Source: a phage
Length of the DNA: 64,000 bases
Sequence record: NC_104726.1
Direction: 5' to 3' (one strand)
Under the pieces are notes generated by a model. It ran no database searches. It had not been told where the DNA came from and was given only the letters and a program-made list of their open reading frames with translations. Positions 1-64,000 of the stretch are shown here, piece after piece. How positions within the stretch are numbered: the first letter of the stretch is position 1; the number at the start of each line of letters is the position of its first letter. A program made the position numbers and the translations under genes.

Positions 1-469
1 CACGTAGCCAACTGATCCCTCTACCTATCATGTCAGGTGACCATGATGGGCAGTGTGTACCCATGAAAGGATCAGATGTTTTTCTGTCGTTATGTAGCTC
101 CCACGATACCAGATCTCCATACGAGGAAATAGGATTACCGTCGATAAGTATATCTTCTATACCTTCCAGAGGGTGATTGGCAAGAACAATAGCACAATGG
201 AGGGTTCTGTCGCTATCCTGCTCCAAAAACGCAAGCAATCCAGATGTGCGTGTCTTTCCATACACTACAGAGCAAGGTGCAGCAGAAGATCTGAGAAGCT
301 TTTGTCTATCTTGCTGACTTCTGTAAGATTTGTTGCCCTCAAAAATCTTATCCAGAGTTCTGGTGGTAACAGTGTTCAGGCTGTCAGCCAGAGCTGCCTT
401 GGATGCGTTCCAGTCATAACTTGAAGATCTTGCAGAAGCAACGATGTTATCAATCATTGCAATTGGCAT
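1..469 (-). CDS. tail-module protein, 5' portion only (gene runs off left edge of window)
   Basis: minus-strand frame open from ATG at 469-467 (TAATG overlap with upstream stop) to base 1; translation begins MPIAMIDNIVASARSS; not in ORF track because no in-window stop. Confidence 0.4.
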   Translation of the reverse strand, partial: MPIAMIDNIVASARSSSYDWNASKAALADSLNTVTTRTLDKIFEGNKSYRSQQDRQKLLRSSAAPCSVVYGKTRTSGLLAFLEQDSDRTLHCAIVLANHPLEGIEDILIDGNPISSYGDLVSWELHNDRKTSDPFMGTHCPSWSPDMIGRGISWLR

Positions 470-906
470 TAATACCTCCAGACATCAACAACGATAGAAT
501 CTTTCATATCGAACATAAAGACCCCTTTATCACCTTTCGCCCAAATCTGGTTGTTCCAGAACACACCAGCGGTGAGCCCGTTCAGACCATCGAAGATAAC
601 AATATCGCCACGCTGAACCTGTTTAGGAGTATCTAGTCGAGTCATAAAGAGATCAAAAATAGTAGGCAGGTGTGTGGTTTTGAAACGGAGCATGCACCAT
701 CTTTTGCTTTCCAACTCTGTTTTATACGTTCCTTCGAAGTTAGAAAGAAAATCTGTTCCGTATTGGGCATCAACACACTTAGCTGCAAAGGTGCAGCAAT
801 CGTGGAATCCCCATTCAAAAGGTATGGTGGCCTCTTCGTCAAACACTTTCCACAATCTTTCTTGCCAATCCACTAAACGAGGGTGTGTGCTCATTAAACC
901 TCCCAA
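469..906 (-). CDS. hypothetical tail-module protein (Cys/His-containing, possibly peptidase-like)
   Basis: 145-aa ORF in tail gene block; FHDCC motif; no confident family assignment. Confidence 0.35.
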   Translation of the reverse strand: MGGLMSTHPRLVDWQERLWKVFDEEATIPFEWGFHDCCTFAAKCVDAQYGTDFLSNFEGTYKTELESKRWCMLRFKTTHLPTIFDLFMTRLDTPKQVQRGDIVIFDGLNGLTAGVFWNNQIWAKGDKGVFMFDMKDSIVVDVWRY

Positions 907-1460
907 ATGATCGGGCGGCTCGCCACCTGATCCACATATTTAAAAAATCTGTCATTATCGTTTCTTGAGCTGTGGCTTTCCTCCGTGTACCGATAAGGAA
1001 AACCTCTTAACCAACTGTTGAAGATGGAAGAGATGGATATGGACAAAGCACTGTTCTCACCTGTCTGAATAGCCATATCTGTTATAAGGCCGTCAAACAA
1101 GCCATTAGTTGTAACAGGCAGACCATTCTCCATAGCGGTAATATACAACGTGGCACGACAACCAGAATACTCCGTCTTCAGTAGATCACCAACATACTTA
1201 GGATCAAACCCGTTCAATGTTGCTACCACAGATCCGAAGTTGGTGGCATCTTTCTCAGACACAGCAGTTAATGTTGCTGATCCACCTATCCCTATAAAAT
1301 GTTGCCCCTCAATTACTACAACACCAGTGCCTGAGCACACCCTGACAGTTCCTGTCGGTAGCTCCAGCTTTGCAGCAATTAAGATCTCAACACCATCAAG
1401 CTCCAGCTTTTCAAGAAATAAATTATCTAATGGCGCTCTGATCATCTTAGAAATCCTCAA
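894..1460 (-). CDS. hypothetical tail protein
   Basis: 188-aa ORF, co-oriented and tightly packed with tail fiber genes. Confidence 0.35.
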   Translation of the reverse strand: MRISKMIRAPLDNLFLEKLELDGVEILIAAKLELPTGTVRVCSGTGVVVIEGQHFIGIGGSATLTAVSEKDATNFGSVVATLNGFDPKYVGDLLKTEYSGCRATLYITAMENGLPVTTNGLFDGLITDMAIQTGENSALSISISSIFNSWLRGFPYRYTEESHSSRNDNDRFFKYVDQVASRPIIWEV

Positions 1461-2037
1461 AGAAGGTGATAACTATATTATCACCTTTTTGCATAGCATC
1501 GACTTTTTGCTTAATTTTATAAATATCTCTGATATGAAACCTACCCTTTGGGGATTGAGTTATTATCTTCATAGTATCCCCTGCGGCAATAGGTTTTCTA
1601 AGTCTTGGAGATATGCTTATAACAGCAGACCCAACACCATCGCTGCGCACTGGAGCTGTTACCACTTTCAACTCATCATTGACAGATATTTTATCCCCAG
1701 CTCTGGCTATGTCTCTGTTTGGCTCCCACCCAACCGTCTTCAAAAAATCGTCGTTACCAGTAGGCCCAAGGGCGATTGGCTCATTAGCTGTAACTGAGTG
1801 ACCGTAAGTTTTAATAAGAAAGATGTTTCCATCTTTATACACCTGATCAACAAAGCTCTTAAGCTCTAGCAACTGTGACTCGCTGATATTGGAAACCGTC
1901 AAAGTGCCTTTCCAGTTAGGTGTGGCATAGGTTACTTTTTGCGTTTTACCTGTAAACGGACTTTTAAACGTAACAATATCTGCCAGCAGCTCCAATCTAA
2001 TATCTGGAAGGTATCTAGGCCTTTCCCATAAAAACAT
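1447..2037 (-). CDS. hypothetical tail protein
   Basis: 196-aa ORF immediately downstream of long tail fiber gene, 14-nt overlap with next ORF. Confidence 0.35.
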   Translation of the reverse strand: MFLWERPRYLPDIRLELLADIVTFKSPFTGKTQKVTYATPNWKGTLTVSNISESQLLELKSFVDQVYKDGNIFLIKTYGHSVTANEPIALGPTGNDDFLKTVGWEPNRDIARAGDKISVNDELKVVTAPVRSDGVGSAVISISPRLRKPIAAGDTMKIITQSPKGRFHIRDIYKIKQKVDAMQKGDNIVITFFEDF

Positions 2038-2100
2038 TGTGCCTCCAGGTTAAACAATCATGATAGTTATTTTACCAGATTTTAAGTTAATACGCAATAC

Positions 2101-2129
2101 AAACAAAAAGCCCCCGCCGAAGCGAGGGC
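2101..2129 (-). terminator. rho-independent terminator after long tail fiber gene
   Basis: minus-strand hairpin GCCCTCGC-TTCG-GCGGGGGC followed by UUUUUGUUUG. Confidence 0.55.
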
Positions 2130-2136
2130 AAAACAG

Positions 2137-5100
2137 TTACTTCAGTTTCTCTTGCAACCCAGTAACAACCTCTGTCAATTTTTTAACCTGCTCCTCAAGG
2201 GCGGTTATTTTATCGTCCTGTTCCCTGCAAACCTGGACAAGCAAGCCTGTTACGGCTGCGTAATCCACGCTATAGAATCTTTCCTCTGTTATCAAAGGAG
2301 TTCCATCTTGATCAGAGTTTGGGATTTCCTTTCTTTGCACGAAAGAGCTAACTGCTTCCGGCAGCGCTTCAAGCACTTCTTGTGCTATAACACCTGCATA
2401 AGGCATACCGTTCTCTTTAAGAGTGTAAGTATAACCCTTCATCTTCCGGATAGCTTCTAACGCATCAGGAATAACAGCTATGTTGTCTTTCAGGTCTCTG
2501 TCAGAGCTCTGATTGACAGATGTGCAATTCACTGCACCGTTTACAGAAAGATATCTTGATTTATCCGGCAAGGTACCGCAATGCCATACCCAATTTGCTT
2601 GAGACTCGTCAAGAACCTTAAACTCTAACACGTTTGGACGAGCCCCTGTGCTGCCGTTACCCCAATAATGCATATGGGCGGCATTAGCAGGCATGTTGCC
2701 ACCGTTATTAGTAACATGGCTTCCAGAAATATACACCTTTAACTCTGGGGTAGGTATTTCCCCTTCTGGGGTTGTTCCTCCATACCTGAAGCTAACACCA
2801 TTACCACCTGTTTGGGTCCACGGTCCCCAAGTGAAGACCTGTTTCACCATATTCCCATAACGTGTAAATCTATCGCCATGATAGGTAATATACTCTTGAA
2901 CACACCCATTACCATTATTGGCGTTATTTTGCAACACAATAAGTGTTCCGGCCTCATTTACGGGATAATGACGATCATATGTTGCATCATTATTTGCAGG
3001 CTGATGGTAAATACCTTCCCACAATCCGTGATAGGTGTTAAGGTCTGAAGTACCAAGACCCTGACCCCTGTGTTGCATAGCCTTATTCCAGGGATGGTGA
3101 TTACCACCTTCTATAGACCTGGTATACAAGTTACTTTGTCTGCCAGCAATCTGGAAAGCGTAGTTTCCAGAGAATCCTACAGATAAACCGCCTACAACCA
3201 TGGTATCTTGTGGGCCGTTAACATTACCAGCTATTATTTTTGACGGGTTGTTAGGCCCAAACTGGTTGTTCCAGTCTGCACCCGTGTGGCATACAAAACC
3301 ACCAGGAGCTGAGAAAGTGCCATCTTTGTTGAAATTGTAGAACTTATGAGCTGTACCTACAACATCGCGAACGATAACTTGACCAGCTTCCGGAGTAGAT
3401 CTGAACTCTGCCTGGCCTTGCAGTCTTGCACCATTACCACATTTAGAGGTAAAGGTGTTGTTGATCAGATCCTCTGTTCCTTCCGATGCAGCTTGGAACC
3501 CTGCGTTAGAGAACAGTGCTTTTCTAGTGGTCTGACTGCCAGGACAAATGTAGTCAATACCGTCTGCCCATAGCTCGACTTTTGGCATATTCATTTTGCT
3601 CATCACAGCATAGCGTTCAGCAGTGCCTATATAGTGCCACTGTGTGCCGCCACCAGTGTAGAACCCTGAAGTCCCTTTGAAGTCAACAATAGGTCTGGTG
3701 TTGGTATTATTATCTCCAAGAACAGCAAGATTCAAATCTGCTGACTGGAGAGGTGCAACGAACTTAACACCGTCCTGATTGTCTGTTACAGAGCCAACCT
3801 GGTAATCTTGCTCCCTGGTAAACACCTCGACAACATTTCTACTTGCGTATATGCTGACAGGGAAAGCACGCGCCTCTGCATAGAAAGCAACATATTCTTG
3901 TTTACCCCTTGTTGGAGCAACCATCCCAAGAAGTGCTTTTTCATTCTGGTAGAAATTTACTACCCCGTAGAAAGAGTCTCCTCTGTTTGTCCAACCACCA
4001 GTTCTATAGTGACACTGTAAGGTCGCACAGTTCATAGGGTCATTTCCAGATGAAGACCTGGTGACTATAGTAATATCTGTACCTGTCGAAGGGGCGTAAT
4101 ACGGATCTGTTCTAACGATGATTGGGTAGTATTTCCCATCTTCCATCCCTGCGGTTCTTGGCAGTGTTAAGAAGTCTTTTACACCTGCTGCTATAGGAAC
4201 TTTGAACAGATTCTGAGCGTCTGCTAAAGTTGTAGCCCCAGTGCCACCTGCGGCTTGAGGTAGAGGTTCCCACTTGGCCTTCCGGTTGTTATAAACACCC
4301 CATTCAAGCGTTCCTTCACCTTGCTCGTCCATACCGCCATCCCAGACAACCATCTTGGCGGCTTTCTTGGACCCCCAGAAACCTCTTTCTGCCCCTGAAC
4401 TACGGATCCACTCTCCAAGTCCCCAGTTTGCCAGCTGACCGTTCAGATCACCAACCTGCATATATTTAGGACAATCTAAGACCCCATCCTCACGGAAGCC
4501 TAAATAGCTATGAGTTTCAGATCCTTTTGCGCCTTTGTGCAGGTGGATTGTCAACCAAGCCTTATTGTCGTTTCTTACCTCAGAGTAGATCCTATACCCA
4601 TGCTCAAGGACACCGTCAGCGCCGTATTTATCCCCATGGAGAATACCTGATGGAGACTTAACCTCAGAAGTGCTTTGAGATAGGTAAAGGTTCCCGAAGG
4701 TAGGGGTATTTCTAGACCCGAGACCGATGTGCGATCTAAAGGTATCATCGTTACGAGGTCTGACCATCGGCTGCCATGCAGTCCACTGATTTGTGTTGGC
4801 CTGATAGGTTCTCAAATACCAAACATCTACGTTAGAGAATGGATAGTATTCCTGACGACAACCTGTACCGCCGTTAGCATTGTTCTGCCAGACAATCAAG
4901 TGACCAGCACCAGAACCTGCAGGGTAACCATTTGCCTCAGTTGCATAAGCAGTCATCGGCTGGTAGTATACACCATCCTGATTACCAGTCAAGTTATTGA
5001 TATTGAAATTTGGCTCAAGGGCTGCACGTTGCTTATAGAAAGCACCGATATTGATACGGACCCCAGCGGCATCTCTAGCCCCTGTGCCGCCTTGCTCTAT

Positions 5101-5955
5101 AGCAAGAGGTTGCCACGAAGCTGTTTGTTGGTTCCACATACCCCAACGGCCTGTTGCATCAAGCTGCAAGTACCCTGCCGTATTTAAATCATCTCCAGCA
5201 CGGATAACTGTTCTTGTTGGGTTGTTTGCCTCTAGGCGTTTAAATTCATCACGAAGTGCTATTCTTTTCGTTGTTGCTACACCGTTGGTTACTGCAATGG
5301 TGTACATGGCTCCGGTGGTAGCGCCACGGAAAATACCATCAACAGTTGTAGTATCACGACGAGATACCACACCGTTCAGAAATTTTTCACCAGCTGCTAC
5401 AGAAGGGTAGTTGGTAGTTCTTCCCTCTTCAATAACTGCAGGGCCAACAAAGTTATCAAGGTGAATAACATCGCCTACAGTGTGCACTGTACCAAAATCT
5501 ACACGCTGTGCAAGTGCTTTGGCATCGTTAGCTGTCTGAACAGTAACATCCATTACATCCTGGACAGACTGCCCTTCGGCTGTCATGATCATAGATGCGC
5601 CAATGGTAGATTCCAGCTCCTCCCTTAAGGACGGGTCAGTATATACCATCCATGCAGCATCAGTGATCCCACCATCGGAGTACGGTGAAGACAGTGCAGG
5701 AACAGTGTGCGGAAATTCGCCTTTCCAACGTAGGTAGAGGTCTTCCTCTTCGAAGTAGGCAAAATCCATTGGGCCGTTTAACTTACCACCTTCCTTAAAG
5801 GAGATTACATGAGAAACAGTCCCATCCACATGGACAACATCGCCAATTTTTACACGACGGGTCAGGTCTGGTTGTTGAACAACCAGGTAATCATCCTCTG
5901 TCACTGCGGTAGTGGCAGGAAGAGATTCAATTCTGACAACTTTAATATCAGCCAT
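2137..5955 (-). CDS. long tail fiber / tailspike with C-terminal intramolecular chaperone (peptidase S74-like) domain
   Basis: 1272 aa; N-terminal anchor MADIKVVRIESLPATT...YLVVQQPDLTRRVKIGDVV; C-terminal ~120 aa (SDRDLKDNIAVIPDALEAIRKMKGYTY...coiled coil) typical of auto-cleaving fiber chaperone; internal duplicated segment NNANGGTGCRQEY / NNANNGNGCVQEY. Confidence 0.8.
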   Translation of the reverse strand: MADIKVVRIESLPATTAVTEDDYLVVQQPDLTRRVKIGDVVHVDGTVSHVISFKEGGKLNGPMDFAYFEEEDLYLRWKGEFPHTVPALSSPYSDGGITDAAWMVYTDPSLREELESTIGASMIMTAEGQSVQDVMDVTVQTANDAKALAQRVDFGTVHTVGDVIHLDNFVGPAVIEEGRTTNYPSVAAGEKFLNGVVSRRDTTTVDGIFRGATTGAMYTIAVTNGVATTKRIALRDEFKRLEANNPTRTVIRAGDDLNTAGYLQLDATGRWGMWNQQTASWQPLAIEQGGTGARDAAGVRINIGAFYKQRAALEPNFNINNLTGNQDGVYYQPMTAYATEANGYPAGSGAGHLIVWQNNANGGTGCRQEYYPFSNVDVWYLRTYQANTNQWTAWQPMVRPRNDDTFRSHIGLGSRNTPTFGNLYLSQSTSEVKSPSGILHGDKYGADGVLEHGYRIYSEVRNDNKAWLTIHLHKGAKGSETHSYLGFREDGVLDCPKYMQVGDLNGQLANWGLGEWIRSSGAERGFWGSKKAAKMVVWDGGMDEQGEGTLEWGVYNNRKAKWEPLPQAAGGTGATTLADAQNLFKVPIAAGVKDFLTLPRTAGMEDGKYYPIIVRTDPYYAPSTGTDITIVTRSSSGNDPMNCATLQCHYRTGGWTNRGDSFYGVVNFYQNEKALLGMVAPTRGKQEYVAFYAEARAFPVSIYASRNVVEVFTREQDYQVGSVTDNQDGVKFVAPLQSADLNLAVLGDNNTNTRPIVDFKGTSGFYTGGGTQWHYIGTAERYAVMSKMNMPKVELWADGIDYICPGSQTTRKALFSNAGFQAASEGTEDLINNTFTSKCGNGARLQGQAEFRSTPEAGQVIVRDVVGTAHKFYNFNKDGTFSAPGGFVCHTGADWNNQFGPNNPSKIIAGNVNGPQDTMVVGGLSVGFSGNYAFQIAGRQSNLYTRSIEGGNHHPWNKAMQHRGQGLGTSDLNTYHGLWEGIYHQPANNDATYDRHYPVNEAGTLIVLQNNANNGNGCVQEYITYHGDRFTRYGNMVKQVFTWGPWTQTGGNGVSFRYGGTTPEGEIPTPELKVYISGSHVTNNGGNMPANAAHMHYWGNGSTGARPNVLEFKVLDESQANWVWHCGTLPDKSRYLSVNGAVNCTSVNQSSDRDLKDNIAVIPDALEAIRKMKGYTYTLKENGMPYAGVIAQEVLEALPEAVSSFVQRKEIPNSDQDGTPLITEERFYSVDYAAVTGLLVQVCREQDDKITALEEQVKKLTEVVTGLQEKLK

Positions 5956-5968
5956 TCTTTCTCCTGAA

Positions 5969-5987
5969 AGGGGGCAAACAGCCCCCT
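5969..5987 (-). promoter_or_regulatory. GC hairpin between tailspike and tail fiber genes, immediately 5' of fiber RBS
   Basis: AGGGGGC-AAACA-GCCCCCT; on minus strand followed by TTCAGGAGAAAGA-ATG; weak U tract. Confidence 0.35.
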
Positions 5988-5990
5988 ATG

Positions 5991-8588
5991 TTAAAGGTAC
6001 AATCCACGGTATTGAGCATAAAGGCCCAGACCGCGAAGGATTTCGCCAGAGTGATAGCCAACCGGATCAGAAACTGCCCAGCAGCCGTTTAAAACATTAT
6101 CCCCATTAATGAAGTGGTGCTTTTGCAGTAGCTTCACACAGGCTTCTACAACAATATCTATTTGAGGTATTGTCTCTGAATACCCGCACAGACCTAGCCA
6201 GCAGCAACCTGCAAGCCATTCACCTACCACCCACATCCTGTCTCCTCTGTCCTGATAAGAATATCCCCCAGAGGTGTTAAAGTCTGTAGGTAGATTTCCT
6301 GAATGAGATGACTGGAATCTGTTGAGGAACCATGCCCATTTCTGGCAGAACAGGAACAGTCTTTCATCAACAGGTTCTTTATGTTTCTTGAGCTCATATA
6401 TTGTGCGGCACGCAGCAACAAAAGATCTTGACTGGAGCTTAGAGTTATCTACCATCTCCCACCAACCAGTCAACCCTTCATTACCTCTCTGCCATACATA
6501 ACGTGAGGCAACTGGACCCTCTGTCTTAAATGTATTATTATACCAGACTTGAGCGTCATACAGAAAGCCTATTGTATTTGACAATCTATGGCGATCTATG
6601 TTTTCTGCACCCATGCAGTAGACTGCTGGGTATTGCATGCCTGGGTAGGGCCAATTTGGCCTTTCCTCTAAGAGATAGTTTTCCTTATCTATCACCTTTC
6701 CGGCAGGGAACACACCTGGTGTGTGCCTGTATGCACCTTGCTTGTAGTTTCTGACATAGCAATCACCAACCTTAGCGGTTGATTCTGTCTTGCTTGCCAT
6801 CCATACGCTAAACCAGATTAGATAAGCATCCCTATCTGCAATATAGAATTGCGGCAGTGTGTTGACGCAATATAGATCAAACAAGCCATTACCTATCTGC
6901 CTGTCGCTTAGGCTGAAATCTACAGAGGTGAGTCCCTTAGGATTAGCAAAGAAAGGTTTAATCTCTTCTTCAGTGTGATGAGGTTGTGTCGGATCTAGTT
7001 TGAAATCTCCTAGAGTAAGAGTTTCTGTTATCCATTGTCCATTAGTGGCATATAGATCAGCATACCATAACCACCTGTCTTTGTCAAGAAATTTGACCCT
7101 TACCATCTCATCATCTGATCGATAAGTTACTGAGTTTAAAGAAATCTCTCTTCCAAAATTGAAAGTTACTTTGCCTCTTGCTATATTACAACGGGTGAAG
7201 TTGTCAGAGTGGTTGTAAATGTCAGTATCGTACTGCATACTAACACTGGCACCACCGCTCACGGCAATGTTTTCCTCTTTAGGTAAGAGGTACGGATTAC
7301 CGTCTTTACCAACTACCTCTACGAAATCAGTAACCTTGGCAACTATTTCTGTTACCTCTGCCCCTCCAAAAGGAACCCCTATCCTGTACTGTTTTTTGTT
7401 ATTGTTGCCATCATTAAGGATGAAATGTGGCTGGAACAGAACCCCTTCTCCTCCGAAATTCATAACAATTTCAGCATCTCTGCCTATTTTGTATGTAGTC
7501 CCTTTTTGAATTATTTCGCAAGGCTGGCGTGCGTTCATTCTAAAATTGATATACCCGTCACTGTCCCTACTCATGACAGGAACTGTTCCTGCAACAAGAC
7601 AAGTACCATCTGTGAACGGTGCCTTAATCAACGTGGTCTTTCTAAACAGTTTGTCGTAGGCGTTTATGTCACTGAAATTAAGCAACTTGTTGTAAGACTG
7701 TTTAAACGCGGTGTAATACTTTTCTTCACCTGTCAAGGTGTAGAGTTGATAACAAGCGTCACACCACATTTCTTCCCCGTCCAACTCTGGGGCCTGATTA
7801 TCTGCAACCACGTTTATAGGATTTACAATTACAGGGGATCCAGCAGGTATCACCGATCCACCCTGCTCTTGAGGTAATCTTACACAATAGGTCACCTTGT
7901 GGCTTCCTGTAACACCCTTATCTTGTAATTGGATTGTGCCGAACTCTATAGACGTATGCCCACTGTCGGCTATGCTCCCGTTATCCCAATAGCGGTTACC
8001 ATCCCATGCTATGTACCACTCAACCCACCAACTTAATCCGGATGTTGTCCAATCTGGGTTAGCATCTGTGCCACCGTAAACATCAGAGTCTACAGTGTTT
8101 CTTCCTAACACACCGTTATACGCTTGGAATGCCTTGTCCAGGTATTCCCCCCATGTCGGAGATCCAGCTGGGATTTTTCCTCTACCGTTGGTAAAAGACA
8201 CTACCACATCTTTAAACCCACCGTGTGATGGAACCCCATCTGTGGATAGAGGGTAGTGGGACAATCTTTGCATTTTACTTTCTACGGCATATGCACCCAG
8301 AAGATGACTATTGTAAGCTTCCCAAGCATCTTTTGCCCTATCCAGATAGAAATCGCTTTTCGATGCCCTGTATGCTTCAATGTATCCCAGAATCAACACA
8401 GCTTGGGACTCATGCATTGCCCAATCGTTATTTATCTTATTACCTGCCCACCCTGCAGCTATAAGACCATCAGGGTTTACTAGCTTATTTTGTGTAGGTG
8501 TGTTGGTAATACCTGTGTTGTTATCGAGGCACTTCCTGTGCCCCTCAATCATCTGAAATACGTTATCAATGTTGTGTTGAATACGCAT
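5991..8588 (-). CDS. putative tailspike / receptor-binding protein with glycoside-hydrolase-like region
   Basis: 865 aa, between two fiber genes; N-terminal region has an alpha/alpha-barrel glycosidase-like flavour; assignment by position and composition only. Confidence 0.35.
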   Translation of the reverse strand: MRIQHNIDNVFQMIEGHRKCLDNNTGITNTPTQNKLVNPDGLIAAGWAGNKINNDWAMHESQAVLILGYIEAYRASKSDFYLDRAKDAWEAYNSHLLGAYAVESKMQRLSHYPLSTDGVPSHGGFKDVVVSFTNGRGKIPAGSPTWGEYLDKAFQAYNGVLGRNTVDSDVYGGTDANPDWTTSGLSWWVEWYIAWDGNRYWDNGSIADSGHTSIEFGTIQLQDKGVTGSHKVTYCVRLPQEQGGSVIPAGSPVIVNPINVVADNQAPELDGEEMWCDACYQLYTLTGEEKYYTAFKQSYNKLLNFSDINAYDKLFRKTTLIKAPFTDGTCLVAGTVPVMSRDSDGYINFRMNARQPCEIIQKGTTYKIGRDAEIVMNFGGEGVLFQPHFILNDGNNNKKQYRIGVPFGGAEVTEIVAKVTDFVEVVGKDGNPYLLPKEENIAVSGGASVSMQYDTDIYNHSDNFTRCNIARGKVTFNFGREISLNSVTYRSDDEMVRVKFLDKDRWLWYADLYATNGQWITETLTLGDFKLDPTQPHHTEEEIKPFFANPKGLTSVDFSLSDRQIGNGLFDLYCVNTLPQFYIADRDAYLIWFSVWMASKTESTAKVGDCYVRNYKQGAYRHTPGVFPAGKVIDKENYLLEERPNWPYPGMQYPAVYCMGAENIDRHRLSNTIGFLYDAQVWYNNTFKTEGPVASRYVWQRGNEGLTGWWEMVDNSKLQSRSFVAACRTIYELKKHKEPVDERLFLFCQKWAWFLNRFQSSHSGNLPTDFNTSGGYSYQDRGDRMWVVGEWLAGCCWLGLCGYSETIPQIDIVVEACVKLLQKHHFINGDNVLNGCWAVSDPVGYHSGEILRGLGLYAQYRGLYL

Positions 8589-8589
8589 C

Positions 8590-9258
8590 TTAGATAGCTC
8601 CTGCGATAATCAGTGCCCCGTACCAAGTTAACCCGTTGTCGTAGGTTTCCAACTTGAAAATGTCTGTTGCACCAGCTGTAAATGTTAGGATAGGATCTCT
8701 TCCGTAGGACCATTTAACATTACCAGGCCAATAGACTTTGTTGCCGCCAGAGGTCTGAGTAATGCATACGGTTATAGTTCTCGCCACCCCTTCAAGACCT
8801 TCTGTTTGATTTTCAAAAGAGATTGTGGTATTTGAAGTTAGTCGAACCTTAAAGGTATCCGCAACTTCAAGATCCATATCAAGCTGACCACCGATAGATC
8901 CGTAATCAACTATTCTGCCAGAAGAAGTTGCAGCAAGCTCACCAAAAACAGACCAGGCGTTTGCAGACACACCCCCAGCACCCTCTACAGTGGAGTCTGG
9001 GAGGATTATTTTAGGATAATCCCCGTTCCACGTGTAGTAGCGCTTAGTTTCTGGATCATAAGCAAAGTCCTTCTTGCTCTTAAGATAACCACCCTCTGTG
9101 AAATAGACTATTTTAGTAATGCTGAGATCGTTGACAACATCATCAATCTTAGCCTTTCTTGTCCCATCAGTCTGGTTGACAACCAAGAAGTCATCACTCA
9201 GGACTGTTTCTGCATCTTCAAGATCTGGAATTGGTATTGTAGGATAAGCTACAGCCAT
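8590..9258 (-). CDS. short tail fiber protein
   Basis: 222 aa; N-terminus (DAETVLSDDFLVVNQTDGTRKAKIDDVV) is paralogous to N-terminal anchor of the 1272-aa fiber. Confidence 0.5.
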   Translation of the reverse strand: MAVAYPTIPIPDLEDAETVLSDDFLVVNQTDGTRKAKIDDVVNDLSITKIVYFTEGGYLKSKKDFAYDPETKRYYTWNGDYPKIILPDSTVEGAGGVSANAWSVFGELAATSSGRIVDYGSIGGQLDMDLEVADTFKVRLTSNTTISFENQTEGLEGVARTITVCITQTSGGNKVYWPGNVKWSYGRDPILTFTAGATDIFKLETYDNGLTWYGALIIAGAI

Positions 9259-9267
9259 GATTTCTCC

Positions 9268-9984
9268 TTAGTTAACATCAATAGCACGACCAGACTGGTT
9301 GGCAATAGCCTCATCATTGGAGGTAGCAATAACACCAGAGTATTCGCGCTCATCTGGAGCAAGCGTCCAGGTATTGCGGTTAATGGTTTGTTCTGCCTCA
9401 GTCATCAGCAGATCTTTATCCTGAGTCAACAGAGAGCCTACAGGGATCGGGTTTTCCATCTCAGGACCAGCATACTGGTTCCACCATGTGGCATCTCCGG
9501 TTCTAGGCAATCTGAAGTTGATCAGGTAGTACAGTTTATTAGCCCACTTAATCCAACCCTCATCATCACAGAGAGAGGTTGTCCCAGAATCAGGTTGTGG
9601 GTAGGTAAACTGATCAAGACCTACGAAAGCCAGCCTTACAATCTCGTTCTCTTTGGTAACAACCTCAAAGAACGCTTGGTATGTTCTCGATCTTCGATCC
9701 ATGGTAGACTGGAAGTTTACGATGTTTAGCACATCCGGCTCTTGTCTTGCCACTTCCATAATCTTGTTATCAAGAACAGTCTTCATGACCTTCTTACTGA
9801 GAAAGTCCATATAAGGGAAGCCAAACAACTCGTCAAAGTACCAGCTCCCCTTCCACGTATTAAACCTCATCCACAAGCGCTGGCGCAGACTTACCTGGTT
9901 TGAATCTATCAACTCAAGACCTTTGTCTATCGCCAAATCGCCTGTCTGTGGGTCCATCAATATATCACTATAAAGCGTAGCCAT
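9268..9984 (-). CDS. putative baseplate wedge protein
   Basis: 238 aa, position between spike and fibers. Confidence 0.3.
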   Translation of the reverse strand: MATLYSDILMDPQTGDLAIDKGLELIDSNQVSLRQRLWMRFNTWKGSWYFDELFGFPYMDFLSKKVMKTVLDNKIMEVARQEPDVLNIVNFQSTMDRRSRTYQAFFEVVTKENEIVRLAFVGLDQFTYPQPDSGTTSLCDDEGWIKWANKLYYLINFRLPRTGDATWWNQYAGPEMENPIPVGSLLTQDKDLLMTEAEQTINRNTWTLAPDEREYSGVIATSNDEAIANQSGRAIDVN

Positions 9985-9996
9985 GAAAGCCCTCTA

Positions 9997-10674
9997 TTAG
10001 TGCGGTCCACTTGTCTCGCCATCAGGGCAAGAGTGGGTATGACCTTTATATTCTGCATAGAATGAATCCAAATCCACACCAGCAGCAGTTATAATTCTAC
10101 CAGATGGGTCTATTGTGGCACCATTCATTCTGATATTTCCATCCACAGCAGCTCGCAAATTGGCAGCCCCGTTAGTAAAAGAGAACTCCCCGCTGCTGTC
10201 GCACCGTAGTGTTCCACCCGGTGTCTGAAGCTCAAAATCGCCAGAAGGTGTCAGTTTAAAATAAACCCTATCATTCCATAACTCTACGTTATCAGGATCG
10301 ATCTGTAAAGCGTTTGAGTCTGAATGAACGGAGGTGATTGCCCACCCTGGAAACAGGCCGTGAGTTTGTTGATCGTCGTTATTGTTTTCATTCCTCTCTG
10401 AAAACTGCAATCCTACAACATCTCCGGCCTTAATAGGAAGTGTTAACCTTGCCTTTCCGCTGTTTGCAGACATTACCTGAATTGGAACGTCATAGATAAG
10501 AGGGTATCTCTCCACATCTCCGTCATCAAACGTGGTTTCAGCTATTGGCTGCACGGCTGCAGAAGGGATACTGTAGTCTACACTGACAACTCTGGCCCTG
10601 ATACTGGTGTGGTAGTCCCTCATTATTTTTTCTATAAAGGATCTTACAGCAGCATCTTTCCTATTTATTGCCAT
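9997..10674 (-). CDS. baseplate central spike protein (HxH apex motif)
   Basis: 225 aa; C-terminal YKGHTHSCPDGETSGPH resembles the HxH metal-binding apex of P2 gpV / Mu gp45-type spikes. Confidence 0.5.
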   Translation of the reverse strand: MAINRKDAAVRSFIEKIMRDYHTSIRARVVSVDYSIPSAAVQPIAETTFDDGDVERYPLIYDVPIQVMSANSGKARLTLPIKAGDVVGLQFSERNENNNDDQQTHGLFPGWAITSVHSDSNALQIDPDNVELWNDRVYFKLTPSGDFELQTPGGTLRCDSSGEFSFTNGAANLRAAVDGNIRMNGATIDPSGRIITAAGVDLDSFYAEYKGHTHSCPDGETSGPH

Positions 10675-11678
10675 TATACCTCCTCAGTTTTGTCAACAAC
10701 TCCACCCACTGTTTCCCCAAGGCCAAGCTCTGTAGTGTAATCACCACCTTCTATGGTGCCCTTATGATGTACCGTGATCACCTTATAGAAGCCTGTATAT
10801 TGCTTGCTTTTAAGATAAATAGTGGACTCTGGGAGGATAGCTCCGTTAAGGCATGTGGTTACAGTAAGGCCAACATCCTCTCTCGGGTTTTTCTTTTTCT
10901 TTTTAGATGTCGAACCACCTTTGGCAGCAGCTTTAGCTTTTCGTTTTTTAGCAGGTTCTGGGTTTTTAGGGGTAGGAGATCCGTGCATCCCAGACTCTGC
11001 ACTTATTTCAAACACAGAGTCTTTGAACCTTTTCCCAACCTTGGTCCAATACAAAGCCCCATCCTGAACGCTAAATGTTGAGTTGGTCAGCCTTGCAAAC
11101 CTGCGGAGGTTCTCTGCAGTGTTTCCAGAGAAAGCCATAGAGTATTGTAGAGTCTGGTTTCCAAAACCCACAACCCTACCTTTTGGCAAGTTCATATCCT
11201 TCAGTAGGTCATTAAGCACAGAGTTCAGAGGTGTGCCTTTCTGATAAGATCTTGTGCTTTGGCACTTAATGATGTTCTCAGTGCCATCCCCAAAGATGAA
11301 CTTAGTTTTTCTGGTCGGACCTTCCCACCTGTCTTCAACAAACTCCACAGTTCCGGAGAATATCAACTGGTTCTCATTATCATAGCCAGCTTCAAACATA
11401 ACTGCAAGGGCATCAGCCTGATGCATATCCAGATAGTTAACTGTATCGTCAGACAGGTTGTAAACTGTCACATAACCTTTGTTTGGCTCTTTGGTATTGT
11501 CCTTTTGTATGTCAAACTCTATATTGGCAGCACCAGTGTCTGAGCTAACTTCATAAACTCCGGAATCACTCTCCCCTTTCTTTTCAACAGATTTTGGGAT
11601 ATTGGTTTTTGATTTACCGCCATGTTCTACAGGACGACCAAACAATAATCGCCATGTTCTACGTCTGTACTCTGCCAT
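10674..11678 (-). CDS. putative baseplate hub protein
   Basis: 334 aa; Lys-rich linker KKRKAKAAAKGGSTSKKKKK; position upstream of spike. Confidence 0.3.
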   Translation of the reverse strand: MAEYRRRTWRLLFGRPVEHGGKSKTNIPKSVEKKGESDSGVYEVSSDTGAANIEFDIQKDNTKEPNKGYVTVYNLSDDTVNYLDMHQADALAVMFEAGYDNENQLIFSGTVEFVEDRWEGPTRKTKFIFGDGTENIIKCQSTRSYQKGTPLNSVLNDLLKDMNLPKGRVVGFGNQTLQYSMAFSGNTAENLRRFARLTNSTFSVQDGALYWTKVGKRFKDSVFEISAESGMHGSPTPKNPEPAKKRKAKAAAKGGSTSKKKKKNPREDVGLTVTTCLNGAILPESTIYLKSKQYTGFYKVITVHHKGTIEGGDYTTELGLGETVGGVVDKTEEV

Positions 11679-12058
11679 TATTCTAACCCTTGCTGTTCCT
11701 TGTAAAGATCAACCGGGGTGCCGTATACAAGTTGTAGCTCAGATCTCGCCCCAAGGTTATATCTTCCAACCCTACCCCAATATTGATCGTCTTTAAACGA
11801 CAGCGCCATCAGTCTACCTTTCGGTAAATCATCTCTGTAATGCAGTCCGTCTAAAATATCTTGACAAGCTGTTACTTTTCTGGTTACTAAAGGGCTGTCA
11901 CCTACTGGACCAAGAGATAACCACCAGGACTCATCCCTCTCATTCCATTGCATACGCATTTCATACGTTTCATTGTCTAAAACAACACGCATGGTTTGAT
12001 CAGGAAAGCCGTCAATGTCCCACACAAAGGTGATTATGCACCAATCTTTAAGCTCCAT
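11678..12058 (-). CDS. hypothetical tail protein
   Basis: 126-aa ORF, start/stop overlap with neighbours. Confidence 0.3.
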   Translation of the reverse strand: MELKDWCIITFVWDIDGFPDQTMRVVLDNETYEMRMQWNERDESWWLSLGPVGDSPLVTRKVTACQDILDGLHYRDDLPKGRLMALSFKDDQYWGRVGRYNLGARSELQLVYGTPVDLYKEQQGLE

Positions 12059-12070
12059 TATACGCTCCCC

Positions 12071-12982
12071 TTATTTCCCGTTAACTTTGTTGTAGTTCCC
12101 CTGCTCAGATGGGACTATGGTAGAAGGTCTTCCATATTCCTGATAATACCAATCCGCAGCCGATTGGGTAACACCGTTTTCATCTGTCCACATCATGGAT
12201 TTGTATGGCTGCCACTCCTCTGCAGCATTTGTGGATGCAGTGTCTGCGAATGCTCCTGTGTCCCTCTTGTTACCTACGTTACTACCATTCTTACAGTCGT
12301 TGACAGCACCTTTTTGCTGGGTTTTGCCTACTTTCTTAGGATTGCTGTATACAGTTGCATTAACAACCTTATTCAAGTAGAATGTGCGGAACTCTGTAAG
12401 TTCTACATCAAACACCATTGCAGCGCCTTCACCAACAGACTTGTTGGCAGAAAGACTGGTTATGATGTAGTTCTCAAGAAGTCTCTCCTCGGTAACCAAA
12501 GAAACCAACTGTCGTTTATTGATAATCTCAGTCAAAGCCTCCAATGCAGCGCCTGGTCGCATAGATGCTGCAGGGTTTTTAGAGTCAGTATTCCTGTCGA
12601 TGTAGTTTTGCTCATAGATTATGTGTGGGGACGTATTTACCCTACCAGTAAAAGAAAACACACCATCTTTAATTACAGCGTGGTCTGACAGGGTAGATTT
12701 ATCTTCCACCGCAAACCCAGTCTTATCAACAGAATGTTTGAAAGAGTAATTCTCAACCTGATCGAAGATAATGGCAAGATCGTTAGTAAAGTTTTTACCC
12801 TTCATCTCCGTATTGCGACCACCATAGTTAAGACCGCTGACAAACATAGTGTACTTTACATCGCTTTCAGTTTGCTGCTCTGCCTTTTCAGCCTTTGGAG
12901 ATTTAACCTCTTGAGGCTTGTACAGGTCTTTTTCATCAACTATATTGCTTGGCATAACCTCTCCAGGACACTCCGATACCAT
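12071..12982 (-). CDS. tail protein downstream of tape measure
   Basis: 303-aa ORF immediately after tape measure gene. Confidence 0.3.
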   Translation of the reverse strand: MVSECPGEVMPSNIVDEKDLYKPQEVKSPKAEKAEQQTESDVKYTMFVSGLNYGGRNTEMKGKNFTNDLAIIFDQVENYSFKHSVDKTGFAVEDKSTLSDHAVIKDGVFSFTGRVNTSPHIIYEQNYIDRNTDSKNPAASMRPGAALEALTEIINKRQLVSLVTEERLLENYIITSLSANKSVGEGAAMVFDVELTEFRTFYLNKVVNATVYSNPKKVGKTQQKGAVNDCKNGSNVGNKRDTGAFADTASTNAAEEWQPYKSMMWTDENGVTQSAADWYYQEYGRPSTIVPSEQGNYNKVNGK

Positions 12983-13020
12983 CTAGATATTGTATCATAA
13001 AATAGCCGTTTTTACAACAC

Positions 13021-13049
13021 CGATAAAATAAAGGGGGCCGGAGCCCCCT
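13021..13049 (-). terminator. rho-independent terminator after tape measure gene
   Basis: hairpin AGGGGGC-CGGA-GCCCCCT followed by U-rich tract on minus strand. Confidence 0.5.
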
Positions 13050-13059
13050 GCACAGTTTA

Positions 13060-15399
13060 TTACCAAAGGTCGGTAGACATGAAGTTGATATCTTTATTGT
13101 TCTCCCACTCAAGTTTTGCATCAAATATTTTGTTAAACTCACCCTCATCTATTGAAATCGTGATTTTCCCATCACTGATCTCTAAAGGTAGCATTTCCAT
13201 AGTTCTTAATTGAGAAGCAAAACCAGGACCACCTGGCAACGGAAGAGTCCCGCCCGGTAAGGTGTCCAAAGGATTGACAAACCCGTTACCACCCGATATG
13301 ATATCTTTGCGAATCATATCGCTGATAGTATCCAACTGCTGATTTCTTTCACTTAGTGGGTTGAAACGGTCATTAAATAATTCCCCGGCACTCAGTATTG
13401 TACCGATAATGCCCAGCTTACCGAGAAGACCAACTTTGCCACCAGGTGTCTTGAGGCCACCTCCCCCTTTTCCTGCCGGAGCGCCACCACCACCAGATCC
13501 TTCTGTAGTAGCTGCACCTGCTACTCCAGCCGCCCCCCTTAGAGAGCTAAGGAATTTAAAGGTTTTTACAAGCATGGATGCCATGACAAAACCTTTTGTT
13601 AGGGCGTTCACTACCAGCATGATGGCAGCAGCAAACCCTGCCCATTTAGCATAGCTAAAGGTGTCATGAAGCTCTTCAGAATATTCCTTCGTCTTAGCTG
13701 TTATGAATCCCCATTTGATTCCCCATTCAAGGAAAAACATACGGATCTTGACTATAGTGTTGTTTAGTTCACCAACTACCCAGTTAAGACCTCTCACAAA
13801 CCCGCTAACAAAATCACCAGATGCATCCCACACAAATTGCAGAGTCTCACCAGTGCGGATCAGTGTATAATAGAACTCTGTTAGTTCGTCAGACCAACGG
13901 GTGAACAGTTTCTGACGAGTCAGTTCGATGAAGGTTTTCAGTCTGTTTTCTGCCAGCACGTTAGACTTCTGCATTCTTTCATAACCAGCTGCAGATGCCT
14001 CGTTCATGTACTTAGCCACATACTTCATGATCTTGGCTGTTTTAACCTCACCTTTCTTCATCATGTCCATGAACTGATCCATGGAGAGTTCAGAAAGACC
14101 AAAAGCCTCTTTGGTAGCCTTGATAAAAGGTTCGTATGCACCAGGTAATGCTTCAGCAAGTTGTTGCTTCAGTTCTTCGGACATTACTTGCCCTTTACCG
14201 AGCATCTGTTGGATTGCCATAATACCGCGCTGGTATTTTACCTCATCAGCACCATAAGCAGCAGCATACTGGGAGTATGCAGAAAACAGCTCATGCACTT
14301 CCTGATTTGTCATCTGGTTTTTGGCGTTTACCGACATCTGGGCGTAACCTTGAAGACCAGATTTGAGATCAAAACCAAGACGCATAGCCTCTTGCTGGAC
14401 AAACGCAACCTCACTGTTGGCTTTGTTTGGATCTCCAGTAACAGCAGTAAGAGCAGCACTTGCCCCCTCCATCATGTGACCGGATCTGTTAACCGCAGCA
14501 AATCCAGAAAAAGCTGTATACGCAGCTGTTGCATTAATAACAGATCTACGTAAGTCTCTCATGGCATCGCCTAGTGTAAGCGTTTGGCTGGTGGCACTTT
14601 TAAATCCAGACTGCAGCGCTGACAGGTGGGCGTTAAAGGTTGACTTTTTCATCTCCCCGCGAGCAAACCTAGACTCTAACTCTGAGTATCCTGGCAAGCT
14701 TCCACGGAATCCGGCCCCATACTTGGCAGAAAGTCTTATCGCGGAGTTGTAGAGGTGGGTTCTTCTTGCCTCACGATCCGACATAAGCCTATTATCCATA
14801 CCAGCTTTACTGTCTCTTCTTAGCTGTCTATGATAACGATTCATAGCGGCTGTCTGAGCTTTCACAAGGTTAGGGTCGGAAGCCACACCACCCATATTAG
14901 GGTTACCGGGGATATATTTGAAAGATTTGGCATTAGCCAAAACTCTTGCCTTAGGTGCCTTATAACCACCGTAAGACACTGGTGCAGATTTGGCAGCCTT
15001 TTTGGCCTCTTTAGCTTGCTGCTGGTAGAACTTACGCATCCTAGCCATTTCTGGATTTTTAGCGGTAAGATTACCTACAGCTTGTTTACGTCTCGCATTC
15101 TCCCTACGTTCTATTGCAGCCCTTACTGCAGCCTCTTTCTTGGCCTGCGCTACGCTCTCCCTATGCAGCTTAGCATTTGCCTGAGATTGCTGTCTGGCAA
15201 CCCGCTGCATTGTCTGCTGGGTTTTAACAGCTACCGCCTGCCATCTACTCATGGGGTTGGCTGAGTTAAAATCTTCGCCCAGTTTCCTGAACTCTCTCCC
15301 AATACTGCGAATTTTCTCTACAGCTTTTTTGTAGGAGGAGTTCTCTATCTCAAAGCCAATCTTGTTGACTGTTGTGGCAACTATTTTGTTTGTAGCCAT
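13060..15399 (-). CDS. tail tape measure protein
   Basis: 779 aa, long helical Ala/Lys/Gln-rich protein with Gly-rich tract (GAAGVAGAATTEGSGGGGAPAGKGGGG); located after tail chaperones. Confidence 0.75.
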   Translation of the reverse strand: MATNKIVATTVNKIGFEIENSSYKKAVEKIRSIGREFRKLGEDFNSANPMSRWQAVAVKTQQTMQRVARQQSQANAKLHRESVAQAKKEAAVRAAIERRENARRKQAVGNLTAKNPEMARMRKFYQQQAKEAKKAAKSAPVSYGGYKAPKARVLANAKSFKYIPGNPNMGGVASDPNLVKAQTAAMNRYHRQLRRDSKAGMDNRLMSDREARRTHLYNSAIRLSAKYGAGFRGSLPGYSELESRFARGEMKKSTFNAHLSALQSGFKSATSQTLTLGDAMRDLRRSVINATAAYTAFSGFAAVNRSGHMMEGASAALTAVTGDPNKANSEVAFVQQEAMRLGFDLKSGLQGYAQMSVNAKNQMTNQEVHELFSAYSQYAAAYGADEVKYQRGIMAIQQMLGKGQVMSEELKQQLAEALPGAYEPFIKATKEAFGLSELSMDQFMDMMKKGEVKTAKIMKYVAKYMNEASAAGYERMQKSNVLAENRLKTFIELTRQKLFTRWSDELTEFYYTLIRTGETLQFVWDASGDFVSGFVRGLNWVVGELNNTIVKIRMFFLEWGIKWGFITAKTKEYSEELHDTFSYAKWAGFAAAIMLVVNALTKGFVMASMLVKTFKFLSSLRGAAGVAGAATTEGSGGGGAPAGKGGGGLKTPGGKVGLLGKLGIIGTILSAGELFNDRFNPLSERNQQLDTISDMIRKDIISGGNGFVNPLDTLPGGTLPLPGGPGFASQLRTMEMLPLEISDGKITISIDEGEFNKIFDAKLEWENNKDINFMSTDLW

Positions 15400-15410
15400 G
15401 GTTTCCTCAT

Positions 15411-15449
15411 AATAAAAAGGGCCAGATCCCAGAAAAGGAATCCGGCCCT
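15411..15449 (-). terminator. candidate terminator/attenuator between chaperone and tape measure genes
   Basis: imperfect GC hairpin AGGGCC...GGCCCT followed by U tract on minus strand. Confidence 0.35.
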
Positions 15450-15453
15450 TAGA

Positions 15454-15702
15454 TTATCCTCTCCTGCGCTTAGCTTTCGCAGCAGCTGCGGCAGCCTTCT
15501 GCTCCCGCTCCATTTCCCTGTTTTGGACGGTATCTAGGAATTCTTCGATATCAAGATACTCACAGAGCTTCAAGAAATACGCCATATCTGCAAGATTTAG
15601 CGATTCAAAATTTTCCCCTTTGAAATTCTTGAGCACCCTGCACCAAAGAAAGTCGAACCAGTTAAGTGAACTGTTCTTAGCTGCCCACTCACTGGCCCTC
15701 AC
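15454..15702 (-). CDS. tail assembly chaperone, downstream frame
   Basis: 82-aa ORF between tube-proximal chaperone and tape measure; frame stays open upstream into preceding ORF. Confidence 0.4.
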   Translation of the reverse strand: MRASEWAAKNSSLNWFDFLWCRVLKNFKGENFESLNLADMAYFLKLCEYLDIEEFLDTVQNREMEREQKAAAAAAKAKRRRG

Positions 15703-15713
15703 AACAACCTTGC

Positions 15714-16187
15714 TTATTCCTGCTCTTCCGGAGTCTGATCCAGGTTGTTCACCTGCTGAATCATACCCATCTGCTGTAACATCTCCAGAAGGCTTCCTAA
15801 ACCGTCTTGTGTGAAAAAACAGCCGTAGTTAACCTCCAGAACCTTACCTGCCAGCTTAATCATCTCCAGCAGATGCCCTGCAAACACAACATCCGGGTTA
15901 AGCTTATCCACACCATCTACGGTAATATCTTCGAACAAGATTTTAAATAGCTCTTCAATAGAGTTATCATCAAGTTCTTGGAACAGGTAAGCCAGAGCAG
16001 TAGGAAGGACCTCTGCCATGTTCTGACCGCCTGAGATAATAGATCCACCGATAGCACCTAGCGGGACAGCCACAATCTTACCGATTTTAGGCATGTTTTT
16101 CATTGCTTTCATCGGTCCCCAGTGGGTGATCACAAAGTTGTGCCCTGCTAAATCAATCTCTGTTGTAGGTCTAAAGTTTATAGCCAT
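15714..16187 (-). CDS. tail assembly chaperone
   Basis: 157-aa acidic protein between tube and tape measure genes. Confidence 0.45.
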   Translation of the reverse strand: MAINFRPTTEIDLAGHNFVITHWGPMKAMKNMPKIGKIVAVPLGAIGGSIISGGQNMAEVLPTALAYLFQELDDNSIEELFKILFEDITVDGVDKLNPDVVFAGHLLEMIKLAGKVLEVNYGCFFTQDGLGSLLEMLQQMGMIQQVNNLDQTPEEQE

Positions 16188-16230
16188 TTTATAGCATCCT
16201 TATTAGTCATGTTGTGCACCATATTTGTGT

Positions 16231-16259
16231 ATTTTACCATGATTATGGTGCATTGTCAA
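16231..16259 (-). promoter_or_regulatory. sigma70-like promoter for tail chaperone/tape-measure operon
   Basis: minus strand TTGACA-17 nt-TAAAAT; flanked by inverted repeat TGCACCAT/ATGGTGCA. Confidence 0.5.
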
Positions 16260-16290
16260 TTTAACCTTTCAAGCAATTCAAGAACGTGTG

Positions 16291-16324
16291 TCAAAACCAT
16301 AAAAGCAAAAAGCCCCACCCGAAG
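16291..16324 (-). terminator. rho-independent terminator after tail tube gene
   Basis: hairpin AGCCTCACC-TTCG-GGTGGGGCT plus U tract (minus strand). Confidence 0.55.
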
Positions 16325-16349
16325 GTGAGGCTTATGCTAAAGTGTGCCC

Positions 16350-16823
16350 TTAGATAATACCTGCAAGACCTGCGAGGCCAGTAAGAGCACCAGTGATGTT
16401 ATCACGGTTGAGCCATGCATCCAGAATACCGATATCCCAGTCCAGTTGACCTACTTCGGTTCCGTAAGTCAGGTCAGGCTGTTTCTGGATCCAACCGATT
16501 GTAGAAATACCAGGGCCCTGGCTACCTTCCAGCAGAACCGGGAAGAATACCAGGCCAGTAATCGATGCCTGTTTCTGCCAGTCAGAAAGGTAAGCGTTCC
16601 ATACAGAAGTGTTCTGCAAAGATACAGTCATAACACCAGATTGGTTACGAGACAGGGCCGCAGACATTTCTCCATCCACACCAAAGTGAGGGTAGATGTT
16701 GTCTTCGTTTCTTGAAACAACGATCTTGGTGTCAGCAGCGAAGCCAGTGACACGCTGCTGCATCAGGTACAGTTTGACCTTTTTAGGGTCATAAGCATAA
16801 GGAGTTAAAATTTGAGTTTCCAT
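16350..16823 (-). CDS. tail tube protein
   Basis: 157 aa immediately downstream of sheath gene. Confidence 0.7.
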   Translation of the reverse strand: METQILTPYAYDPKKVKLYLMQQRVTGFAADTKIVVSRNEDNIYPHFGVDGEMSAALSRNQSGVMTVSLQNTSVWNAYLSDWQKQASITGLVFFPVLLEGSQGPGISTIGWIQKQPDLTYGTEVGQLDWDIGILDAWLNRDNITGALTGLAGLAGII

Positions 16824-16833
16824 CTAGTCTTCC

Positions 16834-18210
16834 TTATTCAGTCATTGCAACAGCATTGGTGGATTTAGAACCAACTTTGTCAAGAAGGACGTTGATCCGG
16901 ATACGAACGAAGTGCAGGGCGTTGTTATACACCAGTTCTACTTTCACACCTTCCAGAACACGAGCAGCTAACTGATTGGTTGGGATTTCTGCACGTTTAG
17001 GAACTGTGATGATCGGGTCGTAGAATACATTATTGTCTTCGTCGAAACCTGTCAGGATCGCACCATTCTTAATGCCAGTGTTGATCGGGTTGTTCATCAG
17101 AACAGACTTGATAACCGGAAGATCATCATCAGACATCTTCATGCTTAAACCCATGTTAGAGCGGCGATGCATGTACCCAAACATAGATTCTTCAGATCTG
17201 AACTTGATCCAGTGTGCAAAACGAATAGCGTCTGCATACTGACCTGAAGCACACTTACCTTCCCAGAAAGCGCCAACACCGTTAATCATTCTGTAGAAGT
17301 TAACGTGGTTTTCCCAAATAGCCATACGCTGAGTTAAAGTCAGAGATGGTGCAATCACACCAGGCATCTGTTTTAAATGCAAGCTGTCGCCATAGGACGG
17401 ATCGTTAGATGCCATAGCGCCTATGATACCACCCTCTGGAAAATCTTTATCAGCACGAGGGTCGTACATGCCAACACTGTCATATTGTGCAGCCATCAGT
17501 TTGGTGGCGATGTTATTATCTTTACCAGTCACATCTTCTGCAGTAGAGTAGACATGCAGTTTGTAGTTAGCCTGAGCCCACTTAGCACATGCTTCAATAT
17601 CTGTGTGGTCTTCATGGCACAGGAAGTACCAATTATCCCGCTCAGCATTGATCTTGTCGATCACGGTAGAAGGTTTTTCAGCATTGGCGATATTTTTGAT
17701 TGTATAGTTACCAGTGTGATAACCAACAGTACAGTCACCAGTGATGGTGATAACACCATCGGCAGCCTCTACAGTGATATCGTCCAAGTTATCATCTGCT
17801 TCGATCTTAGTCTTCATTGACTCTGCAATCTGAGTTGCACCTGTTCCACCAGAGATAGGTACTATCAAAGAAGTATTGTAGCTACCTTTTGCAATAGTCA
17901 TTACGACATCGGTATCGGCTGCGGCAGCAATACCTTTAAAATCTACAGTGGTTTTTTCTTTAGCCTGTCTGCCGATCATAACATATTGTGGAGGGAATAC
18001 ACCACCAAAAGCTTTTGCTGCAAACTCATACGCTGCAGAGCCTTGTGCGAAACCATCTTCCACCATCTGATCCAGCTCAGCATATACGCGAGCTCTCTCA
18101 GTAAAGTTGTTGTGGATAGCGATGAACAGGGGAGTTTCGAAACCTACAGTGTCAATAGGCTGGGTTCCGAGGTTAACTGTAACATCTACCACTTTATCTA
18201 AATATGGCAT
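16834..18210 (-). CDS. contractile tail sheath protein
   Basis: 458 aa, size/position and sequence character typical of myoviral sheath. Confidence 0.8.
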   Translation of the reverse strand: MPYLDKVVDVTVNLGTQPIDTVGFETPLFIAIHNNFTERARVYAELDQMVEDGFAQGSAAYEFAAKAFGGVFPPQYVMIGRQAKEKTTVDFKGIAAAADTDVVMTIAKGSYNTSLIVPISGGTGATQIAESMKTKIEADDNLDDITVEAADGVITITGDCTVGYHTGNYTIKNIANAEKPSTVIDKINAERDNWYFLCHEDHTDIEACAKWAQANYKLHVYSTAEDVTGKDNNIATKLMAAQYDSVGMYDPRADKDFPEGGIIGAMASNDPSYGDSLHLKQMPGVIAPSLTLTQRMAIWENHVNFYRMINGVGAFWEGKCASGQYADAIRFAHWIKFRSEESMFGYMHRRSNMGLSMKMSDDDLPVIKSVLMNNPINTGIKNGAILTGFDEDNNVFYDPIITVPKRAEIPTNQLAARVLEGVKVELVYNNALHFVRIRINVLLDKVGSKSTNAVAMTE

Positions 18211-18282
18211 TTGTTTCCTCTTAATATCTGTGCACGGATATCAAACACGCAGTGTAATCATTACACTACACAATTATAACGA

Positions 18283-18834
18283 TTACTGACCACTGTCTGT
18301 AACCGCTTTACCAGAATTGGGTGAAGGGAAGTGTGTGGTTATTTCAGCCTTAATTCCCTGAAGATCCTCAAAAGCCCCAATGTCTGTTTCAACAAACCTT
18401 ACGTTAAATGTCAGCATTACAGTGGCTCTATTTTCATACGTCTGCTTATTCAACGGCACTCTTTGAGGTGAGATTGTTGAATTGTTAGAGTAGGCAAAGC
18501 ACGATCCTAGAGGGAAATACTTGTCATAAAACATTGGAAGGTTTATTGCTTGCAATACTCTGCTAAGTGCAACATATGCCCTGCCACGATAAGCTGTTAA
18601 CAGATAAGTAACAGTGTAGCTGTGGGTGACGTAAGCATTACCCTCCGCATCTTGAAACTCATTATCTTCCCAAGTGGTGGGATTGATCGCCAAGGTTTGT
18701 AAAAGTACAAACTCACCTTCCGGCTTCGGTATGGTGGAGCTTTCTGCCAGAACTACAGTTCTTCCTGTGGCAACCTTGACGAGCTTAGCAATGGTTGTTT
18801 CAAGATCAGAAAAAACTTTTTCGAAAGCTTCCAT
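18283..18834 (-). CDS. hypothetical neck / tail completion protein
   Basis: 183-aa ORF between head and sheath genes. Confidence 0.3.
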   Translation of the reverse strand: MEAFEKVFSDLETTIAKLVKVATGRTVVLAESSTIPKPEGEFVLLQTLAINPTTWEDNEFQDAEGNAYVTHSYTVTYLLTAYRGRAYVALSRVLQAINLPMFYDKYFPLGSCFAYSNNSTISPQRVPLNKQTYENRATVMLTFNVRFVETDIGAFEDLQGIKAEITTHFPSPNSGKAVTDSGQ

Positions 18835-19259
18835 CAGTTCTCTCCTTCAGGCTCTTCTACCACAAAAAATCTATATCTCCCACCACCAGAGGTAACATAT
18901 GCATCGCATTTTAAAACGGTAAACCATTTCAAGTCACCACGGATGTCAGGTAGCTGAATTTGGTCAGCCATTGCATATGTTCCTTCGTCCGGACTATACA
19001 ACTTGGTTGAGGAGTAAACTGTAAAAGCCTCGTACTGTCTGTCACCTTCAGGGTTTATTTGAGAGGAGTAATCTTTAGCTGCCCTTCCTGTCAACGGCTG
19101 CACAACACACTCTAAGACATCAAACTCTTCATACTCAAGCTCTAACCCCTCGTTGACAAAAGGACCACCAACTGTTTTGTTATACACTCTGTGGCGACCT
19201 TTGAATGTTTTACGAGGTATCAGTCTGTTCTTTCCTATCAGCTTATAACCTGCTGCCAC
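18834..19259 (-). CDS. hypothetical neck protein
   Basis: 141-aa ORF, overlapping stop/start with neighbours. Confidence 0.3.
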   Translation of the reverse strand: MAAGYKLIGKNRLIPRKTFKGRHRVYNKTVGGPFVNEGLELEYEEFDVLECVVQPLTGRAAKDYSSQINPEGDRQYEAFTVYSSTKLYSPDEGTYAMADQIQLPDIRGDLKWFTVLKCDAYVTSGGGRYRFFVVEEPEGEN

Positions 19260-19276
19260 TCAACCCCCCTTATTTT

Positions 19277-19747
19277 TTACTGTCCGATTTTAAAGGTTGC
19301 AGATTCAAGCAGCACATCGTAATGCCGCATAGCCTCGTTGAAGCCCTTTTCTTGTGCCCACTGCTCACTAACAGTAGGATTACTAAACTGACCAGCCTCA
19401 ATAACAAACTGGATAGCTTTGGCCCCTGTGTCCCCCATCTGCTTAAGAATAGCCTCTGCACTTGACCCTCTAGCCATAGCTCTCAACAATTTTTCTGTCA
19501 AGGTCTGTAGTTGAGTGCTGTGAAATGCAAAGGCTGTCTCCATGAAATTGCGAACAGGCAGCCCGTTCCAACCGAAGTTGTGAATAGCTGCCAATGTTGC
19601 CATATTTAAGCCTGACGGGTGAGGTTCGTCATAAAAGCCGTAGGTTATTGTTTTACTTTCAAGTCTCACAAGTTCTTTGTAGAAGCGATCTAAACGCTTT
19701 AGGTTGAACCTTGTTTGACATTTAACCTTTAGCATTATATCCCTCAC
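19277..19747 (-). CDS. hypothetical head-tail joining protein
   Basis: 156-aa ORF in head-tail connector region. Confidence 0.3.
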   Translation of the reverse strand: MRDIMLKVKCQTRFNLKRLDRFYKELVRLESKTITYGFYDEPHPSGLNMATLAAIHNFGWNGLPVRNFMETAFAFHSTQLQTLTEKLLRAMARGSSAEAILKQMGDTGAKAIQFVIEAGQFSNPTVSEQWAQEKGFNEAMRHYDVLLESATFKIGQ

Positions 19748-19788
19748 TAATGTATTTTACCACAAAGATACATCAAAAGCAACAATTT

Positions 19789-20466
19789 TTAAAAACTGCG
19801 TTTGCGCCTTGGGTGGCGAGGAGGTTGGTTATTTAGACCACTGATAGGTGTAATACCCTGGACATCGAACGGTCCGTTGCTGTTTTCATTAAATTTAACC
19901 CGAATTCCTTCGTCTACACGAACACCACCAATGATAATCATTCTGCTGTAAGCATCTAGCTCAGAATCTACATAGTCGGGGTGTGCCAGCAGCCAATCAA
20001 GGAAATCTTTCCATTGAGCGTAGGAAGATCCACCACGAATCTCTATAGTCTCATCACCTATTTTTTCCAGACGGGAAGTTATACTTGCATTACCGCTGGA
20101 CACTTCCTGCATCATCAGCCACCGCACAAGTTGCACAAGCACATTGTACTTAAGCAGAGGTAGCTTATCAGGATCTGCCGGATAATTTAGTTTCAACTTC
20201 TCCATGTCAAGGAATGTTTTAATTACCTCATCAGGGAGAGTTTCCTCATCAACATTGCCGAGCAACAACCTCATAATATTAATAAGAGATTGGTCTGGAT
20301 CAGGTTCCGGAAGTACAGGATCTTCTTTTGGTGGTTCTTCTGGGGTATCGACTACACCATCATGGTTAGGCGGTGACGGGATAATCTCTTCATCTTCATA
20401 CCATGCCATTTGAAAATACCTCGTAAAAATAAAGCCCCATTCCTGATTTGGAAGGGGCCTTAACAA
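19789..20466 (-). CDS. hypothetical structural protein
   Basis: 225-aa ORF, acidic/Pro-rich N-terminal half. Confidence 0.3.
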   Translation of the reverse strand: MLRPLPNQEWGFIFTRYFQMAWYEDEEIIPSPPNHDGVVDTPEEPPKEDPVLPEPDPDQSLINIMRLLLGNVDEETLPDEVIKTFLDMEKLKLNYPADPDKLPLLKYNVLVQLVRWLMMQEVSSGNASITSRLEKIGDETIEIRGGSSYAQWKDFLDWLLAHPDYVDSELDAYSRMIIIGGVRVDEGIRVKFNENSNGPFDVQGITPISGLNNQPPRHPRRKRSF

Positions 20467-20468
20467 AA

Positions 20469-21296
20469 TTATGCCAGTGCAGCCTCAAAATCTTTCATCA
20501 TATTTTGGAAAGTTTTTGCCTTACTTAAGGTAACACCGTACTCTTTAGCGAAGGTTTGGAGTGCATCTTTTGAACCACTTTTGTCATCTTCGTTGTTAAG
20601 AGCTGCGGCCTGTTTAAGGATTTCATCCTTATTCTCAATGGCTAAAAATGAGGAAGAGGATACAGTCACATCTTGCGGATCTGCTACAGTAACTTCACCG
20701 TCACCACCAGGTTCAGTAGGACCTACAGGCGGCTCCGGCTCTGGTTCAGGCGGTGGAGCTATCGTAGAAACCAGTCCAAGATTTACAACCTGAGAACGTT
20801 TCTTAGGCCACTCAATGGTGAAAGTTTGGGTATCTTCTTCATAAACAATGTTGCATTGCTCATCGTTTATGGTCACTTTTTTAGGCATCCCTACAGGGTC
20901 CCATAGATGCCCCTCTGCCACGGAAACTTGGAAAGCAGCATCTACCTCTTTAAACACTGACGGGGTGAGGGTGATATTGACATCCCCGCTTTGCAGTGTT
21001 AAAGTGCTTTCATCAAGGTTCTCTGTGAAGAACAGAAGAATAACACCCATACGGATAGTTGAAATACCAGTATCAATTGGCAGGCCTGTATGTTTTGCAA
21101 TCTTCTCAAAGAAGTCTACAATCGTTCTACATGGATAGTGAACACTGCCAATAACGAATTCTGTTGGTGGCAGCAGGGCTGATAAACCAACATTGATTTC
21201 TGGGTTATATTGTGCTAAAAATTGATAAAAACTTAACTGATTGTTGAAAACTCTTAATAGCGGATCATACTCAACTGGATATACGGCTCTCTTCAC
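20469..21296 (-). CDS. hypothetical structural protein
   Basis: 275-aa ORF downstream of major capsid gene; PEPEPEPP linker. Confidence 0.3.
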   Translation of the reverse strand: MKRAVYPVEYDPLLRVFNNQLSFYQFLAQYNPEINVGLSALLPPTEFVIGSVHYPCRTIVDFFEKIAKHTGLPIDTGISTIRMGVILLFFTENLDESTLTLQSGDVNITLTPSVFKEVDAAFQVSVAEGHLWDPVGMPKKVTINDEQCNIVYEEDTQTFTIEWPKKRSQVVNLGLVSTIAPPPEPEPEPPVGPTEPGGDGEVTVADPQDVTVSSSSFLAIENKDEILKQAAALNNEDDKSGSKDALQTFAKEYGVTLSKAKTFQNMMKDFEAALA

Positions 21297-21317
21297 GGGA
21301 CACTCCTGTTAAACCCT

Positions 21318-21353
21318 AATAAATAAAAAGGGGAGGGGGAGAACCCCCTCCCC
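21318..21353 (-). terminator. strong rho-independent terminator after major capsid gene
   Basis: perfect 10-bp stem GGGGAGGGGG-AGAA-CCCCCTCCCC followed by U-rich tract (minus strand). Confidence 0.65.
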
Positions 21354-21377
21354 ATATGGGATGAATCACATCAGTGA

Positions 21378-22388
21378 TTAGTCACCAGCTTTCAGAGTTA
21401 CTTTAACAACCAGCTCTGGGCGGGTGTTAACTGCCAGCATAGAAGTTTCAGATTCAATCTTCTCTTCACGCAGGTATGCAGAGTGTTTATACCACATATA
21501 CAGTTCCTGTGCTGGAGTGTTTGCTTCGTTAACATCGTCTGCCGGAGCAAAGTGCAGTTGGAACATCTGATCAATACCCATCGGCAGAATGCGAGCTTCT
21601 TTCTTAGGAATATTGCCAGAGATATCTTCGATAAAGGTGATACCTTTATGTTCGAACACACGATAAACGCTGTCCTGACCGCCAGCACCCAGACGACGAC
21701 GCAGAGGTTCCTGAGCAGAACCGTAGTAGGTGTATGCCAGTTCTACCAGCGGGTGATGGGTAATAGCACTGAAGAACTCTGGTGAGCACAGGGCTACAAT
21801 ACGATAGCCAGCTGCATTATCGCCAGCTTGCAGCGCGATGTGCAGACGAGCTTCTTCCAGAACCTCCATAGGATCCTGATCTGCTTTTGCAGGGTCGATC
21901 TCAACAGATTTCTGAGACACACCCCATAGAGTGTAGTAATCATACTGGCAGGTAGCGTCACCAGGTGCATAGGATTTACCCAGAATAGCCTGGAACAGAG
22001 CTTTCTCACGCAGTGCTTCATGAGAAACACGGATACGACGAACAACGCGGGTTACTACGTCCTGAACAGTTTTCGGAGCATCAGGAGTGAAGTAACGACG
22101 GAAGTTCTGAACATCTGCGGCAGTGATGCCTTTGTCCAGAGGGAAGAACGGGATGTTCAGGTTTTTAACCTGAGCACGTTCACTACCAACGTAGTTACGC
22201 TCACCACCACGACGGCGTGCCGGAATGTCGGTTACAACTTCATCAACACGCTCGATCTGAGCAATTGTTGAGGTGCCGAGACGAGTTTCGAACAGATCCA
22301 TACCGGTAATCAGGCGAAATTGACGCGGAACAAGGTCCAGGGTAGCACCTAAATCGACAATGCCAAATTCATCTTTACGAGTAATCAT
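21378..22388 (-). CDS. major capsid protein
   Basis: 336 aa, follows decoration and scaffold genes in canonical portal-scaffold-decoration-capsid order; strongest terminator directly downstream. Confidence 0.65.
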   Translation of the reverse strand: MITRKDEFGIVDLGATLDLVPRQFRLITGMDLFETRLGTSTIAQIERVDEVVTDIPARRRGGERNYVGSERAQVKNLNIPFFPLDKGITAADVQNFRRYFTPDAPKTVQDVVTRVVRRIRVSHEALREKALFQAILGKSYAPGDATCQYDYYTLWGVSQKSVEIDPAKADQDPMEVLEEARLHIALQAGDNAAGYRIVALCSPEFFSAITHHPLVELAYTYYGSAQEPLRRRLGAGGQDSVYRVFEHKGITFIEDISGNIPKKEARILPMGIDQMFQLHFAPADDVNEANTPAQELYMWYKHSAYLREEKIESETSMLAVNTRPELVVKVTLKAGD

Positions 22389-22439
22389 TTATTTCTCCAA
22401 AGTAAAACTTAAATATTTTCCCGAACAATTTAGGGCTTA

Positions 22440-22826
22440 TTATTCAACAAGAGTCTGGACGTGAACTTTGTTACCTAAAGCTTCCAACTTATCCAGAATT
22501 CTTTGGTCTGCTTTAGCTCCATCTGCACCTAACAGCATGTCTTTTGCAAAGGTAACACCATGGACGGCAACAACCAGGTTATAGGATTGACCTACTTCTA
22601 AAGGTTTTGCAAGATGAACCGTACCAGCATCTTTGACAAGAGCACGGTCAACAAGAACGCCGTACACATCAGAACCGTCTGCGTTAGCGATGGTACCTGT
22701 TTTTGTTACAACAGTGCCAGCGTGGTGATGCTCTGTCAGTGTTACCTTAATCTCTTTAAAATTGTAGCCAGCATCGCTAGAATCAACTTTGCCGAGCACG
22801 ATATCAGAATATTGAGCGGTAATCAT
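22440..22826 (-). CDS. head decoration protein (lambda gpD-like position)
   Basis: 128 aa, immediately upstream of major capsid gene. Confidence 0.45.
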   Translation of the reverse strand: MITAQYSDIVLGKVDSSDAGYNFKEIKVTLTEHHHAGTVVTKTGTIANADGSDVYGVLVDRALVKDAGTVHLAKPLEVGQSYNLVVAVHGVTFAKDMLLGADGAKADQRILDKLEALGNKVHVQTLVE

Positions 22827-22846
22827 TTATTTCCCCCGTTAATGTC

Positions 22847-23824
22847 TTATTTGTTAGATTCTGCACGTGCACGAGCAAGTGCTTTTGCAACGTTTTCAGC
22901 AAGAATTTCTTCTGCGGATTTTGCAATATCATCCACAACAGGTTCGCCATCATTACCATGTTCAGTGGTGGCAAACTCTTCTTTAGTTTTATGCACCTCT
23001 GCTTCCAGCTCTTCAATTTTTGCTTGAGCTTTCTCCAGCATAGCTACGATAGGTTCGTTAGCTTTTTCCAGCATGAAGTCAACTAGGGTTGCGTGATCTT
23101 CTTCACCAACAAAGCTTAAAGCTTGAGCCTTAGTCAGCATTTTAGCTTTTTCAACTTCAACCTGGGCCTTGATGATTTCTTCAGCTTTACTCTGGGTTGC
23201 TTTCAGCTCTTCTACTTGCTTCAGCAGATCCAGATACTCTTTAGTTTTGGTTACGTCCACCGGATTCTCCTCGGTATTTGCGGATTTTGCAACATCATCC
23301 ACCTCGGTAGTTTTATCCACCTCAGCAGGTTCCTGTACCGCCTTGATCAGGTTCCCTTCTTTATCGAAGAGATCAGCGGTTACTTGTTCAAAAATCTGTT
23401 GTGTTTTTAACAGGCTGTACTGATCTACCACACTAAGCTGCTTGCCTTCTTTTGCAGCCTTATGAATGGTCACGTTATCACAACGCTCTTCCAGCCATGC
23501 AATACAAGACTCTGCGTCAGCTTGCGCCCATTCCCAATCAGGATGCTCTTTAGCCCAAGCCTCCTCTTCAATCTCAAAACCAAGCATGTGTGCAAGTGCT
23601 TTAGCATCATCATACCACATATCGAAGAAACGACGCAGGTATTCTTCAAAACTAAGCTCCACAGTAACTTGGCGAAGTGCCTTAACAATATCGTCTGTTA
23701 ACTGCTCAGGCTTAAGATCACTCTTCATCAAAAGAGATACAGGTCTATTGTTAGCGCTATAGCCTTGCGCCTTGTGGCACAGGGCAATCCCCTTCTCTTT
23801 AATAGTAATCGTTTTTTCAGACAT
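22847..23824 (-). CDS. scaffolding protein
   Basis: 325 aa, C-terminal half strongly helical and Ala/Glu/Lys-rich; between portal-proximal gene and decoration gene. Confidence 0.5.
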   Translation of the reverse strand: MSEKTITIKEKGIALCHKAQGYSANNRPVSLLMKSDLKPEQLTDDIVKALRQVTVELSFEEYLRRFFDMWYDDAKALAHMLGFEIEEEAWAKEHPDWEWAQADAESCIAWLEERCDNVTIHKAAKEGKQLSVVDQYSLLKTQQIFEQVTADLFDKEGNLIKAVQEPAEVDKTTEVDDVAKSANTEENPVDVTKTKEYLDLLKQVEELKATQSKAEEIIKAQVEVEKAKMLTKAQALSFVGEEDHATLVDFMLEKANEPIVAMLEKAQAKIEELEAEVHKTKEEFATTEHGNDGEPVVDDIAKSAEEILAENVAKALARARAESNK

Positions 23825-24243
23825 TATTCATTGCCCTCTTCTACAACACTGATCCCGAAGTTTACGTTGGTAATTTCACCAGTTTCTTCATCAACATTAC
23901 CTGTTGCCTGAATGCTTAGGCCACCAACAATGCCAGCCTTCTTAGCTTCCCATAGTTCAGGATTATTGTATTTAACTTTAGCAACCCAAGAGCCAGCCTT
24001 GATGACCTGCTCAGTGCCAATTACTACAACATCAAACTCTTCTTGAATCCACGTTTTTTCAATGGTGAAAGCATCTGTAGAGGTCAAGTGGAAAAGGTTC
24101 TCAGAAACTAGGCCTGCGGCGTATGCTGCGTCCCAGTTATCTTTAGCCTTTTTGATGGTGTCTTTACTCATCCACTCACCGTGAGCATCTTTAGTGTCAG
24201 GCTCGTAGATGATTTCGTAGGAAATCATTTCTTCCTGTGGCAT
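23824..24243 (-). CDS. head morphogenesis protein (possible prohead protease)
   Basis: ORF track 23824..24399 trimmed to Met at 24243 (GGGGA RBS, avoids overlap with portal); position between portal and scaffold. Confidence 0.3.
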   Translation of the reverse strand: MPQEEMISYEIIYEPDTKDAHGEWMSKDTIKKAKDNWDAAYAAGLVSENLFHLTSTDAFTIEKTWIQEEFDVVVIGTEQVIKAGSWVAKVKYNNPELWEAKKAGIVGGLSIQATGNVDEETGEITNVNFGISVVEEGNE

Positions 24244-24310
24244 ATTATTCCCCATGTGGATTATTTTATCACGCCAAAGGAGGTTTTGCAACCCCCTGTG
24301 TTGATAATTT

Positions 24311-25867
24311 TTAATTTTCCATGTTGGATATGGAATTATCTCTGGTTGATGACATCTTAGAAGTGCCGTTACCAGTGGATCCTGCAGCCATTCCATCACC
24401 AGCCCTGCTGATGTCCTGGCCCAAGAGCTTCATCAGCTCTTCCTGATCCATGTCCTCGTCAAATCTTTCATCAAACCCGCCTACTTCAAGAATCTTATTA
24501 ATTACTGCAGGAGTTTTTGGCAAGTAACCTACAGCACCGATCCTCTGGACAAACTTGGAGAAGCTCTCCATATCCACTTCTTCAATCAGACCAGGTTTCA
24601 GTTTAGGCATATCATCATCTTCAAGGATGATACCATTCAATGCCAGAAGCTGTGGAATAAGATCTTTATTGAAGGCCTCAGTGATAATATCTATATCACG
24701 CTGAACAAAATGACCATGGATAGACTGTTTTGACTCAGACAGAGAGAAAGATCCAACGTTATCGTTACCGAGGTTAATAAAGCCAGCACCGAAACGGTCA
24801 AGAATCGCCTTCTTACGGGCATCGATCAAATCTTTAGTGGAATATTGCTTACCCATACCGTCAACCCCCTTCAGGGTCATGGAGTAAAGCTCTTTACCAG
24901 ACTTATCTCTATCAGACGGAAGTATAAAGAAACTTTGCTCACCACTATGGGCGTTTGCTGCGTCAAGCATAAGGTCTGCAACCATTCTCCCTTCCATTGA
25001 ATTCGGGTCAATGCTGGCCTTGTTCAAAATATTGGAAGGAATTTTCAGCTCAAGCACACCACCAAGGTCTTTGGAACAGCCAACAACCTCAAGGTTTTCA
25101 ATCAGAACTTTCTCACGGAAAGATCTGTAGCAACCTATCATCGGTGACACACCTGCAGGGTTAGATTCTGTTCCTGACAGGGTCATGAGCATAAGCTTTT
25201 TAGCAGGGATGAAAATTTCAGGCTCATTAAAGCCTTTTGAAGGCATTGCAGCAAGAGGTCCAGCCCAGCGTGCATTCTGAGTGTTTAGAAATGCATTAGG
25301 TGACTGATAAATACCTGTCAGTGTTCTACTATTCTTGTCAAAGACAAACGGCTCTGATCTGGACAAACTGGCCTGAGGTCGGAATGCAATTTTATCAATA
25401 AGAAGCATCCCGGCATATTTACCTTCTTTCTCTCTGCGGTATACTTTCTCAAACAGTGAAAAACCATACTCGTTAAAGGTAGCTGCGCTTCTTGCAATAT
25501 CTCGAAGAGTTTGTTGGTTTGCCAAATTACGCAAAGAATACTCTATAAGCTCGGCAGCTTTCTTAGAGTCTTCACTTTTAACATTATAAAGGATCTTAAA
25601 ATCATTAAATGCTTTCGTGATGAAAACATATTTTGTATCTAAGGCAGTAGCAACTGTGGAATCACATTTCATAGTCTCCACTGTAGCAATCAGCTGAGGC
25701 CAACGCAATTCCTCAACCATCATAGATTGCGATTCTGCCATAATTTGGGAAAGTGCGCCAGAACCGATCTCACTCATACGAACATTATGAGTTGGTGCGC
25801 CTGCGTTCCCAGATTTATTCACAGTTTTGGCTGTGGCGTTGTGTTTCCTGCGGTTCTTTTTGGACAC
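24311..25867 (-). CDS. portal protein
   Basis: 518 aa directly downstream of terminase large subunit; size and position typical. Confidence 0.75.
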   Translation of the reverse strand: MSKKNRRKHNATAKTVNKSGNAGAPTHNVRMSEIGSGALSQIMAESQSMMVEELRWPQLIATVETMKCDSTVATALDTKYVFITKAFNDFKILYNVKSEDSKKAAELIEYSLRNLANQQTLRDIARSAATFNEYGFSLFEKVYRREKEGKYAGMLLIDKIAFRPQASLSRSEPFVFDKNSRTLTGIYQSPNAFLNTQNARWAGPLAAMPSKGFNEPEIFIPAKKLMLMTLSGTESNPAGVSPMIGCYRSFREKVLIENLEVVGCSKDLGGVLELKIPSNILNKASIDPNSMEGRMVADLMLDAANAHSGEQSFFILPSDRDKSGKELYSMTLKGVDGMGKQYSTKDLIDARKKAILDRFGAGFINLGNDNVGSFSLSESKQSIHGHFVQRDIDIITEAFNKDLIPQLLALNGIILEDDDMPKLKPGLIEEVDMESFSKFVQRIGAVGYLPKTPAVINKILEVGGFDERFDEDMDQEELMKLLGQDISRAGDGMAAGSTGNGTSKMSSTRDNSISNMEN

Positions 25868-25884
25868 AAGCTTTACCCCTCAAA

Positions 25885-25919
25885 ACAGTATAACAAAATA
25901 GCCCTCGTGTTAGAGGGCT
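25885..25919 (-). terminator. candidate terminator between terL and portal
   Basis: hairpin AGCCCTC-TAACAC-GAGGGCT followed by U-rich tract on minus strand. Confidence 0.4.
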
Positions 25920-25969
25920 AGTATCTCCGATTACTCTATTCTACCACATCTAATTAAGATTGGCAACAC

Positions 25970-26774
25970 TTAGATAAAACGCTTGAACATAGAAGGTGAT
26001 GAGATTGATGGAATCACACAAGGAAGTGCTACCTCCTCTTTCTCCAGGAAATTAATCGCAGAAGCTACACAGTCTGCCCAGTCGTCTTTTCTGTTAAATG
26101 TTGATCTTTCCCCGTTGAATTTTTCAAGTTCAGTCAGAAATGCTTCCAGAGTATCAGGATGGAAACTGGATTTTACAATTCTCACCATTCCTTGTTGGGC
26201 AAGATTGGCAAAAGGTGAGAACCTTGTCAGTTTAGATTTGTTGGAAGGCATTGGGTCTTCTTCAACCCTAAACCCTTCGGCGAGCAGGGATCTGGAGGAG
26301 GTTAAGAACTCACTCTTACCTGCCTGCCCTGGGTCCACAGAGAAGACGATTATGCAATCATCACCATCGAACTGCGCCTGTTTCCTGATGATCACATCTC
26401 GTTCACCAGCCTTTTTACAGAACTTGCCTTCCAATCCTGTGGAATACCTCCCGTCATCCACGTTCTCAGGACAATAATCACCTGACAGGTAATAAAAGCC
26501 GTCGCTATCTTTACTTACCTTAATACTGGCAGTAAAGTCAGGAAATTTATTACCGGAAGTTCTCTCGGTTCCTGCCTTATCCCATGCCCTGCAAGATACT
26601 GATCCAAGGGGTACTCTATCGGCATCACGAAGGAAAGATCTTTGAAAATAGTTTGCACCCTCAGGCTTTGCAAACCAGTTACCATGGAGAAGCTGAGCTT
26701 TTTCCAGCTCTGGTAGACCTTCGAGGAAAGCAAGGTATTCTGGGTTGTCTCTCAAACAGACAGGATTATCGAAT
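25970..26774 (-). CDS. terL: terminase large subunit, exon 3 (nuclease domain)
   Basis: continues FDNPVCLRDNPEYLAFLEGLPELEKAQLLHGNW...; frame open upstream of annotated start to 26774; joins exon 2 in phase. Confidence 0.7.
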
Positions 26775-27753
26775 CCTTATATTCAAAGGTGGTCGCAACA
26801 CCACCCTCCGCACCATTACGTGCCGCTGCATGTTACCATGCAGAGTAGACTATATCACCACCCATCTCAGGGTGCTTCGCTTTTCGAGCGCCATAGGCTT
26901 GCGCCCTACTCCCTCTCGGGATAGTCGTTGAACTACATTACCAATCGTAATTGTTTGAAATATAGGTGTAAGTCTTACGGTCTTTTATTCCTTTAACAAC
27001 ACTAAAACTTACGCCCCACTTCTTAGCTATTTTATTTACACACAAAACCCTATCACTAAGATCCTCGCAGATACCTATTATCTTGTGCTCACTTATCCTA
27101 TTAGAGGTTGGCACTTTTCTAAAGTTAAACTCTTTAGAAATATCTGGGTATACTGAGCCATTCTTTATACCACTTACAAGTGGTTGATTGACACCAAACA
27201 TTTCACAAATGTCTTTTACCCTTGCACCTTGCTCTAACAGTCTACATATTTCAAGAGCAGTGGCATCATCTAGGGACCTGTATTTATTGACATAGTCCTT
27301 TTTAAGTCCCATTTCATGAGCATGATGTGTGTTTTCCTCAGGTGTTGTCCACTCAAGGTTCCATGCGGCGTTATTCAACTTATTGCCATCAAGGTGATTT
27401 ACTTGAGTTTTCACGCTGGGATTATCATTATCAACAAAAGTCATAGCAATCACTCTGTGAACGAGCACTTGGAACTTTTTACCGTCCTCGCACAAAGTTA
27501 CCATAGCATAGCCAGTCTTTTTCTGCACATTAGGATGGAGGAATTTATTAGAATACAGACTGTAAATTCTGCCATCGTATGTAGCACAATAATGATTGTA
27601 GCCTAAAAAGCCTAAATTTTTCATTTCAAACATCTCCCTACTACAGGTTCGGAAGGGTAATTATAGCTGCTGATTGTCCGTTTAGCAATCGGATTTTCCA
27701 GCAATTAACGAAGTTATTCGACGTGCATTTCTGCACGAAGCCACTATCATTTA
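26775..27753 (-). mobile_element. group I intron 2 in terL, carrying HNH homing endonuclease ORF
   Basis: interrupts terL between ...SFSFIGATI and FDNPVCL...; coding strand carries R-like GTTCAACGACTA (26933-26922) and S-like GATATAGTC; exon ends in U, intron ends in G; boundaries +/- ~15 nt. Confidence 0.6.
26938..27633 (-). CDS. intron-encoded HNH homing endonuclease
   Basis: 231 aa; HNH motif HRVIAMTFVDNDNPSVKTQVNHLDGNKLNNAAWNLEW; lies wholly inside terL intron 2. Confidence 0.75.
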   Translation of the reverse strand: MFEMKNLGFLGYNHYCATYDGRIYSLYSNKFLHPNVQKKTGYAMVTLCEDGKKFQVLVHRVIAMTFVDNDNPSVKTQVNHLDGNKLNNAAWNLEWTTPEENTHHAHEMGLKKDYVNKYRSLDDATALEICRLLEQGARVKDICEMFGVNQPLVSGIKNGSVYPDISKEFNFRKVPTSNRISEHKIIGICEDLSDRVLCVNKIAKKWGVSFSVVKGIKDRKTYTYISNNYDW

Positions 27754-28073
27754 ATGGTTGCGCCTATGAACGAGAATGACAACGGTCTTGGCTTGATCTC
27801 TACGCCAAGTCCGTTAACCGTGGTGTATTTCTCTATCAACTCTTCTTTAGAATCTCCCCATATAAATTCACCGTCGCGTCGGATAAAATATCTTTTCTTA
27901 CCGCATTTCTCCGGATCTGGATACCCTTCATCGTCCAACCACCATCTAACCAGTTTGGCAAGCATGTGTTCTGAATCTGGGTTACAGCTGATAACCATTC
28001 TTGATGGATACTTTGACTGAGATCGCAGACGAGACATCAGATAGTCTATCTGCTCCCATTCGAATTGTGTCGT
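27754..28073 (-). CDS. terL: terminase large subunit, exon 2
   Basis: TTQFEWEQIDYLMSRLRSQSKYPSRMVISCNPD...; in-frame continuation upstream of the annotated Met. Confidence 0.65.
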
Positions 28074-28390
28074 CTATGTTCGGGCAAGGTCGCTAGTCTT
28101 GCCCCGCCATTTTTCAGGCAGCTGCATGTCTCCATGCAGACCAGACTATATCTTATAAGCGACAACAACCGCTTACCCTCCCGTTTCGAATCGCTTGATT
28201 CTACGTCTTTCGACTAGTCGTTGAACGTTCATCCTCTCGGATGCTTCGCTGCGGATTATCTAAATTAACACACTGTTACCATACCTTCGATCTCTCTTCG
28301 AAGCCTCTATCATGTTACCATGACAGGTTGGTGGTGTCAATAATAAAGATTTCCCCGCAATTAGGGAGGTTTTACGAGAGCTACAAATTA
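28074..28390 (-). mobile_element. group I intron 1 in terL (no ORF)
   Basis: separates Walker-B exon (…MVCFDEG) from exon 2; coding strand has GTTCAACGACTAG (28225-28213) and AAGATATAGTCTGG (28154-28141); begins after U, ends with G; shares CTGCATG-N5-CATGCAG hairpin with intron 2. Confidence 0.6.
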
Positions 28391-28816
28391 ACCCTCATCG
28401 AAGCAAACCATGGTGTACTCAAGCCCTTGATGGTTAAGCTTATCTTGTACATACTCCATGTGGCAGTATTTTACAACAGCTCCCTTTTTGCTTCTATCCC
28501 ACTTACCAGTGTTAGGATCAAACCGTGGAAAAATGAACTTATGATCCTTCTCTCTGAACTTTGGCTTAATGTTTTCAGGCAGATCACTATAAATAGCTAC
28601 TGCTTTAGGCCATAGTCCACCCTCACCCTCCAACTGTGGAGTTGTTCTTCGGAACATAACCACAGAGCTGTGGGGGTCATCAATAATTTTAAGCGGCATC
28701 AACTGCAAAAGGAACGACTTGCCAGACCCTGCGGCACCGCCGATTACCAAAATATCTGCATCGTTTTCGAGGATCATCTTCTGCTTTTCAGAACACGGTC
28801 CGTAAATCTTAGACAT
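28391..28816 (-). CDS. terL: terminase large subunit, exon 1 (ATPase N-terminus)
   Basis: Walker A GGAAGSGKS and Walker B MVCFDE; ORF track 28388..28816 ends at an in-frame stop that is the first codon of the intron. Confidence 0.75.
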
Positions 28817-29103
28817 TAACCTCTCTCCTTTGGAAACAGTGTTCTAATATAGTCTTGCAAAATGATCAATTTAGCTCTATCATTGCTACAAGACAGATTA
28901 TTATCCCTCATAATGCCAGAATTCACCGCATCTGGCGCACCTTTCTTTAAAGGTATAGCTTTAGCAGGTGGTTTCATGGCACCTTCCGGGGGTTTAACAA
29001 TCAACCTTCCTACATCTGGAGGGTCAATCTTGTATTCTTTCTCAACACTGGTTGCACACCCACATAATAACAAGCACGCAATAAACAGTGTAGCAACTCT
29101 CAT
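28816..29103 (-). CDS. o-spanin (Rz1-like outer-membrane lipoprotein)
   Basis: 95 aa; signal peptide with lipobox LLLCGC; Pro-rich; downstream of i-spanin. Confidence 0.6.
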   Translation of the reverse strand: MRVATLFIACLLLCGCATSVEKEYKIDPPDVGRLIVKPPEGAMKPPAKAIPLKKGAPDAVNSGIMRDNNLSCSNDRAKLIILQDYIRTLFPKERG

Positions 29104-29498
29104 CGATCCTCCTGATTGATACTCTCATTATAAATATCTATAAGCTGATCAGGGAGTGTTGACTTCTTACCTTCAGGTGATTGGAGGTAGATAATCTGCT
29201 TTTCTTTACCTGCCTTCTCAGCCATGTTTAATTTATCCTGTAGGTCAGAAAGAGATTTTTCAAGGTTTTTAACCTCCTCTGCGTGGCCCATTTTAATTTT
29301 GTCGGCCTGCTTTTGTTGCTGATCAAGGATCCGTTCCCACTTTAACTCTGTTGCTGACACACCCTCTTGGTAGGCATCATTAAGCTTAGAGTTAAACCAA
29401 TACACGGCCCCAAGATAAGCTGTACCTATAGCCGCTGCAAAAACTAAACCTTTTATGATCCCTCTATACCTACTCAGCCATGTTAAACCTGAAATCAT
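29100..29498 (-). CDS. i-spanin (Rz-like)
   Basis: 132 aa; N-terminal TM helix then coiled-coil (QQQKQADKIKMGHAEEVKNLEKSLSDLQDKLNMAEK). Confidence 0.6.
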   Translation of the reverse strand: MISGLTWLSRYRGIIKGLVFAAAIGTAYLGAVYWFNSKLNDAYQEGVSATELKWERILDQQQKQADKIKMGHAEEVKNLEKSLSDLQDKLNMAEKAGKEKQIIYLQSPEGKKSTLPDQLIDIYNESINQEDR

Positions 29499-29510
29499 TT
29501 TAAGGCTCCA

Positions 29511-29547
29511 GAAACGAAAAAACCCCGCAGCTATACAGCTAACGGGG
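29511..29547 (-). terminator. candidate terminator upstream of spanin genes
   Basis: CCCCG...CGGGG hairpin followed by UUUUUU on minus strand. Confidence 0.4.
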
Positions 29548-29603
29548 CGGGTTAAAATTGAGTAACCTAAATAGATCGAAACTAACTAAAAGGAGACTAA
29601 TAC

Positions 29604-29873
29604 TTATCGAGGCACTCGGTGGATGATTCTAACAGTAACTGCATTTTCATTCATCAAGTATGCATCTACATCTCTGTAAATATAAAACTTCTGCTCACTA
29701 TCAACAACACAAGCTACTGCCCCTTCAGAGTTGTCTTCAAAAAAGACCACCACTGCATCGCAGCTGAGTTCATGATATGACTCTCGAAGATTTACAGCCA
29801 GAGGATTGAAATCGTCACGAAAATCTACGGTATGGGTTGGATTTACACGCTCTACAATTTTAAGTGTATACAT
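29604..29873 (-). CDS. hypothetical protein
   Basis: ORF 29604..29963 trimmed to Met at 29873 (AAGGAA RBS) because longer form overlaps tRNA-Pro. Confidence 0.4.
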   Translation of the reverse strand: MYTLKIVERVNPTHTVDFRDDFNPLAVNLRESYHELSCDAVVVFFEDNSEGAVACVVDSEQKFYIYRDVDAYLMNENAVTVRIIHRVPR

Positions 29874-29919
29874 TTTAAAGGTTCCTTTTGTTTGTATATG
29901 TTTAAAGTATAACTGAAAG

Positions 29920-29996
29920 TGGTCTCCACGGAGTGATTCGAACACTCGACCTCCTGATCCCAAATCAGGCGCTCTACCAAGCTGAGCTACGCGGAG
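29920..29996 (-). tRNA. tRNA-Pro (anticodon UGG)
   Basis: manual fold: acceptor CTCCGCG/CGTGGAG, D arm GCTC..GAGC, anticodon loop TTTGGGA, T loop TTCGAAT, encoded CCA. Confidence 0.75.
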
Positions 29997-30007
29997 TATT
30001 TACTATT

Positions 30008-30082
30008 TGGTGGCCCTGGGTGGAATTGAACCACCGTCTGGCGATTATGAGTCGCTTGCTTGAACCTTCCAGCTACAGGGCC
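30008..30082 (-). tRNA. tRNA-Met (anticodon CAU; Met/Ile2 type undetermined)
   Basis: manual fold: acceptor GGCCCTG/CAGGGCC, anticodon loop CTCATAA, T arm GGTGG-TTCAATT-CCACC, encoded CCA. Confidence 0.7.
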
Positions 30083-30083
30083 T

Positions 30084-30159
30084 TGGTGCTGATGGCAGGA
30101 CTTTAACCTACAACCTATTGATTACAAATCAATTGCACTACCGATTTTGCTACATCAGC
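30084..30159 (-). tRNA. tRNA-Thr (anticodon UGU)
   Basis: manual fold: acceptor GCTGATG/CATCAGC, anticodon arm ATTGA-TTTGTAA-TCAAT, encoded CCA. Confidence 0.7.
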
Positions 30160-30164
30160 AAAAA

Positions 30165-30263
30165 GGTGCTAGGTGATGGAATCGAACCACCTATGTATTC
30201 AACGACTACCTCGTCTATTTTCAGGATTAAAAATCCTCGCCCTTGCCAAAGGGCTTACCTAGC
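30165..30263 (-). tRNA. atypical tRNA-Lys (anticodon UUU) with ~29-nt extra hairpin in variable region
   Basis: acceptor GCTAGGT/ACCTAGC, D arm GCCC-TTTGGCAA-GGGC, anticodon arm AGGA-TTTTTAA-TCCT, T arm GGTGG-TTCGATT-CCATC; 99 nt, extra segment AAAATAGACGAGGTAGTCGTTGAATACAT between anticodon and T arms. Confidence 0.5.
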
Positions 30264-30361
30264 TCAGTATGTTGACCATGTTGCTAGTCGGCGATGACGA
30301 CTGTAACATTTGATAATCCGGTTCTGCTTCCGACTTTCGCTTAATTACAAGGTCAACAATG

Positions 30362-30452
30362 TGGCGGAGAGTAATGGAATCGAACCATCATCGAGTCATC
30401 CTCAACGGGACGGTTTTCAAGACCGCTTGAGCACCATTGCTCCCTACCCTCC
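30362..30452 (-). tRNA. tRNA-Ser (anticodon UGA), type II
   Basis: acceptor GGAGGGT/ACTCTCC, anticodon arm GCGGT-CTTGAAA-ACCGT, long variable arm, encoded CCA. Confidence 0.7.
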
Positions 30453-30566
30453 TTTATAAATAATACTGATAATGACACTGATTTTCGAGCAGTTAGTGAC
30501 TAGTATAAACGACGATAAATATCAATGCCATTATCTGTATTATTTATGCATCTAAAAATATAAATT

Positions 30567-30653
30567 TGGTGGGGAGTGGTGGAGTCGAACCACCCGAGTC
30601 GCAATGACAATAGATTTACAGTCTACACCGCTACCTCTACGGGATAACTCCCC
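30567..30653 (-). tRNA. tRNA-Tyr (anticodon GUA), type II
   Basis: acceptor GGGGAGT/ACTCCCC, anticodon arm GTAGA-CTGTAAA-TCTAT, long variable arm, T arm GGTGG-TTCGACT-CCACC, encoded CCA. Confidence 0.65.
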
Positions 30654-30657
30654 AATT

Positions 30658-30732
30658 TGGCACCCCGTACTGGACTCGAACCAGTGTCAACGGCTTAGAA
30701 GGCCGCTGCTTTATCCACTAAGCTAACAGGGC
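30658..30732 (-). tRNA. tRNA-Arg (anticodon UCU)
   Basis: acceptor GCCCTGT/ACGGGGT (two G-U pairs), D arm GCTT..AAGC, anticodon arm GCGGC-CTTCTAA-GCCGT, encoded CCA. Confidence 0.65.
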
Positions 30733-30790
30733 ACTGGGTGGCTTTCTTTTACACCTTAGCCGCCAGAAAAGGTGGGAGACCATGTTTACA

Positions 30791-30819
30791 ATATTACACT
30801 GTTAAGCAAAGTTTGTCAA
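30791..30819 (-). promoter_or_regulatory. sigma70-like promoter upstream of tRNA cluster
   Basis: minus strand TTGACA-17 nt-TAATAT, ~60 nt upstream of tRNA-Arg 5' end. Confidence 0.5.
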
Positions 30820-30828
30820 GAAAATATT

Positions 30829-31167
30829 TTAACTATTGCCAACAGGCTGTATTTCTGTGGTGAATGGCATAAAAGGTGCTGGTTTTTCAGCCTCTTCTAC
30901 TACCACCTCTTCCTCTTCACCAAACATCTCATCATATTCTTCCTGCATTCGGTCTGCCTTATCAAGAACATACTCTGCAATGCTTTGACGAATATTTTGT
31001 TTGGTTTTCGGGTCCAACATCAGCTCTCTTAAAACTTTGTGAGCTTCTGGAACCATCGCTATAAAAGATTCCTTCATATCAAGGATGTTCTTCTCTAGCT
31101 GAATGGCGTTGGACTCCTCTTTCAGAGGTCTGCCTCTACGGCGACGCTTTTTAGTTGTATCCGCCAT
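30829..31167 (-). CDS. small DNA-binding protein with AT-hook-like motif (possible terminase small subunit or regulator)
   Basis: trimmed to Met at 31167 (GGAGGA RBS); KKRRRRGRPLKE motif; acidic C-terminus. Confidence 0.4.
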   Translation of the reverse strand: MADTTKKRRRRGRPLKEESNAIQLEKNILDMKESFIAMVPEAHKVLRELMLDPKTKQNIRQSIAEYVLDKADRMQEEYDEMFGEEEEVVVEEAEKPAPFMPFTTEIQPVGNS

Positions 31168-31511
31168 GTTTCCTCCATTATCACGTGATAGGTGGATTTT
31201 ATCATAGCAAATACTGATTGTCAAGTTCGCCGCAGGGTGGTATTCCCTGCGACTTGTCCAGCGTCCTGGACCAGCAAGACCCAACAAGTGGGTTACCAGA
31301 GCCCATTACCGCACTTTGGCTCGACCTTATTACAGGTTGGCTGGGGTCACATCGTCATGTGCTGGCTGCCCCTACCATTTTAAGTGTGGTACACTATCAA
31401 GCCCTCTAAGGGGAACTCAGCCTTCTCCGAACCCTGTTTCAAAGCATCCGGAGATAAAGCCATCAAATTCATCTTTAAATTGGATATTCATCATGATACA
31501 CGAAAACAACC

Positions 31512-31754
31512 TCATTGTAAAGCACAAATAAATAAAACATACTTAATTTGTTTGTTATCAGGCTCAGGGTAGAAGTAGAAGATCTTGCTATCACCGATCT
31601 GAACACCACCATCCCAACAGCATAGCCCATAACCCGTATTCATACAAGCTAAGTCGTTGGCAAAATCTATTGCATCATCCAGTGCACGAAATTCACCTTC
31701 ATCTTCTAAATAATCCTCATTCATGGAACGAAAAACGAGCTTAACCTTAAACAT
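31512..31754 (-). CDS. hypothetical protein
   Basis: 80-aa ORF. Confidence 0.3.
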   Translation of the reverse strand: MFKVKLVFRSMNEDYLEDEGEFRALDDAIDFANDLACMNTGYGLCCWDGGVQIGDSKIFYFYPEPDNKQIKYVLFICALQ

Positions 31755-31830
31755 AGCATTACCTGTAGACCTCGTAAGTTAAAATTGCATCACATCATAT
31801 TGCAGATCTTATCAGGTAACACTATTTTTG

Positions 31831-32040
31831 TCAACAGATTCCGGCCTTATACTTCCTGTCTGCGTATTCTTTAATCGCAACCTCATCTGCATTAGTGACC
31901 AGGTCTTCAAAGTAACCCTCAAGCTCCTCGTCAATGTCAGGAGACCAGCTCTTTTTCCTGTCAGTGTGAATTGCAGACTTGTTGAACTTATTACAGTTCT
32001 TTGCTACCGGGTTGTTCATTAAGCGCTCCTCAGCGTTCAT
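31831..32040 (-). CDS. hypothetical protein
   Basis: 69-aa ORF. Confidence 0.3.
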   Translation of the reverse strand: MNAEERLMNNPVAKNCNKFNKSAIHTDRKKSWSPDIDEELEGYFEDLVTNADEVAIKEYADRKYKAGIC

Positions 32041-32608
32041 AGTAAATCTTATTTAACATTACCTCATCCTTTGCAGAAAGGATATCAAGATATGCATCAC
32101 CAAATCTTCCTGCAACAACCTCTGCATGATACATCACTTCGTTAACATCGTCAAGAGTGATAACCGGATGACCATATCTTTCTGAATATTGTCTCAGGGT
32201 GCGATGTAACGAGTCGTCATCATATGCAGACTTTTTAATATCACAAACACGACGAATAGCCTTGATGTCGAAAAAACCTGTGCGATACCACCCAAGAAAA
32301 AGGTTTCGTGCAGTGTCAACATCTACATTGATACCATCAAGAACCTTATCTACAAGATAGCTGTCATCCTTTGGACCAGCGTCCTTAGTGCGAATGTAGT
32401 TGCCATCTTTTCCAGGCGACATCTCCTTCTCATCCCCAACCTGCATGCCATCATTTGGCGGTGTTAGCCACTTATCCGGATGCTTACGATCACGAGCGTT
32501 AGAATGATTACGCTGGAAACCGGGCTTCCACTTGAAAGTTTTCTCCATCTGTTCTTCATTCTGATAACGTTTTGCAATCTTTTCACGGTCATCTTTGCGT
32601 GAACCCAT
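32030..32608 (-). CDS. hypothetical protein
   Basis: 192-aa ORF with GAAGAGGAGG RBS; long non-coding leader upstream. Confidence 0.4.
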   Translation of the reverse strand: MGSRKDDREKIAKRYQNEEQMEKTFKWKPGFQRNHSNARDRKHPDKWLTPPNDGMQVGDEKEMSPGKDGNYIRTKDAGPKDDSYLVDKVLDGINVDVDTARNLFLGWYRTGFFDIKAIRRVCDIKKSAYDDDSLHRTLRQYSERYGHPVITLDDVNEVMYHAEVVAGRFGDAYLDILSAKDEVMLNKIYYER

Positions 32609-33000
32609 AGCTGCCTCCTCTTCAAGTTATAGAAAAACTCACTGTATCGCTTTGTAACGAGCTTTTCTATCAAACTGGTGCGATTGCATTACCTGGTATA
32701 GTTTATATAGTTGTGGAGCGATTTAGGGGCCTTCTTGTCAGTTTCCACACATAAACTTCATCCAAGCTCGCGCGGGAGACTCTCAACCGACTCCTTACGG
32801 CGCTGGCAAGCTTTCGTCGGTGGTCCACATCAGTGCTCGGCCTTTGGCCTGCGCTATCGCTTCGCTCCCACACATGTTAACAGACCTGCATGTATGAACT
32901 TCTGTTATTGTGTGCACCAAGGAGGCCCGGCATCTCGCCCCTCGTAGGCGAGTGCCAATGAAGGGCCGACACTGCCCATAGTAAGTAATAAATTTAAAAC

Positions 33001-33070
33001 ATGGTACTTAGGATCTAGTATATTCTACATAAGTTAAGTATATGTACTTAGTACCATAAGTACTAGATCT
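33001..33070. repeat. AT-rich ~70-bp imperfect palindrome
   Basis: nested inverted repeats ATGGTACT/AGTACCAT and GGATCTAGTA/TACTAGATCT. Confidence 0.5.
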
Positions 33071-33110
33071 TTTATTTTTTATTATTTAGTTATTTTAGTT
33101 ATATTCTTTA

Positions 33111-33194
33111 TGTGTCCGTATCACGGACAGTTAGTGTCCGTATTACGGGCAGATGTGTCCGCGTGACGGACAGTAGTGTCCGTATCACGGACAG
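33111..33194. promoter_or_regulatory. array of four tandem 21-22-bp units each containing a 17-bp palindrome (operator/iteron-like)
   Basis: TGTCCGTATCACGGACA (33113-33129), TGTCCGTATTACGGGCA, TGTCCGCGTGACGGACA, TGTCCGTATCACGGACA (33177-33193); centre spacing 22/21/21 bp. Confidence 0.6.
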
Positions 33195-33268
33195 TTAATA
33201 GTATCCGTTCCATGGCGAACATAAAACATACGAATCCTTATAGTACAGATATTTAAGTTTTTACTGGT

Positions 33269-33619
33269 CTAACCAGTTGTTGACATCCGAATAACTTCTT
33301 CTGGTGGCAAAACTTTGGAAAATGTGCATCTTTTACCTCTCCCTTGTGTGGATGTTTCAACCACTCCTGCACATTCTAAAGTTTTAACGCACGCTGCTGC
33401 TTTTGTTTTCTTTATCCCAACATCTGCTGCAATTTTCCTTGTGCTTGGTGTGAAGCGTGAATTTCCTCCAAGCTTATACCAGTTGTGCAGGTAGCAGTAT
33501 ACGATCTTGTCATACAAGTCAAGAACAACAACCTCCCCAGTTGTGTCATTCAAAACTTTTGACATAGATAGTATTTCAAGGGGGACTTTAAGATATAGCA
33601 GCTTATCCCCATCTTTCAT
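33269..33619 (-). CDS. putative HTH DNA-binding protein
   Basis: 116 aa; segment TPSTRKIAADVGIKKTKAAACVKTLECAGVVE resembles a helix-turn-helix; gene ends 75 bp from palindromic site array. Confidence 0.35.
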   Translation of the reverse strand: MKDGDKLLYLKVPLEILSMSKVLNDTTGEVVVLDLYDKIVYCYLHNWYKLGGNSRFTPSTRKIAADVGIKKTKAAACVKTLECAGVVETSTQGRGKRCTFSKVLPPEEVIRMSTTG

Positions 33620-33666
33620 ATCTCCTGATTCTCCTTGTGTGGCAATTTTCTTTAAAATAGCAGGGA

Positions 33667-34221
33667 TTACTCCCTGCTGTCAATATCAAAACTCATTGCA
33701 ATACGGTATGCCTCTTCTAATTGTAAGAGTCTCCCCCACACATCCCAACCGACATCAAGCTGCCTGCCAAACAACTGTTGTGTGGTTCCGTGAGCATGAC
33801 CGAACAGTTGGACTGATCCGTGAGGCTTTCTGTTCCACTTTGCAAACTGGTAATGGCTCATACAGATCAAATTCTTGTTGTGGCGAAGCTCGTAATAATC
33901 TACAACCTCATGACCGAACTCTTTCATAATTCTGACAGTCGTCCTTGTGTCATGGTTGCCACGAACAAGAATAATATGTCCGTTCAACATATTTAGAATA
34001 TCTGGAAGTAAGTTGTTGATATTCTTATCATTAGTGCACGCAATATCTCCCAAGTGGAACACAGTGTCTGCAGGTGACACAACAGAGTTCCACTCGGCGA
34101 TGATTCCCGCATTCATACTGTCAAGATTGTGATCATACTGAGATCTGTGTTTTTGACATGAATCAAACTCCATGACCCGCTGGTGGAGAAAGTGTGTGTC
34201 GCTTGTTACAAAGTATTTCAT
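33667..34221 (-). CDS. calcineurin-like metallophosphoesterase (Pnkp-type phosphatase candidate)
   Basis: ORF 33667..34326 trimmed to MKYFVTSDTHF; motifs DxH (SDTHF), GDIA, GNHD, GHAHG. Confidence 0.6.
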   Translation of the reverse strand: MKYFVTSDTHFLHQRVMEFDSCQKHRSQYDHNLDSMNAGIIAEWNSVVSPADTVFHLGDIACTNDKNINNLLPDILNMLNGHIILVRGNHDTRTTVRIMKEFGHEVVDYYELRHNKNLICMSHYQFAKWNRKPHGSVQLFGHAHGTTQQLFGRQLDVGWDVWGRLLQLEEAYRIAMSFDIDSRE

Positions 34222-34228
34222 ACATTCC

Positions 34229-34639
34229 TCATTTAAGTTTAATGCAGTTTTTAAGCTGGCGTTCCATACGATCCACAACCTTGTCTGGAACATCATGAAT
34301 GCTTTTATTACCGTGGCGGTTTTCAACCACGATCACGGTATAACTATACCCATGAGTGATTGCCATGTCAACATATTCCTGCACATGTTTTTCTTTTGTA
34401 AACGTATTACTTACCACGATACGGTCGTATCCCATACGCATCATATCTTCTACGTTATCTTTGCACCATTTTGCTGCGAGTGTTACTTTACTTGCATCCC
34501 AGTTGTAATTGCCGTCATCGTCATACCAGAACATGTCGTTCTCAAAATGTGGATACAGACCCTCTAAAGATAGCGCATTTGCCAGTGTTGATTTGCCAGA
34601 CCCTGGTAGACCACGCACGATATATAGCATTTTAGACAT
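34229..34639 (-). CDS. P-loop polynucleotide-kinase-like protein
   Basis: trimmed to MSKMLYIVRGLPGSGKST (GGAGGG RBS); Walker A close to T4 Pnk GCPGSGKST; small single-domain kinase. Confidence 0.55.
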   Translation of the reverse strand: MSKMLYIVRGLPGSGKSTLANALSLEGLYPHFENDMFWYDDDGNYNWDASKVTLAAKWCKDNVEDMMRMGYDRIVVSNTFTKEKHVQEYVDMAITHGYSYTVIVVENRHGNKSIHDVPDKVVDRMERQLKNCIKLK

Positions 34640-34667
34640 AGCGACCCTCCGTTTTAATTTCAACGGT

Positions 34668-34696
34668 AGTATACCTAACTGTTTTGTTAATTTCAA
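34668..34696 (-). promoter_or_regulatory. sigma70-like promoter for kinase/phosphoesterase genes
   Basis: minus strand TTGAAA-17 nt-TATACT; back-to-back with plus-strand TTGACA at 34700. Confidence 0.45.
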
Positions 34697-34699
34697 GTG

Positions 34700-34730
34700 T
34701 TGACACTAAGTTATTTGTGTGGCAGGATAG
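34700..34730 (+). promoter_or_regulatory. candidate promoter for RNA ligase gene (weak -10)
   Basis: TTGACA at 34700-34705; downstream GGATAGACT as imperfect -10. Confidence 0.3.
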
Positions 34731-34739
34731 ACTGACAAA

Positions 34740-35675
34740 ATGACAAATGAGGAACATATAATGAAGTATTTTAATGCAGACGACCTAGTTGACAAAGGTC
34801 TTGCAACCAGTAGGTATTACCCAGATCTCGGGTTAAAGATCTATAAATATGCTAGAAAAGTATTTTACAACAATTTATGGCATTTGTCCCCTCGTTTACT
34901 GGAGTGCCGAGGCATTGTTGTAGGTAATGAAGGAAATGTTGTGGCATGGCCCTTCACAAAAGTGTTTAACTTGGGAGAAAACTCCACCAACCTGCCTGAC
35001 AATAAGCTTGTGACTGCGGTAGAGAAAAAGAACGGATTCCTTGGTGTGGTATCATCTCATAAAGGTGACCTATTGTTCTCAACAACCGGGTCTCTTGATT
35101 CTCCATATTGTAACCTTGCAAAGGAAACCATCCAAGAGCAATGTGGTAATTTAGATCTTATCAAGAAGGTTATGGGCAATGAAAACATGACATTCATGTT
35201 TGAAATTTGTCACCCTTCAGATCCGCATATTGTTCAAGAAGACCATGGCGCATATTTGATAGGTTGCAGATATAATGATTCTGGAATAATGCTACCAGAA
35301 GCAGCTTTAGATGGGATTGCCAAATACCTTGGTGCAAAACGTCCTAACACTGTGCGTGAAATTCCGTTCAGCTATGCAAAAGAATTAGCTGCAGAAACAA
35401 GAGGTGAAGGGTATATGATTCGTAAGCCTTACTACCCTTATGATCTGCAGCTGAAGATCAAGTCTCCATACTATCTGGCACGGAAGGCAGTAATGAGGGG
35501 TAAAGCTTGGAAGATTTGGGATGATGATATCTTTAAACGTGTTGACGAAGAGTTTTACGGTATGGTAAAATTTATTCGTAGCAACTATACAGAAGATGTG
35601 TGGAATTGCTTATTAGAGCAGGAGCGTCGTGAGATACTGGACTACTATTTCCACAACGAGGACTATATGCAATGA
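34740..35675 (+). CDS. rnlA: RNA ligase 1 (T4 RnlA-like)
   Basis: 311 aa; LLECRGIVV and VFNLGEN match T4 Rnl1 ALECRGIMF / FFNLNEN; nucleotidyltransferase motif I KKNG; motif V LKIKS. Confidence 0.7.
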   Translation: MTNEEHIMKYFNADDLVDKGLATSRYYPDLGLKIYKYARKVFYNNLWHLSPRLLECRGIVVGNEGNVVAWPFTKVFNLGENSTNLPDNKLVTAVEKKNGFLGVVSSHKGDLLFSTTGSLDSPYCNLAKETIQEQCGNLDLIKKVMGNENMTFMFEICHPSDPHIVQEDHGAYLIGCRYNDSGIMLPEAALDGIAKYLGAKRPNTVREIPFSYAKELAAETRGEGYMIRKPYYPYDLQLKIKSPYYLARKAVMRGKAWKIWDDDIFKRVDEEFYGMVKFIRSNYTEDVWNCLLEQERREILDYYFHNEDYMQ

Positions 35676-36022
35676 AGAAGTGGATTGTGTGGCTTGATGA
35701 TTTTAGAGATCCGTCAGATTATGGACTCCCAGACGCTCTGTGGCTAAAGAATTCTTCTGAGTTTATGGATTTTCTTAATGATAAGAGAAAGCTCTACAGA
35801 CGCGTATCTGAGTGGTATTTTGACAATGATCTAGGTGAAGTGCTTGAAGGGTACGACTGCTTCTCTGCGCTAGAGGAGAAACTTGTATTCGGAAAGCCAC
35901 CACTTATTGACAACGTGATTATTTTCGTGCATACTTCTAATCCATCGGCAGCTCGTAAATTTATGCTTGCTGCTGACTCATTCAAGAAGTTTGGAATAGA
36001 GATTAAACAAAACATCTACTGA
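35672..36022 (+). CDS. hypothetical protein, receiver-like alpha/beta fold suspected
   Basis: 116 aa; N-terminal MKKWIVWLDDFRDP resembles beta1-DD of CheY-like receiver; translationally coupled (ATGA) to RNA ligase. Confidence 0.3.
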   Translation: MKKWIVWLDDFRDPSDYGLPDALWLKNSSEFMDFLNDKRKLYRRVSEWYFDNDLGEVLEGYDCFSALEEKLVFGKPPLIDNVIIFVHTSNPSAARKFMLAADSFKKFGIEIKQNIY

Positions 36023-36030
36023 GGACACTT

Positions 36031-36792
36031 ATGCGACGACTGATTATTATCTCCGGTGCTGGTTTGAGCGCTGAATCTGGTATTCCCACTTTCCGATCTG
36101 GTAGCACTGCAATGTGGGAGAATTTCAGCATCGATGAGGTGTGCAACATCCACACCTTTGCCAAGAATTACTATAAGGTGCATGACTTTTACAATGCACG
36201 TCGTGTAGCTCTGGGCAGTGTTGATCCTAACCTTGCACATCTTCGGATCGCTGAGTGGTATTCCCGCTGGTCTGGTCGTGTGATCAACCTTACCACCAAT
36301 GTAGATGATTTGCTGGAGCGTGCTGGTGTAAAACATGAAGATATTTTACATGTCCACGGGTATTTGCCTGAAATCACCTACGAAGATGCTGAAGGTAATG
36401 ATGTAATTAAAAATATCGGATACACGGAGGTAGATACAGGCAAGTATACCTGGGTTAAGCCCAATGTAGTGTTATTCGGTGAGGTTGCTCCTAAGTATAC
36501 AGACATGTATGACCTGTTGACATCTCTCACAAGCAATGATATGGTGATCCTAGTAGGTTGTTCTAACACAGTTATTAATTTTAACTGGGAATTGTTTCCT
36601 GCTACTTGTAAAGGCACAAAACTGCTGATTGTAAACAAGTATGACTCGCAGAGTGCAGATGGAAGTGGCATTTCACGTAGCGACCTTTATCAATATGAGG
36701 ATCGCGGGATCCCTGTATGGTTTAACGGTGCTGTTGACGCTTTCTCTGATAAAGCATTTATTGAAACTGTAGAAAACTTTATGGAACTTTAA
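36031..36792 (+). CDS. Sir2-family NAD-dependent enzyme (sirtuin-like, no zinc ribbon)
   Basis: 253 aa; GAGLSAESGIPTFRSG, TTNVDDLLERAG, catalytic HVHG, VLFGE; lacks CxxC...CxxC zinc-binding module. Confidence 0.7.
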   Translation: MRRLIIISGAGLSAESGIPTFRSGSTAMWENFSIDEVCNIHTFAKNYYKVHDFYNARRVALGSVDPNLAHLRIAEWYSRWSGRVINLTTNVDDLLERAGVKHEDILHVHGYLPEITYEDAEGNDVIKNIGYTEVDTGKYTWVKPNVVLFGEVAPKYTDMYDLLTSLTSNDMVILVGCSNTVINFNWELFPATCKGTKLLIVNKYDSQSADGSGISRSDLYQYEDRGIPVWFNGAVDAFSDKAFIETVENFMEL

Positions 36793-36805
36793 AAGGAGAC
36801 CTTTA

Positions 36806-37519
36806 ATGCTGAATACTAAACTGATCGACAACCTGGAAAAACTGTCTCAGCCTGAAAACTACCTTTGGTCTGCCAACTGGGTGGAAAACTGGAACCGTGT
36901 GGCAGCTAAAGTGAAAAAATCATACACACCATTCGAATTACAGCTTAGCTTCATTGAGGAAGAGTTCAATGAGGTTTTGGAAGAGCTGGAGAAAGGTGAT
37001 GGTGGAGATCACCTGCTAAAAGAGGCCTGCGATCTTCACGTTGTCACAAGTTATGCCGCTTATCTTGTTAATGATAATCACGAAAAGTGGTCAAACCTGT
37101 TTGATAATCCACGAGGTCTTAAGTTCAAGATCGGTGAGTTCTATGATACACTGATCGCTGCGAAAAACACATCCAAGCAAAGAGCGTCAGCTTACCGCTT
37201 AGCGGAGTTGTCAACAGCTTTGCTGTTCCAGCTTCGCGGCGATGTGTGTGGGATGATGCGGAAGGTTCTCAAATCTAATGACAGCAAGTTTGCACGGATC
37301 AACCATCTACGATATTCTCACGGTGCCAGTGCAGATATGTCTACTGAATTGCTCATAGAGTTAGAGATTGAAGATCTTGAGCGTCGTTTTGGTGGTCGCT
37401 ACGAAGGTTTCGTTGCTAAAGAGGAGTTCTACAACGGTAATAAAGTTATTATATTCCTTGACAGTAAAGGTAAGATTATGAAGCCTTCGAGCTTCAAGGA
37501 TGTAACAGAGTATATTTAA
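36806..37519 (+). CDS. MazG-like nucleotide pyrophosphohydrolase domain protein
   Basis: 237 aa; N-terminal all-alpha segment with acidic EExxE-type motif (FIEEEFNEVLEELEK...LKEACDLHVV); C-terminal half unassigned. Confidence 0.4.
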   Translation: MLNTKLIDNLEKLSQPENYLWSANWVENWNRVAAKVKKSYTPFELQLSFIEEEFNEVLEELEKGDGGDHLLKEACDLHVVTSYAAYLVNDNHEKWSNLFDNPRGLKFKIGEFYDTLIAAKNTSKQRASAYRLAELSTALLFQLRGDVCGMMRKVLKSNDSKFARINHLRYSHGASADMSTELLIELEIEDLERRFGGRYEGFVAKEEFYNGNKVIIFLDSKGKIMKPSSFKDVTEYI

Positions 37520-37525
37520 CAACAT

Positions 37526-37550
37526 AGCCGGGATTACCCGGCTTTACTTA
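37526..37550 (+). terminator. rho-independent terminator after MazG-like gene
   Basis: hairpin GCCGGG-ATTA-CCCGGC followed by TTTACTTATT. Confidence 0.5.
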
Positions 37551-37581
37551 TTATGGAAAGTATGCAGTGAGGTAGTTAGTT

Positions 37582-37890
37582 ATGTACAAGCATTCCAGAG
37601 ATCTTGAAAAAGATGCTGTGTTTGGCGACCAGATGAAGGAGCTGATCAAACTTATAGGTAGAATGGAAGATAAGTTTGACACTAAAATCTACATCGATAG
37701 CAAGATCTTCAACCACAAAATATGGACAAATGTGTGTGTTGGGCTACATGGTGATAAAGATATTGTAAATTTGGTTGTAATAAAGTTCATAGTGTGGCAG
37801 AATAGGACTATACGTTATTCCGATCCACACTTACTTGTTTATCCTATAAAAGACCTACTACAGAAGGAGGACTGCAATGCCGTTATTTAA
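37582..37890 (+). CDS. hypothetical protein
   Basis: 102-aa ORF. Confidence 0.35.
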   Translation: MYKHSRDLEKDAVFGDQMKELIKLIGRMEDKFDTKIYIDSKIFNHKIWTNVCVGLHGDKDIVNLVVIKFIVWQNRTIRYSDPHLLVYPIKDLLQKEDCNAVI

Positions 37891-38146
37891 TCTTGCTAAA
37901 CCTGTAGAAGCACACCAGTTTGATGGAAGCTCTTCATCAGTATCTGATCTGCAACGGTGGATTGATACAGGTGTGTTTACATCGTCACCTGTTCGGACCA
38001 GAGATATTCGTCGCATGTGTGAGCTTGTTGAGCCGTTTGGCAACTTGGTTTTGTACCAGGGAGATTGGTTAGTTGACTTTATGGGAGACTGGTTGGTAAT
38101 GAGTAAAGAAGAGATGTTTAAAATTTTTAAGGAAGAGGCCGAGTAA
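37877..38146 (+). CDS. hypothetical protein
   Basis: 89-aa ORF, overlaps neighbours at both ends. Confidence 0.35.
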   Translation: MPLFNLAKPVEAHQFDGSSSSVSDLQRWIDTGVFTSSPVRTRDIRRMCELVEPFGNLVLYQGDWLVDFMGDWLVMSKEEMFKIFKEEAE

Positions 38147-39429
38147 TGCATCAAATCAAAACAACACTGTACGCACTGAACAAAGATGGCAGCTACCAAC
38201 AGTGGAAAGTATTCACTGATGGCGAAAAGGTTATCGTAGAGTTTGGCAAGCTTGACGGTAAATTGCAGTACAAAGAGACGGTATGCACACCTAAAAACGT
38301 AGGTCGTGCCAACGAGACTACAGCTGAGCAACAGGCCGAGCTTGAGGCTATCAGCAAGTGGGAAAAACAAGTCCGTCTGGGGTATGTTGAAAACATGGAA
38401 GATTGCGAGCAGGGTGTTGATCTTTTACCTATGCTGGTGCATGACTACCTGAAGCGTGGCAAGGCACTTAAATTACCTTGCTGGATCTTGCGTAAGTTAG
38501 ATGGCCTTCGTCTGCTTGTTGTTTTCCAAAATGGTGAGCCTAAATTTATTTCCCGTGGTAATAAGTCCTACCCTATTCAAGGAAAGCTTTTAGAGCAACT
38601 TCGTTCTTTCCATTCTACCACTGGGATTAAACAACTTGATGGGGAACTATACATTCATGGTCTTCCTTTGCAGAAAATAGTGTCTCTTGCTAAACGGTGG
38701 CGCACACAGGAAGAGATTCAGGCCGAGATCGATAAAGACTATGAGGCAGATAAAAAACGCCGTCATGCAGCAATTAAGGCAGGCTTATCAACATACAAAA
38801 ACTTCAACAAGGTAGATATTCCTGTCGATGTTGAGCCTGTTCGTGATGATTTGCGTTACGGTGGATACTGTAGCTACGATCTGGAGTATCACATTTTTGA
38901 TATTCCTAGCGACAAGGTGTGGTGGGATCCAGAAACAGAGTCTGGACGCTGCAAGGATCTTATGGATGCAGAGGATACCGTTACCACTCTGATGCTTGAT
39001 CATATCAAGGTTGTTGACGCAGAGCTTGCGTACACAGTTGATCATTGCGAAGAATCTGTTGGTATATTCATGTCCGAAGGATATGAAGGTACTATCATGC
39101 GTAATTTCTGCGGTAAATATGAGTATGGTCAGCGAACATCTGAAGCATTGAAATGGAAAAAGTTCAACGACGCAGAGGTGAAAGTTATTGACGTTGAGAA
39201 AGATAAGAATGATGAAGGTGTTCTTATCTGTGTTGACAAGGAAGGTATTGTTGTTAAAATGAAGATGAAAGGTACGCACGAGGAGCGTAGCTATGACAGA
39301 ATGCAGGAAATGATCGGCAAGTTTGTCACCTTCAAATATCAAGCAAGGACAGAAGACAACAACTACCAATTCCCTGTCGGTATCTGCGTCCGAAATGTTA
39401 ACCCAGATACTTGGGAGGTTCTGGAATGA
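38146..39429 (+). CDS. ATP-dependent DNA ligase
   Basis: 427 aa; adenylation motif I KLDGLR (cf. T7 ligase KYDGVR); N-terminal extra domain. Confidence 0.6.
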   Translation: MHQIKTTLYALNKDGSYQQWKVFTDGEKVIVEFGKLDGKLQYKETVCTPKNVGRANETTAEQQAELEAISKWEKQVRLGYVENMEDCEQGVDLLPMLVHDYLKRGKALKLPCWILRKLDGLRLLVVFQNGEPKFISRGNKSYPIQGKLLEQLRSFHSTTGIKQLDGELYIHGLPLQKIVSLAKRWRTQEEIQAEIDKDYEADKKRRHAAIKAGLSTYKNFNKVDIPVDVEPVRDDLRYGGYCSYDLEYHIFDIPSDKVWWDPETESGRCKDLMDAEDTVTTLMLDHIKVVDAELAYTVDHCEESVGIFMSEGYEGTIMRNFCGKYEYGQRTSEALKWKKFNDAEVKVIDVEKDKNDEGVLICVDKEGIVVKMKMKGTHEERSYDRMQEMIGKFVTFKYQARTEDNNYQFPVGICVRNVNPDTWEVLE

Positions 39430-39457
39430 TGTAGGATGGTTTAGTAGGTAACGGTAG

Positions 39458-39484
39458 CCAATTGAATGATGGTTTTTCAATTGG
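39458..39484 (+). promoter_or_regulatory. 9-bp-stem hairpin after DNA ligase gene (no U tract)
   Basis: CCAATTGAA-N9-TTCAATTGG. Confidence 0.3.
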
Positions 39485-39554
39485 CACCTACATAACCACA
39501 CCACACAGTGGTGCTGATCGGGGCTCGTTATGAGTGAACTGGAGAGTATGAAAA

Positions 39555-40052
39555 ATGAAACTTGATAAAAATATTCAACGAAAAGCTTTCTTGGATCTTA
39601 TTGGCTGGGCAGAGGGAACAACAACCCACCCTGCCACCAAATGTGGAGGATACGATGTTGTAGCATACGGGATGGACGGAAAACCTGAAATCTTTACAGA
39701 TTTTTCTACACACCCTTTTGCAAACGGTCGCCCTGGTAAAGTGTTTAACTCAAAAGGGCAAAGAACTACAGCCTGCGGTAAATATCAATTTCTTGTCAAA
39801 TACTGGGAACACTACAAAAAACAGCTTAAGTTGCCGGATTTTGGACCAGATAGCCAGGATAAGTGGGCAATCCAGTTGATCAGGGAACGTAAAGCACTTG
39901 AAGACATAGATAACGGTCATATTAAATCTGCTATACGTAAGACCTCAAATATTTGGGCTTCGTTCCCATACAACCAGTACGACCAAAATCCAAAAACCAT
40001 TGACAAGTTGCTTAAGAAATTTGTAGAGTTTGGAGGTGTTGTTCTGGATTAA
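39555..40052 (+). CDS. endolysin, lambda R-like lytic transglycosylase
   Basis: 165 aa; NIQRKAFLDLIGWAEGT...GYDVVAYG...FTDFSTHP...GKYQFL...SNIWASFP closely parallels lambda R. Confidence 0.75.
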   Translation: MKLDKNIQRKAFLDLIGWAEGTTTHPATKCGGYDVVAYGMDGKPEIFTDFSTHPFANGRPGKVFNSKGQRTTACGKYQFLVKYWEHYKKQLKLPDFGPDSQDKWAIQLIRERKALEDIDNGHIKSAIRKTSNIWASFPYNQYDQNPKTIDKLLKKFVEFGGVVLD

Positions 40053-40059
40053 TGATCAA

Positions 40060-40086
40060 AAGGTAGGCCACTCGCCTACCTTTCTA
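40060..40086 (+). terminator. rho-independent terminator after endolysin
   Basis: hairpin GGTAGGC-CACTC-GCCTACC followed by TTT. Confidence 0.5.
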
Positions 40087-40106
40087 CACCAGAGGTGTGT
40101 TGAGAT

Positions 40107-40868
40107 ATGAAGATACATTTCTTTTTTAATGATCATTACCCTTATTGGTACAAGGATGGTGATCTAATCTTTTGGAAACCTGGCTACAGTAGGAATGGAA
40201 ATAGGGCTGGACACTACAACAAAAAGACTGGATATTTCCAAGTGTACAATAAGCTGACAAATGTTAAACGTGGCAGACATAGGGAAATTTTTGACATGTT
40301 TTACGGATGTGTCACAGATACTTGGCATATCGATCATATCGTATCTAAGAAAAATTCTACTAACGGAGTGCCTGTAGACAAGATAGAAAACCTTCAAATG
40401 TTGAAGCCATGGGATAACTACTGTAAGAGAGCCTTGGAAAATGTACAAAGCAATAATACCTCTACAGTGACTGGTGTGGTATGGCTGAAAAGAGAGGGTA
40501 AGTGGAGGGCAAGTAGAAGGATAAATAGGGTAAATGTTAGGTTGGGAGATTTTGACACTTTCGAAGAGGCTAAATCTAGGATTGAATGGTCGATAGCCAA
40601 CCCGGAAGAGGCTTTAAAGATAGTTCCAAACCCGCACAAGAATAATATCCTGCCCGGTATTGATTGGTCTAAGAAAGATACCTGTTGGAGGGCACGAGAT
40701 AACAAAGGAAGAAACTTAAGGTGCTTCAACGACAGGAAGTGGCTAAATCCGTGGTGGGAGGCAGTTTGTGCAAGAAAGTCTTGGGAAGTAAACTGTCTCT
40801 ACGGAGAGATGTCACTAACTGAGTGGAAGTTATCCAGAGGCTATCCAAGACCTTGTGTTAAGGATTGA
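40107..40868 (+). CDS. free-standing HNH endonuclease with AP2-like DNA-binding domain
   Basis: 253 aa; HNH core WHIDHIVSKKNSTNGVPVDKIENLQML; AP2-like segment TGVVWLKREGKWRASRRINRVNVRLGDFDTFEEAKSR. Confidence 0.6.
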   Translation: MKIHFFFNDHYPYWYKDGDLIFWKPGYSRNGNRAGHYNKKTGYFQVYNKLTNVKRGRHREIFDMFYGCVTDTWHIDHIVSKKNSTNGVPVDKIENLQMLKPWDNYCKRALENVQSNNTSTVTGVVWLKREGKWRASRRINRVNVRLGDFDTFEEAKSRIEWSIANPEEALKIVPNPHKNNILPGIDWSKKDTCWRARDNKGRNLRCFNDRKWLNPWWEAVCARKSWEVNCLYGEMSLTEWKLSRGYPRPCVKD

Positions 40869-40871
40869 TCA

Positions 40872-40900
40872 TTGACATAACCACACGGACGTGGTATTGT
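40872..40900 (+). promoter_or_regulatory. candidate promoter
   Basis: TTGACA-17 nt-TATTGT; spacer contains CCAC...GTGG inverted repeat. Confidence 0.35.
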
Positions 40901-40931
40901 TACCTCATAAAATGTTTAGGAGGGTTTAACC

Positions 40932-41138
40932 ATGAAAGATTTTCTGTTGGCAATTTTGTTCATGGCAGCATGTCTGGCCTGTGGTGTCGTGTTTGCAGGT
41001 GAAACAGCGTATCTTGTCGATGTATACCGGGACAATGGTAAACGTATTTGCCTTTATGAGACAAGTCAAGGTGAGCTCTACGAGCTTGTGAAACAAGGCG
41101 AGGCTGGATCTTGTCCTCGCACCCATTTCTTTGAATGA
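40932..41138 (+). CDS. small secreted/lipoprotein-like protein
   Basis: 68 aa; N-terminal hydrophobic segment FLLAILFMAACLACG (possible lipobox). Confidence 0.35.
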   Translation: MKDFLLAILFMAACLACGVVFAGETAYLVDVYRDNGKRICLYETSQGELYELVKQGEAGSCPRTHFFE

Positions 41139-41147
41139 GGAGAATAC

Positions 41148-41612
41148 GTGGAAGACGGACGTTTAATGAAGTCTGAACGCAGGCTTATTGTGCAACTGAT
41201 CCCAGAAACAGCTTGGTATAATAACCTCCGAAACGCTGTAAAGAAGAGTGAGTGGGATAAGATCCGCAAGAAGTGCTATAGAGAAGCCAACTACACCTGT
41301 GAGGTGTGCGGCGGTAAAGGCAGCAAACACCCAGTGGAGTGTCATGAACTTTACACTTTCGAAGAGGGAGTGATCCGGCTTGTCGGACTGATAGCGTTGT
41401 GCCCAGATTGTCACACATCGGTGCATCCTGGGTTAGCAAATATCCGTGGAAAGTATGCTCAGGCAGTTAATCAGTTGGCTAAGGTGAATAAGATCACCAA
41501 AGGTATGGCAGAGGCGTATTACCGAGACTGCTTTGCAGAGTGGCGTGAGCTTAGTAAAGTTCCAGAATGGAAGACTGACTTTTCGTGGATAGAGGGGTAC
41601 CTTGATGGCTAA
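41148..41612 (+). CDS. zinc-finger protein, HNH-like
   Basis: 154 aa, GTG start after AGGAGA; CEVCG...ECHELY...CPDCHTSVH arrangement. Confidence 0.35.
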   Translation: MEDGRLMKSERRLIVQLIPETAWYNNLRNAVKKSEWDKIRKKCYREANYTCEVCGGKGSKHPVECHELYTFEEGVIRLVGLIALCPDCHTSVHPGLANIRGKYAQAVNQLAKVNKITKGMAEAYYRDCFAEWRELSKVPEWKTDFSWIEGYLDG

Positions 41613-41895
41613 GAGACCTGTAAAAGAGAAATTCGATAAGACAGCTTTTGTATTCGATACACCTCTGGACGATATCATCAGAGGTATGCAAGCCTTGTAT
41701 CGGAAGGCTGAATCTGAGCAGTTGTCTGAATCAGAACTTTACTGGCTTGGTTGGTGGGAGTTAAACCTGCCTAAAGCTGAAAGTTCTTGTCTGAGAACTG
41801 TTAAAACGTGCGCCCAAGAAAACGCTGCACTTGGAATCTACCACAAAAGGAAAAGATCAACAAAAAGCTCTCCAAGAAAGACTAAAAAGTCTTGA
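41602..41895 (+). CDS. hypothetical protein
   Basis: 97-aa ORF with basic C-terminus. Confidence 0.3.
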   Translation: MMAKRPVKEKFDKTAFVFDTPLDDIIRGMQALYRKAESEQLSESELYWLGWWELNLPKAESSCLRTVKTCAQENAALGIYHKRKRSTKSSPRKTKKS

Positions 41896-41921
41896 CAAAA
41901 GTGTTATTAATCTGATATTAT
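41892..41921 (+). promoter_or_regulatory. early promoter (TTGACAAA ... TATTATCGG family)
   Basis: TTGACA-18 nt-TATTAT. Confidence 0.5.
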
Positions 41922-41954
41922 CGGTCAGATATCTATAAACTAGGAGAACCAGAT

Positions 41955-42263
41955 ATGCTTAAAATTTTTATTATTGAAGATAAAGATATTGTCCAGTTGT
42001 ATGCAAACGAGAATCATAAAGGTATGATTCTGAAGAAGGCAAGTAACCTTCATGAAAACACAATTCAACCTGGTGATGTAATTAAGATCTGTGGTTATAT
42101 GATACCAGACTCCTTGATGAAAATAACCCACCACTGGGGGTCTAATCCGTTCCTTTTTGAAAAGTATTGGGATGTTGAGTCACTTATTGCAGAGAGTGAT
42201 GATGCATTCCATTACAGCATCCAACCATCTTGCAGAATAACTAACAGGAGGGTCTTTGAGTAG
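41955..42263 (+). CDS. hypothetical protein
   Basis: 102-aa ORF. Confidence 0.35.
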   Translation: MLKIFIIEDKDIVQLYANENHKGMILKKASNLHENTIQPGDVIKICGYMIPDSLMKITHHWGSNPFLFEKYWDVESLIAESDDAFHYSIQPSCRITNRRVFE

Positions 42264-43395
42264 AGAATATCCACTTATTGAGTCCATAGATTGTCTGGCT
42301 GATCTTCTTGAACCTGACGCTATAGTTTATTATGACTTCGATCAGGTTGCATATCAAGCTGCAGCAAGTTGTGAAAAAAGGACAATTGAGGTAACACACA
42401 AAGCCTCCGGACGTAAGAAGATGTTTAAAACACGAACAGAGTTCTGGGGGCGGCAGAAGAACACCGTTGGTGGTTGGTTAAAAGCTGAGAATACCAACCG
42501 TGAAGCTGCATGTAAAAAGGCTGGCAAGGAGTTTATTCCGTGGACACGAGAAGATTTCGATGTCTTGGATATCCAAACCCCTGATCCTGTAGAGAATTGC
42601 TTGCACACAATTAAGTGTAAAGCTAATGCAGTCCTTAATTATCTCGGTATTCCGGAAGATCGGTGCGTGGGGGTACTTGGAGGCACAGGTAATTTCAGAC
42701 TAGATCTTCCCATGCCGGAAAGATATAAAGCCAACCGTAACAATACTCTTCGACCACTGCTGCTTGGAGATGCAAGACAGTATCTCCAAAAGCAGTATAA
42801 TGCTCAAGTGATCAACGGTATCGAGGCTGATGACTGGTTAGCTATCCAGCAATTTGAAGGTTGGAACCACTACCAAAAAACAGGTAAGTTCAACAAGTTT
42901 ATTATCTCTATTGATAAGGACCAAAGAACACTACCGGGGCTTGTGTTCGATCCCATGCGAAACGATAAGGGAGATTTTGTAAGGGAAACCCCTATGCTGA
43001 TCGATAACGGTATGGGGAACATCTTCATGAAGCCTAATGGAGAGGTTGGTGGTTACGGAATGCTGTTCTTCGGATACCAAATGCTGTGTGGTGACTCTGC
43101 TGACAACATCAAGCCGTATCAAGGACTTATCGGTAAGGGTAAGTTCGGGGATGCCTCAGCATTCTACCTACTGTCTCAGTGCAGCACTCCAAAGGAGATG
43201 TGGGCGGCTATTATTGATCAGTACAAGAAGTGGTTCCCGAAAGGTGTTGTTAAGTATACTGACTTCAATGGTATTGATCGTAGAATTTCCGTAGGTCAGT
43301 GGATGAGTATAATTTTTGACTGTTTGTATATGAAGCGAACATTCAATGATCGAACAAAACTTGTTAACGTTCTTAGAAATGTTGGAGCAATTTGA
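42256..43395 (+). CDS. 5'-3' exonuclease / flap endonuclease (T4 RNase H-like)
   Basis: 379 aa; AIVYYDFDQVAYQAA, GIEADDWLAIQQ, GDSADNIKP parallel T4 RNase H ICLIDFSQIALSTA, KYEADDHIAVLVK, GDKKDNVAS; TTG start. Confidence 0.6.
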   Translation: MSREYPLIESIDCLADLLEPDAIVYYDFDQVAYQAAASCEKRTIEVTHKASGRKKMFKTRTEFWGRQKNTVGGWLKAENTNREAACKKAGKEFIPWTREDFDVLDIQTPDPVENCLHTIKCKANAVLNYLGIPEDRCVGVLGGTGNFRLDLPMPERYKANRNNTLRPLLLGDARQYLQKQYNAQVINGIEADDWLAIQQFEGWNHYQKTGKFNKFIISIDKDQRTLPGLVFDPMRNDKGDFVRETPMLIDNGMGNIFMKPNGEVGGYGMLFFGYQMLCGDSADNIKPYQGLIGKGKFGDASAFYLLSQCSTPKEMWAAIIDQYKKWFPKGVVKYTDFNGIDRRISVGQWMSIIFDCLYMKRTFNDRTKLVNVLRNVGAI

Positions 43396-43727
43396 TGACT
43401 AAAAATTCTGTAGATAATGCAATTATGGAAGCTGTTTTTGAGGATGATCATACAACAGGGACCATTAAAACAAAAAATACATTTATTGTTGCCACAGGTA
43501 TGTGGCGGTTGTATGAAGATGACACTATTTCATACATCCTGTACACAGATGATTACGCAGATGACCGTGTATGGTCTGCTGTTTTAAAAGAGGATTGTGA
43601 GTTGATTGAGGGCGAGCGGTTATGCATGTTCACCAGTGTGGAAACAGATGTTAAGCTTTGCTCTCTCGTCCTGTTCAAAGATAAGGCTTATGCTCCTGAT
43701 GAAGGAGAGGAGGATGAGGAAGCATGA
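43392..43727 (+). CDS. hypothetical protein (acidic C-terminus)
   Basis: 111-aa ORF. Confidence 0.35.
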   Translation: MMTKNSVDNAIMEAVFEDDHTTGTIKTKNTFIVATGMWRLYEDDTISYILYTDDYADDRVWSAVLKEDCELIEGERLCMFTSVETDVKLCSLVLFKDKAYAPDEGEEDEEA

Positions 43728-44353
43728 GAGAGCGTCTATTATCCATAGACCAGTCGTTGACACACACAGCTTGCGTTGTATGGGACGATGGAAAGCCTGT
43801 TCATAAGGTTGTGTTACGAACTCAAAGCTCATCTGCAAAAGAGAAGAAACCAGGGACGGTTTCTTTTGCAACAGCTGCTGAGCGTATTGACTGGATCTGC
43901 AAACAGGTCAGATATTATATCCACACGCACGGCGTTGACACCGTGGTTATGGAAGGGCTTTCCTTTGGATCACGCGGGGATGCCACACGTGAACTGGCTG
44001 GGTTGTTTTACGGTCTTGAAGTTATGCTTTGGGATGCTTTGGCTGATTGTGAAAATGACGGCCTGTTTAAGGTCCACACAGTGACACCAACAACTGCCAA
44101 AAAGTTTGCTCGTAGTCATCTTCCTGAGGAACTTGCTTTTGAGGAGAAGAAAAAGCTTGACAAAAAGACAGGTAAAGAGCATACTGTGAAGAAACCTGTT
44201 ACGATGGATAAAAAGTTGATGGTTAAGGCCTGCGAAGTATCTGAACCAGGGTTCCTAGATGGGATCAATTTGGTACAAGGTAAGGCCGATCTCGCAGATG
44301 CTTATTGGATAGGCAGGGCGCATCTGGAGGGATTATCGCAAAGCGTAAAATAA
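43724..44353 (+). CDS. RuvC-like Holliday junction resolvase
   Basis: 209 aa; N-terminal LSIDQSLTHTACVVW and C-terminal DAYWIGRAHL resemble RuvC catalytic motifs. Confidence 0.45.
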   Translation: MRERLLSIDQSLTHTACVVWDDGKPVHKVVLRTQSSSAKEKKPGTVSFATAAERIDWICKQVRYYIHTHGVDTVVMEGLSFGSRGDATRELAGLFYGLEVMLWDALADCENDGLFKVHTVTPTTAKKFARSHLPEELAFEEKKKLDKKTGKEHTVKKPVTMDKKLMVKACEVSEPGFLDGINLVQGKADLADAYWIGRAHLEGLSQSVK

Positions 44354-44910
44354 GAAAGAAAGCTGTCAAAGCCCCAGTTCATAACGGGTGGTTAAAAGAT
44401 TCTAAGGACATAGCCAACTTTCGAAAAGAATTGTCAGAGGAGCAAGATGGTCTTGATCCGATCTTGTGCGAGCCACTTCGTAAGCCTTGTCTAGATCATG
44501 ATCATCTGACTGGTCGTTGCAGGGGTGTTTTGTCTCAGTGCACTAATACCTTTGAGGGGTATGTGCTTAAATACTGGATGAAATACTGTAACGAGTATAC
44601 AGATTGCAGTTTATCAGAGGCGTTGCGCCGGATGGCTGACTATCTGGAGAAAGACTACAGCGACTTCCCGCTCCACAAAAACTACAGAGATGATATGACA
44701 AAGTTCTTGAGGAGATGCTCTAAAGCTACGATCATTGCACGAGCAGAATCAGATCTCAATCTTGTCATTAATCCAGAGTGCACCAAGCATGAGGCTATTG
44801 AGTTCTACATGCAGGAGTTTATAAAGAAAACTGAGGAGAGAGATTTCTATGGGGATGAAAAAGGTATTCAATCCTTGCGATTCAGTTCTGATCAGGATGA
44901 AATACCGTAA
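44305..44910 (+). CDS. endonuclease VII (T4 gp49-like) resolvase
   Basis: 201 aa; CLDHDHLTGRCRGVLSQCTN matches Endo VII zinc/HDH core. Confidence 0.65.
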   Translation: MDRQGASGGIIAKRKIRKKAVKAPVHNGWLKDSKDIANFRKELSEEQDGLDPILCEPLRKPCLDHDHLTGRCRGVLSQCTNTFEGYVLKYWMKYCNEYTDCSLSEALRRMADYLEKDYSDFPLHKNYRDDMTKFLRRCSKATIIARAESDLNLVINPECTKHEAIEFYMQEFIKKTEERDFYGDEKGIQSLRFSSDQDEIP

Positions 44911-45070
44911 CTGGAAAGGTGTTGTTGCAGATCGCTGCGTTACTGAGCCTAATTTATGGTTTGGCTCTACAGAATATCATAAAGAAGAGCAGTGGTTGAT
45001 GCATGCCTTCGATGTAGACAAGGGCGAATATCGTGACTTCGCTTTAAAAGACATTCTTCAGTTTTACTAA
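44849..45070 (+). CDS. hypothetical protein
   Basis: 73-aa ORF with GAGGAGAG RBS; overlaps 3' end of Endo VII gene in another frame. Confidence 0.3.
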   Translation: MGMKKVFNPCDSVLIRMKYRNWKGVVADRCVTEPNLWFGSTEYHKEEQWLMHAFDVDKGEYRDFALKDILQFY

Positions 45071-45076
45071 GGAATC

Positions 45077-46066
45077 TTGACGATGATGACAAAGTTAACT
45101 CTTGAGCAAATTTTAACACTAAAGCAACAGGGATACACTAATAGACAAATTGCTCGTGAATTTTTAGGCCGTGAGTCACGTGAGAGCTGGATCCGACTAC
45201 AGCTTAAACGTGCACAAGAGAATATGTCAGAGATTGTAGGAGAAGCAACGGAGCGCTTCCTTGAAGAGCACAAAGGCGCTAAAGTTTGGGTGTATGATAC
45301 AGAGACATCCCCAACAAACGGCTGGTTCTTTGGGCACTATAAGACCAACATTCAAACCTGTGGTATTGAAGTTATGCCTTATATGCTAACTTTCGCAGGT
45401 AAGTGGTTAGACAGTCCTAGTGTGGTTGACTGCGCTCTTCCCGATTACAAAATGTGGGATGAGGATATTCACAATGACCTCGAATTGATTCAGGACTTGT
45501 GGTATTATCTGGATAAATGTGATGTCGCAGTAGCCCACAATTCAGGTTTTGACTGTGGGTGGGCAAACCAACGATTTGCATTTCACGGGTTGCCTCCAAC
45601 AAGCCCATACAAAGAGGTTGACACCCTTAAAATGATCAAGAAGGCATTCCGTTTGAATGCAAACACTTTGGAGTATGCATGCAAATACTTCCAACTTGCC
45701 AGACAGAAACTGATTGACCACACATTTGAAATGTGGATCAAGTGTGTTCATGGTGATCTTGAGGCGTTTAAACAGATGCGGGAGTACAATGTTGGTGATA
45801 TCCTATCTCTGGAAGGCCTGTATTTGCTGGCACGCCCGTTTGCTAAGCAGCACCCCAACATGTCATTGTACTACCAGGATGAGGAGCCAAAAGTTCGTTG
45901 CCCACGCTGCGGTGGAGAACACCTTCACGAGGAAGAAGCTTTGGCGTATACTCAACTGAGTGCATTTAAAACATATCGCTGCGAAGGTTGTGGATCTGTT
46001 GTTCGTGACCGTAACAACATCCGTACCAGAGAAGAAATGAAAAACACCCTGATTCAGATAATCTAA
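45077..46066 (+). CDS. DEDD-type 3'-5' exonuclease with N-terminal HTH and C-terminal zinc ribbon
   Basis: 329 aa; HTH-like LKQQGYTNRQIAREF; Exo I VWVYDTETS, Exo II HNSGFD, Exo III YNVGDILSLEGLY; CPRCGG...CEGCG. Confidence 0.5.
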   Translation: MTMMTKLTLEQILTLKQQGYTNRQIAREFLGRESRESWIRLQLKRAQENMSEIVGEATERFLEEHKGAKVWVYDTETSPTNGWFFGHYKTNIQTCGIEVMPYMLTFAGKWLDSPSVVDCALPDYKMWDEDIHNDLELIQDLWYYLDKCDVAVAHNSGFDCGWANQRFAFHGLPPTSPYKEVDTLKMIKKAFRLNANTLEYACKYFQLARQKLIDHTFEMWIKCVHGDLEAFKQMREYNVGDILSLEGLYLLARPFAKQHPNMSLYYQDEEPKVRCPRCGGEHLHEEEALAYTQLSAFKTYRCEGCGSVVRDRNNIRTREEMKNTLIQII

Positions 46067-46075
46067 TCAAGTATA

Positions 46076-46103
46076 GGGAGGCTTGCGCCTCCCTTTTCCT
46101 TTT
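46076..46103 (+). terminator. rho-independent terminator after exonuclease gene
   Basis: hairpin GGGAGGC-TTGC-GCCTCCC followed by TTTTCCTTTT; overlaps 5' end of ORF 46083..46931. Confidence 0.55.
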
Positions 46104-46112
46104 GGAGGCACT

Positions 46113-46931
46113 TTGAGCAAGAAAGAGTCCAACGACAAATATTACACAAACCCTGAGTATGCAGAATATCTTGTTGGTAAAGTAAAAGATAAGTATGGAA
46201 ATTGTGCATACGTTGAGCCTTCTGCTGGAAGGGGTTCTTTTTCAAAACTATTTTCAGAGATACTGTCTTACGATCTAGTACCAGATCCTGAATTTGAAGG
46301 ACCAACACCGTGCATTCAGGCAAACTTCTTGGAGGTGCATCCCAAGGCAGATGTCTTCATAGGTAACCCACCATTTGGCAAGAATTCATCTTTAGCTTGC
46401 AAATTCTTTAACCATTGTGCATCATTGCTAGAGCTTGGAGGGGCTATAGCCTTCATCTTGCCACGGACATTTGAAAAAATATTTTTTGCAAACAAACTGG
46501 ACATGTCGATGCACCTTGTCTACAGTGAAAGGTGCCCTAAGAACTCGTTTCTACTTAATGGCAAACCTTATGACGTGCCGTGTGTTTTCCAAATTTGGGA
46601 GAAAAAGGCGTGCAACAGGGATCCTGTAGAGATTGGGGAGAATAAGTTATTTTCTTTTAGCACTCCAGATGACTACGACTTCTGTGTAAGACGTGTTGGG
46701 TATAATGCTGGAAAAGTATTGGGGGAGGATGACCCAAAATCTGAAGAATCTACATATTTCATAAAATCTTTAGTTGACGGTGTTGACAGAGTGTTTGCTG
46801 AATGCTATTCTTCTTTTCAAGAAGAAGCAGGTAAGACTGCTGGAATGAAGAGTATAGGCAAGAAAGAACTACAATACATTTTGGAGACCCGGTATGATCA
46901 AAAGCATAGACTTGACCAAAGAACTTACTGA
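46113..46931 (+). CDS. N6-adenine DNA methyltransferase (NPPF motif)
   Basis: motif I EPSAGRGSF, motif IV FIGNPPFG; start moved to in-frame TTG at 46113 because upstream part is a terminator hairpin. Confidence 0.6.
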   Translation: MSKKESNDKYYTNPEYAEYLVGKVKDKYGNCAYVEPSAGRGSFSKLFSEILSYDLVPDPEFEGPTPCIQANFLEVHPKADVFIGNPPFGKNSSLACKFFNHCASLLELGGAIAFILPRTFEKIFFANKLDMSMHLVYSERCPKNSFLLNGKPYDVPCVFQIWEKKACNRDPVEIGENKLFSFSTPDDYDFCVRRVGYNAGKVLGEDDPKSEESTYFIKSLVDGVDRVFAECYSSFQEEAGKTAGMKSIGKKELQYILETRYDQKHRLDQRTY

Positions 46932-47352
46932 TGCAAAAGCTTTTGGTGAGACAGCGGTACAAAGAGGCCAGGCTATGGGACTGGCACTACCTTTCGTCTT
47001 AAAAGAGCACTTTACAGATTTTCAACTTATCAAGGGTGATAAGGGAATTCTTATCCTGGAGCATAAGTTGAGTAAGAAACGCTATAAAGTTGTTTTTAAT
47101 TCTAAAGCTCCAACAAAACTGGGATTCAGAACTTACAATCTTAACCCATCCTACACTAAGGGTGTAGGAAGAGTAGAACAACAGCATTTCAGTGCCAGAG
47201 CTTCTTTAGCCCCTTTGATGCTAAATTTTTCAGGGGTGGCTTTAGGATACCTTGACAAGAAAAGAGTTCTTCATGTCCGTTTCACAGACTTTGTAACGCT
47301 TTTAGCTAACAATGAGGTAGATGAAAAGGGACGTGTAAAAACAAACTTCTAA
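46894..47352 (+). CDS. hypothetical protein
   Basis: 152-aa ORF. Confidence 0.35.
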   Translation: MIKSIDLTKELTDAKAFGETAVQRGQAMGLALPFVLKEHFTDFQLIKGDKGILILEHKLSKKRYKVVFNSKAPTKLGFRTYNLNPSYTKGVGRVEQQHFSARASLAPLMLNFSGVALGYLDKKRVLHVRFTDFVTLLANNEVDEKGRVKTNF

Positions 47353-47367
47353 TAACGCATAGTATGA

Positions 47368-47571
47368 TTGGAGACAGCAATGACACTAAAGTTAACAGTT
47401 CCAGACAGCTTTTCAGAAAACTTTATCCCAGAAATGATGGATAAGATGCGATCATTGCTTGATCAGATTGAAGAGGCTGTTTGGGAAGACGATGCTGTAG
47501 TGGCTAACGAGCTGGTAGATAAGTGTAAAAGTATTATTGATGCAGTTGAAGAATACCACGGAGGTTTTTGA
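47368..47571 (+). CDS. hypothetical protein
   Basis: 67-aa acidic ORF. Confidence 0.3.
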   Translation: METAMTLKLTVPDSFSENFIPEMMDKMRSLLDQIEEAVWEDDAVVANELVDKCKSIIDAVEEYHGGF

Positions 47572-48185
47572 TGGATATTATTGTTCTTAACGCCCCACCT
47601 AGTAGTGGTAAGGATCACATTGCAGATCTCTTGTTGGAAGCTATTCCTAACTCACACCATCATGAGGTTAAGGAGATGCTCTTCAGCGTGGCAATTAAGG
47701 CAGCTGGTGTAACTCCTCAACTCTGGAATGCACTTTATGACCGCCACTACAAAGAAGAGCCTTGCCCTTTCTTAATGATAGACGGTAAGCATGTTTCTCC
47801 GCGAGAGTGGATGATCCATTGTAGTGAAAATCTGATTAAACCTATCTTTGGTGAAGATGCTTTCGGTAAGGCCGCAGTCACATCCTTGAAGAAAGATTTC
47901 CCTAAAGGTAAAGGGGTTGTTGTTTACTCCGATGGTGGATTCAAAGAGGAGCTGGCATGCCTTAGTGAGTACGCATACAGCACAGGTGGAGATCTGTTGT
48001 TGTTCCGTATTCACCGTGTCGGATATGACTGGGGAAATGATTCCAGAACCTATCTAAGTCTGGAAAAGAACGGAATAAAAGGGATTGAGTTCGATGTTGT
48101 AAACCCTGAAGGTGCACCTTGGGAGTGTGCATCGGAGATTGTGTGCAAGTATATTGATGCTAAAGAGGCCCAAGAAGAATGTTAA
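47568..48185 (+). CDS. deoxynucleoside monophosphate kinase (T4 gp1-like)
   Basis: 205 aa; N-terminal IIVLNAPPSSGKDHIADLLLEA parallels T4 gp1 LIFLSGVKRSGKDTTADFIMSN. Confidence 0.5.
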   Translation: MMDIIVLNAPPSSGKDHIADLLLEAIPNSHHHEVKEMLFSVAIKAAGVTPQLWNALYDRHYKEEPCPFLMIDGKHVSPREWMIHCSENLIKPIFGEDAFGKAAVTSLKKDFPKGKGVVVYSDGGFKEELACLSEYAYSTGGDLLLFRIHRVGYDWGNDSRTYLSLEKNGIKGIEFDVVNPEGAPWECASEIVCKYIDAKEAQEEC

Positions 48186-48772
48186 TCGGAATTGATGTAG
48201 ATTTGACACTGGTAGATTCAGGAACAGCATGGTGGGAGTGGTTGGAGCGTTTGTATGGTCCAGCCAGTAAGACAGTCGCTAAACCTTCTAATGGACTGAT
48301 GTATTACGATCTGTCAAAGTATTGGCCTGATCGCCCCAAAGAAAACATCATAGGGCCTTTTGATTTCTGGAGTGACCCATTCCTCTACGACTTTCTTAAG
48401 CCTGAAGAGGGGGCTATTGAGGTTATGAAAGATTTGGTGGCTCGTGGTCACAAGCTTGCATTTATCTCGGTATGCAAGAAAGGTCACCTTGCATCTAAAT
48501 CAAGGTTCTTAAAGCGTTGGACCAGTGATTTTATGGATCTGGACGATCACACCCAGGGTCACGGCTTCTACGCCACACATTTCAAAGGAAATGTGGCTGT
48601 AGATGTTATAATTGACGACAGGCATGAATACCTCAACCAATTCGCTTCACGACCTGAAGTTATTAAAATCCTAAAAGATACGCCTTATGAGCAATTCGAG
48701 GAGTTAAAGGTCAGTATTGACTATACCGCCAATAGCTGGTATAAAATAGGAAAGTTTTTAGAAGGTATTTGA
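48179..48772 (+). CDS. HAD-superfamily 5'(3')-deoxyribonucleotidase-like phosphatase
   Basis: 197 aa; DxDxT motif IGIDVDLTL; later DVIIDDR. Confidence 0.5.
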   Translation: MLIGIDVDLTLVDSGTAWWEWLERLYGPASKTVAKPSNGLMYYDLSKYWPDRPKENIIGPFDFWSDPFLYDFLKPEEGAIEVMKDLVARGHKLAFISVCKKGHLASKSRFLKRWTSDFMDLDDHTQGHGFYATHFKGNVAVDVIIDDRHEYLNQFASRPEVIKILKDTPYEQFEELKVSIDYTANSWYKIGKFLEGI

Positions 48773-48773
48773 A

Positions 48774-48974
48774 ATGGGCAGATGTTCTAAAGGTGGCGAT
48801 CCTGTAGTCAGATACGGAGACTGGCTAGAGGTATATAATCTGGAGGGAAAGCTAGTGTATGCTTCCAGGATCACCCAGGATATGTGCTCTGATATGTTTA
48901 ACAGGTACCTTGCATTTAAGGCCAACATAAACCCAGACGAAATTTCCAAAATTAAAACAAGGAGAGCTAAATAA
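48774..48974 (+). CDS. hypothetical protein
   Basis: 66-aa ORF. Confidence 0.3.
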   Translation: MGRCSKGGDPVVRYGDWLEVYNLEGKLVYASRITQDMCSDMFNRYLAFKANINPDEISKIKTRRAK

Positions 48975-49957
48975 TGCTAAAACTGTGCACTGCAAAGATT
49001 ATTGCTGACAGCATTTCCGAGAAAGGTAAGCGTATAACCACTTTTGAGCTAGAGTATCCTAGAATCATTCACTCTGAACTCATGACACACCGAGTTTTCA
49101 GCAGAAACGCCATGTCCTCTCGTGCAGTACCTGTTAACAAAATGCTGCAGCAGGTTGTGGAAAATCCTGCAATGCCAGTTCGTTTTGGTGTAAACCAGCG
49201 AGGTATGGAGGATGGTGGCGATCACGATCAGAAGATCCGTGTAGAGTATACTGATCTTGAGTTCTCTCCTGAAGAGTTCTGGAAAGAAGCTGCCAAAAAT
49301 GCAGCCTGGCATGCAGAGAAGTTCGCACTTGCTGGTTACCATAAGCAAGTGTGTAACCGCTTAGTGGAGCCTTTTCAACGCATGAAAACAGTTGTAACAA
49401 GCACAGAGTGGAATAATTTTTTCCATCTCCGTTGCTGGCACGATGCGGATCCTACGATTCAGATGTTGGCTAATTGTATGTGGGAAGCTCTTGTGAATAG
49501 CACTCCTGAAATCCTTAAACCAGGGCAATGGCACACTCCATATGTAGAGCACGTTTATTTGGACGGAGAGTTTAACTACGCTGTACTTGACACAGAAGGA
49601 AAGCTCTGCATTCTCGATACTAAAGAAGCTCTGTCTATCAGTGCTAGTTGCTGTGCACAAGTATCTTATCGAAATATTGACAGCACGTTTGAAAAGGCAG
49701 ACAGTGTGGCTAAAAAATTGATTGGTGGGGATCGTATCCATGCAAGCCCTTACGAGCACCAGGCAACACCTATGGATCACGATAACGCAATGGAACGTTT
49801 AAACTACTACCTGTCTTCATGTGAAATCACACAAGACAGCTGTGTTTGGCAGGAAGGTGTAACCCATCAAGACCGTGATGGTAAATTCTGGTCTGCCAAC
49901 TTTTGTGGGTGGGTTCAGCACAGACAACTGCTTAATAACCACTTCGTGAAATGTTAA
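48974..49957 (+). CDS. thyX: flavin-dependent thymidylate synthase ThyX
   Basis: 327 aa; ThyX signature RHRVFSRNAMSSR. Confidence 0.7.
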   Translation: MLKLCTAKIIADSISEKGKRITTFELEYPRIIHSELMTHRVFSRNAMSSRAVPVNKMLQQVVENPAMPVRFGVNQRGMEDGGDHDQKIRVEYTDLEFSPEEFWKEAAKNAAWHAEKFALAGYHKQVCNRLVEPFQRMKTVVTSTEWNNFFHLRCWHDADPTIQMLANCMWEALVNSTPEILKPGQWHTPYVEHVYLDGEFNYAVLDTEGKLCILDTKEALSISASCCAQVSYRNIDSTFEKADSVAKKLIGGDRIHASPYEHQATPMDHDNAMERLNYYLSSCEITQDSCVWQEGVTHQDRDGKFWSANFCGWVQHRQLLNNHFVKC

Positions 49958-49986
49958 TCCTATCACAGCGATAGGTAACTTTTGTG

Positions 49987-50015
49987 TTGACTAATAGTAT
50001 CAGATAATCTATAAT
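49987..50015 (+). promoter_or_regulatory. sigma70-like promoter
   Basis: TTGACT-17 nt-TATAAT; preceded by palindrome CCTATCACAGCGATAGG. Confidence 0.55.
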
Positions 50016-50055
50016 AATGGCTCACTTTGTTGGTGAGCCAGAAATGGAGACAGAT

Positions 50056-50517
50056 ATGAGTAATGTTATGATTCCTAAAAAGACATTTATTTCAGTTACT
50101 TTAGATTTCCTAGCTACCGTCCCTGGGTTTAACGTTCGCACACGAAACGGTCTCCGAGCTGCACTCTTTGCCGTAGGGTTTGATTTAAAAAGTATTGATG
50201 TTCTTCGTGGAAAAAACGTTCGATGCAAAAATAAGCCAACACATTATCGAAAGGCAGATGTATTTGCTGGTGTTATGCGTGCAGACTTTAGATACCCGCA
50301 AATGTATAACGGTGTAGATATTTTAGATGTGGATAAAGCACCTGGTGAGGCAATGCTTGTTCAAGATCTCCCGTATGATATCCCAGTAGAGGATCGTGTT
50401 AATGTAAGAAAGTATACAAAACAATCTGAAAAGGCTGAAGATATTCATATTGTTGATGAACCTTTCAATTTTGAAGATCTGCATCGCCTGGAAAAATTAT
50501 TCGGTATTGAAAGCTAA
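50056..50517 (+). CDS. hypothetical protein
   Basis: ORF 50017..50517 trimmed to Met at 50056 (GGAGA RBS) because upstream Met lies inside predicted promoter. Confidence 0.35.
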   Translation: MSNVMIPKKTFISVTLDFLATVPGFNVRTRNGLRAALFAVGFDLKSIDVLRGKNVRCKNKPTHYRKADVFAGVMRADFRYPQMYNGVDILDVDKAPGEAMLVQDLPYDIPVEDRVNVRKYTKQSEKAEDIHIVDEPFNFEDLHRLEKLFGIES

Positions 50518-50527
50518 GGTGGTGAAG

Positions 50528-50758
50528 ATGAGTCATAACTCCAAGTGGAAGGATCTTGGTTTTGCAAGTCGGGCAGAATATGTTGGTTGGCTTTGGTTCA
50601 ACGGCCTGACAAACGATATTAAAATGTATGATGATGTTTATTATGACGAGTATACAGGCAAAATTATAAATATCTCTGTAGAAGAGGATACCTTTATCCA
50701 GCAAGATACTGATACCTGCCTTGATAAATACGTTAATGAAGTGGAGGAAGCAAATTGA
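50528..50758 (+). CDS. hypothetical protein
   Basis: ORF 50450..50758 trimmed to Met at 50528 (AAGGTGG RBS). Confidence 0.3.
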   Translation: MSHNSKWKDLGFASRAEYVGWLWFNGLTNDIKMYDDVYYDEYTGKIINISVEEDTFIQQDTDTCLDKYVNEVEEAN

Positions 50759-53070
50759 TCACCAAGGTAATTAAAAGCAACGGATGTGAAGTGGCATTCG
50801 ATCCAGAACGTTTAAATAAGGCAGCTATTTTCGGTGACGACGGTAACGGCAATTGGTCACATATTGCACTGGATGCATACAAACGACTGTATGATGGATG
50901 CACAACCAAAGAAGTTAACCAAGCTATTATAGACTCCTGTGTTAGCCGTAAAGACGAAGCACATTCCCGTATGGCTGGTCGTGTTCTTATTGGTCAGATT
51001 TATAAAGAGGCTTTTGGAGGGTTTACAAAGATCCCTTCCTTACCATCATTTTACAACGACATGGTTGAGAAAGGGTATTGGGAGGATATGGGTTATAGCT
51101 TTACCGAGTTAAACACTTTAGGCACTGTTATTGATCACAGTAAAGATCTCGGTTATGGCTATGCAGTCCTTAAACAGTTTCGCGACAAATACGGGATCAA
51201 GGATACTCTTAAAGACACCTTGTTTGAATCTCCTCAGATGATGTTTATGGGGATAGCAATGGCTGTCATGAAGAATATGCCGAAAGAACGTCGTATCAAC
51301 GATGTTGTAAAATTATACACTTATCTGTCCGACTTAAAGATCAATGCCCCGACACCGTACTTAAACGGTCTGCGCACAGGTAAGACAGGGTATGCATCTT
51401 GTTGTGTAATAAAAGCTGACGATACAGCAAAATCTATTGGTGTGGCACGTGAAGTTGCGTACACAATGACGGTTAACCAAGCAGGTATCGGCTACTACTT
51501 ATCCTCAAGATCTGCAGGCGATGGTGTTCGTGGTAACACTATTAAACATATGGGTAAGATTCCATATTATCGAGGTATTGATGCTGGGGTTAAGGAGAAC
51601 AGACAACAATCACGTGGTGGTTCTGCAACAGTATCATTCCTTGCACTGGACCCGCAGATTGATGAGCTAATCCGTTTGAGAAACCCTATGACTGTTGCTT
51701 CAAAAAGAATCAACACCATGGACTACTCCATCGGTATTAATAGGTCGTTTATCAACCGTGTGGCTAAGAATTTGGATTGGATGCTTGTTTCTTATAAGCA
51801 CGCGCCTCAACTGCATGAGGGTATCTTCACCATGTCTATGGAGGAGTTTGATGCAGAGGTTGATCGTATCGCTAAAGATGACAGTATTCCTAAAACATGG
51901 ATCCGAGCTAGAGATCTTGCTGTTGAGCTGATCACGCAGCGTACCGAGGTGGGAAGACTGTACGTATACTGGACAGATGAGATGAATAGACATACACCTT
52001 TTAAAGATGTGATCTATTCAAGTAACCTGTGTGCAGAAATAGCTCTCCCGACAAAAGGCTATTCAGATATGCGTAATATCTTCAAGCACGATGTTGATGA
52101 TGGCGAAGTTGCATTGTGCTTCCTGTCATCTCTTGTAGCTGGGAGGGTTACCCCAGAGGAGTATGAGGATGTTGCATACTACACGGTGCTTATGATTGAC
52201 AATGTTATGGAAATCATGACATATCCGTATGAAAATATGGAGAGCACTGTTAAAAAACGCAGATCCATCGGGGTTGGCCTTACCAATGTTGCACATTTTA
52301 TTGCCAGCCACAAGGTTACTTACGGATCTCCTGAAAGTAAACAGCTTGTTCACGATCTTGCAGAACTTCACAGCTACAGCTTGCATAAGGCAAGTTTACG
52401 GTTGGCAAAAGAGCGTGGTGTCTGCGAGTGGATGCATAAGACAAAATATCCAGAAGGTTGGTTACCAATCGACACCTATAACAAAGAGGTCGATAGCGTG
52501 GTGAAAGATCCTTCTCTTAAACAGGATTGGGAAGGGTTACGTAAAGAGATCATTGAAAATGGTGGGCTACGTAATAGCGTTCTTGAAGCATATATGCCTA
52601 ATGAAAGCTCTTCGCTGGCAACAAACACCACTAACGGGGTTTATCCTGTCCGTGAGCACATTATCTTTAAAAAGTCGCCACAAGGGCAGGTGCTGTTTAT
52701 CGTTCCTGACTATGATGAGTTGAAAGAGTATTACACTTCGGCTTGGGATGTTGATACTAACGACATGATCGATATGTATGCTGTGATTCAAAAATTCACA
52801 GGTCAGGCAATCAGCGCGGATTTGTACATAGACTACACCAAGTTGAAAGATGGTAAAATTTCAATGAAGGAGCAGCTAGGGTACCTTATCCGTGCCACTA
52901 AATTCGGAATGAAGACATGGTATTATTTAAACTCTAGGGTTGGTGCTGGCGACTCCTTGGCAGAGGAACTTCATGCCAAGAAACAGGCTGAAGATGAAAC
53001 CAGAAAGAACTATCCTTTGAATGCAGATAGTTCAGTTGAAGATCAGTATTGCGAAAGTTGTGCACTATAA
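50755..53070 (+). CDS. nrdA: ribonucleotide reductase class Ia large subunit
   Basis: 771 aa; N-terminal ATP-cone; active-site SNLCAEI; C-terminal CESCAL. Confidence 0.85.
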   Translation: MITKVIKSNGCEVAFDPERLNKAAIFGDDGNGNWSHIALDAYKRLYDGCTTKEVNQAIIDSCVSRKDEAHSRMAGRVLIGQIYKEAFGGFTKIPSLPSFYNDMVEKGYWEDMGYSFTELNTLGTVIDHSKDLGYGYAVLKQFRDKYGIKDTLKDTLFESPQMMFMGIAMAVMKNMPKERRINDVVKLYTYLSDLKINAPTPYLNGLRTGKTGYASCCVIKADDTAKSIGVAREVAYTMTVNQAGIGYYLSSRSAGDGVRGNTIKHMGKIPYYRGIDAGVKENRQQSRGGSATVSFLALDPQIDELIRLRNPMTVASKRINTMDYSIGINRSFINRVAKNLDWMLVSYKHAPQLHEGIFTMSMEEFDAEVDRIAKDDSIPKTWIRARDLAVELITQRTEVGRLYVYWTDEMNRHTPFKDVIYSSNLCAEIALPTKGYSDMRNIFKHDVDDGEVALCFLSSLVAGRVTPEEYEDVAYYTVLMIDNVMEIMTYPYENMESTVKKRRSIGVGLTNVAHFIASHKVTYGSPESKQLVHDLAELHSYSLHKASLRLAKERGVCEWMHKTKYPEGWLPIDTYNKEVDSVVKDPSLKQDWEGLRKEIIENGGLRNSVLEAYMPNESSSLATNTTNGVYPVREHIIFKKSPQGQVLFIVPDYDELKEYYTSAWDVDTNDMIDMYAVIQKFTGQAISADLYIDYTKLKDGKISMKEQLGYLIRATKFGMKTWYYLNSRVGAGDSLAEELHAKKQAEDETRKNYPLNADSSVEDQYCESCAL

Positions 53071-53075
53071 TTTTA

Positions 53076-53098
53076 AAGGGGCTTCGGCCCCATTTTAG
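53076..53098 (+). terminator. hairpin attenuator/terminator between nrdA and nrdB
   Basis: GGGGC-TTCG-GCCCC followed by ATTTTA. Confidence 0.4.
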
Positions 53099-53109
53099 AG
53101 GTTAGAATA

Positions 53110-54198
53110 ATGGCTGTATTTAATGCTGAGAACACCGCTCATAAAACTGGTGACTATCCGCTGTTTCTAGGACAGCAAATGGGTATGTACGACTCTATCA
53201 ACAAAAAATATCCACAACTGTTTGAACTATACAAAAAACAAAAAGAGCAAGATTGGGCAGAGGATGAAGTGGATTTGTCGCAATCTATTTCAGATTTTGT
53301 AACATGCTCAAAGTCAACTTATGACGTGATGGTGCAGACCTTGATGTGGCAATGGGAGGCTGATAGCGTTGCGGCAAGATCGATCATCTGCCTCTTTTCA
53401 CCATTCATCACTAATAGTGAGCTTTTCACTCTATTGATGAAACAGTCAGAGATTGAAGTTCTTCACGCACTAACTTACTCAGAGATTGTTAGACAATGCC
53501 TCCCCAATGCCCGTGAGATTATAGAAGAGATTCAGGAAAACCAAAACGTTCTGAGCAGATCCGGCGTTATTGTCAAATACATGCAAGAGCTTGAGGTTAT
53601 TGGTGCAAAATACCGCCTGGATCCTTCTAGTGTTGAAGAAGATATTGTGCGGAAATGCATTCTTAGAGCGCTTTTTGCACTTTTAGCCCTGGAAAGTATT
53701 GAGTTTATTGCAAGTTTTGCATGCACTTTCGCAGTAGCTGAACAGGGTATTTTTGTTCAGGTGGCGCAGCTTGTTCAAAAAATCATGCTTGACGAAATGC
53801 TACATTCGAAAGGTGATTTTGCCATCATTGATATCTTGCTTAACGATCCCGCATGGGAGAAAAGCTTCCTGGAGATAAAAGGGGAGTTAAAAGAGATTCT
53901 TGATGAAGTACGAACCAAAGAGTACGGTTGGAGTGACTATATTTTCAGCGAAGGAAGAGCGATTATAGGTCTTAACTCACCGTTGCTTAAAGAATGGGTT
54001 GACTATAACTGCTCACCGATTTATGATTACTACGACATCGACAAAGACTTTGTGCCGCCAACAAAGGACCCGCTACCGTTTATGCAGGTGTGGATGAAAC
54101 CTTCATTGCAACAGACGGCGAACCAAGAAATGTCGAACACTGACTACCGCGTCAACACAACTGTTAACGACGCTGAAGAAGAAATTTGGGAGTTTTAA
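53110..54198 (+). CDS. nrdB: ribonucleotide reductase class Ia small subunit
   Basis: 362 aa directly downstream of nrdA; helical ferritin-like composition with E/H-rich motifs. Confidence 0.75.
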   Translation: MAVFNAENTAHKTGDYPLFLGQQMGMYDSINKKYPQLFELYKKQKEQDWAEDEVDLSQSISDFVTCSKSTYDVMVQTLMWQWEADSVAARSIICLFSPFITNSELFTLLMKQSEIEVLHALTYSEIVRQCLPNAREIIEEIQENQNVLSRSGVIVKYMQELEVIGAKYRLDPSSVEEDIVRKCILRALFALLALESIEFIASFACTFAVAEQGIFVQVAQLVQKIMLDEMLHSKGDFAIIDILLNDPAWEKSFLEIKGELKEILDEVRTKEYGWSDYIFSEGRAIIGLNSPLLKEWVDYNCSPIYDYYDIDKDFVPPTKDPLPFMQVWMKPSLQQTANQEMSNTDYRVNTTVNDAEEEIWEF

Positions 54199-54201
54199 TA
54201 T

Positions 54202-54480
54202 ATGAGCTGCGAAAAATCTTTTTTCATCATCATTTACGGTAAGGATAACTGCCCACATTGTGTCAGAGCAAAAGAATTTGCAATCAGCAAAGGTCTGCCT
54301 TTTGTATATAAGACACTTGGCGAGGGCTACACAAAAGAAGAGCTTATTGAGAAGTGTAGTCCAATCGTCCCCCGAACGTTGCCGCAGATCTTCTTAGAAA
54401 GCGATCTTGACAGTATCCATATAGGCGGTGCCGACGATTTCATCTCTTTTGTTAAGAATGGTTTTGGAGAGAAAAAGTGA
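54202..54480 (+). CDS. glutaredoxin-like protein (NrdH/Grx)
   Basis: 92 aa; CPHC redox motif near N-terminus; between nrdB and nrdD. Confidence 0.65.
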   Translation: MSCEKSFFIIIYGKDNCPHCVRAKEFAISKGLPFVYKTLGEGYTKEELIEKCSPIVPRTLPQIFLESDLDSIHIGGADDFISFVKNGFGEKK

Positions 54481-55337
54481 AAGTTGTAAAACGGGACGGT
54501 AGAGAAGAGTTCTATAACGGAATTAAGGTGATCAAGGCGGCAGAGTCCGCCTTACTTGAGTCTGGACATACTGAAGAAGAAGCTTACCGGATCGCTTGTG
54601 CGGTTAATGAAGTTGTTGCTAACAATCTGCCAACCGACCAGTGCACGATCTCTGTAAAAAATATCCATATCCTTGTTGAAGATGCTCTTATGGATATGGG
54701 TTTAAAATGTGCAGCCAGAGAATACATCCAGTATAGACAGACAAGAGATAATAACAGAGAGGCAGGTGGAAAACTGCTTGCAGATATTAGTGGCTTCTTG
54801 GATCGAACTTGTGATGAATTTACAAAAGAAAACGCAAATAAGCCTACTAATCATGTACACACTCATCGCGACCTGCTTGCAGGTATTCTTAGCAAACACC
54901 TTGCATCAACACAGATCCTGCCAGACCGTGTCTCCGAAGAGCACAATAAAGGCTTCATCCATGTGCATGATCTTGACTACTTGATCAGTCCGTTAACAAA
55001 CTGTTGCTTGGTAAATTATCCAGATATGTTGGAAAACGGATTCAACATTGGTAACGCCCATGTCAGTAAGCCGAAGTCAATAGGGGTTGCAACAACAATC
55101 CTTAGCCAAATCTCTAGTGCGGTAGCTAGTGCTCAATATGGTGGTCAGACTATGAGCCATATTGATCATTATCTGGCACAGTATGCTGAAGCGACCTATG
55201 AGAAGAACCTTAAATTTTGCCAGGAACATTGGTTGCCAGATGCTGAAACTGTTGCAATGCAAATGACAGATAAAGACGTGTTTGACAGCATGCAGACGTT
55301 GCTTTATCAGATCAACACACTAACCTCGGTAAACGGT
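54477..55337 (+). CDS. nrdD: anaerobic ribonucleotide reductase, exon 1
   Basis: GTG start overlapping grx stop; ATP-cone; ...FIHVHDLDY...TNCCLVNY...; ends ...QINTLTSVNG, colinear with T4 NrdD ...VNTLFSSNG. Confidence 0.75.
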
Positions 55338-55594
55338 TAACAAACTGGCCGTTTTAAAACTCTGCTAACCTTAGTATGAGGGGTCAGCTGATCGCTGGCT
55401 AACGGGGAACGCTAAGGCGAAAGCTATGCCAATCCCGTGACTAGCTTCACAAGGAGTGAGGCGGTTGTAACGACTAACCTTTTGGTGTAGGGATTATGGA
55501 AGATTCCGAAACGCAGGGGTCTGATTAAGAATCACACGGTGTGATTTCAGGCAAGAGATAGTCTGGCCTTGTGGAAACATAAGGGTGGGGACCG
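55338..55594 (+). mobile_element. group I intron in nrdD (no ORF)
   Basis: 257 nt with stops in all frames between exon 1 (...SVNG) and exon 2 (QTPFITL...); exon ends in U, intron ends in G; R-like GTTGTAACGACTAA and S-like AAGAGATAGTCTGG. Confidence 0.6.
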
Positions 55595-56857
55595 CAAACC
55601 CCTTTTATCACATTAAGTTTAGGACTGGATACCTCGGTCTTTGGTAGAATGATTACCAAAAATTACTTGAAAGTCCACAAAATGGGTCTTGGTGAAGAAC
55701 GGATCACACCTGTGTTCCCTAAAGTGCTGTTCTTCCTAGAAGAGGGTGTCAACATGAACCCTGAGGATCCTAACTATGATTTGAAACGATTAGCTCTGGA
55801 ATGCTGTGCAGAACGTATCTACCCTGACTTCGTATCTGTACCACTAAATAGAAAAGTGACAGGCTCGACAGATGGCAAAGTAACGAGCATGGGTTGCCGG
55901 AGTTTTCTTAGCAAATACAGTGACTTGGAAACAGGCGAGGAGAAATATCTTGGCAGATTTAACTTAGGCGTTGTTAGCCTTAACCTACCAATGATTGCGG
56001 CAAAAGCTAAGACGGAAGGTGTTGATTTCTTTGCAGTTCTTGACGAATACTTGGATCTTGCATACGAGGCTCACCTTGTAAGGGTTAACCGTCTAAAAGG
56101 AACAAAGGCAGGGCAGAACCCCATCATGTGGTGTGAAGGAGCTCTTGCTCGCCTGGATCCTGAAGAGAGTATTGATAAACTCTTCTATGACGGGTACGCT
56201 TCCATCAGCATTGGGTATATTGGTGTGTATGAAACCTGTCAGATTTTGGGTAGAGAGGGTGACAAGGCTTTAGCTCTTGGAATCCTTCAGCACATGAGAG
56301 ATGCTTGTGAGCGATACAAGAAGGAAAGTAGACTAGCGTTTAGCTTGTACGGCACTCCTTCTGAGAGTCTATGCTATAAAGCTGCAACCTGTCTGGATCG
56401 TGAATATCCGGAAGTGTTGAAGCACGAGCATGAATATCTCACCAACAGTTTCCATCAGCCAGTATGGATCAATAGCTCTCCTTTTGATAAGTGGGAGTAT
56501 GAGGAAGGTTTTGCTATGATCTCCTCCGGTGGCAACATCGGATACGTAGAGACACCTAACCTGAAAAACAACCTTGATGCTTTAGAGGCTCTTGTTGACT
56601 TCGGGTATAAACACATTATGTATTTTGGTATTAACCAACCTGTGGATAAATGTCTCAAGTGTGGTTTCTCTGGTGAGTTCAGTGCAACAGCTAAAGGGTT
56701 CTGCTGCCCTGCGTGCGGATGCCACGATGAACAATATATCTCAGTGATCCGAAGAGTGTCTGGATACCTTTCCAGTCCTAACTCCCGTCCTTACAATAAA
56801 GGTAAGCAAGCGGAAGTTATCGAGCGAGTTAAGCACTACGGAAGTTGTGGTTGCTGA
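55595..56857 (+). CDS. nrdD: anaerobic ribonucleotide reductase, exon 2
   Basis: QTPFITLSLGLDTS... colinear with T4 NrdD QTPFVTITFGTGTD; C-terminal zinc site CLKCGF...CPACGC and glycyl-radical motif RVSGYL. Confidence 0.75.
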   Translation, partial: QTPFITLSLGLDTSVFGRMITKNYLKVHKMGLGEERITPVFPKVLFFLEEGVNMNPEDPNYDLKRLALECCAERIYPDFVSVPLNRKVTGSTDGKVTSMGCRSFLSKYSDLETGEEKYLGRFNLGVVSLNLPMIAAKAKTEGVDFFAVLDEYLDLAYEAHLVRVNRLKGTKAGQNPIMWCEGALARLDPEESIDKLFYDGYASISIGYIGVYETCQILGREGDKALALGILQHMRDACERYKKESRLAFSLYGTPSESLCYKAATCLDREYPEVLKHEHEYLTNSFHQPVWINSSPFDKWEYEEGFAMISSGGNIGYVETPNLKNNLDALEALVDFGYKHIMYFGINQPVDKCLKCGFSGEFSATAKGFCCPACGCHDEQYISVIRRVSGYLSSPNSRPYNKGKQAEVIERVKHYGSCGC

Positions 56858-56923
56858 TACTTGACAAAAGCCACAAGGATGTGGCACCCTTAGTTCAAAG
56901 ACGAGAACTAAGAGGATTCAGCA

Positions 56924-58084
56924 GTGAGAAAACTTACAACCGAAGATTTTATAGAGGGGGCGAAAGCAGTTCATGGTGATAAATATGATTATTCCAAAGT
57001 CAAATATGTGGGTGCACACACCAAGGTTGTAATTATATGCCCTGAGCATGGAGAATTTAAGAAAACTCTTGGAGATCACCTCCGTAAAAAACAGGGTTGC
57101 CCAAAATGTCAGATTGAAGCAGAAAGAGCGGCTTCTGCTGAAAAATTTAAAGCGGAGGCCGAGGCTAAGTATAATTATAAATATGATTACTCTAAGGTAG
57201 AGTATGTAAATGCTAAAACTAAAGTTGTGATTGTTTGTCCTGTTCACGGCGAGTTTGAGCAAAAGCCTGATAACCATCTCCGCGAGGGGGGTTGCCGTAA
57301 GTGTGGAGGAACTGAGAGAAAGACTACTGAAGAGTGGATCGCTGAGGCAAAAGCGCTTCATGGCGATAAGTATGATTACTCTCTTGTAAATTATAAAACC
57401 GGTAATGATAAAGTGGAGATAATCTGTAATACATGTGGTGCTCACTTCCCACAAAGACCTCATGACCATGCACCAAGTGGAAAAGGTTGCCCCGAGTGCG
57501 GGAAGAAGAAGGTGGCCGAGGTTAGTAGGAAGACGCAGAGAAAGAAAGCATCTGAGGTAGCTAAAAGGTTTGAGGCAAGAGCCAGAGCTATCCATAAAGA
57601 TAAATACGATTATTCCGGGGTGGAATATGTTAATAGGGAGACAGAGGTCACTATCATCTGTCCGATTCACGGGGAGTTCACACAAAAACCGTTTGTCCAC
57701 ATCAACCAAAAAGCTGGCTGTCAAAAATGTGCTAAAGTCGGCTTCTTATCTCATGAACATGGTAGCCTTTATATCATGGTTGACGATCTGGAAGTACCAA
57801 CTATGATGAAAATTGGTGTGAGTGTCCGGGTAGATGAACGAAGAAAAGATGTGTTAAAAAGAGCTAAAAAAGCTGGTGCTAGATTCTCTGATCTACATGT
57901 TATAAAAACTTGGGAAGGAACAACAGACGACATGCAAACTTTAGAAAAAGCTATGCACCAAGCCTTGAGCCAATACAAAATCAACTTCACAGAGAAGTTT
58001 GATGGCTGTCGAGAGTTCTTCTACTACAGACCGGAGGTATTCGAGCTAGTAGAAGAACATTTGAAGAAATTTGCTAATAAATAA
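56924..58084 (+). CDS. homing-endonuclease-like protein: four zinc-ribbon repeats plus C-terminal T5orf172-type domain
   Basis: 386 aa, GTG start; repeats HGDKYDYSKVKYV...ICPEHGEF...GCPKC x4; C-terminal ...GCREFFY resembles T5orf172 domain. Confidence 0.55.
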   Translation: MRKLTTEDFIEGAKAVHGDKYDYSKVKYVGAHTKVVIICPEHGEFKKTLGDHLRKKQGCPKCQIEAERAASAEKFKAEAEAKYNYKYDYSKVEYVNAKTKVVIVCPVHGEFEQKPDNHLREGGCRKCGGTERKTTEEWIAEAKALHGDKYDYSLVNYKTGNDKVEIICNTCGAHFPQRPHDHAPSGKGCPECGKKKVAEVSRKTQRKKASEVAKRFEARARAIHKDKYDYSGVEYVNRETEVTIICPIHGEFTQKPFVHINQKAGCQKCAKVGFLSHEHGSLYIMVDDLEVPTMMKIGVSVRVDERRKDVLKRAKKAGARFSDLHVIKTWEGTTDDMQTLEKAMHQALSQYKINFTEKFDGCREFFYYRPEVFELVEEHLKKFANK

Positions 58085-58145
58085 TAACACACAAAGGGCC
58101 AGCTTTATTCTAGCCCTTCAGTCCGTTGTAAATTAAGGAGTTGTT

Positions 58146-58271
58146 ATGTCATCTGGTGGCTTTAAAGTAAAAATTTGTAAACACTGCGGTTGTAAGTGCA
58201 ATCTTCGTTGGTGCAAGGCACTGGACGATTTTATTTGGCATTGCCCTAAATGTGATGCGGAGTATCTATGA
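58146..58271 (+). CDS. small zinc-ribbon protein
   Basis: 41-aa ORF MSSGGFKVKICKHCGCKCNLRWCKALDDFIWHCPKCDAEYL, stop overlaps nrdG start (ATGA); below ORF-track size cutoff. Confidence 0.35.
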   Translation: MSSGGFKVKICKHCGCKCNLRWCKALDDFIWHCPKCDAEYL

Positions 58272-58741
58272 ATATTGCCGGATACACAGAAATATCTTAC
58301 ACCGAAGGGCCAGGTATTAGAACTGCCTTATGGGTATCTGGGTGCCCACACGCTTGCCCTGGTTGCTTTAATCAGGCATTTTGGTCAAAAGATAAGGGGA
58401 GAGAGTTTACTGAAGAAGACTTGCAAAAAATCTTGTCAGATTTAGATAACCCGTCTGTGTGCGGTATCTCTCTGCTGGGTGGAGAACCCTTAGCATACTA
58501 TAATGAGCCAGATATTATTAGCCTGATGGAGAAAATTAAGGAAAAATTTGGTGACAAGAAAACTATTCTTGTATATACTGGGTTCACATTTGACCATATC
58601 TCTAGTAATGTTCTTAAACTGGCTGATATCATCATTGACGGTAAGTATGTAAAAGATTTACCAACCAAGAAACCGTTCCGAGGTAGCGATAACCAAAGAA
58701 TGTTTAAAAAAGTAGCAGGCGGTTGGGTCCAGGTAGACTAG
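58268..58741 (+). CDS. nrdG: anaerobic ribonucleotide reductase activating protein (radical SAM)
   Basis: 157 aa; CPHACPGC radical-SAM cysteine motif. Confidence 0.75.
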   Translation: MNIAGYTEISYTEGPGIRTALWVSGCPHACPGCFNQAFWSKDKGREFTEEDLQKILSDLDNPSVCGISLLGGEPLAYYNEPDIISLMEKIKEKFGDKKTILVYTGFTFDHISSNVLKLADIIIDGKYVKDLPTKKPFRGSDNQRMFKKVAGGWVQVD

Positions 58742-58744
58742 TTG

Positions 58745-58774
58745 TTGACAAAGCTTTGTTTAGATAGGTATAAT
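58745..58774 (+). promoter_or_regulatory. early promoter (TTGACAAA ... TATAAT family)
   Basis: TTGACA-18 nt-TATAAT, followed by AGGAGG RBS of small ORF. Confidence 0.55.
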
Positions 58775-58805
58775 TATCGTAAAATGAAAGCAGAGGAGGT
58801 GCCAA

Positions 58806-58919
58806 ATGGCTAAAAAAGCCTTGAAGAAGGCGTACAAGAAAGAGATTGCGCTTGAGCTTAAGAAAAAACACAAGCGTGAAAAGAAACATCATGAAGATGA
58901 AGAGGGGGTGCAACAGTGA
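58806..58919 (+). CDS. small basic protein
   Basis: 37-aa ORF MAKKALKKAYKKEIALELKKKHKREKKHHEDEEGVQQ with strong RBS; stop overlaps next start. Confidence 0.35.
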   Translation: MAKKALKKAYKKEIALELKKKHKREKKHHEDEEGVQQ

Positions 58920-59266
58920 CACAAGAACGTATCGATTTGGCTAATAAGTTTGTAGATCTCATTTTGCCACGGTTAGTTACTCAACATGCAGATGCTATTT
59001 CTACTAATCTTGATGGCTTACGTCTAATGCTGAATCGCACAGATGACCCTCGTATTCGGGCTGATTTAGAAGCCTCTGCCAACAAACTGGAAAAGTTCTT
59101 GCAAGTAGGTACGCAAGAAGCCTTACACAAGATTATGGTGGAAGGTTTCTCTAAAGAATTTACCATTAAAGAGCTTAAGGAGCTGATCCACCAAGAAGAG
59201 ATGAATATCCGAGTTCAGGCTGTTGCAAGCAGCATGGAAGCGGCTATTGAAAAACTGTTGCAGTAA
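58916..59266 (+). CDS. hypothetical protein
   Basis: 116-aa helical ORF, GTG start. Confidence 0.35.
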   Translation: MTQERIDLANKFVDLILPRLVTQHADAISTNLDGLRLMLNRTDDPRIRADLEASANKLEKFLQVGTQEALHKIMVEGFSKEFTIKELKELIHQEEMNIRVQAVASSMEAAIEKLLQ

Positions 59267-59304
59267 AAGTTCCAGACACATCTCAATCTGAAAGGAGTCC
59301 CAAC

Positions 59305-60099
59305 ATGGGTCGAGCTAAAGAAACAAAACGCATGCGTGATGAAGCTAAAGAGGCTCGCAAATCTGATCGCCTGCGTAAAGCTGCTGAGAAATTTGCTGAA
59401 GAACGAGAGCACACAGCTCCAGCTCTCCGACCGATGAATAAAAAACAAGAGTATTATCTCCACCTTCTTAAAACTAAACAGTTAGTGATCGCAACAGGGC
59501 TGTTTGGCACAGGCAAGTCGTTTATGGCTGCAGCTTATGCTGCAGACCTGCTTCGTAAGAACGAGATTGATAGAATTATTGTTTGCCGCCCAAATGTTGA
59601 ATGTGGAAGCCATGGCACGGGGTTCAAACCTGGAGGTGTATTACAGAAAAACGAACCTTTCTTAAAATCAATTTTAGAAACTCTCAAAAAACGACTCGGA
59701 CCTGGTGCTTATAGTACGTTATTGGGAGACGGTCAGACTGGGCGCATCGAGGTGCAAGAGGTTGCAACAATCCGAGGTCGAGATTTCTCTGATCGTTGCA
59801 TCATCCTAGTTGATGAGTTTCAGTTGACAACCTGTGCAGAGGCTTTGGCAATTGCCACACGGCTTGGTGAGCATGCACAAATGATTTGCATGGGAGACTT
59901 ACGACAGAACGATCTCAAAGGCACCTCAGGACTTCAGTGGCTGATCGACTTTGTAACGAGGCACGAAATCAACGGTGTTGGTATCGTAGATTTTGACGAG
60001 CCAGAAGATGTGGTTCGCTCAGGTATTGGTAGACTGTTTGCACTAGGCCTTATGACTGACCGTAATAAAGGTGTGTGGACCCCTGAGGCAGGTTTATAA
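59305..60099 (+). CDS. phoH: PhoH-like ATPase
   Basis: 264 aa; Walker A GLFGTGKSF; Walker B ILVDEFQ. Confidence 0.7.
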   Translation: MGRAKETKRMRDEAKEARKSDRLRKAAEKFAEEREHTAPALRPMNKKQEYYLHLLKTKQLVIATGLFGTGKSFMAAAYAADLLRKNEIDRIIVCRPNVECGSHGTGFKPGGVLQKNEPFLKSILETLKKRLGPGAYSTLLGDGQTGRIEVQEVATIRGRDFSDRCIILVDEFQLTTCAEALAIATRLGEHAQMICMGDLRQNDLKGTSGLQWLIDFVTRHEINGVGIVDFDEPEDVVRSGIGRLFALGLMTDRNKGVWTPEAGL

Positions 60100-60111
60100 T
60101 ATATATAGGAG

Positions 60112-60135
60112 AGAGGGTGATATTATTCACCCTCT
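60112..60135 (+). terminator. hairpin after phoH
   Basis: perfect inverted repeat AGAGGGTGA-TATTAT-TCACCCTCT. Confidence 0.35.
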
Positions 60136-60142
60136 ATTTAAG

Positions 60143-61072
60143 ATGCGTTTAGGAGAACAGTTATCACGAGAAGAAGTGTTTATCAAGAAAGCTACTGATA
60201 AGCATGGTGACAAGTATGATTACTCCAAAGTTGTATACAAAAACAACACAACACCTGTGAATATAGTGTGCAACAAGTGTGGTACAGTTTTTAGTAAAAC
60301 TCCTAAGTCTCACCTTATAGGCGCAGGATGCCCAGATTGTAAGAACAGGGAGTTAAGTGAGAGATTCCGAATGTCTAAGGAGGAGTTTGTAAAAAGGGCA
60401 ACAGAACTGCACAAGGGGAAGTATGACTACTCTCTTGTAAAAAGTTTTTCTAACAGGAACGACACTGTTACTATTATTTGCCCCATCCACGGAGAGTTCA
60501 AGCAGACAGTTGCAAATCATTTAGCTGGTGGGTGCTACAAGTGTGGAAAAAGAGCGACAGCTAAAAAGATGAGGAAGTCTAAAGATAGATTCATAGAGGA
60601 TGCTACTCAACTACACGGAGACATATATGACTATTCAGAAGTGAAGTATGTGAATACCCACACTCCTGTAACCATTATCTGCAAGTCTTGCGGGTGTAAG
60701 TTTCTTCAACAGCCTGCAAACCACCTGTGCGGTAACGGTTGCCCAGAATGCTCTACTTCAGGATTCAGGCAGAGTACTAAAGAGAGCTGTCTGTACCTTC
60801 TTGTTGATGATCTTACCATTCCCACGGTTATAAAAGTTGGGGTGACTATCAATCTACAGAGCAGACTATACAACATAAGAAGGAACACAAATTTTCCTGT
60901 TCACGTGCTTAAAGTATTTACTTTCGAGCAGGGGTGTGCTACCATGCAGATTGAAAAATTGGTGCATAAAGTCTTTGCAGATCGCAACTGCCACTTCGAA
61001 GGTTTCGACGGGGCAACGGAGTGGTTCTGGTACTCTCATGATATTGTAGAGTTTCTAGAAGACAATTGTTGA
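60143..61072 (+). CDS. homing-endonuclease-like protein, paralog: three zinc-ribbon repeats plus T5orf172-type domain
   Basis: ORF 60071..61072 trimmed to Met at 60143 (after hairpin); repeats HGDKYDYSKVVYK...CNKCG...GCPDCK x3; C-terminal ...GATEWFWY. Confidence 0.55.
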   Translation: MRLGEQLSREEVFIKKATDKHGDKYDYSKVVYKNNTTPVNIVCNKCGTVFSKTPKSHLIGAGCPDCKNRELSERFRMSKEEFVKRATELHKGKYDYSLVKSFSNRNDTVTIICPIHGEFKQTVANHLAGGCYKCGKRATAKKMRKSKDRFIEDATQLHGDIYDYSEVKYVNTHTPVTIICKSCGCKFLQQPANHLCGNGCPECSTSGFRQSTKESCLYLLVDDLTIPTVIKVGVTINLQSRLYNIRRNTNFPVHVLKVFTFEQGCATMQIEKLVHKVFADRNCHFEGFDGATEWFWYSHDIVEFLEDNC

Positions 61073-61097
61073 CAAACAGATAAGCTTTAGGTATTAT
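61069..61097 (+). promoter_or_regulatory. early promoter (TTGACAAA ... TATTATCGG family)
   Basis: TTGACA-17 nt-TATTAT; near-identical architecture to promoters at 58745 and 41892. Confidence 0.55.
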
Positions 61098-61127
61098 TAT
61101 CGGACAAAACAAGGAGAAGGAGATAGT

Positions 61128-61439
61128 ATGGCTACAATACAAGAGAGACTGAATAAAATATACTGCCTGTTTGTCTATAACGGCGAGACAATTTTGGCAA
61201 ATAAAGGATCCAAGAATGTGTGGATCAAGGACAGTGGTGGTAATATAATCAACTTAGCGTTGCTACGTGAGCGCCGACACAGATTCTTTATCGAGTCTCG
61301 GATTATTGAAAGCAGCACCTGCTACAGAACAGGCGATAAAGTAATTGTTGACAATGATACGTGGTATGTGGTAGACTGGCAATCATTGAGCTGTGATGCT
61401 TCTGACAATCGTAAGTATTCCCTAGTGATTGCTAAATAA
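61128..61439 (+). CDS. hypothetical protein
   Basis: 103-aa ORF with GGAGAAGGAG RBS. Confidence 0.4.
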   Translation: MATIQERLNKIYCLFVYNGETILANKGSKNVWIKDSGGNIINLALLRERRHRFFIESRIIESSTCYRTGDKVIVDNDTWYVVDWQSLSCDASDNRKYSLVIAK

Positions 61440-61499
61440 AGGTAAATGTGAATCAGTTTTAAATAAATAGCTTTCAACTTCCAATATTAAGGATTTCTC

Positions 61500-62549
61500 A
61501 TGAATTTAACACCTCGCAGCACCATGGTACACGGCATGAAAGAAAAACAGAACGGTTTCGAACCTATGAGTAATAAAATGTTTGGTATGCCGGGTGGTAT
61601 TATGGAAACATACAGCTACCCAACACCTGTTGTTGACCACGTTCTTTATATCGACGATTTGGAAGACTTACAAGATCATATGTCTCGTCTGCAGACGATC
61701 CGTATGGCTCAGCCAGAAGAAAGTATCCGTGTAATCATTAACAGTCCTGGTGGTTGCGTTCACATTGCTATGGCGTATTTGCAGGCATTCCGCGAGTCTC
61801 AGGCAAGCGTTGTTGCACATGCTGAAGGGATGTGCTGCTCTGCTGGAACAATCTTATGGCTTGGTTGTAAAGAACGTACTGTGGCTCCGGACACAGAGTT
61901 TATGTTCCACTACTATCAAGGTGGCACTTATGGTAACGGTGTGAACATGAATACTCAGGTCAGCTACTGGAAAAAACGTTTTGAACGCCTGATCGAAAAA
62001 TACTACGGTGGGGTGCTGACAGAAGATGAGATCGCATCCATCACAGCTGGTGGCGAAGTGTGGTTGGACGGAGAAGAGCTGGCAGCACGCACTGGAGCTA
62101 TTATTCTGGATGAAGGCAACATACAACGCATCCAGAACGGACAAAAACCGAAAAAGCTTCTGGCAAAAGGTGATGAAGAAGGCGTGTTAGGTGAAGCAGG
62201 TCTTCCGGAGATTCACCAGTGCACATCTTTAGATGAGTTAGTTCATGCTGTTGAATCTGCAAAAGCGGGTGGTTCGAAAGGTGATGTTCACACTGTGTTC
62301 CTGAATCTGCAGATGGAGAGTGGCGAGACCGTCAGAATTGCCCTGGGTGAGATTACTTCAGAAGATCTGCAGAGATTCTCTGTCGTTGAACTTCAGGATA
62401 TTCTGTCTCAATTGAAGACTACTCTGAACGGCGGTGAAGAGGTTAAGGTGAAAGATAAGACTCGCAAGCGTCTGGTGGACAATATTATTAAAACAGCAAA
62501 AGAGCTCAATGAAAAAATCCTGGGTGCAGGAATTGTCGAAGAAGCTTAA
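61500..62549 (+). CDS. ClpP-like serine protease with C-terminal helical extension
   Basis: 349 aa; VIINSPGG, GMCCSAGT (Ser), FMFHYYQGG (His); ~150-aa charged helical C-terminal region. Confidence 0.6.
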   Translation: MNLTPRSTMVHGMKEKQNGFEPMSNKMFGMPGGIMETYSYPTPVVDHVLYIDDLEDLQDHMSRLQTIRMAQPEESIRVIINSPGGCVHIAMAYLQAFRESQASVVAHAEGMCCSAGTILWLGCKERTVAPDTEFMFHYYQGGTYGNGVNMNTQVSYWKKRFERLIEKYYGGVLTEDEIASITAGGEVWLDGEELAARTGAIILDEGNIQRIQNGQKPKKLLAKGDEEGVLGEAGLPEIHQCTSLDELVHAVESAKAGGSKGDVHTVFLNLQMESGETVRIALGEITSEDLQRFSVVELQDILSQLKTTLNGGEEVKVKDKTRKRLVDNIIKTAKELNEKILGAGIVEEA

Positions 62550-62562
62550 ACATTAATTCTAA

Positions 62563-62586
62563 AGCCCTCTTCGGAGGGCTTTTATG
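62563..62586 (+). terminator. rho-independent terminator after ClpP-like gene
   Basis: hairpin AGCCCTC-TTCG-GAGGGCT followed by TTTTA. Confidence 0.6.
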
Positions 62587-62600
62587 ATCTGGAGATTTGC

Positions 62601-63134
62601 ATGACTTGTGCTAGAAAACCTGATGAACAACGTAACGCCTACGATGAGTATGTGACACCGGAGTGGTGTGCAGAAGGGCTGTATGACCTTATTCCGTTCC
62701 CAGAAGACTGGACCTACTTAGAGCCTTGCAGGAATAGTGCCTCAGGTGTGTTCTACTCCCGTATGCCGTTAGGATCTGCATGGGGAGAAATACAAGAAGG
62801 TGTTGACTATCTGAATACAGAATACAACCATGTTGACTGTATTATCACCAACCCACCATACAGCCTGGCTCGTGAGTTTGTAGACAAGGCGTTGAAAGAT
62901 GCTGACGTAGTTATTATGCTTTTGCGTCTTAATTTTCTGGAAAGCAAAGCCAGATTTGAATGGTGGCTTGATAATGCACCTACTACTGTGATCACAATAT
63001 CTAAGCGTCCATCATTTCAATCAAACGGCAGAACTGACGGGCAAGCATATGCATATTTTGTGTGGGATAAGAAAAACCGTTTAGACTTGCCGCCGTTTAT
63101 GTGGTTGGCACCCCCAGAGGTAGACCTGAAATGA
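62601..63134 (+). CDS. phage-type N6-adenine DNA methyltransferase (NPPY motif)
   Basis: 177 aa; IITNPPY catalytic motif; small single-domain enzyme. Confidence 0.6.
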   Translation: MTCARKPDEQRNAYDEYVTPEWCAEGLYDLIPFPEDWTYLEPCRNSASGVFYSRMPLGSAWGEIQEGVDYLNTEYNHVDCIITNPPYSLAREFVDKALKDADVVIMLLRLNFLESKARFEWWLDNAPTTVITISKRPSFQSNGRTDGQAYAYFVWDKKNRLDLPPFMWLAPPEVDLK

Positions 63135-63415
63135 AAATGAGTGCTAAGGACAAATTACACCATCTAGCGCTAAAACGCCCTGTAACGCTCCCTGACGAGC
63201 TTAACTCCATTTATGATGCGATTGTAGGGGAGATACAAAATAAAGCGTTAGCAGGCTTTCTGGGGTGCGGATTTTCGATAAATCTACCCTCGCATCTCTC
63301 AGATTACTTCCCGCACATTGTTGGAGATTTAAGGGCAGGAGGTCTGCAGGTAGATGTTGTTGGGATCTCCCCAGAGAAAAATAATACGGTTGCCTACTTG
63401 ACAGTAACCTGGTAG
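63131..63415 (+). CDS. hypothetical protein
   Basis: ORF 63101..63415 trimmed to Met at 63131. Confidence 0.3.
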   Translation: MKMSAKDKLHHLALKRPVTLPDELNSIYDAIVGEIQNKALAGFLGCGFSINLPSHLSDYFPHIVGDLRAGGLQVDVVGISPEKNNTVAYLTVTW

Positions 63416-63451
63416 TTGTGTATTGTTGTTTTCAACAAGAGGGGGTCATTT

Positions 63452-63691
63452 ATGTACAAGTCATTTTCAATCTACTCAAGACAGGCGAAACACTACACAG
63501 AGATCCTGATCACTCAGAAAAAATCTGTGGAAGGTGAGTGGGAATATCACCATAAAATGTTGCGTCCAGACTGGGTTTTTGATAGACTTATTGCTATGAT
63601 CCCTCTCGGAGAAGTATACCCTCTGACAGCCCATCGCGATGCTTGGGATTTAATTGATTACATAGATTCATTTAAGGAGCCTAGATTATGA
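63452..63691 (+). CDS. hypothetical protein
   Basis: ORF 63416..63691 trimmed to Met at 63452 (AGAGGGGG RBS). Confidence 0.3.
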   Translation: MYKSFSIYSRQAKHYTEILITQKKSVEGEWEYHHKMLRPDWVFDRLIAMIPLGEVYPLTAHRDAWDLIDYIDSFKEPRL

Positions 63692-64000
63692 AGATTGAGA
63701 TTACTAAAGAAGGTAAGAAAGTGTCCGGCAACTATGCAACAGTAATTCGGGATTTAATGTTTGAAGCCACCAAGATCGGTACATCTAAAGTTGGTCAAAC
63801 TGTTAGTGTGAAAAGTAATATCTCCACAGGAGAGAAGGTATTCATTGTGGTCAAAGGGCAGGATCCCGTGGAAGGAACAGTGGGCCGAGGTGGCTACCTG
63901 TGCATTTCTGAAGAGCCGCGTATGTTAGTGGCTGACGCTACTATGGGTGGGAAACGTGTGTGCGAGGCGGATGAGGTAATGATTATCCAACCTGTTGATC
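63688..64000 (+). CDS. hypothetical protein, 5' portion (continues beyond right edge of window)
   Basis: ATG at 63688 (ATGA overlap), frame open to 64000: MKIEITKEGKKVSGNYATVIRDL... Confidence 0.35.
   Translation, partial: MKIEITKEGKKVSGNYATVIRDLMFEATKIGTSKVGQTVSVKSNISTGEKVFIVVKGQDPVEGTVGRGGYLCISEEPRMLVADATMGGKRVCEADEVMIIQPVD

Follow-up and report, generated by a model that had tools for sequence, protein, structure and literature searches.

The two genes at 56924-58084 and 60143-61072 of the window (the whole 64,000-nt stretch of phage DNA analysed here) are best read as free-standing homing endonuclease genes (HEGs) of the T5orf172 branch of the GIY-YIG superfamily, a reading to which a probability of roughly 0.8 is given. 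Sporadic presence, precise intergenic insertion and divergent linked flanks are the standard genomic signs on which this reading rests. It had already been proposed from the letters alone, as a pair of free-standing homing endonucleases between conserved metabolic genes, and is supported by the domains, the sporadic distribution, the junctions and the divergent flanks. The class itself has already been described (Barth, Dunham & Seed 2023, PMC10448857), and the finding is correct but ordinary. The window belongs to the Vequintavirus vB_EcoM_SophiaRose, an rV5-like E. coli phage, in whose record both genes, here called gene A and gene B, are already labelled as GIY-YIG nuclease family proteins. 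The gene A product is identical to QXN68891.1 ('putative GIY-YIG nuclease family protein') and the gene B product to QXN68897.1. The neighbours are nrdG and phoH, as the sequence-only reading had it, and a split nrdD also adjoins. No further paralog of A or B was found elsewhere within the 64-kb window. The two genes and their domains are as follows:

56924-58084, plus strand: gene A, putative free-standing T5orf172/GIY-YIG homing endonuclease; 386 aa, GTG start (ORF, Pfam, phrog_681)
56936-57730, plus strand: predicted DNA-binding array of gene A, four treble-clef zinc-ribbon repeats (repeat extraction; Pfam DUF723/DUF4379)
57731-58081, plus strand: C-terminal T5orf172 (GIY-YIG superfamily) predicted nuclease domain of gene A (Pfam; motif residues in common with gene B)
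60143-61072, plus strand: gene B, putative free-standing T5orf172/GIY-YIG homing endonuclease; 309 aa (ORF, Pfam, phrog_681)
60167-60751, plus strand: predicted DNA-binding array of gene B, three zinc-ribbon repeats (repeat extraction, Pfam, structure model)
60752-61069, plus strand: C-terminal T5orf172 predicted nuclease domain of gene B, GIY-YIG fold

A and B are paralogs, 37% identical over 325 aa (E 6e-55), with an identical domain order. The two ORFs with their common architecture, the copy numbers of four and three and the T5orf172-like C-terminal domain, all noticed in the sequence-only reading, hold up, the last above the Pfam cut-off in both genes. The repeat length of ~48 aa given there spans the part from HGDKYDYS to CxxC, but the core itself measures 57-59 aa and recurs every 63-78 aa. 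The repeats occupy aa 5-62, 71-127, 134-192 and 212-269 of the gene A product and aa 9-66, 78-134 and 146-203 of the gene B product, where each is modelled as a helix plus small beta-hairpin unit (pLDDT ~85-92, and 81.9 for the full-length model). Pfam matches for gene A are DUF723 (1.4e-14), DUF4379 ('probable treble clef zinc finger', 4.9e-12), T5orf172 (6e-6; aa 282-372) and MUG113 (4.9e-7; aa 296-384), and those for gene B are DUF4379 (5.1e-10), T5orf172 (3.1e-9), MUG113 (7.1e-8) and also DUF723. Against the T5orf172 model (PF10544, cut-off 20 bits) A and B score 27.1 and 37.7 bits, against the model of MUG113, a related family of GIY-YIG type (cut-off 22.3 bits), 30.7 and 33.4 bits, and both match phrog_681, 'endonuclease' (5e-81 and 1.2e-66).

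GIY-YIG nucleases are the best structural match for the AlphaFold models of both proteins, and a T5orf172/GIY-YIG-like fold is thus indicated by Pfam and the models alike. A 10-sequence alignment shows no variation at R241, E271, G290, E293 and F295 and conservation of 90% or more at Y218, K231, G233 and H275; A and B have in common the motif positions Y, K-x-G, R, E, H and G-x-x-E-x-F. The catalytic-core residues expected of T5orf172/GIY-YIG domains (first-strand Tyr, second-strand Gly, helix 1 Arg and metal-binding Glu) are present. A and B are putative metal-dependent endonucleases, and E293 would be the catalytic glutamate, a match to I-TevI and Odn made by motif position and not by residue-level structural alignment.

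Gene presence was scored by megablast in ~119-126 related Vequintavirus records, where gene A occurs in one and gene B in six; neither gene is therefore universally conserved at its position. Of 119 records, 113 have a contiguous, empty site B and at least 68 a contiguous, empty site A. A third paralog, 310 aa long and of the same architecture, fills site A in 19 records; the Pfam CapR model is matched at 6.6e-10 by this paralog (navn_83), which is linked to divergence over the final ~100-150 nt of nrdD. A and B were found together in none of the phage records searched: B carriers have site A either empty or occupied by the third paralog, and O157 typing phage 14 has gene A without gene B. The synteny comparison with relatives lacking the genes, which had been suggested as a check, shows precise intergenic junctions, mapped to a few bases, and linked divergent flanks, with nrdD, the small ORF upstream of nrdG, nrdG, phoH and the downstream promoter left intact. 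Phage genomes are mosaic in any case, and ordinary recombination could yield divergent flanks and identity tracts.

An 'HEG island' of A and B moving nrdG-phoH en bloc was considered and rejected, as the two genes occur independently and an identity tract in phage YP-6 (see below) is centred on B alone. An intron-encoded HEG, or collaborative homing with an nrdD intron, was likewise rejected, as nrdD is uninterrupted in typing phage 14, a carrier of A; there are also phages with nrdD introns and without gene A, and the intron models gave no match to the flanks of A and B. Three group I introns and two HNH genes had been counted in the region, a count that is borne out in part. One group I intron (28122-28400, minus strand, 84 bits) is the sole match above the Rfam threshold, the three other matches (26826-27064, 27402-27763 and 55328-55584) being sub-threshold, and one HNH_3 ORF was confirmed, at 26938-27633 on the minus strand.

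The features at site A are the following:

56870-56885, plus strand: ancestral hairpin GCCACAAGGATGTGGC at the left edge of insertion A, 3' of the nrdD stop; 6-bp stem
56886-58198, plus strand: insertion A as a whole, 1313 bp in place of ~85 bp of the empty allele
56887-56915, plus strand: hairpin within insertion A, its 3' arm including the gene A Shine-Dalgarno (AAGAGG)
58092-58120, plus strand: stem-loop directly 3' of the gene A stop, within insertion A (sequence and scan; weak, with z -0.25 alone, no better than shuffles)
58146-58271, plus strand: small Cys-rich ORF, 41 aa, its stop overlapping the nrdG start

The bounds of insertion A were set by alignment with the near-isogenic phage phiWec191, plus Murica and YP-6, and the segment is also carried by O157 typing phage 14. 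phiWec191 is without gene A yet 98-100% identical to the window in every 100-nt bin of 58200-63800, and therefore provides a clean before/after pair for insertion A; to the left of the site its identity goes down to 93%, with a step from 93% to 100% at the site. The hairpin that had been placed ahead of gene A is indeed present at 56870, but lies outside the insertion: it occurs in phages with and without gene A, and homology to empty-site phages stops directly 3' of it. Because it is found also in phages without gene A it is regarded as ancestral, and on the alignments it is part of the nrdD 3' region, not of the element. The segment 56860-56930, which holds it and a second hairpin, folds at -21.6 kcal/mol (z -4.2 against shuffled sequence, with none of 200 shuffles as stable). 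The second hairpin, at 56887-56915, may act in translational control of gene A, whose Shine-Dalgarno, AAGAGGA, is 8 nt 5' of the GTG start. At the right edge, gene-A carriers have a re-coded start of the small ORF, ~16 codons long (58146-58198): it reads MSSGGFKVKICKHCGCKC, as against MSSGIYKICKCGCSC in non-carriers, with indels of +6 and +3 nt between carrier and non-carrier DNA and identity returning at ~58199; because of this re-coding it is the candidate target region for A.

At site B, the insertion is accompanied by an exchange of most of phoH:

59305-60099, plus strand: chimeric phoH allele (phoH*) linked to gene B, native to ~59440 and foreign at ~59446-60099
60112-60135, plus strand: hairpin AGAGGGTGA-N6-TCACCCTCT between phoH* and gene B, lying between an AGGAG motif (60107-60111) and the gene B ATG
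61069-61097, plus strand: conserved sigma-70-like promoter TTGACA-17-TATTAT at the right edge of insertion B (promoter scan, 11/12 matches)

From ~59400, phoH* is 50-65% identical in nucleotides to the phoH of non-carriers, the flanks being at 95-100%; the proteins are 60% identical overall, with the first 47 aa near-identical, and ~650 bp of phoH are replaced in gene-B carriers. The allele is linked to B in six of six records and in every informative contig, and occurs in none of 113 non-carriers. No relative of its foreign part above 52% identity was found and no donor lineage, so that transfer of B from a diverged phage can be deduced from one side only. In YP-6, the backbone is 78-92% identical to the window, but a tract at ~58800-61700, centred on phoH* and B, is 96-100% identical. 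The hairpin at 60112, also correctly placed by the sequence-only reading, belongs to the foreign segment and is more stable than shuffled sequence (-16.3 kcal/mol, z -3.1); non-carriers have a different hairpin 3' of phoH. The longest gene B ORF begins with GTG at 60071, and the ATG at 60143, which has no adjoining Shine-Dalgarno, agrees with the 930-bp gene annotated in navn, phiWec191 and YP-6. Homology with empty-site phages is regained at TTGTTGACAAA, the right edge of the insertion, and a promoter is annotated in the corresponding gap of the rV5 record.

It is highly improbable that presence and absence reflect ordinary modular recombination or deletion in a mosaic family, the genes being ancestral and lost many times. 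Vequintavirus genomes are mosaic, and identity to the window differs by segment, but exact loss would be needed in >100 lineages, each time with a return to the same empty ~85-bp sequence (site A) or the same native phoH (site B). Moreover, three different paralogous nuclease genes fill the two neighbouring intergenic sites, and among carriers the genes are far more conserved than the backbone.

The gene B stop codon overlaps the -35 hexamer of the conserved promoter, and this would fit a role for A and B as domesticated or decaying relics that bind DNA without homing, for example as regulators of nearby promoters (after the manner of CapR or of I-TevI autorepression), or that are functionless. 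CapR, a zinc-finger repressor derived from an HEG, has a -35 element as its binding site (PMC8096241), and according to Barth et al. active homing cannot be proved by genomics alone (PMC10448857). Such a role is nevertheless quite unlikely: both proteins retain the full predicted nuclease domain with its conserved Arg and Glu, whereas CapR is devoid of one, and every copy of A or B seen has an intact ORF. The 98-100% identity of copies from different phages, whose backbones have diverged, suggests recent spread, and most relatives are without A and B, which argues against a core regulatory role.

If A and B are homing endonucleases, a long DNA site would be read by the N-terminal zinc-ribbon modules, three or four in a row and each folded on its own, and the C-terminal GIY-YIG-type domain would cut near it. 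On co-infection of a carrier and a gene-less phage, the enzyme would cut the empty allele, and recombinational repair would copy the gene and neighbouring donor DNA into the break; the carrier allele would be spared because the sequence around the insertion differs. Self-protection would be provided for A by the changed spacer 3' of nrdD and the first ~16 codons of the small ORF, and for B by the exchange of most of phoH for a foreign allele. Neither gene has its own promoter; transcription probably reaches both by read-through from upstream genes, and the hairpins at or beside their ribosome-binding sites probably restrict translation. It is possible, though doubtful, that the orphan phoH* and gene B together make up a selfish cassette of two parts, in which B would cut the standard Vequintavirus phoH and phoH* would be the sole resistant allele. 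If so, every homing event would swap a conserved phage gene for a foreign version without a known relative above 52% identity.

The same proteins could be active site-specific nucleases that serve chiefly in competition (marker exclusion, or action against satellites and parasites) like Odn of ICP1, with an arms race behind their sporadic distribution. The T5orf172 nuclease Odn acts against a satellite (PMC8263062), and conflict between phages and satellites has repeatedly recruited related HEG domains (PMC10448857). Gene A is known in two copies with five differences between them, four of which are nonsynonymous and located in the DNA-binding array, and PADLOC gives matches to the candidate defence family PDC-S57, with very weak scores (E 7e-4 and 9e-5). 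This explanation is unlikely, as the arrays of A and B are of the generic zinc-ribbon type rather than a borrowed satellite domain such as RepA_N, and the fixed intergenic sites with linked flank divergence point to the cognate phage locus as the target. Marker exclusion and homing are in any case two outcomes of one cut, and do not form a clean alternative.

SegA-G of phage T4 are free-standing GIY-YIG endonucleases, and intronless homing, marker exclusion and co-conversion of flanks are known for SegG. A and B resemble the Seg genes as free-standing GIY-YIG-superfamily genes between conserved genes, including nucleotide-metabolism genes, and in the proposed mechanism, in which the HEG-less allele would be cut and flanking markers co-converted. 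However, the Seg proteins have a canonical GIY-YIG Pfam domain at the N-terminus and helix-turn-helix or NUMOD-type modules at the C-terminus, whereas A and B have the reversed domain order, a T5orf172 subfamily nuclease and tandem zinc ribbons for binding. I-TevI (T4 td) is intron-encoded, with an N-terminal nuclease and a zinc finger that is a distance-measuring linker and not the main binding module; A and B have no flanking intron.

Odn (ICP1 gp88) has the T5orf172 nuclease domain in common with A and B, and its endonuclease activity has been demonstrated, with a conserved Glu required for cleavage (PMC8263062), but it has a RepA_N binding domain and a satellite origin as its target. CapR, from PLE, has in common with them a zinc-finger DNA-binding domain, in which Cys residues are required for binding (PMC8096241), but is a repressor. 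A and B unite both parts, the Odn-type nuclease and the CapR-type zinc fingers, as the presumed ancestral HEG form does.

The closest comparison is with the T5orf172 HEGs with repeated CapR/DUF723/DUF4379 zinc-finger arrays of ICP1, T5-like, Plateaulakevirus and VpaJT-like phages, a class that favours ribonucleotide reductase neighbourhoods and in which no member has experimentally verified homing (PMC10448857). Like these, A and B have an N-terminal treble-clef zinc-finger array and a C-terminal T5orf172 domain, are free-standing beside essential or ribonucleotide reductase genes, vary in copy number and occupancy, and lie at genetic-exchange boundaries. The ICP1 homologues are only ~28% identical, and Vequintavirus, infecting E. 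coli, is not among the lineages that the paper highlights. E. coli phages that can be cultured, those of the BASEL collection among them, offer empty, occupied and alternative alleles, and the locus could, if the reading is right, be the first at which experiments demonstrate T5orf172 homing and the recognition of a target by tandem zinc ribbons. What A and B add to the HEGs of Barth et al. is the exact pairing of empty and occupied alleles, together with a strictly linked orphan phoH allele.

The window derives from a Vequintavirus, an rV5-like E. coli myophage, and the 8.2-kb region surrounding its two nuclease-like genes is matched by 126 phage records at 90-99% identity. These genes, referred to here as gene A and gene B, encode proteins identical to QXN68891.1 and QXN68897.1, respectively (Escherichia phage vB_EcoM_SophiaRose), both of which already carry the database name 'putative GIY-YIG nuclease family protein'. 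On the plus strand the gene order is nrdB, glutaredoxin, nrdD (split), gene A, a 41-aa Cys-rich ORF and nrdG, followed by two small ORFs, phoH, gene B, a 103-aa ORF and a ClpP-like protease. The inserts show no base-composition anomaly, with a GC content of 0.41-0.46 against 0.43 in the window.

56924-58084, plus strand: gene A, GTG start, 386 aa, intact ORF
60143-61072, plus strand: gene B, ATG start, 309 aa, intact ORF

The two proteins align over 325 residues at 37% identity (E 6e-55) and share the same domain order, as expected from the sequence-only reading, which had described them as paralogues of common architecture; no further paralogue is present within the window. Repeat extraction and Pfam also recovered the proposed four repeat copies in gene A and three in gene B, followed by a T5orf172-like C-terminus. 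The repeat unit spans 57-59 aa, passing from a helix through HGDKYDYS and a short beta-hairpin with C-x2-H/C to C-x2-C, and is assigned to the Pfam families DUF723 and DUF4379 ('probable treble clef zinc finger') with E-values of 1e-14 to 5e-10. The related CapR zinc finger needs its paired cysteines to bind DNA sequence-specifically (PMC8096241). Zinc-ribbon repeats are common to more than 7,600 proteins, many with 5-8 repeats and some ending in other C-terminal domains (e.g. PF04480, a Vsr-like endonuclease), so the array is a widely reused DNA-binding module. The two known copies of gene A, in the window (56924-58084) and at L004, another phage locus (2764-3924), differ at 5 nt; four of these differences are nonsynonymous, all in the zinc-ribbon array (D116Y, G160C, K187N and G232R), and are too few for a selection test.

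At both C-termini, matches to T5orf172 and MUG113 exceed the curated Pfam cut-offs, and PHROGs places both proteins in the 'endonuclease' family phrog_681 (5e-81 for gene A, 1.2e-66 for gene B). T5orf172 belongs to the GIY-YIG superfamily according to the literature. A sequence search of PDB chains with genes A and B gave nothing significant. The full-length AlphaFold model of gene B is confident per domain (pLDDT 81.9), with a domain arrangement that is not fixed (pTM 0.36); a PDB fold search with it gave only meaningless matches and is uninformative because the relative placement of the domains is arbitrary. Modelled alone, the C-terminal domain of gene B is confident (pLDDT 89, pTM 0.80), and its fold search includes, below the top match, PD-T4-3 (4.4), I-TevI (4.4), UvrC (4.0), Eco29kI (4.0) and T4 EndoII (3.7). 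Foldseek ranked the same fold first, if weakly. In a ten-member alignment, Y218, K231, G233, R241, E271, H275, G290, E293 and F295 (gene B numbering) are invariant or nearly so, and these nine are GIY-YIG-type core positions; the T5orf172 nuclease Odn depends on a conserved glutamate to cleave, both in vitro and in vivo (PMC8263062). The nuclease domain proposed earlier is thus upheld by the Pfam matches, the weakly first-ranked GIY-YIG fold and the conserved core residues. With the C-terminal domain alone as query, a word-indexed protein search yielded just 3 hits; an exhaustive representative search returned 259 clusters, in almost all of which the domain is C-terminal.

Apart from the window, megablast detected gene A in a single phage record, that of O157 typing phage 14 (99.6% identity); for gene B there were six records, at 98.4-99.9%. 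Among public assemblies, the 90% clusters of genes A and B comprise 14 and 54 member sequences, mostly on phage-sized contigs of ~135-140 kb. A query representing the empty site B, the gap following phoH without a nuclease gene, aligns without a break in 113 of 119 related records; in the six carriers only its right flank matches. For the equivalent site A query, the empty nrdD-nrdG gap, at least 68 of the 119 records are contiguous, and others break further right or match the right flank only. The genes are therefore not universal at these positions, in keeping with their earlier description as insertions between conserved genes. Ancestral presence would have to be followed by repeated exact loss, which is very unlikely. 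It is also unlikely that the genes are domesticated regulators resembling CapR, with which they share a related zinc finger, since the nuclease core is intact in both and most relatives lack them. A defence-system reading was rejected, PADLOC support for it being very weak; NCBIfam gave no hit.

Genes A and B were found together in none of the phage records searched, and in gene B carriers site A is either empty or occupied by a paralogue, which indicates independent assortment. A homing endonuclease gene (HEG) 'island', in which A and B would jointly mobilise nrdG to phoH, was rejected because the genes are distributed independently. Separately, about 20 GenBank records (MG0656xx; 'Campylobacter phage C2, C5, D1, A14x ...') name Campylobacter jejuni as the phage host, yet in the gene A/B region they share 95-99% identity with E. 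coli Vequintaviruses; they are probably mislabelled as to host, or else contaminants.

Two further genes are needed to describe site A:

58146-58271, plus strand: small Cys-rich ORF, 41 aa, MSSGGFKVKICKHCGCKCNLRWCKALDDFIWHCPKCDAEYL, stop overlapping the nrdG start codon (ATGA)
3841-4773 of L005 (the phage navn locus), and 18 other records: third paralogue, occupying the gene A gap between nrdD and nrdG

Homology with empty-site phages stops directly after the hairpin GCCACAAGGATGTGGC downstream of nrdD and returns at about 58199, within the small Cys-rich ORF. In gene A carriers, ~85 bp are replaced by 1313 bp (56886-58198), and re-coding affects the opening ~16 codons of the small ORF, with indels of +6 and +3 nt. 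A 38-aa version of this ORF is conserved across Vequintaviruses; it has no match in Pfam or NCBIfam, and possibly acts with NrdG/NrdD as a small zinc-ribbon partner. The phage phiWec191, which lacks gene A, is 98-100% identical to the window per 100-nt bin over 58200-63800, but only 93% identical left of site A, a step that puts gene A right on a recombination boundary. Site A of 19 records contains a different 933-bp gene of the navn_83 type, the copies being at least 98% identical to one another. Its 310-aa product, the third paralogue, is 48% identical to gene A, with Pfam matches to DUF723, DUF4379, CapR and T5orf172 and two zinc-ribbon repeats by motif scan. Its location in the gap used by gene A shows that HEG alleles turn over at one site. 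For this gene the linked change is divergence in the final ~100-150 nt of nrdD, not re-coding of the small ORF; comparison of these flanks suggests that its target differs from that of gene A.

The right junction of site B is sharp, with homology resuming at TTGTTGACAAA, so that the gene B stop codon overlaps the -35 hexamer of the conserved TTGACA-17-TATTAT promoter at this edge. On the left side, nearly all of phoH differs between carriers and non-carriers, with 50-65% DNA identity over about 59400-60100 compared to 95-100% in both flanks. The carrier allele, phoH* (59305-60099, plus strand), encodes a protein 60% identical overall to non-carrier PhoH; identity is nearly complete over residues 1-47 and ~52% thereafter, which identifies phoH* as a chimera with a crossover near 59440. 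It is present in six of six gene B carriers and 0 of 113 non-carriers. Sixteen public contigs encode it, with the 309-aa gene B next on every informative one, and it was never seen without gene B. No relative of the foreign part exceeds 52% identity in 50,697 phage records (tblastn) or 5.8 billion proteins, and a search for the donor of this segment by blastn, tblastn and the 5.8-billion-protein search returned nothing between 100% and 52% identity. The allele is therefore an orphan, for which rapid divergence is an alternative explanation to a foreign donor lineage. In YP-6, the backbone is 78-92% identical to the window and a tract at about 58800-61700, centred on phoH* and gene B, is 96-100% identical.

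All of this evidence fits genes A and B being free-standing HEGs, and the sequence-only reading was correct both in observation and in interpretation. The homing reading follows from the modular binding and nuclease parts, the sporadic occupancy of fixed intergenic sites, the alternative alleles at one site, the near-identical copies on diverged backbones and the linked flank changes. The nuclease would cut the empty allele of a non-carrier, and recombinational repair would then copy from the carrier; the flank changes could mark co-conversion and also protect the carrier allele. Cleavage of an empty allele and repair from the carrier is the established mechanism of the T4 Seg and Mob endonucleases, and we infer cleavage and repair at sites A and B. 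A role in competition or against satellites, like that of Odn, is possible and compatible with homing.

No consensus promoter was detected just upstream of gene A or gene B. Both hairpins noted earlier, at 56870 and 60112, lie where they had been placed, and their folding is better than that of shuffled sequence. RNA structures are present at both start regions:

56887-56915, plus strand: hairpin within insertion A, gene A Shine-Dalgarno paired in the stem
60107-60145, plus strand: gene B start region, AGGAG and ATG separated by a 9-bp hairpin

When folded, the gene B hairpin would draw AGGAG and ATG nearer. Translational control is a known theme among phage HEGs, and a similar function for the hairpins at both starts is a speculation. 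The stem-loop following gene A (58092-58120) shows no folding advantage over shuffled sequence.

Introns and other features occur at nrdD and elsewhere in the window:

55341-55648, plus strand: nrdD insert, 308 bp, ORF-less; group I intron model at 29.8 bits, below threshold
25970-28816, minus strand: large terminase gene, split into at least 3 pieces (Terminase_6N fragments, Terminase_6C)
28122-28400, minus strand: group I intron in the terminase gene, strong (84 bits)
27402-27763 and 26826-27064, minus strand: sub-threshold intron matches in the terminase gene
26938-27633, minus strand: HNH_3 and helix-turn-helix ORF in the terminase gene
29923-30732, minus strand: tRNA cluster, at least 6 tRNA genes (Rfam) and two tRNA-like matches below threshold

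The nrdD gene is uninterrupted in Murica and typing phage 14. In navn, phiWec191 and YP-6 there is an additional nrdD intron, containing a 169-aa HNH_3 ORF; in EmilHeitz the ORF of the nrdD intron has 177 aa and bears the annotation 'putative homing endonuclease'. Since gene A occurs with intron-less nrdD, collaborative homing between it and the nrdD intron was rejected.

A literature search found no paper describing these particular genes. Some added value comes from a well-defined series of natural alleles, present in E. coli phages that can be cultured, and from an orphan phoH* with strict linkage to gene B. The series, available on E. coli K-12 hosts, comprises empty, gene A or paralogue at site A and empty or phoH* plus gene B at site B, and includes one nearly isogenic pair; the two sites define short candidate target regions that are directly testable. 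The locus also illustrates how HEGs make recombination boundaries and swap neighbour-gene alleles in therapeutic-type coliphages. The same class, the T5orf172 HEGs, was described by Barth, Dunham and Seed in 2023 (PMC10448857). In that study, 87% have zinc-finger domains of the CapR, DUF723 or DUF4379 type, frequently more than one copy; these genes commonly adjoin terminase, ribonucleotide reductase or capsid genes and mark genetic-exchange boundaries, and their homing is, per the authors, without experimental verification (PMC10448857). Vequintavirus is not among the lineages highlighted there (PMC10448857), and genes A and B are two more members of this described class of phage selfish genes.
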